Below are positions 1 to 41,633 of a DNA stretch of 41,633 nt, one piece after another. Made by a program: the position numbers and the translations under genes. The notes below the pieces were generated by a model. That model saw only the letters and a list, made by a program, of their open reading frames with translations. It was not told where the DNA came from and did no database searches. This DNA is from a virus (taxonomy: Duplodnaviria; Caudoviricetes): positions 1-41,633 of the IMG/VR virus record IMGVR_UViG_3300037991_002153; one strand, written 5' to 3'. Positions within the stretch are counted from its first letter, which is position 1; the number at the start of each line of letters is the position of its first letter.

Positions 1-412
1 ACCGATTTTTGTTAGAGTCTATGCCCATAACTAAGATCACTTGATAATCTGAGTTCTCAGAAGCAGTAGCTGCTAGGTCAACACCAATGTAAATATTGAT
101 AGGGATCGCATTATCCCCTTCTATTAAATAATTAAACTTTCCTTTATTTTCAACTCTTCCTTTGTAATACTGTATTCGATCTATCTTAAACGATGCATTA
201 GTAATATCTCTCGCATCATTCATATACTCCTGTGCAAACTTATTAACCAATCCTGCTTCGATAAACTCTCTTTTCTTTCCCTCTAGTTTTTTCATAGAGA
301 ATTGTTCTGGCCATATAGACTGATTATTTTCAATAGCCCTATGAAAGACAACACTCCAAGGATACTTTCTATTTTCTTCTTTTGCTTTGTTGTAACCATC
401 TACAACCATTTG
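1..412. repeat. Terminal assembly overlap (copy 1) = 41222-41633; circular contig
   Basis: Direct comparison: 412 bp identical except 10 transitions (positions 56,107,149,155,200,227,250,287,338,353); lies inside terL. Confidence 0.97.
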
Positions 413-1108
413 CAAGAAACTATCAAAATGTACAATCGTTCCAGACAGCCATATCCACCCCTCTTTGCCCGGAGTTTCCTCTAAGGCAGGGTACACTGTA
501 GATACGATCCATTTCTTAATATCTGCACGTCTTTCTGGCGTTTTAGTATTTAGTTCTGATTCAAAGTCATCAAGGACAATACCTGTATAACGAACATCCA
601 CTTCAGCACGACCTCTTAAACGCTGTGAAGTTCCTTTGGCAATCAAGCGATCTCCTTTAGGCGTTACAATATCTTTTTCAGTCCAACGCTTTCCTGCTGC
701 ACCTCCATCTAAATTGCCAAAATAGTATTTTAATCGTTTGTTCATTTCAAAATGATTTCTTAAATACTTTAAATGATCAATAGACTGACTCTGTTCTTCT
801 GACACCCATGCAATAAAGTGCTGCTCATCTTCTCTGGCAAAGACTAACTTGTGCATAATCGCTGCTTTTGAGAGTATAGACTTACCAAAACCTCTTGGCA
901 TAATAATACAAGTACGACTTCCTGCCTTTGTTGTGATTAATTTATCTGCTACGTCAAAGTGAAAGGAAGGAGAGGCTGACTTGTTTAAGAAATCGTTAGG
1001 TAAAAATGCCCTACCAAAGTAAATAAGACTTTTATAAGAGTTCGCAAGGACAGTATCTCGCCTTTTCATCTCCGATGGCGGGGGTGTTATGTTAAAATCG
1101 CTACTCAT
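1..1108 (-). CDS. terL: Terminase large subunit, N-terminal ATPase part (runs off the left end; continues at 41221-40734; about 531 aa in total)
   Basis: Manual translation from ATG at 1108: MSSDFNITPPPSEMKRRD...CIIMPRGFGKS (Walker A)...RYTGIVLDDFESE (Walker B); frame is continuous with the 40734-41630 ORF across the overlap; absent from the ORF track because it lacks a stop in this copy. Confidence 0.95.
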   Translation of the reverse strand, partial: MSSDFNITPPPSEMKRRDTVLANSYKSLIYFGRAFLPNDFLNKSASPSFHFDVADKLITTKAGSRTCIIMPRGFGKSILSKAAIMHKLVFAREDEQHFIAWVSEEQSQSIDHLKYLRNHFEMNKRLKYYFGNLDGGAAGKRWTEKDIVTPKGDRLIAKGTSQRLRGRAEVDVRYTGIVLDDFESELNTKTPERRADIKKWIVSTVYPALEETPGKEGWIWLSGTIVHFDSFLQMVVDGYNKAKEENRKYPWSVVFHRAIENNQSIWPEQFSMKKLEGKKREFIEAGLVNKFAQEYMNDARDITNASFKIDRIQYYKGRVENKGKFNYLIEGDNAIPINIYIGVDLAATASENSDYQVILVMGIDSNKNR

Positions 1109-1847
1109 CTAGCCGTTTGGGCGGTTCAGGGAGTATTCCTTGCTCAAATGCTTTTAATTTTTCTTTTGTAAAGCCAGTAAACTCTTGTATTAAAGCTACA
1201 GAGTCTACTTTTTTTTCTGTAGAAAGCATTCCTGATATTTTCATCAGTGTTTCTATTGCTCTAAGCTTATCATTGTCTCTTGTATCTCGTTTATCAACAA
1301 TATCTTTGGTGTTTTCAAGTAGGTATCGTTTTGTAATCCCTACTTCTGACATTAATTGTTCTACTTCCTTATCCACTGCTTGCCTCACTGTTTTGTTTTG
1401 CAATAATGCAAATGACCTCTGTTTAATATACGTTTCACTTGTTGTATCTGGGTATGCTTTTTTGTACGCTTCTTCTGGTTTCATGCCGTAAGCAACATAC
1501 TTTGCAAATAATCTCTTTTTATTTGTCATTGCAGAGTCTTTAGACAACTGATGACCATTCTTTCTTGCAAAGCGATACATTTCATTTTTTATTGTACCGC
1601 TTAACTTGTAATCAGATCTAATTAAAAACATACCAATAATAGTTCTTAAGTACTTTTGTTTATTATTACCAATGTCATTTCGTTTTAAAACCTGTACAAT
1701 CTTACTGTCATCGGTATGACACCACTCTCCTTCTTCTGCTATACGCCAATCGGATACTATGGGGGTGTTAGGGTGGTCTTGTCTAAATTCTTTTTCGGTA
1801 TCATAAGCTTTATGTACAATGCCTTTTACCTTTCTTTTATAAATCAT
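1101..1847 (-). CDS. terS: Terminase small subunit (with N-terminal extension)
   Basis: Directly upstream of and overlapping terL; TerS-type HTH MTNKKRLFAKYVAYGMKPEEAYKKAYP followed by helical oligomerisation segment ...DKLRAIETLMKISGML. Confidence 0.75.
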   Translation of the reverse strand: MIYKRKVKGIVHKAYDTEKEFRQDHPNTPIVSDWRIAEEGEWCHTDDSKIVQVLKRNDIGNNKQKYLRTIIGMFLIRSDYKLSGTIKNEMYRFARKNGHQLSKDSAMTNKKRLFAKYVAYGMKPEEAYKKAYPDTTSETYIKQRSFALLQNKTVRQAVDKEVEQLMSEVGITKRYLLENTKDIVDKRDTRDNDKLRAIETLMKISGMLSTEKKVDSVALIQEFTGFTKEKLKAFEQGILPEPPKRLDE

Positions 1848-1869
1848 ATACTAAATTTAATAAAAAAAC

Positions 1870-1899
1870 TTGACATCGCTATATAATTAAATATAAATT
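1870..1899 (+). promoter_or_regulatory. Putative sigma70-type promoter pointing into the AGTATATAT repeat tract
   Basis: TTGACA at 1870-1875 followed 16-18 nt later by TATAAA/TAAATT; region is very AT-rich so the -10 is weak evidence. Confidence 0.4.
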
Positions 1900-1930
1900 T
1901 ATTTAACAATTCTTAGTTTGCGGTTGAATT

Positions 1931-2037
1931 ATATAATAGTACTATAGTATATATAGTATATATAGTATATATAGTATATAATAGTATATATAGTAATATA
2001 GTATATATAGTATATAGTAGTATAGTATATATAGTAT
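1931..2037. repeat. Degenerate tandem array of 9-bp unit AGTATATAT (about 12 units)
   Basis: atagtatatatagtatatatagtatatatagt...; top strand nearly devoid of C; non-coding, between the divergent arms. Confidence 0.9.
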
Positions 2038-2240
2038 CCGCTTAGTAAAAGTAGTACCCGCCCAGCAAAACTTCCAAAAATTTTAAAAAAAAATATTAGT
2101 ATGTGTGTTTCTTTTTTATTTGTATAGGTCGCCCCCCCATTTGCAAATCAGGTTAGAAAAATTACGTTGACTTTTTGCTTTTTGTTTTGAGCACGTGACA
2201 AAATTAATTTACATAATTTAAAATAAATTGTAAAAAAAAT

Positions 2241-2268
2241 GGAACTTTTTGGAACTAGTAGCGTACAA
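2241..2268 (+). promoter_or_regulatory. Early promoter P1 (GGAAC-N17-GTACAA)
   Basis: Member of a 7-copy motif with invariant 17-nt spacer; upstream of the DUF932-like gene. Confidence 0.7.
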
Positions 2269-2386
2269 TTAATGTAATCAACATTAATTGATTTGCTTTT
2301 TGAAAATTTAGTTATCACCTGATCGTAGAAAGAAGGGTGATACATATCTTAATTAATTCTTAACTAACAAAAAGGAAAGGTACATT

Positions 2387-3349
2387 ATGTATACAAATAA
2401 CAATGACATAACAAATCTAGTAACAGTTACACAAAGCAACCAAGGCTCAGAAATAGCTGGTAACTTTGATAACATCTACGATAACAAACTAAATCCATTT
2501 ACAGAAGTTGTTAAGGTTCCCTTAAGTACTAATGATGGTGGATACTCTACGGCTTTTTCTGTAAGACTCCCAGAGTTAAACAAGGAAGTTGGAGTTGTTA
2601 AAAAGGAGTATATGGCTGTTAGTAATATAGATATCCATAAAGTTGGTCAGGCTATTAGGAATCAATCTAATATGCAATGGAAACATCTCAAATGTTTTTT
2701 TGACGGTAAGGTATTTAAAAACCAATATATTTGTGAGGATTCTGGATTACAAAAACAAGTGCCAAACATGGAAGCTGGGGACGTTATCGGAATAGTTATG
2801 GAAGAGCAAAACAGTTATGATAGTTCTGTAAGTGCTGGAATATTCTTTAGCTTTTTAAGGTTAGTTTGTACAAATGGAATGACCTCTAAAAAATATGGCT
2901 TTGGTCATACATTCAAACATACTCAAAAGAATATTGACTGGGAAGATAGTATCTACAGATCAGTTGGCCTGTTAAATGGTCAGACGCCTGAAGTAAAGTT
3001 GGATCAGTTTGTTCAGGCCTGTGGTCATTTACACAAATCAATTGACTTTCAGGATCTGGACATACTTACACATAGTAGGAAATATCTCAGAAATCTACCA
3101 GCTACACAGTATGGCCAGATTATTAGAAATATGATGCTAGCCAGAGAGAGCAACGGTGATCCAAAGTATGGTCACAATAACAGTAGTTACACTGGTTGGG
3201 ACTTGCTAAACTCAGGAACTGAGATACTAACTCACAAAAACAAAGCTACTCAGGGCAATATGAGAAACAATATCATAATGACTGACGGAATGTTACAATA
3301 TGGTATCGATCAACAAGATAATGAAAGGTTGTATAAATCATTCAATTAA
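2387..3349 (+). CDS. DUF932-family protein
   Basis: Signature NSYDSSVSAGIFFSFLRLVCTNGM...HT and C-terminal TGWDLLNSGTEILTH; strong RBS AAAGGAAAGG; own promoter and terminator. Confidence 0.8.
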   Translation: MYTNNNDITNLVTVTQSNQGSEIAGNFDNIYDNKLNPFTEVVKVPLSTNDGGYSTAFSVRLPELNKEVGVVKKEYMAVSNIDIHKVGQAIRNQSNMQWKHLKCFFDGKVFKNQYICEDSGLQKQVPNMEAGDVIGIVMEEQNSYDSSVSAGIFFSFLRLVCTNGMTSKKYGFGHTFKHTQKNIDWEDSIYRSVGLLNGQTPEVKLDQFVQACGHLHKSIDFQDLDILTHSRKYLRNLPATQYGQIIRNMMLARESNGDPKYGHNNSSYTGWDLLNSGTEILTHKNKATQGNMRNNIIMTDGMLQYGIDQQDNERLYKSFN

Positions 3350-3366
3350 CACAGTTGAGGAAAATG

Positions 3367-3394
3367 GGGAGCCGAAAGGCTCCCTTTTTTTTTT
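3367..3394 (+). terminator. Rho-independent terminator
   Basis: GGGAGCC-GAAA-GGCTCCC hairpin followed by T10. Confidence 0.93.
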
Positions 3395-3428
3395 ATAAAA
3401 ATTTTAAAAATTTATTTTTTATATTATT

Positions 3429-3540
3429 TTGTGCACGTAAGTAGGTTGTGCACGTAAGTAGAATTTACATAAATTAACTTATTTCTATAAAGTTTGTGCA
3501 CGTAGGTAGTTTATTTAATATTGTGCACGTACGTAGGTAG
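3429..3540. repeat. Four direct repeats TTGTGCACGTA(A/G)GTAG
   Basis: Copies at 3429-3444, 3446-3461, 3494-3509, 3521-3540 (last has a 4-bp internal duplication), within AT-rich intergenic DNA. Confidence 0.9.
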
Positions 3541-3675
3541 ATTTCACGCCTTATTATGATATATGTATCTTAAATACATTTACACAAATTAGTATATATT
3601 ATATAAGTTCTAAATATAATACACAACGCAACACACAACCCCCCGAAAAAATAATTAATTTTTTTTATTTATTTT

Positions 3676-3703
3676 GGAACCTTTTTAAATATTTAGAGTA
3701 TAC
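3676..3703 (+). promoter_or_regulatory. Early promoter P2 (GGAAC-N17-GTATAC)
   Basis: 7-copy motif; 30 nt upstream of ORF 3734. Confidence 0.75.
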
Positions 3704-3733
3704 TATATATAACAATTAACACGGGGTTTTAAA

Positions 3734-3928
3734 ATGTATTTTAAATATAGAAAAGAAATATATAAATATGTAGAACTAGATAAAAAATATAGCAATCATA
3801 AAAAACAAGTTTGGGTTTGGTTGGAGTCTCTAGAGTCAAAAAGAGACCTTGCAAGACAAGGAAAACTAAAAAGGTTCTGTGTTCCGTTTGCATTGTGTGA
3901 GTACAAACCAAATTATAAAATAAATTAA
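3734..3928 (+). CDS. Hypothetical early protein
   Basis: Preceded by motif promoter and GGGGT RBS. Confidence 0.7.
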   Translation: MYFKYRKEIYKYVELDKKYSNHKKQVWVWLESLESKRDLARQGKLKRFCVPFALCEYKPNYKIN

Positions 3929-3937
3929 AAAAACTTT

Positions 3938-3965
3938 GGAACAATTTATTAATTAATTAGTATAA
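3938..3965 (+). promoter_or_regulatory. Early promoter P3 (GGAAC-N17-GTATAA)
   Basis: 7-copy motif; upstream of ORF 4001. Confidence 0.8.
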
Positions 3966-4000
3966 GTAATATAAACAATAAAATAATATAGGGGTATGTT

Positions 4001-4642
4001 ATGAATAAAAAAACAGCTATGCAGATTGTAGGCAGTGGTTTAAGTAATACAGAAAAAATGCCGTCATATAGTTTTAACTTGTCGGCAAAAGATTGTGTAA
4101 CAGGATCAAAGCTAGTAAATGTAGAAGGTTCTGTATGTGAGGGGTGTTATGCATTAAAAGGTAATTATGTAAGATATAAACACGTAGACAAGTTGAGACC
4201 CAAAACCCTTAAATTAAAAGAGATTCTTTGGGTGAATGCTATGGTTTATTTGATACAGAACCAAGGGAACCAAAAAGATAAAAATTATTTTAGGTGGCAC
4301 GATTCAGGGGATTTACAGAACGTAACTCATTTACAGAAAATAGTTGAAGTGTGTAAAAGAACACCAAATGTAAAACATTGGTTACCGACAAGGGAATATA
4401 AATTTGTTACCGATTATATTAAGACATATGGAGACCTGCCTAAGAATTTAATTATAAGGTTGTCATCTCATATGAACGACACAAAACCACCTAAGATACA
4501 GAACTTAAACACATCCACAGTACATAAAAATAAACAGGCGTTAGGTGTCGAGTGTCCCTCATATAAAAATAAGGGTAAATGTGGAGATTGTAGGATGTGT
4601 TGGAATTCTAAGATAGATAACATATCGTATAAGTGGCATTAA
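4001..4642 (+). CDS. GP88-family (gene product 88-like) Cys-rich protein
   Basis: KMPSYSFNLSAKDCVTGS...CEGCYA, YFRWHDSGD, HWLPTRE, IRLS, CP...CGDCRMCW motifs. Confidence 0.8.
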   Translation: MNKKTAMQIVGSGLSNTEKMPSYSFNLSAKDCVTGSKLVNVEGSVCEGCYALKGNYVRYKHVDKLRPKTLKLKEILWVNAMVYLIQNQGNQKDKNYFRWHDSGDLQNVTHLQKIVEVCKRTPNVKHWLPTREYKFVTDYIKTYGDLPKNLIIRLSSHMNDTKPPKIQNLNTSTVHKNKQALGVECPSYKNKGKCGDCRMCWNSKIDNISYKWH

Positions 4643-4669
4643 TTTACAGAAATAAAATAAAAATATTTT

Positions 4670-4697
4670 GGAACTAATTAAAAAGACAAGCATATAA
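4670..4697 (+). promoter_or_regulatory. Early promoter P4 (GGAAC-N17-ATATAA)
   Basis: 7-copy motif with one mismatch in the -10; upstream of ORF 4727. Confidence 0.65.
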
Positions 4698-4726
4698 TTA
4701 TTAACAAAACAACTAAGGGGTTTAAA

Positions 4727-5065
4727 ATGTTATTAATGAAAAAACCTAAAGAGAGATATTTAAATCATTATAATGAACTATTAAACAAAACTAAGGGGTA
4801 TAAAATGAAACTAAGTAAAGAGCAAATAAAAGAAATAAAAGAGTTAACTCATTATAATAATCATACATTAGCCAGATTAGAAATAGCAAGAGCATTAAGA
4901 AGTAATACTCATATAAAATTTTACCAAGCTATTGATAACTTGCATAGTATATATGGACATTTACCAAGAGAGTTATCAATATTAAGGGATAAGATGGAGC
5001 CTAAGTTTGTAGACTTGCTAAGAAATAGATTAGAGAATTTTAAAGAAGTATACGGGGCTTTATAA
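4727..5065 (+). CDS. Hypothetical protein with two in-frame starts (4727, 4805)
   Basis: Each ATG is preceded by a near-identical CTAAGGGGT(T/A)TAAAATG leader. Confidence 0.75.
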   Translation: MLLMKKPKERYLNHYNELLNKTKGYKMKLSKEQIKEIKELTHYNNHTLARLEIARALRSNTHIKFYQAIDNLHSIYGHLPRELSILRDKMEPKFVDLLRNRLENFKEVYGAL

Positions 5066-5284
5066 ATGGATTGGGTTATAGAAAAACTAAATAGTGAAGT
5101 AATACGAAAGCAGATCAGGGACAGGAGCCAACACAAAAGAGAGGCTAGGTTACTTAAGTTTTGTAAGTTGTGTAAGCGAGTGTATCAGAAGGATTTTACT
5201 TCACCCAAGGACGTATATTATGATAGCTTATGTAGTTACAAATTACCTAGAGAAAATTGCCAAAAATGTAGGAGTGTAAAATGA
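5066..5284 (+). CDS. Small Zn-ribbon protein
   Basis: CKLC...CQKC; abuts neighbours in operon. Confidence 0.65.
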   Translation: MDWVIEKLNSEVIRKQIRDRSQHKREARLLKFCKLCKRVYQKDFTSPKDVYYDSLCSYKLPRENCQKCRSVK

Positions 5285-5475
5285 TTTTATATTTATTAGC
5301 TGAGTTGGAAAGAAAAATAGAGAGTATGTTTTCCTTAACTGAAGGTGCAAACGAGGATATGAGTAAACAAGATTTATTAATGGTTATTCGCAATTTATCT
5401 GATCGCATAGAACAAGCCGATAAGGACGTAAAAATAATCCTAAAGAAAAGAAAGTATTTTAGAAATGCCATATAA
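5281..5475 (+). CDS. Hypothetical protein
   Basis: AGGAG RBS; ATGA overlap with upstream gene. Confidence 0.65.
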   Translation: MILYLLAELERKIESMFSLTEGANEDMSKQDLLMVIRNLSDRIEQADKDVKIILKKRKYFRNAI

Positions 5476-5815
5476 AAATATTATAGATACCCTGATAAAG
5501 TATTATGATCTGAAAAGTAAGATAACTTACACAAATGATAATAACTTTGGTAACTACATAGCTGAGACAGACACAATAGTACTTCGTAAAAAGTATGATA
5601 ACTTACACGAATTTCTAATGTCAATCTTGCACGAGATAAAACACGCCTTAGATCGCAAAAGATTAGGTAGGCGTAAGTTTATTAAGAAATACAATCAAGC
5701 AGGGAATATGGCTATAAATCAAGGCTTAGATCCCTATGTTTATAATAAGTGGGAGATCAAGGCAGAAAGGTATGCAGAAAATAATTTTAAAAAGTGGGAA
5801 CATTTAATTAATTAA
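5465..5815 (+). CDS. Minimal zincin-like metallopeptidase (ImmA/IrrE-like HExxH)
   Basis: ILHEIKHALD motif with downstream NKWEIKAERYA third-ligand helix. Confidence 0.7.
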   Translation: MPYKNIIDTLIKYYDLKSKITYTNDNNFGNYIAETDTIVLRKKYDNLHEFLMSILHEIKHALDRKRLGRRKFIKKYNQAGNMAINQGLDPYVYNKWEIKAERYAENNFKKWEHLIN

Positions 5816-5824
5816 TGAGTATAA
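5797..5824 (+). promoter_or_regulatory. Early promoter P5 (GGAAC-N17-GTATAA)
   Basis: 7-copy motif; overlaps 3' end of ORF 5465. Confidence 0.8.
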
Positions 5825-5849
5825 TAGTAAAACAACAGGGGTAAATAAA

Positions 5850-6038
5850 ATGAAAGTAAAAGACCTAATTAAAAAGCTAGAACAAATAAGAGATAAAAAC
5901 TTACCTGTAGTAGTTGCAGACATTGAAGATAGTTCAGGTGATTTTCCTAATTATTGGGTGGAAGATATAGAGGAACACAAAACAGGGTCTAGTGGATATG
6001 AAATAGAAGGCGAAATAAGACTAGTAACGAGTCAATAA
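5850..6038 (+). CDS. Hypothetical early protein (MKVKDLIKKLE-type)
   Basis: Promoter plus GGGGTA RBS; N-terminus typical of small phage proteins. Confidence 0.8.
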   Translation: MKVKDLIKKLEQIRDKNLPVVVADIEDSSGDFPNYWVEDIEEHKTGSSGYEIEGEIRLVTSQ

Positions 6039-6065
6039 TAAAAACAACAAAAAGGAGAGTAAATA

Positions 6066-6341
6066 ATGAACATATTACACAAAATGGTTGATCCTCATAA
6101 CGTATTTGGATTTAACTACATACTAGAAAATAATGATTACTACATAGATATATCGTGTAAAAACGATGAAAATAGTAAATGGGTAAAAGATATTTATATC
6201 AATAAAAAGACTCACCCTGATGATGTAAGTATGCAAGAAAGAGAACTCGTGCTTGGTGAAAGTTATGAAGTTGTTATGGTAACGAATGAAGATATAAAAA
6301 TAGTAAAAGGTTGTAGGATTCCTTATTATGGTACAAAATAA
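6066..6341 (+). CDS. Hypothetical early protein
   Basis: AAAGGAG RBS. Confidence 0.75.
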   Translation: MNILHKMVDPHNVFGFNYILENNDYYIDISCKNDENSKWVKDIYINKKTHPDDVSMQERELVLGESYEVVMVTNEDIKIVKGCRIPYYGTK

Positions 6342-6344
6342 TTT

Positions 6345-6372
6345 GGAACTTTTTAAAGCTTGTAATGTATAA
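6345..6372 (+). promoter_or_regulatory. Early promoter P6 (GGAAC-N17-GTATAA)
   Basis: 7-copy motif; upstream of ORF 6401. Confidence 0.8.
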
Positions 6373-6400
6373 TAATAAACAAACAAAAAGGAGTTAAGTA

Positions 6401-6643
6401 ATGAATCGTGATAAGAAACTTGGCAAGGTTTACATTGACATAGACGAATCAGATGCTAATGAGTTAATGTATGAGGAGCGTGATTTTGACTGGTGTTTTC
6501 CAGTCTATGATAAAAACAATAAAAGAGTAGGTTATGTAGATGTTGCAATAGGTAGAACCATAACAGAGCCAGAAACTGAAATGCTAGAAGAAGTAGTTCG
6601 TTTAGCAGGAGATGGTGAAGGTAGACTAAAGGGAGAAAATTAA
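6401..6643 (+). CDS. Hypothetical acidic protein
   Basis: Promoter plus AAAGGAG RBS. Confidence 0.75.
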   Translation: MNRDKKLGKVYIDIDESDANELMYEERDFDWCFPVYDKNNKRVGYVDVAIGRTITEPETEMLEEVVRLAGDGEGRLKGEN

Positions 6644-6645
6644 TT

Positions 6646-6873
6646 ATGATAACAGATAGGGATATGATGCTAGATGAACTAGCTGATGAAATGTTTCCAA
6701 TGCTATTGGAACTTATAAGTGATCGTAACTTTTATGATACTTATATTAAGAAAGCGATCATAGAAGAATTAGTTGCAGGACATGATATAACTTACAGAGA
6801 TGCGAAAGATCTTGCCTATTCTTTCAGGCATACACTATTCGCTAGAATAAATAAGGGGGTAAAGAATGTATAG
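6646..6873 (+). CDS. Hypothetical protein
   Basis: GGGAG RBS; operonic spacing. Confidence 0.7.
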   Translation: MITDRDMMLDELADEMFPMLLELISDRNFYDTYIKKAIIEELVAGHDITYRDAKDLAYSFRHTLFARINKGVKNV

Positions 6874-7093
6874 TGATTGTTGTGGTTCAGTCGCTTGGAA
6901 TGATGATATTAGTGAGGATGGATGGGGTAGGTGCTTAGAATGTATGGAGCCTGCTGAGTTCCCATTAGAGCCAACGAAACAAGATATGATTGATAGTATT
7001 GAATCGTATCTAAAATCAGAACCAAGTGTAACTCGTACAGTTAAGAATGATTTACAGAAGTTAGTAAACGATATGAAAAAGGAGCGATATTAA
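6866..7093 (+). CDS. Small Zn-binding protein
   Basis: SDCCGS...CLECMEPAEF; GGGGGT RBS. Confidence 0.75.
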   Translation: MYSDCCGSVAWNDDISEDGWGRCLECMEPAEFPLEPTKQDMIDSIESYLKSEPSVTRTVKNDLQKLVNDMKKERY

Positions 7094-7094
7094 A

Positions 7095-7169
7095 ATGTTA
7101 AAACCAATTCTATTTTTAATTATAGGTATGTTGATCATAGCCTATTACAAATACAAGGAGATAAAATGA
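7095..7169 (+). CDS. 24-aa membrane microprotein MLKPILFLIIGMLIIAYYKYKEIK
   Basis: Below the ORF-track cutoff; AAGGAG RBS; fills the gap exactly with ATGA overlap to the next gene. Confidence 0.6.
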   Translation: MLKPILFLIIGMLIIAYYKYKEIK

Positions 7170-7384
7170 GTAAAGAAAAGGATACTACCCATAGAGCAAT
7201 ACTAAGAAGTAATCCTCATAAAATGGTAAAACTACCTAGAGAAGTAATAGAAGAATTAGGTTGGAAGATAGACGAGAAATTAATTGTTGAAGTATGTGAT
7301 GCTGGGAATATGGAAATGGAAGAATGGAGAGAGGTTGTAATAGTAAAAGAATCTGATAAAGATAAAATCTATAAGGAGATTTAA
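7166..7384 (+). CDS. AbrB/MazE/SpoVT-like DNA-binding protein
   Basis: MVKLPREVIEELGWKIDEKLIVEV matches the swapped-hairpin consensus (IPkei.e.LGl..Gd.l.v). Confidence 0.7.
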   Translation: MSKEKDTTHRAILRSNPHKMVKLPREVIEELGWKIDEKLIVEVCDAGNMEMEEWREVVIVKESDKDKIYKEI

Positions 7385-7386
7385 AT

Positions 7387-7734
7387 ATGAAATCTAAAGA
7401 TTATAAAAAGTTTAGGGAAGAATTTATTGAGGAAACTTTTGAATTGAGTGATGCAAAAAGAATCGAATATACAGAAGGGAATCAGGATATAGATGTGCAT
7501 ACAAATTTCAGAAGGATCGGAGATGAGTTAGGATTAAATCCAGTAAAGGTGTTAGCAGTTTATTTAATTAAACATTTCAAGTCGCTACTAACCTTTTTTA
7601 AATTAGGTCAAACATTTAGCAACGAGTCATTAAGATCAAGAGTAAGTGACATTGTAAACTACCTGATCTTATTACTTAGCTATTTGCATTACGAAGATAT
7701 GAAAGAAAGTGACGATAGTCCTGAGAATCGATAG
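7387..7734 (+). CDS. Nucleotide-modification-associated domain 1 (DUF1599/Nmad1, MazG-like helical fold)
   Basis: KRIEYT...DVHTNFRR...YLIKH...ESLRSRVSDIVNYLILL pattern. Confidence 0.65.
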   Translation: MKSKDYKKFREEFIEETFELSDAKRIEYTEGNQDIDVHTNFRRIGDELGLNPVKVLAVYLIKHFKSLLTFFKLGQTFSNESLRSRVSDIVNYLILLLSYLHYEDMKESDDSPENR

Positions 7735-7742
7735 GAGTTTAT

Positions 7743-7874
7743 ATGACTTGGTATTATATTATGGAAGTATTACAGACACAAGCATTTGATACAATTATAC
7801 AGACAATGATGTGGGTATCGTTATGGGTGTTTGTGATCATTAGGTTGAATAGAATAGAGGAAAAGATTAAATGA
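7743..7874 (+). CDS. 43-aa putative membrane protein
   Basis: AGGAG RBS; MTWYYIMEVLQTQAFDTIIQTMMWVSLWVFVIIRLNRIEEKIK; ATGA overlap with the next gene. Confidence 0.6.
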   Translation: MTWYYIMEVLQTQAFDTIIQTMMWVSLWVFVIIRLNRIEEKIK

Positions 7875-8059
7875 AGTGTTGGCATTGTGGCACAGAATTA
7901 ATATGGGGAGGAGATTTTACTTTTGAAGACTATGGCTTGGATGGAGAAGGGATTGTATCTAACTTATCTTGCCCAAATGAATTGTGTAAAGCATATGTAG
8001 AAGTATACTTAGAACTTAAAGATGAAGAAGATAAAGACGATAATTGCGAAAAGGATTGA
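7871..8059 (+). CDS. Small Zn-ribbon protein
   Basis: MKCWHCGTELIWGGD...NLSCPNELC. Confidence 0.75.
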   Translation: MKCWHCGTELIWGGDFTFEDYGLDGEGIVSNLSCPNELCKAYVEVYLELKDEEDKDDNCEKD

Positions 8060-8258
8060 CTATGTCAAGTGCAAGATATGTGAAAGGAATACTGATTGTT
8101 CTTTGATTGATATGGATAGATGTGTGTGTTACGATTGCATTATACGATTAAGATATGATAGAGAACTGGAAGAGGAGAAGCAAGAACCATCACCAATTAG
8201 TGAAAAGGATTTTATACAACTCTTAATGATTCTCAGGGAAGGGCAAGATCCTTGTTAA
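8022..8258 (+). CDS. Small Zn-finger protein
   Basis: CKIC...CYDC. Confidence 0.55.
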   Translation: MKKIKTIIAKRIDYVKCKICERNTDCSLIDMDRCVCYDCIIRLRYDRELEEEKQEPSPISEKDFIQLLMILREGQDPC

Positions 8259-8327
8259 TTATTTCCTATGATATAACACTTTTTTTTTATAAATTTAAGA
8301 ATCGAATTGTTCAAACTGGGGTAAGTT

Positions 8328-8831
8328 ATGAAAGTCTGTTCTACTTGTAAAGTGTCAAAGCCTAAGCGAGATTTTTACAGAAACAAGTCAAAGAAAGATG
8401 GCAGACAATACTCTTGTAAGCAATGTCAAAAGAATTATCATAATAATAAATGGTATGTAGATAATAAAAAGAAAAGAGTGAAACAAGTTTACAAGACGAA
8501 ACTACATAGAAAAAGAGTCAGCTACAGAATGATTATAGAACATTACTTTTCTAAGGGTTGTGTTGATTGTGGGGAAAAGGATGTCAGGGTATTAGAATTT
8601 GATCATGTAAGGGGTACAAAACGAAGGTTTAAGAACAGGAGGGGTGAAGGTGTTGCCTATCTTGTAAGATGTGGATATGCATGGCCCTCGATTAAAAAAG
8701 AAATAGACAAGTGTGAAGTAAGATGTTGTAATTGTCATAAGCTAAAAACATTTAAACAGTTTAACTATTTAAAAGATTTACAAGATATTTATAAAGAATA
8801 TTTAGAAAGTTTGGAACAAAGTAAAAGCTAG
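8328..8831 (+). CDS. HNH endonuclease with N-terminal Zn finger
   Basis: CSTC...CKQC finger; CVDCGE...LEFDHV...CEVRCCNCH HNH core; GGGGTA RBS. Confidence 0.85.
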   Translation: MKVCSTCKVSKPKRDFYRNKSKKDGRQYSCKQCQKNYHNNKWYVDNKKKRVKQVYKTKLHRKRVSYRMIIEHYFSKGCVDCGEKDVRVLEFDHVRGTKRRFKNRRGEGVAYLVRCGYAWPSIKKEIDKCEVRCCNCHKLKTFKQFNYLKDLQDIYKEYLESLEQSKS

Positions 8832-8840
8832 TGAGTATAA
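8813..8840 (+). promoter_or_regulatory. Early/middle promoter P7 (GGAAC-N17-GTATAA)
   Basis: 7-copy motif; likely drives ORFs 8869, 9080, the structured RNA and the recombination genes. Confidence 0.8.
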
Positions 8841-8868
8841 GAGTCAATAAAACAAATAAAGGAATGAA

Positions 8869-9114
8869 ATGTTTTCAAAATTAAACGAAGTAAAAACATT
8901 AATTAGAAAAGATATAAACAATCTAGAAGATGACTGGAGTAACAATCCACAGAACGATTATTACTTTGGAGAAATATGTGGCTTAAATAGGGCATTGGGA
9001 TATATCCTTAGAGTAGAAGCTAGGGCATATACAGATCTAGATAAATGGGCTGAAACATTACAACAAGGAAAGGATAAACATGAACATAGAAATAGGAAAG
9101 ATGCAGGACATTAG
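8869..9114 (+). CDS. Hypothetical protein
   Basis: Promoter plus AAAGGA RBS. Confidence 0.7.
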   Translation: MFSKLNEVKTLIRKDINNLEDDWSNNPQNDYYFGEICGLNRALGYILRVEARAYTDLDKWAETLQQGKDKHEHRNRKDAGH

Positions 9115-9283
9115 TATACATGATGTAAGTTCTGTAGAACTTGATCAGGTATCACAAAGTTCTTCAAGTATTATGAGAGATAAATACTTTACGACCTTAA
9201 CCGTCAAGACAAAAGAAGGTCAGATAATAGATATTAGCTTATGGTCTGAACATAAAAACATCTTAAACAAAATAAGCAAATAA
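9080..9283 (+). CDS. Hypothetical protein
   Basis: AAGGA RBS. Confidence 0.7.
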   Translation: MNIEIGKMQDISIHDVSSVELDQVSQSSSSIMRDKYFTTLTVKTKEGQIIDISLWSEHKNILNKISK

Positions 9284-9287
9284 ATGA

Positions 9288-9377
9288 TTAAGGGCGAGTA
9301 CCTCATGGTCTGGTTAATTTACCTTTTTGTGCTAGACCATTCCGCAACTACAACATACCCCAAATACTCGCCCTTAA
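9288..9377 (+). ncRNA. Putative structured small RNA with anti-RBS loops
   Basis: Perfect 13-bp closing stem TTAAGGGCGAGTA/TACTCGCCCTTAA; inner 10-bp stem 9305-9314/9331-9340 with two G-U pairs (favours + strand); exposed CCTTTTTGT and AACATACCCC complementary to early-gene RBSs. Confidence 0.7.
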
Positions 9378-9394
9378 AATTTTAAAGAAATACT

Positions 9395-10123
9395 ATGATA
9401 AATATTGAAAAGATTTATAAAAACTGGTTAAAAAAGAAGAATACTTTACATTTTAAGAATCGTTATCAGGGACATGAAAAATGGTTTCATGCTTCTAGTT
9501 CTGGAATGTGTATGAGAAAACATTATTTTCAGCACGTTGCAGAGGTCAAGCCAAAAGAAGTAGATGATGATACGTTAAAGTTATTTCGCTTAGGAGATCT
9601 GGTGCATGAAGATATTCAGGGAGCCTTAACAGATTATGCATTGACTACTGGATCTCAGTTATTAATTGAACGTGAGATACAACTACCAGAGGTAAATGTC
9701 AGGGGATTTTTAGATGTATTATTGATTGATGATGGAGCGTTAGTTGATATTAAAACTTGCAATGCTTGGAAGTGGAAAATGTTGTTTGGCCGCAACCCAG
9801 ATCCTAACCCTGCCGACAACTACAATTTACAACTTGGTACATATGGATGGTGGTATGAAGAAGAATCTGGGAACAAATTAAATAAACTGTCGTTACTATA
9901 CTATAACAAAGATAATTCCAGAATGAAAGAGAAGGTAGTGTCAGTGGATTACATTGATAAAGCAAAAGAATATTGGAGAAATGTAAATAAGATTTTTAAA
10001 ACAGGTAATCCACCTATCGAACTTGGAGTTGCTCCTGTATATAAATGGGAATGTAATATAAAGTATTGCAACTTCTATCAGGTTTGTGGCGGTGGATACA
10101 AAGAGGAAGGAGTCGATTTATGA
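9395..10123 (+). CDS. Cas4/RecB-like PD-(D/E)xK exonuclease (standalone)
   Basis: CMRK, G...H, GFLDVLL...DIKT, QLGTY, C-terminal WECNIKYCNFYQVC (Fe-S cysteines). Confidence 0.88.
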   Translation: MINIEKIYKNWLKKKNTLHFKNRYQGHEKWFHASSSGMCMRKHYFQHVAEVKPKEVDDDTLKLFRLGDLVHEDIQGALTDYALTTGSQLLIEREIQLPEVNVRGFLDVLLIDDGALVDIKTCNAWKWKMLFGRNPDPNPADNYNLQLGTYGWWYEEESGNKLNKLSLLYYNKDNSRMKEKVVSVDYIDKAKEYWRNVNKIFKTGNPPIELGVAPVYKWECNIKYCNFYQVCGGGYKEEGVDL

Positions 10124-10530
10124 GCGACAATAAAAAACCCGATTGGGACAAGATAACTGAAGGTAAGATAAGGCATGGTGTAGCCGTTGCCTTCATAGAG
10201 AAAGGACATGAACTAACACCAGATAACATGAAAACTATGGAGAAGTGGGTGCAGTTTATTATACATGGTTATCATGGTATCAAGGAAGCCTTAGATAAAA
10301 ACAATGTTGTAAAAGAAGAAAAACTTCTTAAGAAGATTGTTGATAAGTTTGATGGGGAGATCATTAAACAGACTGATGAAGAGTATATCAAAGAGCAGAT
10401 AGAAAAGAGTGTCGTTGGTCTTAAGGCTCAGGATAAAAACAAGGTTCTGTATCAGTTAAAGAATGGTGCAATTACACTTGATAACCTTCAGGCTTGTCTT
10501 GATAGAATTGAAGTGATGCAATCTAGATAA
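10120..10530 (+). CDS. Hypothetical protein of the recombination module (start revised to 10120, MSDNKKPDW...)
   Basis: AAGGAG RBS and ATGA overlap with the Cas4-like gene. Confidence 0.7.
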   Translation: MSDNKKPDWDKITEGKIRHGVAVAFIEKGHELTPDNMKTMEKWVQFIIHGYHGIKEALDKNNVVKEEKLLKKIVDKFDGEIIKQTDEEYIKEQIEKSVVGLKAQDKNKVLYQLKNGAITLDNLQACLDRIEVMQSR

Positions 10531-10533
10531 TTA

Positions 10534-11004
10534 ATGTCTGATTACGGGAACGCTTACTATCCATCCGATTTGGATGCAGGAAGAGTATCTATACCTAAGG
10601 GGCGATACACCGCATCTATCGTCAGTTTAGAGATCAATAAGAATGTGCGATTTGGTTCTTTCCTGTGTGATGTGTTTAAACCAGAATACCTTATTGATAC
10701 TTTTGAACATCCTGAATACGAAGGTGCTGTTGTCAAAGACAATGGCATCTTCAGGTATAAGAAGGTTGATGACTGCGAGTATAGTCCTCAGAAAAACTGG
10801 GGGTTTGCAAAGTTTTTATCTATTATGAAGATACCAAAGCTAAATGGTCAGCTACCATTTCTAAAACATAAAGATGTTGAGAATGCAAAGGTATTAATTG
10901 ATGTATATATGAAAACATTTTTTAATGACCTAGACTCTGAAGTTCGCTATCCTGTTGCTAGGGTGATACAATTATTAGAAAAGAAAATAGATGTACCGTT
11001 TTAA
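10534..11004 (+). CDS. Putative ssDNA-binding protein (DUF669-like OB fold)
   Basis: IPKGRYTASIVSLE N-terminal motif; SSB-type C-terminal tail IDVPF; context next to exonuclease. Confidence 0.6.
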   Translation: MSDYGNAYYPSDLDAGRVSIPKGRYTASIVSLEINKNVRFGSFLCDVFKPEYLIDTFEHPEYEGAVVKDNGIFRYKKVDDCEYSPQKNWGFAKFLSIMKIPKLNGQLPFLKHKDVENAKVLIDVYMKTFFNDLDSEVRYPVARVIQLLEKKIDVPF

Positions 11005-11492
11005 TGGATCTCGATATTAACACAAAGAAAGGACAGGTTTCATTGCAGTATGAGAAACTAATGATAGATAGGATAAACAGTTCTATTTGTAGAAAACATA
11101 GTAAGAACTCCAGATTAATTGAGACTGATAAACATATGGATGCTAAGGTAGATGGTATTATTATTAAGAACAATCAGGTGTCTGGTGTGTTTGAATCTAA
11201 ATGTAGAAACCTTAGCCTAATGGAACTAAGAGAATTTGGATCTTGGTTAATTACCTACGAAAAACTAATGGATGGTAAAAGAATATCCACTATGTTAAGG
11301 GCCCCGTTTGTAGGGTTTTTATATTTAATTAAAGACGACATTATCATGTATTGGAAGATCACAGATAAATATGGGAACTTTTTATTTGATTATGACGTAA
11401 AAGAAACAAGAACACAAAGAACAATAAATGGTGGGAGTGTGGTAAGAAAGAATGCATTCCTACCTGTAAAACATGGGAATGAATTGATATGA
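11004..11492 (+). CDS. PD-(D/E)xK restriction-endonuclease-fold protein
   Basis: YE...KVDGII...VFESKCR motif. Confidence 0.6.
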   Translation: MDLDINTKKGQVSLQYEKLMIDRINSSICRKHSKNSRLIETDKHMDAKVDGIIIKNNQVSGVFESKCRNLSLMELREFGSWLITYEKLMDGKRISTMLRAPFVGFLYLIKDDIIMYWKITDKYGNFLFDYDVKETRTQRTINGGSVVRKNAFLPVKHGNELI

Positions 11493-11692
11493 CAAAAGCC
11501 ATATGCACCGCAACAATAAAAATGAATACCAAAGAACTACTAAAATGTATCAATGCTTTAGATTATTTTATTAATCGTTTTACGAATGAGATGACTCCAG
11601 ATAATTATGAGGGGTATCAAAAGATTTTAAAAGATTGTAAAGTTATTTATAAACAAATGTTGGCAAAGGAGGATACTGCGGATAGTGAATAG
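11489..11692 (+). CDS. Hypothetical protein
   Basis: ATGA overlap; operonic. Confidence 0.6.
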   Translation: MTKAICTATIKMNTKELLKCINALDYFINRFTNEMTPDNYEGYQKILKDCKVIYKQMLAKEDTADSE

Positions 11693-11849
11693 AAAATATT
11701 ACAGAGAAGGGATGAGAGATAAAGTAATTTACAAATATGAATGTATGAAGTGTAACTTCAATCATGTCTCAGATAGTAGATCACTTTACATGAATTGTCC
11801 AAGATGTAGAATTAAATATGTAAAATCTAAAATGCAACTTGCCTTATGA
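11685..11849 (+). CDS. 54-aa Zn-ribbon protein
   Basis: GTG start; YKYECMKCN...NCPRCR; ATGA overlap with the next gene; below the ORF-track cutoff. Confidence 0.6.
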   Translation: MNRKYYREGMRDKVIYKYECMKCNFNHVSDSRSLYMNCPRCRIKYVKSKMQLAL

Positions 11850-12181
11850 AGAATCCTAAAAACGTAAGAAGAGGTAAACGAAATAGACAAAGAGGTGCTG
11901 AACTACAAAGACAAGCTGTCAGGATGGCCAAAGACTTTGGACTTGAAGCATACAATCGTGATAGAGGTGGAGCACAACACGAACAAGGAGATATTGAGAT
12001 AGAGGGTCGCTACTATGGATGCAAAAGAAGAACTTCCATAGCAAAGTGGGTTAAGCCAGAGAAAAGTGAAGATGGTGTTGTTATCAGGGAAGACAGAGGT
12101 AAACCTTACATTGTTCTTGATTATGAATTTTTTATAAACTTACTATCAATTATGAAAGAGTTTAAAGATGCCGTCAAATGA
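11846..12181 (+). CDS. Hjc-like Holliday junction resolvase-fold protein
   Basis: RRGKRNRQRGAELQR...GDIEIEG...GCKRR...VVIREDRGKPYIVL; catalytic acidic residues appear altered. Confidence 0.65.
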   Translation: MKNPKNVRRGKRNRQRGAELQRQAVRMAKDFGLEAYNRDRGGAQHEQGDIEIEGRYYGCKRRTSIAKWVKPEKSEDGVVIREDRGKPYIVLDYEFFINLLSIMKEFKDAVK

Positions 12182-12347
12182 TAAACAGTTAAGCATTAGA
12201 GAAGTCATTAGGATTTACAAAAAACTTCTTAAAGAAGAAAAGATAAGCCAGTTTGGTTCGGGATACAGAAGAATGCGAACCTTAGAAACTATCTTAAGAG
12301 AAAACAAAACGTGGGCTAGGTATGAAAAACATAACACAAGAATGTGA
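12168..12347 (+). CDS. 59-aa hypothetical protein
   Basis: Open frame MPSNDKQLSIREVIRIYKKLL...; fills the gap between genes. Confidence 0.55.
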   Translation: MPSNDKQLSIREVIRIYKKLLKEEKISQFGSGYRRMRTLETILRENKTWARYEKHNTRM

Positions 12348-12409
12348 GATGACAAACAAAACCGTTGGCTGGTTAGTTCATCTTAGCCCACAAAAATAAG
12401 GAGATCAGA

Positions 12410-12622
12410 ATGCCTGATTTTAAAGTAAAAGACCAGAGCTTCAAGCTCTGGAAAAATAAGTACAAGAAAGATGGAGACAAAAAACCTGATTATACTGGTA
12501 ACGGTATGTTCAATGGCTCCACTAAAGATGTTGCTCTTTGGATCAACAAAGATAAAAATGGCAACAGATACTTGTCAGGACAAATAAACGAGCCTAAATC
12601 AAAGGATGAGAGTCCTTTTTAG
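12410..12622 (+). CDS. Small DUF736-like ssDNA-binding protein
   Basis: LWKN...KKPDYTG...VALWINKDKNGNRYLSGQI; acidic tail DESPF; TAAGGAG RBS. Confidence 0.7.
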   Translation: MPDFKVKDQSFKLWKNKYKKDGDKKPDYTGNGMFNGSTKDVALWINKDKNGNRYLSGQINEPKSKDESPF

Positions 12623-12644
12623 AGCAAAACATGACTCCATGTAA

Positions 12645-12674
12645 AATAACGGGCCTACGGGCCCGTTATTCTTT
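12645..12674 (+). terminator. Terminator/stem-loop with cUACGg tetraloop
   Basis: AATAACGGGCC-TACG-GGCCCGTTATT (11 bp) followed by CTTT. Confidence 0.8.
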
Positions 12675-12756
12675 ATAAAATATTTAAGCGATACTTATAT
12701 CAAAAAATAAATAATATGGCTGTAAACGGTAAATTAGAAGGGGTTTTTTTCAGTAG

Positions 12757-13011
12757 ATGTTTGAAATTTGTAGCAAGACAGATAAAGCCTGTGGTTTTTG
12801 TGGTAAATCATATTACAATCCTATCATTAGTAAAAATGATGACAAGGAAAAAGAATTTTGTGGAATCGCTGGTAGTTTTGATACTCGTGTTTCGTCACTT
12901 CCTGAATGTTGGTTGAAGATGAGCAAGTCACAAAAGAGTACTTACACAAAGAAAAAGAAAGAAGAGTTACTTAAAATTAAATTTAGGAGTAGTAATGGAT
13001 ATAATGGATGA
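12757..13011 (+). CDS. Cys-rich hypothetical protein
   Basis: CSKTDKACGFC...FCG...CW. Confidence 0.6.
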   Translation: MFEICSKTDKACGFCGKSYYNPIISKNDDKEKEFCGIAGSFDTRVSSLPECWLKMSKSQKSTYTKKKKEELLKIKFRSSNGYNG

Positions 13012-13357
13012 TTTTCCAGATGACTTTGGAAATGAGAAACCAAACATATATTATAAATGTTCTGATGAAGATTGTAATCATACAAGAGTAGTGCATGATT
13101 ATTATCATATGGTATGTACTTTACACGATGGCTACTATCCTTTGATGACTCTTGATGGTAAAGATAAAAACAAAGAGATATATACAGAGGAAGATTATTT
13201 ACCAGAAGAGCAGAGAAGGGAGATACTTAGTATTATTACAAAGTCTTTTACTAAAAAACTAAGTGGTGATAAATATTTTAGAACGCTAGGTGATTTCTGG
13301 AAAAAGAATGGGTTTCAGGAATATGCAGATGAAGCTTATGGTTATATTAAGGATTAG
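12995..13357 (+). CDS. Hypothetical protein (last gene of the + arm)
   Basis: AGGAG RBS; C..C...C..H residues; overlaps the convergent gene by 11 bp. Confidence 0.65.
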   Translation: MDIMDDFPDDFGNEKPNIYYKCSDEDCNHTRVVHDYYHMVCTLHDGYYPLMTLDGKDKNKEIYTEEDYLPEEQRREILSIITKSFTKKLSGDKYFRTLGDFWKKNGFQEYADEAYGYIKD

Positions 13358-16300
13358 GCCTTCTTATATTTTCTTGTCTTTTCTTTATTCTATTTATAAT
13401 TCTGTTTGTAATTGAATCAGCATCATAATCATCATACATTATAGGGTTTTCTGATCCATAGGTTCTGTTGTAATCATTGATTAATCTTACAGCTTTCTCA
13501 CTGTTGCCATCAATGATCGCATCTTTAATATCTCCTAATCTTAATTGCTTAATTCTTTTTACATAAGCTGCTCTTTGGCCCATAGGCTCAAACCTTTCCA
13601 AGAATCTCCTTGGCACTGTTCCTAATACAGGAGCAATATATTTAGGTATCCTTTTTGCAGTCCCTATTCCATAGTCCTTTGTATCTTCTATGGTTCGAGT
13701 CATAGCACTCCATATCTTATCAAAGTCTTGAACTATTGCTGGTTTAAAAGCAAATTCTATAGCTCTTATTTTATTTTCATTAGCAACAATATCTCCTATG
13801 ACACCAAAAGCACCAACAGATGCAAATCTATCTACATAATCGTCTATTGTAAACTCAGACATTTCTACAAACTGATCTGAACCTACTGATGATAACTTCG
13901 TTCCTTTTAATAAATAGGGAAACATATACCTATTGGTATCATATACTTCATTGCCGGCTATCCATTCAGCAAGTGCATCTCTAGCGTACCCAACAAATTC
14001 ACCTCCTGCCATCCCTGCTAAACCCAACCTTAACATAGGAAATAGATTACCACGAGAAACCTCAGTGGTCAATTGCTCTCTTATCCAATTAAATTGTTTG
14101 TAGCCAAACTTTTTAAATAAAAAGAAAGGTCGCCATCTGGGGTCTAAAGAAACCAAAGGTTCTGTTAATACATTTCTTTGTAACTGACTGTCTCTAGAAA
14201 ATCTATACATAGCTTCGTAAAGTTGGCGTTGACTAGGTGTCTTTGTATGATCAGCAAATCCTAATTCATTTAAAGTTTTAATCGCCCACTGTCTTCTGTT
14301 TATTCTGGCTCCACCTAATAATTGAGGCAACTTAATACCTGTATCTAGTAATGCACTTTTACCATTAGCCGTTTTTCTTAAAGCTAATATCCACTCTCTA
14401 GCTGCAGCAGCAGATATTAATTGATTAAACTCATTTATTCTTTGAAACTGAGAAACCCTCGTAGAAAGGTCTGCAAACTTACCCATAAACCTATCAGAAG
14501 GTTCTAAATTAGAAATCATTTGAAACACAGATAAATTAGATACCCCTGATTTTCTTATTGCATCTCTATATCTTAACCCTGTCTTAGCATCTACAACAGG
14601 ATTCAGAGAAAGATTATAAGTTGCTTGAGCTAAAGGCTTATACCCAGTTCTAATTGCAGTTGAAATAAAAGTTTGTGTTATATTGGGTATAGTAGCAAAA
14701 CCTAAACCTATCTTTGTACCAATCTGAAAATCAACAATATCACCCCAAAACTTTTTTGCCGCTGAAGATTTCCAATTATAGCTTGGATTAGTTTCTATAT
14801 CGTTGGTTGCTGCAGAAAATAATTGCTTTAAAAGTTTGCTAGAATTATTTAATTGAGTTGACAATTTTAAATCATTAGCTTTGAATGCATCTTTAGCTGA
14901 TGTATGTAAAGCATTAATACGACTTGTAATTCGTTCTCCATTTGCACCAAGAGTTTCAGTATAAGCTATCCTATTTGCAGCTTGTTTAGCGTATCTAGTT
15001 AAAACTAATCTAGTATCTCTTTCCATAAATTCTTTTGGTATTTCAACACCTTTTCTTGCAAACTCTAAATTTTTAGCAGTGTTATTATATTGAGAAGTTA
15101 TATTTTGACTAAGATCATAAAAGGCTCTTGCCATTTTTTTATTGTTCTTTGCAATTTCTGCTGGAGTTCTTGGTGTTACTTTTGGGTCAACCTTTGCTAA
15201 CTTTTGTAAAGTTTTTACAGTAGCAGGATCAAATTGATTTGTTTCTATAAAAATGTTTATAAGTTTTTGAAAGTCTTTATTATTAGGTAAATTTATATTA
15301 TAAGTTAGATCACCATTATTTTTTGAAACTTTTGCTATGTCTTTACTAAATATAGCAAGAAACTCTGGTTTTATCATGTGTGGAAAATAATATTGCTCTC
15401 TAGGCCCAAGGTCAATTCCTCCAGCTTTTTGAGATAAATCCCATATGTAATTCATCACCTTTCTAATCTCTTGAACTTTTTTAAAGTCAGGTAAGTCTTT
15501 ATTTTTTATGGAAGCGTATCTTGGATCTTCTAATTTATCTGCTAAAGATTTATTATAATCTAATAACTTTTTTGTTTTAAAAATACCTCCTTTAAAAACA
15601 CCGGCACTTCTAAATTGTTGAATAAAATCTCCAGTTAATGTCAACTCTCTTGCATTAAAACGGTCAAAGTCCTGAAAAGATAATTGCTCTAATTGAGTCG
15701 TAGCTCTATTTTTAGTTTGTCTCCAAAATTTTGGTAAGTTTGGAAACACTTGATCTAAAAATCTTTTTTTAGGTAATAAACTTCCTTCCCACCCTGCTTT
15801 TTCTAGTTGAGTACTAAAGTCAACAACTCTTTTTTCATGCCTCATTTCATTTAAAAGTTTTAGCCTTTCAACTCCATTAAGAGAGTTTAATGAATATTTG
15901 TTTTTAACATTTGCAGAAGGGGTTTGCAATCTTGATGAATCAATATATTCATTAAATCTTTTTTGATCTATATTAAGTTCTTTTCTTATGTTGTTAATTT
16001 GATTGTTTCTACTTATAGCCAAACCTTTTTCTGTCTTCGCTTTACTTTTTCTTCTAAAAAGTAATTGATCAAATTGATCATAATTTAACTCGTCTGTTTT
16101 TCTTGTTTCTTTATTTCTTAACTTTACAGTTTGTTTTTTTTCATTTATAGAAATCCTATCAAATTCAGTTCCATATCTATCAGTAAAAACCTCTTTAGAC
16201 TCTATTATATTTCTTCCGCTCTTTTGATGAAATTCTTTATTAGTACCCTCCATAATATATCTAGCTGTTGTTTCAGCATCCATAGCATTTTCATACTGCT

Positions 16301-17354
16301 TTGCTTTTATAGAGTCAATACCTTTCTTAGCGTATTTTAACGCTGCTTTTTGTGCTGTTAACCCACCTATAACTCCTGCTGCATGAATATAACCCTCTAC
16401 ATTAATATCCTCACCGCTTAACACAGGAGCAAGTGTACCAAAAGATGCAGTCTCTACTGCTTTAACAGCAAGTGTTTGAGTTGCAGGATTTAAATTTTTT
16501 AAAGCAGACCTGATAATTGGGCCAGTGCCGGCAGTAGCCGCACCTAAAGCAGTCCCCTTAACACCTTCTTTTAGAGCCATGACTTCATCAAAATCACCTG
16601 TTTCTATTTTAGTCATTGCACCAGTTGCTAACCCCTGATAAAAACCAAGGCCTGTTGCTCCGGTAGCTCCCTCAATCAAGACCTTGTGTACTACTCTAGG
16701 AGCTGCTTGCTCAACAGCTTTTTTTGCTACAGTAGGGGCTACTCCATTGCCAGTCATTATTTGTATAGCTTTATTAGGAGCATTGCCCAATATTTGTTTT
16801 ACAGCAAGATCATCTAACTTATTGGCCACTATTTTATTAGTAGCTGTTTTAGATAAACCTTTTTTTAATGCTTCTTTCGCACCCGCTTTTAATGCTTGTT
16901 TAGCAGCGAACCCACCTACACCACCTCCTGCTGCCATTGTAGCAAAGTCTAAGGGTTGTATAAAAGATATAATTGTAGCACCTATATCCTCTAAGGTTTC
17001 AGGTTTATAATTACCTAAGTCAAACCTTTTATTTCCAGATACGACTTGTTCTGTAAGCCCAGTAATACTTCTATTATATCCATCTTTTACCCAGTTTGGT
17101 AGCCATTTGCCCGGAATAAAACCATACAAAGTTTCATCTTCAGATGACTTTCTAACTTTCTCAAGTTCTACATTTCTTTCAAGTAAATAATCAGTATAAC
17201 TATACTCATTATTTTTTGGACTTAAATTTTCTTCTACATAATCAGAAGCTTCATGTAGTCTATTTAATGTATTTGAATTAACTGTATCGTAATTTTTATA
17301 TGCTAAATCTAAAGCATCCGTATAGGATCTATATGAATCTGGATTGGTTGGCAT
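13347..17354 (-). CDS. Large internal virion/DNA-ejection protein
   Basis: 1335 aa; last late gene; Ala/Gly-rich hydrophobic N-terminal region and helical C-terminus (RPFFLFKKFGYKQ); position typical of podovirus ejectosome genes. Confidence 0.65.
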   Translation of the reverse strand: MPTNPDSYRSYTDALDLAYKNYDTVNSNTLNRLHEASDYVEENLSPKNNEYSYTDYLLERNVELEKVRKSSEDETLYGFIPGKWLPNWVKDGYNRSITGLTEQVVSGNKRFDLGNYKPETLEDIGATIISFIQPLDFATMAAGGGVGGFAAKQALKAGAKEALKKGLSKTATNKIVANKLDDLAVKQILGNAPNKAIQIMTGNGVAPTVAKKAVEQAAPRVVHKVLIEGATGATGLGFYQGLATGAMTKIETGDFDEVMALKEGVKGTALGAATAGTGPIIRSALKNLNPATQTLAVKAVETASFGTLAPVLSGEDINVEGYIHAAGVIGGLTAQKAALKYAKKGIDSIKAKQYENAMDAETTARYIMEGTNKEFHQKSGRNIIESKEVFTDRYGTEFDRISINEKKQTVKLRNKETRKTDELNYDQFDQLLFRRKSKAKTEKGLAISRNNQINNIRKELNIDQKRFNEYIDSSRLQTPSANVKNKYSLNSLNGVERLKLLNEMRHEKRVVDFSTQLEKAGWEGSLLPKKRFLDQVFPNLPKFWRQTKNRATTQLEQLSFQDFDRFNARELTLTGDFIQQFRSAGVFKGGIFKTKKLLDYNKSLADKLEDPRYASIKNKDLPDFKKVQEIRKVMNYIWDLSQKAGGIDLGPREQYYFPHMIKPEFLAIFSKDIAKVSKNNGDLTYNINLPNNKDFQKLINIFIETNQFDPATVKTLQKLAKVDPKVTPRTPAEIAKNNKKMARAFYDLSQNITSQYNNTAKNLEFARKGVEIPKEFMERDTRLVLTRYAKQAANRIAYTETLGANGERITSRINALHTSAKDAFKANDLKLSTQLNNSSKLLKQLFSAATNDIETNPSYNWKSSAAKKFWGDIVDFQIGTKIGLGFATIPNITQTFISTAIRTGYKPLAQATYNLSLNPVVDAKTGLRYRDAIRKSGVSNLSVFQMISNLEPSDRFMGKFADLSTRVSQFQRINEFNQLISAAAAREWILALRKTANGKSALLDTGIKLPQLLGGARINRRQWAIKTLNELGFADHTKTPSQRQLYEAMYRFSRDSQLQRNVLTEPLVSLDPRWRPFFLFKKFGYKQFNWIREQLTTEVSRGNLFPMLRLGLAGMAGGEFVGYARDALAEWIAGNEVYDTNRYMFPYLLKGTKLSSVGSDQFVEMSEFTIDDYVDRFASVGAFGVIGDIVANENKIRAIEFAFKPAIVQDFDKIWSAMTRTIEDTKDYGIGTAKRIPKYIAPVLGTVPRRFLERFEPMGQRAAYVKRIKQLRLGDIKDAIIDGNSEKAVRLINDYNRTYGSENPIMYDDYDADSITNRIINRIKKRQENIRRPNP

Positions 17355-17357
17355 ATT

Positions 17358-18914
17358 TTATATTGCTTGTTGTACTGGCTTTGCTGTAGATAAACTTTTA
17401 AATAATTGTTTTAATCTACTATCTGATAAGTTTGTACTCCTACTTAAAACAGAAAAGAAATCACTGCTAAAACTCTTATCTATAAATTCACCAGTATTAG
17501 GGTCAATAAAATCACCATATTCTTTTTTAATCTTTTCTGCTATAGACTTAATGCTTTTATTTAATCTACCTTTTGTAAAATCAGGATTCGCAGTTTTATC
17601 TGCGGTATCAAGCCTTAACATTAAATTGTTTAACTTTTGAATGTCACCAGCATACCTTTGTGCAACTCTAGGATTACTTTTTCTACCTGTCTCTAAAGTA
17701 ATATCCTTCACATCAAAATTTCCTACTGGAGCTGTGCTAATTTTTTCTATATTTAGTGTATCGTCTCTAGCTGGCTCTGTATTAATATTTCCCTGTCCAG
17801 CTTGTGCTTGAGGTATAATCCTAGGAAGCACAGTTCCTCCCTGATCACTTTCATCAGGATCAGATGTTAAGTTTTGAAGCATTTCATCTGTTCGATTTTC
17901 TAAGTCTATGTCAGCTAAACTTTCCTCAGAAGAAGGGGTGAACTCTAGAGTTTTTTGACCAAACCCTAGATTAGGCAGTGTAATTCCTCTTGCAGCAGCA
18001 TCACTAAGTTTTTGTCTCTCAGCCTTTTTCTCATTATATTGATCTCTGGTTTCTGTAGCATACTTACTTTCAAGTATTTTTAACTCATTCTTTTTATCAT
18101 CAATACCCTTTACAAAACTTTTTACGTCCATCCCTGTTCTTAATACTGGGCCAGTAGCTGATGCTAATTGCTTAGTGTCTTCGTCTATTGACTCTTTAAT
18201 TCGATTATACTCATCAAGATCTCTTTGACCATCTGGGCCAGAAGTAGGCCACTCACTTAAAGGTAAAAAACCTTTATTGTATTTTATAACTTTATCTAAA
18301 TTTAATTTCATTAAATTTGTTAAAGTATTATCTCTACGATCACCAATCTTAATCTTATCTCCATATTTATCACGATAAGCATTAATCATATCTTCTACCT
18401 TATAAGGAGATGTACTTTCATTATAATAAGCATTTCTTACTTCACCTAAATCAGAATCCATTCCCTCTTCACTTTTACCCATTTGAAGCATTGAAGCGGC
18501 CATATCCTCTTTACCAGCCGCTTTAAGAAAATCTGATGACATTTTATAGTTACCTTTATTAGCAGCAGAAATACCAAATTGAAAAAGCTTATTATTTTCT
18601 TCCCTTTCTATATCTTGAAGCCTATTGTATTCAGCCGCTTTTTCTCTAGCTCTCTGACGTTTTTGCTCTGATACATATTTTAAATTTTCAATGTTCTGCT
18701 GGTCAATTGATCTCTGCTCTGCCCTTTGTCTGTAAGCACGATCCTCTTCATATTTTTTATCTGCTAGTTGCTGTCTGCCAATCGCTAATTGATTTTGTTG
18801 AAACTGATTTATATAATCTGGTAAACGATCTAAAAAGTCGGCAAGGGGCGTTTCGTATTGACCGGGAGCCATACGCTGTCTTCTACTGTATATTGTTTTA
18901 GTGTGTCCGGGCAT
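17358..18914 (-). CDS. Internal virion/ejection protein
   Basis: Q/E/R-rich coiled-coil N-terminus; middle gene of the three-gene terminal cluster. Confidence 0.55.
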   Translation of the reverse strand: MPGHTKTIYSRRQRMAPGQYETPLADFLDRLPDYINQFQQNQLAIGRQQLADKKYEEDRAYRQRAEQRSIDQQNIENLKYVSEQKRQRAREKAAEYNRLQDIEREENNKLFQFGISAANKGNYKMSSDFLKAAGKEDMAASMLQMGKSEEGMDSDLGEVRNAYYNESTSPYKVEDMINAYRDKYGDKIKIGDRRDNTLTNLMKLNLDKVIKYNKGFLPLSEWPTSGPDGQRDLDEYNRIKESIDEDTKQLASATGPVLRTGMDVKSFVKGIDDKKNELKILESKYATETRDQYNEKKAERQKLSDAAARGITLPNLGFGQKTLEFTPSSEESLADIDLENRTDEMLQNLTSDPDESDQGGTVLPRIIPQAQAGQGNINTEPARDDTLNIEKISTAPVGNFDVKDITLETGRKSNPRVAQRYAGDIQKLNNLMLRLDTADKTANPDFTKGRLNKSIKSIAEKIKKEYGDFIDPNTGEFIDKSFSSDFFSVLSRSTNLSDSRLKQLFKSLSTAKPVQQAI

Positions 18915-18925
18915 TTATAATCCTA

Positions 18926-20185
18926 TTAACCATACAGATCATCATAATAATCATCATAACCAGCCATCGTAGCCGAAACATTTCTATACGTGTTCTGCTG
19001 AGGATCCCATTCATATTCTTCTCCATTATAAACTACAGTCCCTTGATTAGTCGTTGGTAAACTTGTTACTGTATCTGCGGGAGCAGTGTACACATTTCTA
19101 AACTCCGCACCTTGATCTTCAAACATAGCAAGGTCTGCTAAGGTTTGTGATTCAAAATCTCTTTGAGCACTTTCTTGAGCTTGTGCAAATTGATCTTGAG
19201 CTATTTTTCTTTGTTGAGCTAGGGATTGCTGAATAGCCCCAGACCCTGCAAAACCAGCTTGAGACATTGCCTCCCCAGTTTGTTGAGTTCCTTGCATTAA
19301 ACTTTGTTGCATACCCTGAGCTAGTTGATTTAATTGAGTAGGATCAAACTGTTCAAACAAGGCTAATTGCTCTGGTGTGGCTGTGACCCCAGCATCTCTA
19401 AGTATTCCTTGAATATCGCTAACACCACCGCCATATTGATATTCAATAAGACCACCGTCCTGTACTTCTCTTAATGGATTAACATATCCATACTCATCAA
19501 CTGCCATACCGGGAAGAACTTCAGTTCCAAATTTATCTGTAGCTACCTCAGTAAAATTAGGACTAGCAAATCTAAAAAGCCCTTGATCTCCTGAGAATCC
19601 AGTAATACCTGTACCAGATACTAAGCTACTTATCCCCTGTCTACCTGACCCAGTCAAAGGGTTGTATGTACCGTATATACCACCACCGGGAGTTAACCCT
19701 GCTGTTAAGCCAGCTTGCAGACCAGCCATACCAGCTCTTCCTAAAATACCTTCATTAAACTCATCACTCGCTTCATCAACATCTCTAAATGCTTGTTGTC
19801 CAAATACAGTCCCAGAAGTATCGTAATCTCTAGCACGACCAGCTCCTAATCTTTCTCCAAAACCTTTCCCTAAACTAGTTCCAATAGCAGCTCCTGCAGG
19901 GCCACCAATAACCGCTCCTGCTAAACCACCTAGTAAACCTAAACCTTTGCCAAATAAACTACCACGACCCTGTCTTTTAGCTTCTTCTTTTTGAATCTCT
20001 TCTAACCTATCCTGATCAGCTCTTGCCTGTCTAGACCTTGCTAGTATCGCAGCTCCTCTAGATGTTTGTCCACCCTGCTGCATCATAGTCATTAAATTGG
20101 GTGATTCACCCATATAATACCCTGTCATATTAGGGCCTGATTTTAGAGGGGCTGAACTAGAATAAGTGTTGGATTTCTTATGCAT
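18926..20185 (-). CDS. Internal virion/ejection (pilot-like) protein
   Basis: Glycine-zipper GLGLLGGLAGAVIGGPAGAAIG; Q-rich helix with AGFAGSGA; carries xxGG motifs. Confidence 0.6.
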   Translation of the reverse strand: MHKKSNTYSSSAPLKSGPNMTGYYMGESPNLMTMMQQGGQTSRGAAILARSRQARADQDRLEEIQKEEAKRQGRGSLFGKGLGLLGGLAGAVIGGPAGAAIGTSLGKGFGERLGAGRARDYDTSGTVFGQQAFRDVDEASDEFNEGILGRAGMAGLQAGLTAGLTPGGGIYGTYNPLTGSGRQGISSLVSGTGITGFSGDQGLFRFASPNFTEVATDKFGTEVLPGMAVDEYGYVNPLREVQDGGLIEYQYGGGVSDIQGILRDAGVTATPEQLALFEQFDPTQLNQLAQGMQQSLMQGTQQTGEAMSQAGFAGSGAIQQSLAQQRKIAQDQFAQAQESAQRDFESQTLADLAMFEDQGAEFRNVYTAPADTVTSLPTTNQGTVVYNGEEYEWDPQQNTYRNVSATMAGYDDYYDDLYG

Positions 20186-20244
20186 GGTGTAATTCCATTG
20201 AATTTAATAAAGTTTTGTGTAATAATAAATAGTTTAATTTCATT

Positions 20245-20817
20245 TTACAAGCTTACTGTAAGAATACCATACCACTTGTCAAGATCTTTAAATAAGACAA
20301 TAATGTCATCATCTGTATCTAAAGGAAAATCACTACCTCCTGATACATAAATATTTCCAGAAGAAGTACTGTTATCTCTAACTACTACTGTTCTGCTATC
20401 ATCCGCTGCTTTCAATATTAATATTTGTCCTGTTACGCCACCATTAATATTATCTAAAGCATCTGATGATCCACCTTCCACTGCAACTTTATGAAAAGAT
20501 TTATTAACGGATATTGCTCCTGATGAAATTTGCAACTCAGAGCCTTGCTCAAAAATTAAATCTTTAGCAGTGACTCTTGATTTAGCTCTACCAACTACAT
20601 CTAAGTTTCTATCAATAATCTGATCACCATTTGTAGATAGGTAAGTCTTCCATAGTTTGCCAAACTTTTTACGATACAAGGCTAACAGTGTATTGCTTTT
20701 TTTGTGCAAAGCAACTTGTCCCTCTATCATACTAGAAGGAGAAGGAATACCGTCAAATTCAACAGTGCTTTGTTTAGTATTAATAACTTTACGAATATCT
20801 CTTTCAGTTAATGGCAT
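20245..20817 (-). CDS. Virion structural protein (tail needle/spike-like)
   Basis: Follows the nozzle gene; beta-rich C-terminal domain. Confidence 0.45.
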   Translation of the reverse strand: MPLTERDIRKVINTKQSTVEFDGIPSPSSMIEGQVALHKKSNTLLALYRKKFGKLWKTYLSTNGDQIIDRNLDVVGRAKSRVTAKDLIFEQGSELQISSGAISVNKSFHKVAVEGGSSDALDNINGGVTGQILILKAADDSRTVVVRDNSTSSGNIYVSGGSDFPLDTDDDIIVLFKDLDKWYGILTVSL

Positions 20818-23800
20818 TAACTAACTCTTTTATTTCTAATGATTCTATACTCTATGCTGAGATCATTAAACTCGAAAACTCCAGCACTACCAACATCAAA
20901 CTTTATTTGAATACTTTGACATGGTAATGGATTTGTAGCTGGCACTAGCTTAACAACATCCCATTGCCCTGATGTATTTACTAAATTTCCTGTAAATGTA
21001 CCACCACCACTACCTGAAAAATCTTGTTTGCCATCAATAGCGTATTTAAAAGGTGTGGTCTCAGCATCATCAGATTTATAAGTCACATAAACTGCATAGA
21101 CTTTCTTAATCAATCCCGGCTCACCAAAGTCAATATCTTTTGTCACAAACTCTTGTCCAGACAATGATTTACTAATTGGTAAAAACTTTTTAAAATCAAC
21201 ATCGTTACTATTTTGTAAACCTAAAACAAGATTGTTATTCCAGTCTGTTACAAAGTTTGTATATGTTTCATTTTCATCAAATATGTTGGTATGAAATATC
21301 CAACCATTACTATCAAAATCATATATCCATCCTTGATTAGAATTAGTGGTAGCATCGTTTGGGCTTCTAACCATAACCAAGGAATTACTAATCGCATCAT
21401 ATCCTAACATCACATCTTTGACATTACCACTACCTCTGTACCAAGATTGCCAGTCAACATTTGTTGATGTGTAAGATGCTTTACTAACAGCTATTTTATT
21501 TTCAATTAGATTGGTAGTCCTCCTACCATCGTAAATATAACAACCGTCATCAGAAACCCAAGCAACGCCATATCTTGTTTTTGCAACACTAAATGAAAAA
21601 TTTACTCCTGCATATTTTACAGTATCTTCTAAATACCAACCAGCAGGACTTGGACTTGCAATATTAATAACATGAACTAAATTATTTTTAAAGGCTAAAA
21701 GTCTATCAGCGTAAGATTCTAGAGCAGTATACTCACCATAATCTCCTTTAGAAACGTCAATAAAGTTATGTTCTAAAAAGGTATCAAACTTGTTGATCTC
21801 ACTATACATCAATCTATCACCATGTTTTTGAAGCTCTATATTTTTACCTTTTAATTTTACGTTTGCAATAAATGTTCTTCTGTTTGCAATTACAGAAGCT
21901 TTATATATTTCATTTCTACCACCAAAAGCATTAAAGTGTACATCAGGACTATACCCATTGATAGTATCATAAGTGTCTAAATTAGGTGAAGTTGCATTTC
22001 CAGCAGCATCTGCTATAACATAATACCCCCTACCATCTTGATAAGTCCAGCCCACATGATCGCCGTCAAAAGTCATTTTAACACCCTTAACAATATCTAT
22101 ATCAGCTAATAAAATTAAATCATTATCTGTATTGGCTAGCCTTGTATAAATTCTTGCACCATACAGCCTAGCATTGTAAGCAACATCAGCGTAAACAGAC
22201 ACCCTTAAAGATTTGCCGCCTGCCGCTGTGTGTGTGCCTGCTTCTAAATTTGTTCCATCGTCTCCATCTCCCATTTGGAGCGGTAAAGACTCTTGATTGT
22301 TTTCATAAACAAAACTTTGATAAAACTCATAAGTTCCCGCTTCCCAGTCACCATCAGCAGTTCCATCAGTTACTCCAATATTAAACCCCAAACCTCTTTC
22401 AAGGATTGGAGTGTCATCTTGTTTGTAAATATCTGGAGCCGTACCAGCTAAAGCACCTCCATAAGATCTTTGATAGGTTATTGGCCCAGCATCACCGCTT
22501 GATTCTTTCGTACAAAATAACACTTCTGTAGGAAAGGTACCCAATGCAGTTCCTATTGTAATAATCTCACCATTACTTGCCTGATCTAATATTTCATTAG
22601 AACCTGTATCCTCAAAAGATAATTGATCTATACGTCTAACAGTTAAGTTGTCTATGTCTGCGTGTTTAGTATTTGCGGTTTCGTTTACTCTAATAATAAG
22701 GTAGCTAGTTGTGGATGTCGCTGTATAAGGTGTTAACAGTGCTACGTTATCAATTCCACTAGATGCTATAAGACCTGTTTGGTTGTTAGTGTTTAATGTT
22801 GTAGCATCTGAACCCAAGGATGCCTGAACACCGGAATTGCTTGAGCTTAAAAGGTCAAAACTTATTTGGTAAGAAGCATCAGCAACCGTGACTAATCTTA
22901 AAGAAACAGTTCCTTGATTAGTTGCATCATTTGAAATAATTCCTATGCCAGCACTTATTTCAAAGGTGACATTGTTTACAGCAACAAATCCATCACTATC
23001 TAATAAGGTTGTGCCGCCATCTCCATTATTACCAGCAAATTGAAATGAACTATCATTAGTATTTAACGCTCCAGCAAAGAATGTTTTTTTAGCTGCTGGT
23101 AGCATATTGGCTAATTCACCAGTATCAGCTCTAAATCTTAACTCACTTGTGCTATTTTTCTTGGCCCTAGAAACACCTCTATTTTCACTAAAAAAATTAG
23201 TTGCTTCTGTATTTGTATGTTCATTGGAATTAAGTGTTGTATTACTTGATCCATTGACATCAGGGGAGTTTACATAAGCGTAAGTAAAAGAAGTAGCAAG
23301 TTTAGGAGGAGCTAAGGTGTTTGGGTTTTCTTGCCACCCAGCAAAAACTAATCCGTTTGTACTAGCAAACTGAGTCCTTTGTATATATCCAAACCACTTT
23401 ATAAAGCTTGTATTTTGCTCATTAATATTACATACCCTTAAAGATTCATCTACAAAATGATATATATATTGTGCATTATCACCATCTAAAGTAGGGTTTA
23501 TTGCGTTCTTAATCCATCCATCTGCACTAGAGGGACTTGTTCCATCGTAATCAGTGGTTGCATTATTTGACCAAACATCAATAGCATTATCGCTACTAGA
23601 ATCAACATCCCCTAATGCACACAACTTATCTCCGGGTGCTCTAATAACTTCTATAACAGGATCTGTACTGCCAGCAGACGTTTCATCAGTTAATATTTGT
23701 CCCTTTAAAGAATAGTAAACATCGCCAGTACTACCTAAAGCAGTTCCGTCTGTTGTAATTTCAGTAACCGTATAGACACCATTGTTATTAGCGGTTCCTG

Positions 23801-23927
23801 AAACCTTAATAGTATCTCCAACTTTTATTAAGTTTTGAACCGCAGAATCATCAGCAGTGTAAATAGTACTATTACTATTGTCAGTACCACCGACAAGTTT
23901 CATATAATTATTGGAAGGAGTTGACAT
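20817..23927 (-). CDS. Tail nozzle/stabilisation protein (P22 gp10/T7 gp12-like), main part with inserted beta domains
   Basis: Beta-propeller-like C-terminal half (NRRTFIANV, RLMYSE, LLAFKNN, GVAWVSDDGCYIYDG, FVTKDIDFGEPGLIKKVY). Confidence 0.7.
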   Translation of the reverse strand: MSTPSNNYMKLVGGTDNSNSTIYTADDSAVQNLIKVGDTIKVSGTANNNGVYTVTEITTDGTALGSTGDVYYSLKGQILTDETSAGSTDPVIEVIRAPGDKLCALGDVDSSSDNAIDVWSNNATTDYDGTSPSSADGWIKNAINPTLDGDNAQYIYHFVDESLRVCNINEQNTSFIKWFGYIQRTQFASTNGLVFAGWQENPNTLAPPKLATSFTYAYVNSPDVNGSSNTTLNSNEHTNTEATNFFSENRGVSRAKKNSTSELRFRADTGELANMLPAAKKTFFAGALNTNDSSFQFAGNNGDGGTTLLDSDGFVAVNNVTFEISAGIGIISNDATNQGTVSLRLVTVADASYQISFDLLSSSNSGVQASLGSDATTLNTNNQTGLIASSGIDNVALLTPYTATSTTSYLIIRVNETANTKHADIDNLTVRRIDQLSFEDTGSNEILDQASNGEIITIGTALGTFPTEVLFCTKESSGDAGPITYQRSYGGALAGTAPDIYKQDDTPILERGLGFNIGVTDGTADGDWEAGTYEFYQSFVYENNQESLPLQMGDGDDGTNLEAGTHTAAGGKSLRVSVYADVAYNARLYGARIYTRLANTDNDLILLADIDIVKGVKMTFDGDHVGWTYQDGRGYYVIADAAGNATSPNLDTYDTINGYSPDVHFNAFGGRNEIYKASVIANRRTFIANVKLKGKNIELQKHGDRLMYSEINKFDTFLEHNFIDVSKGDYGEYTALESYADRLLAFKNNLVHVINIASPSPAGWYLEDTVKYAGVNFSFSVAKTRYGVAWVSDDGCYIYDGRRTTNLIENKIAVSKASYTSTNVDWQSWYRGSGNVKDVMLGYDAISNSLVMVRSPNDATTNSNQGWIYDFDSNGWIFHTNIFDENETYTNFVTDWNNNLVLGLQNSNDVDFKKFLPISKSLSGQEFVTKDIDFGEPGLIKKVYAVYVTYKSDDAETTPFKYAIDGKQDFSGSGGGTFTGNLVNTSGQWDVVKLVPATNPLPCQSIQIKFDVGSAGVFEFNDLSIEYRIIRNKRVS

Positions 23928-24331
23928 TAACTTGGCAAGTCTGGAATATCTGCTGGAGTATCATCACTACTAGAAACTCTGTGAAAACTAATATTACCAT
24001 TTCCAGTCCCAATAGCTAAAGCAGTTCCACTTTTTGTTTCTGTAATTGTTTGTTCAGAAGAACCACTGTGATCAGACTCAAAGTAAAAGAATCCATATCC
24101 ACCAGATCCTATGATATTAGCCGTTCTATTGACAATATACTCTGATAAATCTGTAGTACCATCAGACCCTTCTTTGTTATCGTACAAACCACCTACAGTT
24201 TTTATTTTACCTAAAGAATCAATAGACATATCCTGTATATAAGAATATTCATTCTCAGGTATATCTCTAGGATCTTTACGATTATTCATCCCACCAGACC
24301 AATCCTTAATTGTCAGTCTTCTTTTAGGCAT
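23927..24331 (-). CDS. N-terminal segment of tail nozzle/stabilisation protein as a separate ORF
   Basis: IKDWSGGMNNRKDPRDIPENE...DMSIDSLGKIKTVGG resembles the usual nozzle N-terminus; TAATG junction to the next ORF. Confidence 0.6.
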   Translation of the reverse strand: MPKRRLTIKDWSGGMNNRKDPRDIPENEYSYIQDMSIDSLGKIKTVGGLYDNKEGSDGTTDLSEYIVNRTANIIGSGGYGFFYFESDHSGSSEQTITETKSGTALAIGTGNGNISFHRVSSSDDTPADIPDLPS

Positions 24332-24537
24332 TACTTGCTACCAAAGATTTTAGAGAAGAAACCTTTCTTAGATTTTTTACCTTTTGATCCTCCGATCTTT
24401 TTACCTTTCTTCTTTTTCTTCTTTACATCTGCATTTAAAGCATAAGAAATATCAGGGTATCTTTCAGGATACTGAACCATGTCTGGGATTGTTCCATGCA
24501 AACATGAGGTAGTGAGTAAGGTTATTATTATATTCAT
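24331..24537 (-). CDS. Small basic protein, possible lipoprotein
   Basis: MNIIITLLTTSC leader; poly-Lys tract; C-terminal KKGFFSKIFGSK. Confidence 0.6.
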   Translation of the reverse strand: MNIIITLLTTSCLHGTIPDMVQYPERYPDISYALNADVKKKKKKGKKIGGSKGKKSKKGFFSKIFGSK

Positions 24538-24540
24538 CTT

Positions 24541-24717
24541 TTACAACCCCAACTTTTTATAGAATACAGCTTTAATTACTTTCCACAATGCTTCAAGTAT
24601 AGCCTTTTCTGTTTTTTCTGAAATAATAGGAATATCAATTGACTTGTTAATTTCATCAATCAACTCATTCTTTGCATCTTCTGAGAACATCTCATCTGCA
24701 ATCATTTTAGCTAACAT
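24541..24717 (-). CDS. 58-aa hypothetical protein
   Basis: AAGGAG RBS; MLAKMIADEMFSEDAKNELIDEINKSIDIPIISEKTEKAILEALW...; TAATG junction. Confidence 0.65.
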   Translation of the reverse strand: MLAKMIADEMFSEDAKNELIDEINKSIDIPIISEKTEKAILEALWKVIKAVFYKKLGL

Positions 24718-24863
24718 TACTGCTCCTTTATTTTTTTTGTTTTTAAATATAAATAGTAAATATTAACTGCAAACATACAGCACATTAATATCCCTGAAAT
24801 AATATCTGTATAGTAGACTATACCTAAGCTTGTGCTAATACCACTTACTTTTAAACTATCCAT
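24717..24863 (-). CDS. 48-aa holin-like membrane protein
   Basis: MDSLKVSGISTSLGIVYYTDIISGILMCCMFAVNIYYLYLKTKKIKEQ; hydrophobic with basic tail; TAATG junctions on both sides. Confidence 0.55.
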   Translation of the reverse strand: MDSLKVSGISTSLGIVYYTDIISGILMCCMFAVNIYYLYLKTKKIKEQ

Positions 24864-25180
24864 TAATGTCTCCCATTAATTCTACTTAAACTACCTTTCA
24901 CTTCTGATACCTGATTATCTACTGAATTTACATCTTTTGATAATGCATCAAACTTACGATCTAATTTATCATCAGACTGATTCCATCTATTAATTAATTT
25001 AATAATCATTCCTTCCATATTCTCTAAAGTTTCAGACTGACCTTTGTTTTCTACTTTTAAATTTTCTAACTGCTCCTGCTGTTTTGCAGACTTATTCGAT
25101 AAAGAAATAACTAGATATACAAACATTGCTCCGACTACGCCAATCATCCCTGCTTCCCCGTATATAGCCATAAAATCCAT
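24863..25180 (-). CDS. Single-TM plus coiled-coil protein (holin/BhlA-like); start revised to 25180
   Basis: MDFMAIYGEAGMIGVVGAMFVYLVISL then coiled coil; TAATG overlap. Confidence 0.55.
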   Translation of the reverse strand: MDFMAIYGEAGMIGVVGAMFVYLVISLSNKSAKQQEQLENLKVENKGQSETLENMEGMIIKLINRWNQSDDKLDRKFDALSKDVNSVDNQVSEVKGSLSRINGRH

Positions 25181-25500
25181 TATTTCTTTTTCCTTTTCCT
25201 CCAAGATAGAGGGTTGATGTTAAGTTCTTTTTCATAGAACTTTAATTTACTTTCCAATTCTTCTAGTTGTGCAGATTCTTCCAACTCATGTTTAGCAAGG
25301 AGGCTCCGAATTTCATTATTAGCCTCCAGCATTTCTTCTTCAAGCTTTGCAATTCTTGTTTCAATGCGGTAGTAACCCCATACAAGACCAGAACACAATA
25401 CAATAATTTGAGCCATCCATTTAAGGTTGATGCTAATAACAGCATTGTCATCAATAACATTAGTCCTGTAAGACCTAGCGGTTTGAGGTTTTTCATTCAC
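25180..25500 (-). CDS. Single-TM plus coiled-coil protein (lysis-module-like); start revised to GTG 25500
   Basis: GGAGGTG RBS before GTG; WMAQIIVLCSGLVWGYY TM segment then coiled coil. Confidence 0.55.
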   Translation of the reverse strand: MNEKPQTARSYRTNVIDDNAVISINLKWMAQIIVLCSGLVWGYYRIETRIAKLEEEMLEANNEIRSLLAKHELEESAQLEELESKLKFYEKELNINPLSWRKRKKK

Positions 25501-25640
25501 TTCACCTCCCAGCCAGCAACAGACCAACCACCATCACATCCAATACAGGATATTAACAATATCCCTACAAAGACGAACTTTATAGGGATGTTGTAAGATG
25601 TTGTTGTAACCCAGTTATTTTTTTTCTTCTTCTTCTTCAT
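25497..25640 (-). CDS. 47-aa putative lipoprotein
   Basis: MKKKKKKNNWVTTTSYNIPIKFVFVGILLISCIGCDGGWSVAGWEVK; lipobox-like LISC/IGC; GTGA overlap with the next gene. Confidence 0.5.
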   Translation of the reverse strand: MKKKKKKNNWVTTTSYNIPIKFVFVGILLISCIGCDGGWSVAGWEVK

Positions 25641-25854
25641 TTTTCTCCAAGCTTGCTTTTAAGGCATCTACAAATGCTTGCTTACCAAACCTTAGTTGTT
25701 GAAGATTAAATTCACTAGAACCAATCTTTCTGTCTAAGTCAGCAATATGATTAATCATAACCTTTTGCTCATCATTTAATTCAGACTCTTTATAAGTCTT
25801 ATCAAATAATTTTATTTCAGTTTCTTTAGGCATTTCTTTTTCTTTTTTTGCCAT
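25615..25854 (-). CDS. Small coiled-coil protein downstream of tail fibre
   Basis: AGGAG RBS; DKTYKESELNDEQKVMINHIADLDRK. Confidence 0.7.
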   Translation of the reverse strand: MAKKEKEMPKETEIKLFDKTYKESELNDEQKVMINHIADLDRKIGSSEFNLQQLRFGKQAFVDALKASLEKNEEEEEKK

Positions 25855-25876
25855 TATTAACTCCTATTGTTATTGT

Positions 25877-26203
25877 TTAAAGTTTTTTGTAATCCTCGAT
25901 AGCTAATGCAAGACCATCACTATATGCTTTAGCTCTAGCCATTTCATCATCCCATCTTTTCTTTTCAGATTCTAATTGTGATAGCGACCATTCTCTTTCA
26001 TTGTCTGGCATAGCTTCACCAGTTTCTGGATTCCAGCACTTGCATACACAAGCAATATAACTTTCTTTTACTGCATCCTGTTTAGCTTGTACTACCTCAC
26101 CAGCTTCGTTTTTAATTTCTTTTTTAGCTGGGGATATTTCTCTTTCTTTCTTAGCAAAATCTGCTGTTTTGCCTTTTTTTTCTGGGTATTTTGACCAATT
26201 CAT
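25877..26203 (-). CDS. Hypothetical protein (possible tail-fibre accessory)
   Basis: AGGAG RBS; directly after the fibre gene. Confidence 0.65.
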   Translation of the reverse strand: MNWSKYPEKKGKTADFAKKEREISPAKKEIKNEAGEVVQAKQDAVKESYIACVCKCWNPETGEAMPDNEREWSLSQLESEKKRWDDEMARAKAYSDGLALAIEDYKKL

Positions 26204-26212
26204 TAGGTTCTC

Positions 26213-29200
26213 CTATTTAAGTTTGTTTTCTAATTCTGTTACTTTTGCTGATAACTCTTGTATTGCTTTTACTAAGGTAGGAATTAATGCTGTTTCTCCC
26301 AGCATTTGCATACCATCCTTATTTTCTTTCCACATTGGAAATTTTGAATGTCCAGCTTTATCCATAGACTCCTTAACTTCTTGAGCAATAAACCCATAAT
26401 TAACTGCATCTGGATTTATCCTTTTTGTTTTTTTAGGATTATATTGTTCAAATTCTTTTGGATATTCACTTGGAGCTTTTTTATTAAAAGTAACTGGCTT
26501 TAAATCGTTTACAAATTGTAAACCTAAATCTAAAGGCTTAATATTTTTCTTAATTCTCTTATCAGAAGAATGAGTCCAAGTAGCGTTTTCTCCAAAATCA
26601 TTAGTAATAAAATCTGAATCAACACCTATTCTTATTGTTTCAGTTCCACCACCAGCTAAATTATCTGTACCAGCCTTTAAAACAATTTCATCTGTAACAT
26701 CAGCGGCAGATGCTTGAGCAGATGCACCAATTTGAGTATTCCCAGAGCCAGTAGTTATATTGCTTCCACTACTATATCCAAATAGTGTATTTCTTGAACC
26801 AGTTGTAATTGTTTGACCAGCTCTAAATCCAAATAAAGAAGAGTAAGATGGTCCATTCCAACTATCACTCATAGCTGTTTCAGAACCTACTGCTGTATTA
26901 CCAACAGATTGAGTATTCGCCCATTGACCTCCACCAGATAAATAACCAATAAAGGTATTATCATTAGAGCCATCAGATGTAGTACCACCAACACTATTTT
27001 GCATTGAGCCATATCCAACAGCCGTGTTTCTACTACCATCAACTATTTCACTTATGGATTGATAACCAATGGCTGTATTTGCAGAACCACTTGTAAGGCT
27101 AAATAAAGCTTTTCTACCTATAGCTGTTGTTCCATTTGTTCCAGTAGTTGTTGAAGAAGAACCTTTAAAAGCGGCATAACCAACAGCAGTAGCATCTTGA
27201 ACAGTAGCAGTTGTTATTCCACCCATAGTTTCTCCACCTATTGCGACATTTGTATGAGCAGTTGTGGTGTTTTGCATAGCACTTCTACCTATTGCTGTAT
27301 TTGATTGCGCACTTACTGATGAAGATAAAGCTAAATATCCAACTACTGTATTAGAATCTCCATCAGTTATAGAAGCTCCAGCACTACTTCCTATTGCTAT
27401 ATTACCAGCTCCAGTAGTAATTCCTAATAATGCACTTTGACCAACTCCAACATTATTGCTATTACTTTGACCACTCGCCCCAAATCCAGCTCTGTAACCA
27501 AGAAAAGAATTTGAAGTCCCAGTAACATTATAAAATCCAGCTTGATACCCAATTCCCGTATTTTTAGTTAAGGCTTCACTTGCCATATTTTGACTAGAAA
27601 ACGCTCCAGCACCAACTGCTGTTGAGCCTTGCCCTAAATCATCTTGAGCCATTGTTGATGCACCTATTGCGACATTGTTGTCTCCATCAGTTAAAGCACC
27701 CCCTGCGGCTTGACCTACTAAGGTATTTGAATTTCCTACTCCTATTGCATCCCCAGCTTTATCTCCTACAATAGTATTTTCAGCTCCAGTAGTAATACTT
27801 AATCCCGCTTGACTTCCTATTGCTGTGTTAGTGTTTCCAGTAGTAACTGCAAATAAAGCTTTATAACCTATTCCAGTATTATCAGAATAAGTAATTGATC
27901 CAGCAGAAGATTCACCAGCACTTGCTCCTACCATTGTGTTTTGTTGTCCAGTATCAAGATGAAAAGAAGCATTTGAACCTACAGCTACATTCTTTCCTTC
28001 GCCATCACTTGAAGCTTCAAAATTGTATAATGCAGCATAACCGATAGCAGTATTAAAATCACCATCTACATTTGTTACAAAAGCTTGACTACCTACCGCT
28101 GTATTATACAACCCCGTTGTAATTTTTTCACCAGCAGTATAACCTATTAAAGTATTTTCTTGACCACTACTAATATCATTTCCAGCTAAATGACCAAAAA
28201 GAGAATTTCTATCTCCATTAGTTGTTAAAGCAGCTCCAGCTAAATTTCCAAAAGTTGTGTTATTAGCACCGCCATCATTATTTGATAATGAAATGCGAGA
28301 GTTGGTATCTAAAATAAAATTTCTTACAAACCCTGTTCCACCTACATTTGTAGCATTTCCAAATTGTATTTGAGCTGCATGGTCAAACATCACATATACA
28401 AAGCCATCTGCAACATTAGTATTAAAAAAATTACTAGCATCTTTTTGAAGTATTAAAGATGGTTGAGTTCCTTCTACACTTAAACCCGGAGTAAATCCAA
28501 AAGCAGTAGTACCACCAATGTTTACATTTCCAGAACTATCTATTCTAAGTCTCTCTGCATTATTTGTTGTAAAAGTCATTCTATTAGCACCATGGTCATA
28601 AATTATTCTACCAATATCAGCATCATCTGCATCTCCAAATTCAATATGGTTATTATATCCTCCAGTTGCTAGTAATCCGATTCCACCATCTGCACTACCA
28701 CTTGAAACTGTTAATTTTTGTGCTGGGCTTACAACCCCAATTCCTACATTTCCGCCTTCTTTTACTACTAAGCCATTAGAACCATAGACTGAAAGTTCAG
28801 CGTAGGCATCTGTTCCAGTATGATAGTAATAACTAAGAGCCAAAGCATCTCCAGCACTTGCGGCTTTTCCCATCCATTGTGCAACATATTCTCCATCAGC
28901 ATCTACTGCTCTATACAACTCTATAATACTATTAGAACTTGTAGCTGTGCTACTAGCATAAATAGCTGAACCTGTTCCTTGAGTATCAATGTTTAATGCA
29001 ACAGCATTTCCATTCTGGTCTATTTTTATGGCATTTCCAGTACCAGCATTGTCTACATTTATACCATTTCCACTCCCATTAATATCTAAGTTTAACCCAT
29101 AAGCAGTTCCATTTTGCTCTAGTGTCATTCCACTCTGAGCCGCATCTTGCCTAATATATAAAGGAACAGTTGCATTTGCGGCAGTATTTTCGTTTACAAT

Positions 29201-29566
29201 TTTAACTAACTGCCTTGATGAAGTGTTAGAAGAATCTGAAGAAAGGTTTAAAATACTTCCTGTTGTAAGAGCATCAGCATTAATATTAATAACATCTGAT
29301 GTTGTTATTGCTGGAGTATTAATGTGAATAGCATATTCAGAAGTCGCCTCTGTGTCAATAACTAAAGCTGGAGAGTTACTATCTTGGTCTATTGTTAATT
29401 TACCATCTATCTCTGCTTTATCTGTTGCTAGTTTTAATGCAAATGTAGTTGTATTTTTTCCATCTTTGACATCTACTAAATTTGTTGTATTTCCCCCACC
29501 ATCTCTATCTACATGAAGTAGCTGTTCATAAGATGATGCTATTGATTGTCCTTCTAATTTTGCCAT
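26213..29566 (-). CDS. Tail fibre/spike with NTAxG beta-roll repeats and C-terminal intramolecular chaperone (peptidase S74)
   Basis: GNVGIG, ERLRIDSSGNVNIG; many approx. 14-aa NTA(I/V)G repeats; SDKRIKKNI...LKPVTF...GFIAQEV...LIPTLVKAIQEL. Confidence 0.9.
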   Translation of the reverse strand: MAKLEGQSIASSYEQLLHVDRDGGGNTTNLVDVKDGKNTTTFALKLATDKAEIDGKLTIDQDSNSPALVIDTEATSEYAIHINTPAITTSDVININADALTTGSILNLSSDSSNTSSRQLVKIVNENTAANATVPLYIRQDAAQSGMTLEQNGTAYGLNLDINGSGNGINVDNAGTGNAIKIDQNGNAVALNIDTQGTGSAIYASSTATSSNSIIELYRAVDADGEYVAQWMGKAASAGDALALSYYYHTGTDAYAELSVYGSNGLVVKEGGNVGIGVVSPAQKLTVSSGSADGGIGLLATGGYNNHIEFGDADDADIGRIIYDHGANRMTFTTNNAERLRIDSSGNVNIGGTTAFGFTPGLSVEGTQPSLILQKDASNFFNTNVADGFVYVMFDHAAQIQFGNATNVGGTGFVRNFILDTNSRISLSNNDGGANNTTFGNLAGAALTTNGDRNSLFGHLAGNDISSGQENTLIGYTAGEKITTGLYNTAVGSQAFVTNVDGDFNTAIGYAALYNFEASSDGEGKNVAVGSNASFHLDTGQQNTMVGASAGESSAGSITYSDNTGIGYKALFAVTTGNTNTAIGSQAGLSITTGAENTIVGDKAGDAIGVGNSNTLVGQAAGGALTDGDNNVAIGASTMAQDDLGQGSTAVGAGAFSSQNMASEALTKNTGIGYQAGFYNVTGTSNSFLGYRAGFGASGQSNSNNVGVGQSALLGITTGAGNIAIGSSAGASITDGDSNTVVGYLALSSSVSAQSNTAIGRSAMQNTTTAHTNVAIGGETMGGITTATVQDATAVGYAAFKGSSSTTTGTNGTTAIGRKALFSLTSGSANTAIGYQSISEIVDGSRNTAVGYGSMQNSVGGTTSDGSNDNTFIGYLSGGGQWANTQSVGNTAVGSETAMSDSWNGPSYSSLFGFRAGQTITTGSRNTLFGYSSGSNITTGSGNTQIGASAQASAADVTDEIVLKAGTDNLAGGGTETIRIGVDSDFITNDFGENATWTHSSDKRIKKNIKPLDLGLQFVNDLKPVTFNKKAPSEYPKEFEQYNPKKTKRINPDAVNYGFIAQEVKESMDKAGHSKFPMWKENKDGMQMLGETALIPTLVKAIQELSAKVTELENKLK

Positions 29567-29569
29567 AAT

Positions 29570-29701
29570 TTATCCTGTGTAATCTTCCCAATTAGTTGTT
29601 GCCTCTTCCCAATTCAACTGTATAGCTTCTGCACCAGCCCAGCCAATATCGGCTATCATCTGTGCAAAATTAACTATAGTTGCTCTAATACCCCCTAACA
29701 T
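29570..29701 (-). CDS. 43-aa Trp-motif virion microprotein
   Basis: MLGGIRATIVNFAQMIADIGWAGAEAIQLNWEEATTNWEDYTG; TAATG junction; below the ORF-track cutoff. Confidence 0.65.
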   Translation of the reverse strand: MLGGIRATIVNFAQMIADIGWAGAEAIQLNWEEATTNWEDYTG

Positions 29702-29994
29702 TATTTTAAAGCCAACATATTAGTTGCTGTGGTATTTGTTGCTTTGATTGCAGAAAACTTAACGGGAAGTATCTGACCACTTGCTAGGTTTTTAAAAGTT
29801 GCATCGCTGCCTGATTGCAAAGTAAGTACTACATCACCTCCTACGCCTACGTAAACAGCAGAATGTAAATCTGTTAAGGTTTGATCTCCTGTTGCTCCAC
29901 TACCACCATCTACAGCCGTTACAACGGTAGCACTCTCATAGATCATTTGATTTAAGGATTCTACAACTGAATATTTATTTATAGAACTTGCCAT
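29701..29994 (-). CDS. Small beta-sandwich virion protein (spike-base/decoration-like)
   Basis: AVYVGVGGDVVLTL...ATFKNLASGQILPVKFSAIKATNTTATNMLAL; GAGGAG RBS. Confidence 0.65.
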   Translation of the reverse strand: MASSINKYSVVESLNQMIYESATVVTAVDGGSGATGDQTLTDLHSAVYVGVGGDVVLTLQSGSDATFKNLASGQILPVKFSAIKATNTTATNMLALK

Positions 29995-30049
29995 CTTGTT
30001 TCTCCTCTTTATGCCTTACCGAGCTGACATCTCTCATGGGCATATTGGT

Positions 30050-30481
30050 TTATGTTAAGTCTGGGAATAATACTGCTCGACTTCCTCCTGTTTTATCTCG
30101 CTTTCTCATTCCATTTTTCTTTACTGCTTCTTGAAATTTTCTGTCATGTATCTGGGATAAATTTAAACTAACTGTTGCTAAGTTACCATCACTAACTGTA
30201 CCCGCTTTATCTCTGTATAAAGCTGCTTTGACATAATCAATTATAGAATTATGAAAAACATTATCAACATCAGGTGTGTCTGTAATAGCACTAACAGCAT
30301 TTGGCTCCCCATAGTAATGTATTAATATTCCATTTGTCACTGCCTCATCAATAGGTTTATACTGGCCCTCTAAAGAATGAGTTGTACCACTTGTTTCACC
30401 TCGTGTTGTAACAATAGCTAAATGATCACCTCTAATAAAGTAAGCTAATTTCTCTTCAGGGTGTGTGTATGTACTTGCCAT
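30050..30481 (-). CDS. Head-tail adaptor, C-terminal-half-like ORF
   Basis: LIHYYGEP...DTPDVDNVFHNSIIDYVKAALY...RKFQEAV pattern typical of adaptor C-termini. Confidence 0.55.
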   Translation of the reverse strand: MASTYTHPEEKLAYFIRGDHLAIVTTRGETSGTTHSLEGQYKPIDEAVTNGILIHYYGEPNAVSAITDTPDVDNVFHNSIIDYVKAALYRDKAGTVSDGNLATVSLNLSQIHDRKFQEAVKKNGMRKRDKTGGSRAVLFPDLT

Positions 30482-30789
30482 TAATCTACATCCATTGTTT
30501 GTATCTCACCATTTAGTAATCGTGGAATCTTTACATATTCGCCACTAGAGTCCATGAAATCTACTCTAAAAACTTTATTAACTTCAATACCTGAATTACT
30601 ATCACTCAAAGTATACCACTGTTGATCTGCAACAGAATTTGCTTTTGCATACTCTACCTTAGTAGAATAGTTTCCAATCTCAACAAGGGCCTCATTAATT
30701 AAATTAATAATGTATGTTTCAGGAGCATCAGGAAACACCTGTCTTACCCTTGATATAATTTTTTTTACTGTTAAGCTATGTACTGCCAT
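30481..30789 (-). CDS. Head-tail adaptor, N-terminal-half-like ORF
   Basis: LTVKKIISRVRQ...IINLINEALVEI...QQWYTL...VFRVDF pattern typical of adaptor N-termini. Confidence 0.55.
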   Translation of the reverse strand: MAVHSLTVKKIISRVRQVFPDAPETYIINLINEALVEIGNYSTKVEYAKANSVADQQWYTLSDSNSGIEVNKVFRVDFMDSSGEYVKIPRLLNGEIQTMDVD

Positions 30790-31040
30790 TATCCTGCCTC
30801 ATCCCAAGTTAAAGTTGTGTCTTCCCAGTTTTTAACATTATAACTAGCCCAAAATCCTTTTATAATCCAACTAATTGATGTTGGTAAACTTACAAGACTA
30901 AATGATGGAGAAGTATTTAAAGTTACTAAAGTAGAAGACGGTGATGTATTTAAAGTAACCAACGTAGACGAAGGAGAAGTGTTTAACGTAACCCCCGTAA
31001 AGGATGGAGAGGTGTTTAATGTAACTAATGTTTTAGCCAT
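30789..31040 (-). CDS. Small protein with 11-aa tandem repeats and C-terminal Trp motif
   Basis: Four copies of VTLNTSPS plus one degenerate copy; ends NWEDTTLTWDEAG; TAATG junctions. Confidence 0.7.
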   Translation of the reverse strand: MAKTLVTLNTSPSFTGVTLNTSPSSTLVTLNTSPSSTLVTLNTSPSFSLVSLPTSISWIIKGFWASYNVKNWEDTTLTWDEAG

Positions 31041-32839
31041 TAGCTTGCCACCATTATTTGAACACCTTTATCATAATCAGCTTGTAACTTTGCTTGTTGC
31101 TTTTCATAAAACTGATAGTTTTGAGTGTTGTTGTTTAAATTCTGACTATACTCTTGAACACTTGTGTTTACCTGAGCACTATATTTATTTAACTCAGCCA
31201 GAAACTTTTGAACTAAATCATCGTTATTTTGTATTGCTGCTTGCAAGGTCTGAGCTTTGTTTTGTAAATCAAGAGCTTGATCTTGAGACTTATTAAATTG
31301 ATCTATGTTTGTCGCCTGAGATGCTTCTTGTCTAGCATCCTCTGCATCTATTCGAGCCTGATTTAATGCTTTTTGTAAATCACTATTATGCTTTGCCAAC
31401 TCTGCTTGTATGTTTGCCTGATAGATAACATTATCTTTATTGAACTCATTTAACTCATTTTGAATGTCCCTAGAATACTGTTCTAATGAATTTGATTCAG
31501 TTGTAGACCATGCTTGAAAAGTTGTATTAACTTCATTTCTATATTTTTCTAATTTTTGAGAGTAGACCTGCACATCTGTATTTACCTCAGCTTGATACTC
31601 AGAAACCTTTGCTTGATATTCTTGAACTTCTTTCTGTAACAATAAAGAAGCCTCTTGTTGTGAATCTTCAGCATCAAGCCTAGCTTGTTGTAATTGCTTT
31701 TGAATATTTGACTGATACTCTACATTTGCATCATTAAAAATATTTAACTGATTTTGTAATGCTGCTTGATATGCAGATATATAAGAATTTAATTTAGATA
31801 TTTGTGCCCCTGCAAGTTCTATATCTTCTTCGCTTTCAATAAAATCACCTAACACTTCCCACCAGTCACTGACATCCTGTTGATCAGCATCAGTTCCTGC
31901 AGTTCCAGTTGTTATAGCCGCAGTAAGTTCTTCAGTTGCTCCACCCACTACTGGAGCTGTATAGGTAGGTGCTGTTCCAAAAGAACCTATTGTAATAGCC
32001 CCTATTGAAGGTGTAGTAAAACTAGCACTGGATAAACTTGGTGGTGTACTTAAAGAAAAGTCCCCCGGATCATTATCTCCAAATGGATTCGCATTACTTG
32101 TATCTGCATAAAAAGCTTTAAAAGACACCCTAGTTGTCAGTGTTGGCTTTGTATATGTTGGTGCATTTCCATCTATAGCGGCCTTAGAAACACTTGCAAC
32201 CGTAATAGCACCTACAGGAGAAGCACTAGCATCTGCATTACTTGCATTACTATAAGAAATAGTAGCTAAACTAGGAGCACTAGGAGCTGAAGTAGAAACG
32301 CTTAAATCTGATTTTACCAAACTACTTAATTTATTACTTAATGATTTTATAGAAGCGTACAGCGGAACTAAATATTCATACTCGTCTGGAAAGTTTGCTA
32401 TAGCCGAATCACTATAAGCTACCGTTGGATTATTAACCTCTAAGTATTTACAGCTACCAGAAGCTGGTAAGGCATTTAACTTTCCATTGTAAACATAATA
32501 CACAGGATCTGTAGCCGTAGCCGCTATCATATCATCACTATCAGAAGCTCTACCCCTTAAAGATGCTGGTATTTCACGACATGGTTGATCTATTGTCCCA
32601 TCATTTCTTGTTACTGATATAACCTTAGCGGAGTCTAAAGTTTCAGCCTCACTTCCGACTGCAGCACTCGTAAACGTATCTTCAGTAGCACAAAACATTT
32701 TTAACCTAGGAGGCATTACGTTTATAACCTCCATAGCACCATCGCTTAAAAATTGTGTAAGTTCTGTTTGAGTAGGAGCACTACTACCATCGATACTAAG
32801 ACCTGTTAACCCTTCTACCTGTGCTTCAAATGTTGCCAT
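31040..32839 (-). CDS. Head-tail adaptor-like protein with long S/T/P linker and Q-rich coiled-coil extension
   Basis: ELTQFLSDGAMEVIN...DPVYYVYNGKL...FPDEYEYLVPLYAS adaptor-like core; repeated QNQLN/QNELN...N..YQ coiled-coil units. Confidence 0.55.
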   Translation of the reverse strand: MATFEAQVEGLTGLSIDGSSAPTQTELTQFLSDGAMEVINVMPPRLKMFCATEDTFTSAAVGSEAETLDSAKVISVTRNDGTIDQPCREIPASLRGRASDSDDMIAATATDPVYYVYNGKLNALPASGSCKYLEVNNPTVAYSDSAIANFPDEYEYLVPLYASIKSLSNKLSSLVKSDLSVSTSAPSAPSLATISYSNASNADASASPVGAITVASVSKAAIDGNAPTYTKPTLTTRVSFKAFYADTSNANPFGDNDPGDFSLSTPPSLSSASFTTPSIGAITIGSFGTAPTYTAPVVGGATEELTAAITTGTAGTDADQQDVSDWWEVLGDFIESEEDIELAGAQISKLNSYISAYQAALQNQLNIFNDANVEYQSNIQKQLQQARLDAEDSQQEASLLLQKEVQEYQAKVSEYQAEVNTDVQVYSQKLEKYRNEVNTTFQAWSTTESNSLEQYSRDIQNELNEFNKDNVIYQANIQAELAKHNSDLQKALNQARIDAEDARQEASQATNIDQFNKSQDQALDLQNKAQTLQAAIQNNDDLVQKFLAELNKYSAQVNTSVQEYSQNLNNNTQNYQFYEKQQAKLQADYDKGVQIMVAS

Positions 32840-33225
32840 TATTTAGCTCTCCTGACCTTTCTTGCTACTGTTTTACTATATTTAGCTCTTCCTTTTCCCT
32901 TTGCAGAAGCCGCTCTTTTCTTTCTATTTGTAGCAGCTTTTTGACTTTTTGTTAAAGTTTTTCTAACTGACTCTGGTAGATAACGACCTCTTTTCTTTTT
33001 AGGTTTTTTCTTATCACCCTTACTAACATAATCCCACTTTTGTTTAGACCATTTAGATAATTTATTCTTAGAGGACTTCTTACCAGAATATGTACCACCC
33101 ATATCTTTATAATACTTTACTGCAAGTTGCATAGCTCTAGCTGAATGTTTACCACCCATTTTTGCTTTAGCTTTTGCTTTAGCTCTTGCCCACTTCGCAG
33201 GATCTCTTTTCTTTGCTGTTGCCAT
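32839..33225 (-). CDS. Highly basic protein (DUF5872-like)
   Basis: HSARAMQLAVKYYKDMGGTY...LSKWSKQKW...GRYLP. Confidence 0.6.
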   Translation of the reverse strand: MATAKKRDPAKWARAKAKAKAKMGGKHSARAMQLAVKYYKDMGGTYSGKKSSKNKLSKWSKQKWDYVSKGDKKKPKKKRGRYLPESVRKTLTKSQKAATNRKKRAASAKGKGRAKYSKTVARKVRRAK

Positions 33226-33226
33226 A

Positions 33227-33523
33227 TTATTTTTTCTTTTTATTCGATCTTCTAATTGCTTCTTTGCCCTTTTTAAAGATCTGTTGCTGTGTTCTTTTAC
33301 CAGCTACCTTAGATCTTTGCTCTCCTACCGTTAGTATCTGTATCTTACGAGCAAAAGGCTTTCTAATTCTTTTTACTTTTGCAACAGTTGCTCTTGCATC
33401 AGCAGGCGTTGCAAATTTAATTCTTACTGTATCCTTTGGATTTTCATCTGTGTACAGTCTACGACCACTTCCTTTTGGTTTTTTACCTGTACCAACTTTA
33501 GGATCTCTTTTCTTTTTAGGCAC
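33227..33523 (-). CDS. Highly basic hypothetical protein
   Basis: GTG start in TAGTG junction; RLYTDENPKDTVRIKFAT...QILTVGEQR. Confidence 0.7.
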   Translation of the reverse strand: MPKKKRDPKVGTGKKPKGSGRRLYTDENPKDTVRIKFATPADARATVAKVKRIRKPFARKIQILTVGEQRSKVAGKRTQQQIFKKGKEAIRRSNKKKK

Positions 33524-33690
33524 TACTTCTTCTTTTTTGGAGAAGCGTGTTTCATTTGAACTTTAAAACTAGCCATTAAACTAGATCCTTTATGTGATTT
33601 ATAACCACCTTTAGGATTTTTCATCAATTTATATCCAGAACCAGATTTCATCCAGTGATAACCATTAGGAGCTTTTACTTTTTTATTCAT
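33523..33690 (-). CDS. 55-aa highly basic protein
   Basis: MNKKVKAPNGYHWMKSGSGYKLMKNPKGGYKSHKGSSLMASFKVQMKHASPKKKK; below the ORF-track cutoff; fills the gap exactly. Confidence 0.7.
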   Translation of the reverse strand: MNKKVKAPNGYHWMKSGSGYKLMKNPKGGYKSHKGSSLMASFKVQMKHASPKKKK

Positions 33691-33696
33691 AATACC

Positions 33697-34014
33697 TTAC
33701 CATTTTACTTTATCAGCCCACCACGCTGCTGACATCTTACCTTTAGCAATGTTCTTAGCATGACGAGCTTTAAATGATTTACGCTTTGCTTTCATCCTAG
33801 CAGACTCACCCTTCTTGGGTTTTCCTGCTGTTCCGGACAACGTACCAACTTTTTTACCCTGTTGTCCAAAACGTATTGTTTTAATCTTACCACCTTCTTT
33901 TGCAACAACAACATGAGATTTAGTAGGATGATTTGGAGTTCTCTTTGGTTTATTAAAAGCAGTGACTCCAGCTCTAGCCAACCTAGGATCTTTTTTCTTT
34001 TTCTTAGGTGGCAT
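33697..34014 (-). CDS. Highly basic conserved phage protein
   Basis: FNKPKRTPNHPTKSH...KTIRFGQQG...RKSFKARH...SAAWWADKVKW. Confidence 0.75.
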   Translation of the reverse strand: MPPKKKKKDPRLARAGVTAFNKPKRTPNHPTKSHVVVAKEGGKIKTIRFGQQGKKVGTLSGTAGKPKKGESARMKAKRKSFKARHAKNIAKGKMSAAWWADKVKW

Positions 34015-34210
34015 AACCTAAATTTTTTCTCATCTTTTGTATATTGTCACCCATAGACTGAGTTGACAATTCTACATCAGTTCTTTTTCCTAAGTCAGAC
34101 ATTGTCCACATATTCGTTGTAAACTTAGGTATAGAAGCTTGTTTTCCGCAAGCTCTACAATAAAACCAACCCTCTTTGTTGTTTGCATTGCAGTGTATAC
34201 ATTTTTTCAT
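34004..34210 (-). CDS. Zn-ribbon protein; start revised to 34210
   Basis: AAGGAAAATT-ATG; MKKCIHC...YCRACG. Confidence 0.65.
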   Translation of the reverse strand: MKKCIHCNANNKEGWFYCRACGKQASIPKFTTNMWTMSDLGKRTDVELSTQSMGDNIQKMRKNLGYAT

Positions 34211-34219
34211 AATTTTCCT

Positions 34220-34270
34220 TTTTAGGTTTTGAGGGCTGCCTTTTATTGACAACCCTCACAGTACCTAAAA
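34220..34270 (-). promoter_or_regulatory. Long bulged stem-loop after the capsid/decoration genes (attenuator or processing site)
   Basis: Minus strand TTTTAGGT-actg-TGAGGGTTGTC-aataaaa-GGCAGCCCTCA-aa-ACCTAAAA; G-U pairs work only on the - strand; no U-tract. Confidence 0.6.
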
Positions 34271-34292
34271 CTGTTATCCTTATTTATTTGGA

Positions 34293-34727
34293 TTATGAAG
34301 TTTGAATTCCATTATCGATTCCTGACATTGAGCTTCCTACGTATTCTCCACCTACAAACATAAGTTCTACATAGTCGCCTTTCTGTGCAGTTGTATCTAA
34401 AATAACATTAGAAACCTGAGTTCCCGCTGTTGAATTAGCTGCATCGTTGCCAGCATCTTTTTGAACCAAACTAATTATAGCACTTCCAGCTGCTATTGTG
34501 ATATCTCCAGTTGGAGTTTCTTCCTCAACAATAAACTTATAGTAAACACCGTCTTCACCAGTAGATGCTGTTGGTAGAGTAATTTGATAAGCTCCACCAG
34601 CAGAGTCACATAAAAAGACTTTTCCACTATCGTCGTTTGTTAAAGTTCTAGCTGCTACGATCTTTTCAACCTTTTTCTTTAAGCCAAAAGTTGAACCGCT
34701 ACTCTCATTAAGAAAATCAGTAAGCAT
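34293..34727 (-). CDS. Capsid decoration/minor structural protein
   Basis: Immediately after MCP; RTLTNDDSGKVFLC...ITLPTA...GVYYKFIV motif. Confidence 0.6.
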   Translation of the reverse strand: MLTDFLNESSGSTFGLKKKVEKIVAARTLTNDDSGKVFLCDSAGGAYQITLPTASTGEDGVYYKFIVEEETPTGDITIAAGSAIISLVQKDAGNDAANSTAGTQVSNVILDTTAQKGDYVELMFVGGEYVGSSMSGIDNGIQTS

Positions 34728-34728
34728 C

Positions 34729-36135
34729 TTAGACTCCTTCTAGGTTAAACAGTGCATGAGACTCAGGAAGAGTTACTTCAAGACCAGCTTCGGTCAAGAT
34801 CATATCTTTTCTTAAATCCTCATCAGCACCTTGCACATTAGTCATCACTTGAGTGTCACGATTAATACCGTTACCAATTAATGGACGGTAAGCTAATTGT
34901 GTCATGTCAGCCATCAACATAAAACCAGATGAAATACCTCTAAACAGTGGCTCTTTAACAAGATTTAATGTTCCGTGTATTGTATCTATCACCATAATAT
35001 TATGACCAAAAGAACCCTGACGAGCTTCCATGTTCATTCTTAATGGTGACTGATTTGTTCCGGTAGCTGTTGGAGTAGCTTGTTCACTAGCATTTTTACT
35101 ATAAGCTAAAGAACTGCTTAAGAAAGCATCACTACCTAGCTTGTTGAAGAATGTGATTACTGGTAAACTACATAGAACCAGTTTCTCTGACATTCCACCT
35201 CTAGCCGGATCAAAGATAACCTCAAGATCACTTAGCAATCTATCATAAGTTAATTCTGACTGAGCAACACTTCTGTAATATGCACTTCCAGATGTATAAC
35301 TGAAAGCTGCATCATTAACCACTGGAGAGACGTTCTTAACAATGTGACCTACTAGACCTTCAGTGTATTGAATACCACCTACACGAGCTCTTTGACCGAA
35401 AAGCATTGCTCTTTCAATGTCAATTTTGTGCTCACGGAGTTTAGTAGCCCAGATACGATTCCACTCTTCAGCATACCCACGATAACGAGTTGCATAAGCA
35501 GTGTTAGTCATCTCTGCTGCTGTCTTAAAGATCTGAGTATACCCAAAATCATCTTCTAATTCAGAAGAGAATACATCAGGTGAACCAGATCCTTCTTCAA
35601 AAGAAGATCCTATAATTTGAGCTACATCATCATCAGCAATGCTATTACTACCACTTACAGCGGATACATCAATTACTTTACCTGTAAATGTTGACTGATC
35701 ACTTCCATGACTTACTCCTGACTCTACTCTAACCAATGCTTGACCATACCCAGCATCTGAATCAACCGTACCAACAGCTAAAACCATACCTTTTATAAGG
35801 TACTCAACAGCAGCACCGGCAGCAGTATCAACAGTAAATGAATATGAAGAGCCTGCGGAAACCGTGCCAACTGCTCCCTTAATTAAAAGAGAACGGTCTG
35901 TAAAGCTAATGCGATTACGATTTTCCAAATAACGGAACACGGGGTCATCGGTAGGTGACTTAGCGACCTGATTTAGGTAGACGAAAAATGGTGATTCTTC
36001 AGGGACTAATTCAGCAACCCTGTCACCAAAATTAAATATTCGTCTTCTATCCGGTCTTTGACCTACACTAGCATCGGAAGTAGTAGCAGTTATATCACTG
36101 GACTTTAATGTTCCAGTATTAAACGATATTGCCAT
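34729..36135 (-). CDS. Major capsid protein (SU10/DUF5309-like HK97 fold)
   Basis: PEESPF, GSSFEEGSGSP, GYTQIFKT, KLREHKIDIERAMLFG, IDTIHGTL, ILTEAGLEV; strong RBS. Confidence 0.9.
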   Translation of the reverse strand: MAISFNTGTLKSSDITATTSDASVGQRPDRRRIFNFGDRVAELVPEESPFFVYLNQVAKSPTDDPVFRYLENRNRISFTDRSLLIKGAVGTVSAGSSYSFTVDTAAGAAVEYLIKGMVLAVGTVDSDAGYGQALVRVESGVSHGSDQSTFTGKVIDVSAVSGSNSIADDDVAQIIGSSFEEGSGSPDVFSSELEDDFGYTQIFKTAAEMTNTAYATRYRGYAEEWNRIWATKLREHKIDIERAMLFGQRARVGGIQYTEGLVGHIVKNVSPVVNDAAFSYTSGSAYYRSVAQSELTYDRLLSDLEVIFDPARGGMSEKLVLCSLPVITFFNKLGSDAFLSSSLAYSKNASEQATPTATGTNQSPLRMNMEARQGSFGHNIMVIDTIHGTLNLVKEPLFRGISSGFMLMADMTQLAYRPLIGNGINRDTQVMTNVQGADEDLRKDMILTEAGLEVTLPESHALFNLEGV

Positions 36136-36169
36136 TTTTATTTCCTTTGTGTTTTTTTGTTATTATTAA

Positions 36170-36955
36170 TTACGGCAACCTTCCAGCACCACTCGTATTC
36201 ATTATAGAGTCAAACATTTTATTAGCATCACTCTTAACTGATCCTTGTGGTTGCCCTTGAAGAACTCCTGCTGTGCGAGGAGCTTGCTTTGCAGCATTTA
36301 CCGCTTCCATTGTATCATTGTTTGCAACAGACTGCCCTCTTTGCATCTGCCAAAGTTTGACTAGATTGTTTAAACCTACTCGCTCTTTTGGTTGTGTAGT
36401 GAACTGTAAGAAATCATTTATATCATTATCTGACATTTTATGAGTTCCTCTTAGTTCATTCACAGTATTTTGCATTTGCATTTGTTGTTGCATCTGTTGC
36501 TGTTGTTGGGATAATGCAGAATTCAATCGCTGCTGTACCAAGTTTTCTATCTTTGTATTCACATATCGTCCTGACTCTGAATTTTCATCTGTAAATGCAT
36601 CCCATGGATTGAAATCGTCCTTACTTACATTAGGCTCTGCCTGCTTTTGTTGTTGATTTCCGGCAATACCATCTTCAAGTACCTTCACCAAGTCTGGTCT
36701 CTGCTCAAGTAGTTGTAGAATCTGAGCACCTTGTTGCAACTTTGCATTTTCGGCTTGAGCACGATCATACATTGATTGAAACTTTTTTGACTCAGCTTCA
36801 TAATCTACAGAAGTAGACTGTTCTTGTGTTGGTTCTTGATCCACAGCAGCGGCTTCTGGGCCTGCTTGCTGACTGATGATATCCTCTTCAAACGCACTAT
36901 TAGCAGCGGGCTGTTCGATAGGGACATTCACTTCCTGTTGTTCTGTTGTAGACAT
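36170..36955 (-). CDS. Capsid scaffolding protein
   Basis: Between portal and MCP; acidic disordered N-terminus, KKFQSMYDRA coiled coil, Q-rich. Confidence 0.75.
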   Translation of the reverse strand: MSTTEQQEVNVPIEQPAANSAFEEDIISQQAGPEAAAVDQEPTQEQSTSVDYEAESKKFQSMYDRAQAENAKLQQGAQILQLLEQRPDLVKVLEDGIAGNQQQKQAEPNVSKDDFNPWDAFTDENSESGRYVNTKIENLVQQRLNSALSQQQQQMQQQMQMQNTVNELRGTHKMSDNDINDFLQFTTQPKERVGLNNLVKLWQMQRGQSVANNDTMEAVNAAKQAPRTAGVLQGQPQGSVKSDANKMFDSIMNTSGAGRLP

Positions 36956-36979
36956 AAACTCTCCTTTAGATGTCTCTTG

Positions 36980-39010
36980 CTAGGCCTTCGGAGCGGAACC
37001 AGCTTTTCTCTCAAGATCCTTGAGATTGTTTGCTAATTTCTCCACCTCGAGCTTCACCTCGTTTTCTAGTTTACTACGTTGCACTCTCCTATCTGCTTTT
37101 GACTCAGAGGAAACCTCAGAAAGTCTAGATTTAAACTTCTCAACCTCCACTCTTTTTCTATCACTAACAGATTCTCTCTGTGCTGTCTGCAAGTCACCTT
37201 GCAAATTCTTTATCTGAGCTTCTAATGCTTGTATCTGCTGACTCATTAATTGTTTTTCTTCAGTACGTCTCATAATACCTTCTTTATCAAATAGCTCTGG
37301 ATTTTTCTTTAACACCTCATAACGATCAACAATTCCTAATTGAAATGCTTCTAAGTACACTGCTAACTCAGCATACTTACTAGAAGGCATCGTTGATCCG
37401 GGCTCAATTCTTACATCGTGTTTATCTAACATATGTCTTTCTTTTTTCAAATCTAATACTGCTTGACTGACATCTGTATAAAAATTAGCCATAACCTCGG
37501 TAATATTATTATTAGGTTGAGCTAATCTAAAAATCTTTTTATAGGTGTAATGACCTTTTGATAAATTATAAAGGACTTTACCTAACTTGTTAATACTAAA
37601 CTCAATATCTCTTAATTTAGATTTTGGTCTTTCACTTCCAAGAGCAATCATACGTTCTGTTGCCCTCACTGTATCTGGAGCTTTATCAGCAAAGCCATGC
37701 ATCATTTCTGGCAATCCAAATATAAAATCTATATAGAACTCTGACTGTTGTATTAGTCGATAGAACTCACCAGCTAATGGTTGAGGAGCAGGATAGTGTG
37801 GTTCTCCTTGTGAAGAATCAACTTCAATGACTGCATTTGGGTTTGCCCAGTCTTTTTCTAACTGAGATAAATCCTCAACACTACCTAAAGGAACCAACAG
37901 TTTTAATCCAGCAGAAGCTTGAGCGTGTGACAAAGCCAATGACCATAGCTTATTTAGGAGTCTTTGCATTGGTCTGGCTCTAGAAACATCGCTCTTTGGA
38001 TAAGGTGTTCCTGTCCAAATATTCGGTAAAGGTACAATAGGATACTCATCAGTGTTTAGTATCTGTTCATATAGCACAACTTCTCCCATAGATGCACAAA
38101 CCTTTACCCTTGTTTGTAATACCTCTATCGCTGTATAAGCTTGTATCTCAAATGCTTCTACGTTTTCGTTGTAGAAAACAGCGTATTCCTCTTGAGATAA
38201 TATATCTTCTTCTTGAGTCTTACGATTAATCACCCTGTAAAAAGGAACCTTTACTTTAAAAAACCTTTCTAATACCTGATACTTCTTAGATTCAAAGTAA
38301 TCTTTATCCTTAACATCAGCAGGCGTAAATACCTTCATACTATTTCTATTTTGAGAAGAAGGATAGTCTTCTTCATCGTAGGTAAATCCTGATATGTCGT
38401 GGATAAGACCTTTTATCTCCTCTCCGGTAATTGGATCAACACGATCTCCTAATTCAGGGTAGAGGTTGACGGCTTGTTCTCCCGTGAGGATGGTGGAAAG
38501 GATAAGACCATCTGAGTCGCTAAACCATCTATTTCTAGAACTGGGGGATGCATAAACCCTAAAAGGATCTATATAAGTGAACCTGACATCACCTCTACCA
38601 AAATCTGACTCTCTATCAATATAAGCATATAAATAACCCATACCTGTTGTTGCATAATCTTGTATGGCTTGTTTCATTTGCCAATCACCATCTGACGTTT
38701 CCCATATGTAATTCATAATACTACGCCACAACGTAGCAACTTGCACATCAGAATCTTCTCTAGGGGTGATTGTAAATGCAGGAGGTCTAGAAGTTAAAAC
38801 AGCTTTAAATTTTTCAATAGCAGATGAAACACGATCCATTGGTATATCTGCTTGATTTCTAGAAGCAAGCTCATCGGATTCATCTTGGGTAAAATGATTG
38901 CCCAAATAAAAGTCAATATCTCTACGAGCTTCCGTATCCCAGTCAGATCGAGCATCTCTCCACTGTCTGTAAAGCTCATCGTTGTATAAAGCTCTTTTAT
39001 CTTGCTCCAT
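36980..39010 (-). CDS. Portal protein (P22-like)
   Basis: 676 aa; DIDFYLGNHFT, TTGMGYL, YPIVP, QRLLNKLWS, DVRIEPGSTMPS, C-terminal coiled-coil barrel. Confidence 0.9.
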   Translation of the reverse strand: MEQDKRALYNDELYRQWRDARSDWDTEARRDIDFYLGNHFTQDESDELASRNQADIPMDRVSSAIEKFKAVLTSRPPAFTITPREDSDVQVATLWRSIMNYIWETSDGDWQMKQAIQDYATTGMGYLYAYIDRESDFGRGDVRFTYIDPFRVYASPSSRNRWFSDSDGLILSTILTGEQAVNLYPELGDRVDPITGEEIKGLIHDISGFTYDEEDYPSSQNRNSMKVFTPADVKDKDYFESKKYQVLERFFKVKVPFYRVINRKTQEEDILSQEEYAVFYNENVEAFEIQAYTAIEVLQTRVKVCASMGEVVLYEQILNTDEYPIVPLPNIWTGTPYPKSDVSRARPMQRLLNKLWSLALSHAQASAGLKLLVPLGSVEDLSQLEKDWANPNAVIEVDSSQGEPHYPAPQPLAGEFYRLIQQSEFYIDFIFGLPEMMHGFADKAPDTVRATERMIALGSERPKSKLRDIEFSINKLGKVLYNLSKGHYTYKKIFRLAQPNNNITEVMANFYTDVSQAVLDLKKERHMLDKHDVRIEPGSTMPSSKYAELAVYLEAFQLGIVDRYEVLKKNPELFDKEGIMRRTEEKQLMSQQIQALEAQIKNLQGDLQTAQRESVSDRKRVEVEKFKSRLSEVSSESKADRRVQRSKLENEVKLEVEKLANNLKDLERKAGSAPKA

Positions 39011-39011
39011 T

Positions 39012-40271
39012 TTATCTAGGCATCTCCATTGATTCAGAACCCATACCTTGTCTTACTGCAGGCACACCTCTCATCATGCTTTGCATCTTTGCAAATTCTA
39101 ATAAATCTCTCATTCTCATCGAATCGGCCATCGTAGTATTTGGCATAGGTGGTGCTTGCATCTCTATACTTTCTGGATTATCAAGCATACCTTTTAATCT
39201 CATCAACTCTAGTGTTTTTAAGGCTTTATTCTCTGTGTCTTGATTTATGCTATCTTGTAACATCATAGCACTATCTCTAACAGCTCCTAAAACACTACCT
39301 CTATAAACATTAGGATTGGCCATTCTTTGATCAATACTTTGTTCTAATTGACGATTTTGTTCATCAGCAAACATCTGTGGATCTGGCATTGGCCCTATCA
39401 TACCACCATCTTGAAAACCTAATAGTTGACGAAGCCTGCCTTTACTTTCAGGCTCTCCAGATAAGAACTGATCAACCATAGCAAAAGGTATTGAGTCTTG
39501 AGGTGCAAATGCCATTTGTTGAGTAGCATCCATTCCTGCCTTTGCTCTCGCTAAGTTCATCCGACTACTTTTACCTTCACCTCCATAATACCTTAAACCT
39601 TGTCCTCCTCCAACTTGATCCGCTGGAATAGACATTACTCTTCTAAGATTGTAAATGTTCCCATCTCTATCCATATTTGATTGATCAAAATCAGCACCAG
39701 CTCCTAATAAAGTTTTTCTTTGAACGCTTCCACCATCTTGCATACCCATCATCTTTTTCTTCATAGCCATACCACCGCCCATCATACCCATAAGTGAATT
39801 GTCTACCATGCCACCCATCTGCATATAACCCATACGATTTCTAACCATCTCTGGTAACTTGCCTAGACCGGGGTTGTCTTTTGGTACTGGCTTTAGTTGT
39901 CCACCTTTTTCCATCATCATCATTTTGTCTTTAACCATACCACCATGACCATATCCCATCATTTTGTTTTTTACCATGCCGCCATGACCATACTGGTTCA
40001 TTACCATTCCACCACCAGCATAAGCATCAACCATGCCACCTGTGCCCATTGGCTTAGGCCCAGCGTTCACCATGCCACCACCATACATTCCTTTCATGTT
40101 TGCTGTTGTAGCCATTTCAATTAGTCTATCAATATTAGAATGCCCACCTTTCTCTGGCATATTATTAATCATATTCAACATAGGGACTCCTACCATATCA
40201 ACGGCTTCTTTGCGGATAACAAACTCACCGGGGGTTAAAATTGTTTTTACTGTATCTGTTGTACCGGGCAT
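39012..40271 (-). CDS. Met/Gly-rich xxGG-repeat protein with N-terminal DTV..LTPGEFVI domain
   Basis: About 11 (Y/M/F)xxGGx(V/I/L) motifs; TAATG-coupled to the endolysin gene. Confidence 0.8.
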   Translation of the reverse strand: MPGTTDTVKTILTPGEFVIRKEAVDMVGVPMLNMINNMPEKGGHSNIDRLIEMATTANMKGMYGGGMVNAGPKPMGTGGMVDAYAGGGMVMNQYGHGGMVKNKMMGYGHGGMVKDKMMMMEKGGQLKPVPKDNPGLGKLPEMVRNRMGYMQMGGMVDNSLMGMMGGGMAMKKKMMGMQDGGSVQRKTLLGAGADFDQSNMDRDGNIYNLRRVMSIPADQVGGGQGLRYYGGEGKSSRMNLARAKAGMDATQQMAFAPQDSIPFAMVDQFLSGEPESKGRLRQLLGFQDGGMIGPMPDPQMFADEQNRQLEQSIDQRMANPNVYRGSVLGAVRDSAMMLQDSINQDTENKALKTLELMRLKGMLDNPESIEMQAPPMPNTTMADSMRMRDLLEFAKMQSMMRGVPAVRQGMGSESMEMPR

Positions 40272-40678
40272 TACTCTTTTATTTCAAAGTGAGGAAAGTC
40301 ATCAAAGCGGTTATCTTTAACTTCCCACCTTCCTTTTTCTTCGTACATATCCCAATTACCACCCCATCTTAACTTAATACCCATACCACGGGCAATACCA
40401 AGAACGAAGCCAGCAAAAAGTGTTTGGCGTTCTCTATCCTCCCAATCGATAGGATAAGGGGTAACGTCAACGGCTTTAGAAGGGCTAGCATTATGGCGAC
40501 CATTAGGATACTTAACCTTAGTACGACCTTTATTAAATAAATCATTTTGTCTTTCCTTTCCTCTATGCCCCTCTAAAATACTACAGTCAACGTACTTAAT
40601 TACTTCATTAAATACATCTTGTAACTTTTGATCGCAAGTAGCGAGTCTTGATTTTGATCGATTAGAGTATCTAGGCAT
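40271..40678 (-). CDS. Endolysin, peptidase M15 (L-Ala-D-Glu peptidase-like)
   Basis: ILEGHRGKERQ...GRHN...AVDV...LRWGGNW...DDFPHFE Zn-binding motifs. Confidence 0.9.
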   Translation of the reverse strand: MPRYSNRSKSRLATCDQKLQDVFNEVIKYVDCSILEGHRGKERQNDLFNKGRTKVKYPNGRHNASPSKAVDVTPYPIDWEDRERQTLFAGFVLGIARGMGIKLRWGGNWDMYEEKGRWEVKDNRFDDFPHFEIKE

Positions 40679-40733
40679 AATTGTATTTAGCTATGTTATG
40701 TTAAACATAAAATATGACAAGTACAATAATTAT

Positions 40734-41633
40734 TTAGAATCTTGCCCCACTCATCCAGTTGTAGGCTCTTCTAGTTATCTTACGAATAGGTTGGTCAGCC
40801 TCTGCTTCAAGTGACTCTAGTTTTGTTGAGGCACTCTTTGGTGGTTTAGCAAAGTAGTCTGCATAGTATAAAGCATCCATAACATCATCGTTTCTTGGTT
40901 TAGGATGTTCAAAGAACTCATCAACCAGTTCTGTCATCTCTCTTTGGATGTAAAGTTTCTTAGAATTAACAATTGGGCCTAGTGTTGTTTCTAGCCTATC
41001 TTGTTTTTTAATTCTATTTGGTGGCTTTACCCCCTTAAAGATTCCGGGTAGTAATCTTTTTTCAGATGCAGATAATCTAGTTACCATATCTCTTACCATT
41101 TCCTGTGCAGCTACCGTTTCAATCGTCACTCGTCTTACCGGAGTGTACTTATTTGCCAAGGAGATTATTTGTTTGGGAACGTCAAACGTAGGGATTCTCT
41201 CTCTAAAGTACTCTAATACATACCGATTTTTGTTAGAGTCTATGCCCATAACTAAGATCACTTGATAATCTGAGTTTTCAGAAGCAGTAGCTGCTAGGTC
41301 AACACCAATGTAAATATTGATAGGGATTGCATTATCCCCTTCTATTAAATAATTAAACTTTCCTTTATTCTCAACCCTTCCTTTGTAATACTGTATTCGA
41401 TCTATCTTAAACGATGCATTGGTAATATCTCTCGCATCATTCATATATTCCTGTGCAAACTTATTAACCAGTCCTGCTTCGATAAACTCTCTTTTCTTTC
41501 CCTCTAGCTTTTTCATAGAGAATTGTTCTGGCCATATAGACTGATTATTTTCAATAGCTCTATGAAAGACAACGCTCCAAGGATACTTTCTATTTTCTTC
41601 TTTTGCTTTGTTGTAACCATCTACAACCATTTG
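40734..41633 (-). CDS. terL: Terminase large subunit, C-terminal nuclease part (continuation of 1-1108)
   Basis: FAQEYMN, IYIGVDLA, IETVAAQ, KQDRL, NDDVMDAL RNase H-fold motifs. Confidence 0.95.
   Translation of the reverse strand, partial: QMVVDGYNKAKEENRKYPWSVVFHRAIENNQSIWPEQFSMKKLEGKKREFIEAGLVNKFAQEYMNDARDITNASFKIDRIQYYKGRVENKGKFNYLIEGDNAIPINIYIGVDLAATASENSDYQVILVMGIDSNKNRYVLEYFRERIPTFDVPKQIISLANKYTPVRRVTIETVAAQEMVRDMVTRLSASEKRLLPGIFKGVKPPNRIKKQDRLETTLGPIVNSKKLYIQREMTELVDEFFEHPKPRNDDVMDALYYADYFAKPPKSASTKLESLEAEADQPIRKITRRAYNWMSGARF
41222..41633. repeat. Terminal assembly overlap (copy 2) = 1-412
   Basis: See copy 1. Confidence 0.97.

Follow-up and report, generated by a model that had tools for sequence, protein, structure and literature searches.

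The question raised by this locus is what a folded element does between two genes of a virus genome, and on which messages it may act. The window, i.e., the whole stretch of DNA analysed here, is a 41.6-kb virus record in which the early and replication genes run on the + strand from 2387 to ~13357, with the portal, capsid and terminase genes on the - strand. The element is flanked by the stop of ORF 9080-9283 on its 5' side and the start of a Cas4-like gene on its 3' side, and no + strand reading frame runs across it. A sequence-only reading had taken it for a small RNA that would occlude the ribosome-binding sites (RBSs) of the phage's own early genes. The element, its parts and its neighbour are as follows.

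9288..9377, + strand: structured RNA element with two helices (P1, P2) and two exposed antisense segments, assigned from fold, homologues, covariation and strand bias
9288..9300, + strand: P1 5' strand, with an initial GG run that is near-invariant across the family
9365..9377, + strand: P1 3' strand
9305..9340, + strand: P2 hairpin, 10 pairs; 6 of 6 modelled pairs covary
9315..9330, + strand: P2 loop, U-rich with a CC core, complementary to A-rich early RBSs
9341..9364, + strand: 3' linker, a conserved CAACUAC-type core followed by a variable 3' part
9395..10123, + strand: Cas4-like PD-(D/E)XK nuclease gene, directly 3' of the element; a neighbour, not a predicted target

The closing stem P1 is the perfect 13-bp helix that had been reported, 9288-9300 being the exact reverse complement of 9365-9377. 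The inner hairpin (9305-9314/9331-9340) does contain the ten pairs ascribed to it, with the amendment that two of them are G·U. The element has a minimum free energy of -30.9 kcal/mol (z -5.5), equalled by 0 of 200 shuffles, and its unpaired parts, of which G makes up only 8%, stay open in the ensemble (predicted unpaired, 0.85 for the loop and 0.97 for the linker). A third anti-RBS patch, CCTC, had been proposed at 9301-9304; the motif is present there but is not conserved, and it was rejected as a third seed, the junction consisting of 0-7 nt of varied sequence in relatives. Rfam gave no match over the window element at E<=1, nor any at the gathering score for five related loci, and ARAGORN called 0 tRNA or tmRNA genes in the window. 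A scan for intrinsic terminators called none at the element, where P1 closes ~60 nt and, in most relatives, is followed by no U run. For RNA run X1, taken as a small share and over 8200-10200, contigs lie at 8552-8732 and 8855-9056 and the element is not covered, although contigs cannot prove absence. In a further sequencing run, X2, the one change within the element among the differences listed, A9366G, keeps its pair as U·G.

A search with the Cas4-like protein returned 68 viral loci, of which 65 were retained after three without upstream DNA were dropped. The element lies immediately 5' of the Cas4-like gene in 52 of these 65 (51 canonical copies and the variant L063) and is absent from that site in the other 13, all of them distant. 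A covariance model built from 33 sequences recovered copies on which it had not been trained (L037, L042, L055, L121 and L129); of 25 records searched with it, 23 had a single match per genome, weak in two cases. Among the matches listed, which account for 81 further metagenome loci out of 306 metagenome relatives overall, the element was found in 76 by the covariance model and in 78 by stem parsing. At least 61 distinct element sequences, 69-95 nt in length, were thus collected, and the CC core is present in 37 of 40 distinct loops (the loop of L060 is short and has no CC core). Covariation in relatives had been named as a check on the proposed structure, and both helices are indeed conserved with compensatory changes: 14 of 16 base pairs have changed on both sides in each of two alignments, both fitted to the model, and 92-93% of alignment cells pair, falling to ~50% after a one-column slide. 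In the inner pairs G·U outnumbers A·C by 42:3 and 44:6, which argues that the + strand is the folded RNA. RNAalifold on a plain MAFFT alignment recovered P1 only, because P2 was misaligned there. An earlier exact-stem pattern scan of viral contigs had returned 14 stretches, none related to the window. We conclude that the element is a real RNA family without an earlier name, with good support for its structure and moderate support for its targets.

The distance from the end of P1 to the Cas4-like start is 17-29 nt in all canonical copies. In most relatives this interval carries a conserved CACATAC(C/T)AAAGGA tail that often forms a weak hairpin over the Shine-Dalgarno (SD) sequence and, by analogy, looks like a translational operator; neither the tail nor an SD before the nuclease gene is found in the window, L015 or L016. 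The Cas4-like gene start itself pairs poorly with both linker and loop. Several architectural variants were also seen. In L063 (9893-9978) a permuted version has two hairpins within P1 and an anti-SD patch in the second loop, and the same permuted two-hairpin version lies 5' of the Cas4-like gene in L281, L288 and L293. L254 (597-644) retains P1 alone, its interior gone through deletion or assembly error. A second closed-stem structure occurs 5' of the SSB-like gene (12410), at 12311-12391 in the window and at 13008-13105 in L017.

The target that is best conserved across the family is a gene that starts about 1 kb 5' of the element, and the linker is the segment predicted to pair with it. The sites concerned are listed here.

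8328..8831, + strand: zinc-finger and HNH-like (bba-Me) nuclease gene, best-conserved predicted target
8316..8340, + strand: HNH translation-initiation region, predicted linker pairing site, -14.6 kcal/mol, rank 4 of 52 in the window genome
3991..4000, + strand: GP88 RBS, exact 10-nt linker complement, a window-specific target
4795..4801, + strand: GGGGTA-type RBS (ATG 4805), predicted linker target
5838..5843, + strand: GGGGTA-type RBS (ATG 5850), predicted target
6856..6894, + strand: ORF 6866 RBS and first codons, best linker duplex in the window genome, -20.3 kcal/mol before target opening

The 8328 product matches PHROG 2255, 'HNH endonuclease', at E 9e-29, and has two N-terminal zinc-binding Cys pairs followed by a D-H ... 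C-x-N-C-H motif; the Cys pairs, D92-H93 and N135-C-H137 are invariant in 25 sequences. Its structural model is of high confidence (pLDDT 90), and the fold resembles those of Hpy99I (Z 5.2) and Gme HNH (Z 3.5) weakly; Foldseek returned no match at E<=0.001, and all VIA-align matches fell below Z 8. The protein is described here as a predicted HNH-like nuclease. Orthologues in L051, L054, L058, L076, L121, L129 and L131 start with TTG, GTG or possibly CTG/ATC, which suggests low expression. A conserved DNA motif lies 20-60 nt 5' of the HNH start in L023, L025, L047, L048, L059, L060, L062, L260 and L275; on the + strand it reads like an IHF site, and on the - strand it resembles a sigma-70 promoter with an 18-bp spacer, directed antisense into the early region.

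The sequence-only reading had listed the 8328 gene as one of several targets; the HNH start emerges here as the best-conserved linker target. Clade by clade, the linker is complementary to the 8328 gene and its orthologues over the SD, the start codon or the first codons, with the variable 3' part following changes in the HNH start region and in some early RBSs. The sites facing their own linker complement read GGGGTA in the window, GGGGTG in L016 and GGAGTGA in L017. Between L022 and L029, a synonymous AGA -> AGG change in the HNH start is matched by a U -> C change in the linker; private linkers in L048, L049 and L035 go with matching private HNH starts; and in L285, retrieved after the hypothesis had been set, a novel linker is matched by an equally novel 8-nt site ahead of the start codon. 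Among 19 near-whole genomes, the HNH start ranks first of all starts for the linker in 8 and within the top 7 in 17, making it the top target family genome-wide (geometric-mean rank 0.049 vs 0.186 for the next). Own linker-HNH pairs are 3.1 kcal/mol better after double-centring of 19 representatives, whose relatedness inflates the p-value of this comparison. When linkers were swapped between sisters, in 16 pairs picked by hand from a quick tree, the own partner was favoured in 11 of 14 informative pairs (sign p 0.029, Wilcoxon 0.011), and the same test was null for five control genes and for the loop; the tree set excludes seven metagenome loci with a cut-off HNH start and four with permuted architecture.

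There are exceptions to this pattern. HNH ranks only 49 of 60 in L076 and 11 of 58 in L038, the linker pairs weakly or 5' of the SD in the L040/L046/L051 clade, and in the window itself HNH comes only fourth of 52, after ORF 6866, a late gene and GP88. Because the CAACUAC core persists even in genomes in which it has no pairing with HNH (the window, L017 and L069), another partner may exist. All four GGGGTA motifs attributed to the ATGs at 4805, 5850, 6866 and 8328 are in place, and the 10-nt linker complement GGGGTATGTT occurs once, at 3991 (0.005 expected). For GP88, the exact complement thus stands as described, but the target is not conserved, GP88 being found in 3 of 65 loci, many of them truncated. 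In L034, L035, L047, L048, L049 and L052, an RBS GGAGATGTGTA before the ATG is common to apparently unrelated early genes; GGAGATGTGTA is the complement of the commonest linker and lies ~1.8-2.5 kb 5' of the Cas4-like gene, in 6 of 41 loci with >3 kb upstream.

The loop behaves as a broader segment. Its principal sites in the window are the following.

2367..2387, + strand: DUF932 RBS, predicted loop target on a separate transcription unit
6047..6055, + strand: ORF 6066 RBS, 9-nt loop complement
6383..6391, + strand: ORF 6401 RBS, 9-nt loop complement

The 9-nt complement ACAAAAAGG is found on the + strand at 2367, 6047 and 6383, just as reported (0.18 expected in 2200-9300 by shuffling), and once on the - strand, at 26428; the expectations for both ACAAAAAGG and GGGGTATGTT concern motifs picked after the fact. 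At DUF932, both reported matches are real (11/12 over 2376-2387, 9 nt over 2367-2375), but they draw on identical loop bases and are hence alternatives and not one duplex; only in one clade does DUF932 rank first among loop targets. Across relatives, the loop prefers early over late starts in 17 of 19 genomes, by 1.3 kcal/mol on average, and in 15 of 18 its pairing is stronger at the promoter-proximal early genes. The control comparison that had been proposed gives a divided answer: early starts do exceed late ones, but the early bias beats composition-shuffled loops at the 5% level in only 6 of 18 genomes, so that part of it is composition. No conserved target family was found for the loop (best rank 0.21), which showed a weak preference for own over foreign starts (p 0.02-0.03 among 14 tests). 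An 11-12-nt loop match within the HNH coding sequence (L023, L291) was rejected as a target, since sisters that share the loop have lost the match through synonymous changes.

Counting exact matches of >=8 nt to loop or linker, 45 of 394 early starts are matched, 8 of 233 middle and 8 of 469 late starts, all gene starts coming from a simple caller of our own. With HNH removed, own early starts are matched more often than foreign ones (10.6 vs 5.9%, p 0.0013; late, 2.0 vs 2.8%), and energy-based own-vs-foreign tests agree (14 tests; early p 0.0015-0.025, middle and late null), the matrix and Fisher p-values being inflated because the genomes are related. The claim that the unpaired parts match early RBSs is upheld by these counts: the matching concerns early starts, not middle or late ones, and tracks each phage's own. 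Within the window, matches fall on 8 of the 16 early starts, as against 2 of 11 middle and 3 of 25 late ones, at thresholds fitted to the motifs of the sequence-only reading. Strong single matches are 15 nt at DUF932 of L017, 12 nt at the first gene of L018 and 10 nt in L058. Net duplex energies after target opening are modest (-5 to -12 kcal/mol); RNAcofold gave no net gain for any target and is uninformative here, since it cannot represent pairing to enclosed loops. By sequence comparison, then, the loop is a predicted generic, early-biased anti-RBS segment. Short GC hairpins, possibly processing or 5' protection sites, lie directly 5' of early RBSs in the early regions of G006, G015, G022, G024 and G025.

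How such an RNA would be transcribed, and whether it could reach its targets in trans, depends on the promoter-like and terminator-like sites of the early region.

3676, 3938, 4670, 5797 and 6345 (3676..6371), + strand: five early GGAAC-N17-GTATA-type promoter-like motifs
8813..8839, + strand: GGAAC-N17-GTATA promoter-like motif in the HNH 3' end, predicted source of the RNA-bearing transcript
3366..3393, + strand: intrinsic-terminator-like hairpin dividing DUF932 from the unit that reaches the RNA

The (T/G)GGAAC-N17-GTATA motif is repeated several times per genome, always within the early region or at the HNH end, and presumably resembles ECF-sigma promoters. The element has no adjoining promoter of its own; the putative one previously placed ahead of it at 8813 is borne out by conservation, the GGAAC motif being present in the HNH 3' end in 57 of 62 loci, against 1 of 394 background windows. 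The -10 of this HNH-end promoter reads GTTA in 48 cases and GTAT in 9, whereas early promoters have GTAT in 81 and GTTA in 12; the window HNH-end promoter has the early-type -10.

On these grounds we consider the element to be probably a trans-acting antisense RNA, a multi-target anti-RBS anchored on the HNH-like gene. Transcription from the GGAAC promoter at the HNH 3' end would yield an RNA that includes the element together with recombination and replication genes; in most relatives this promoter differs from the early ones in its -10, and it may belong to a class that is tuned separately or fires later. Within the transcript, P1 would set the domain apart from flanking mRNA and might mark it for release by a host RNase; as both seeds are enclosed by helices, only an opened or cleaved P1 would lift the limit on duplex length. 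Linker pairing would cover the SD, the start codon or the first codons at the HNH-like nuclease gene and at some early genes, and the U-rich loop would pair with the A-rich leaders common to many early genes. Ribosome loading would thereby be blocked, a negative feedback in which the onset of replication-operon expression would be accompanied by lower output of the early small proteins and of the nuclease.

The same pairing could instead act in cis, early read-through transcripts folding back over 1-6 kb and closing their own HNH and early RBSs as soon as the element is transcribed, so that each message would have a limited translation window. Only one + strand terminator-like site lies between 2387 and 9400 (none was found in L030 or L046), so that promoters from 3676 on could read through, and HNH, the best-conserved target, lies just ~1 kb 5' of the element; cis pairing on read-through mRNA is thus possible for HNH and for genes from 3734 on. 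As a general account, however, it is unlikely: the longest matches (15 nt in L017, 12 in L018, 13 in L070, 10 in L074 and 9 at the window DUF932) lie 5' of a strong terminator-like site, which leaves only trans pairing there if the site terminates, and the conserved promoter between the HNH start and the element would leave many element copies without a cis target. We think it quite improbable that the RNA is directed mainly against host mRNAs, or serves host shut-off as a general anti-SD sponge, with phage matches that arise because phage early RBSs resemble strong host RBSs. The loop, a generic anti-RBS without a single phage target family, and the CAACUAC core, conserved beyond its phage partners, would fit such a role, but linker and HNH start covary phage by phage, and own early RBSs match better than foreign ones where late RBSs do not.

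A shade less probable again is a cis element of its own operon, i.e., a processing site, a stabiliser or a protein-bound leader of the Cas4-like gene, with the matches a pyrimidine-rich by-product. The spacing of 17-29 nt from P1 to the Cas4-like start in all canonical copies, and the conserved tail motif with its weak hairpin over the Cas4-like SD in most relatives, speak for this account; against it, distant-clade closing-stem elements with anti-RBS interiors adjoin other genes, and composition cannot yield phage-by-phage covariation with a start region 1 kb off. As the sequence data reveal pairing and not the sign of its effect, pairing at the same sites might also stabilise or activate messages or recruit an RNase, in place of a simple ribosome block. 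The HNH start region has weak structure of its own (opening cost 6-8 kcal/mol), which would agree with activation; yet the predicted duplexes span the SD, start codon and first codons, where small-RNA pairing usually represses, and we give this reading very little credence. Hardly credible at all is a DNA feature (a cruciform, an origin or a MITE-like insertion with TTAA ends) or chance. The window copy does have TTAA at both ends, but there is one copy per genome, G·U far exceeds A·C and both helices covary, and the MITE idea was discarded since the TTAA ends are not conserved in relatives.

In the distant clade, which has no element 5' of the nuclease gene, closing-stem elements lie on both sides of the HNH gene, whose start has no SD.

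L069, 6860-6910 and 7551-7619: closing-stem elements flanking the HNH gene
L074, 9033-9077 and 9716-9767: closing-stem elements flanking the HNH gene
L064, 8611-8683 and 9553-9623: closing-stem elements flanking the HNH gene
L065, 8385-8444 and 9313-9432: closing-stem elements flanking the HNH gene

The downstream element of L069/L070 is a bare stem enclosing 32 unpaired bases, in which the CACAACUAC core is kept, and it has a 13-nt match to the RBS of the first early gene. In L074/L075, where the homologous gene is 47% identical, its RBS and the element segment have both changed and still match over 10 nt, with more 9-nt matches on other early RBSs. The loop of the upstream element has 11- and 13-nt matches at the start of the first replication-operon gene. 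Elements of L064, L065 and L068 have anti-RBS interiors whose matches are less specific. Homology of the distant-clade elements to the window RNA is likely on sequence grounds but not firm, because the covariance model scores them weakly (E 0.3-0.9).

Many of the relatives bear marine survey names. The sole hint of a host is one all-phage contig in a Ca. Marinimicrobia MAG, with a nuclease of 68% identity and an element at E 4e-6; 400 further genomes of the Ca. Marinimicrobia phylum gave no second case, an earlier genome scan was likewise empty, and tblastn with the Cas4-like protein against GenBank phages found no relative. Integrase, repressor and antirepressor had no match in the 31 and 23 proteins scanned (small late ORFs lay outside the scan). 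The window also has AT-rich tandem repeats with repeated GCACGT motifs at 1848-2386 (from the terminase small subunit gene to DUF932) and at 3420-3540, possibly origin or packaging signals.

Early-gene shut-off in lytic phages is known mostly through proteins and mRNA decay. A wider picture, which we offer tentatively and with the balance somewhat against it, is that lytic marine phages of this family time infection by RNA alone, an RNA derived from the replication operon silencing the early region and HNH in trans, and that the sister clade has a two-RNA circuit, the whole being widespread. If so, in the sister clade the RNA downstream of HNH would silence early genes and the upstream RNA the first replication-operon gene, and the family, marine, widespread and uncultured, would hold a widespread, undescribed RNA route to early-gene shut-off. 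Being compact, with named targets and natural compensatory pairs, the RNA is testable in E. coli reporters without phage or host culture, and it offers a small closed-stem scaffold with two programmable seeds.

No description of the element was found in the literature searched, although the unnamed candidates of PMC10690425 may include it; DNAVirus_6063 from that source was considered as the same element and rejected, being a gut element. The closest known system is c4 RNA of P1/P7, 77 nt in length and cut from a longer transcript, in which two loops occlude RBSs (PMC5320573). Like c4, the element has a closing stem that starts with GG (G-C at these pairs in all 40 rows of one alignment and in 46 of 47 of the other), would lie within a longer transcript, presents two exposed segments towards RBSs of phage mRNAs, and has a specificity segment that differs between phages (PMC5320573). 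Three stem-loops, excision by RNase P and a role in lysogeny and immunity are c4's own (PMC5320573); the element, in contrast, has two helices and an open linker, lacks an Rfam match, and would target a whole early region together with an HNH gene. A second hairpin occurs in a few relatives only (L063, L281, L288 and L293). The element is thus not a c4 member, since the Rfam and three-stem tests fail.

With P22 sar, lambda OOP, aQ, DicF, PreS and VpdS the element would share the principle of a phage-encoded pairing RNA that controls translation, and DicF likewise derives from a polycistronic phage operon (PMC12197685). Those RNAs are, however, cis-antisense to one gene or host-directed, and come mostly from temperate phages; phage RNAs of proven function in general are mostly from temperate phages or act on the host, and the accessible part of that review describes none aimed at many of a phage's own early RBSs (PMC12197685). 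For virulent Pseudomonas phages, many ncRNA candidates without function have been reported (PMC10914365). SviR of the Vibrio satellite PLE is similar in being trans-acting and multi-target and in lowering phage gene translation, a likeness by description only, and differs in being encoded by a satellite against its helper phage (10.1101/2022.04.08.487710). In T-even phages, I-TevI, segB and mobE offer a parallel for the anchor target: RBS pairing there quiets a phage HNH or homing nuclease gene through hairpins that form locally, in cis, on the early and middle transcripts, the block being lifted by a late promoter (PMC2988022). Unlike those hairpins, the element described here lies 1 kb downstream of the HNH start and likely acts in trans.
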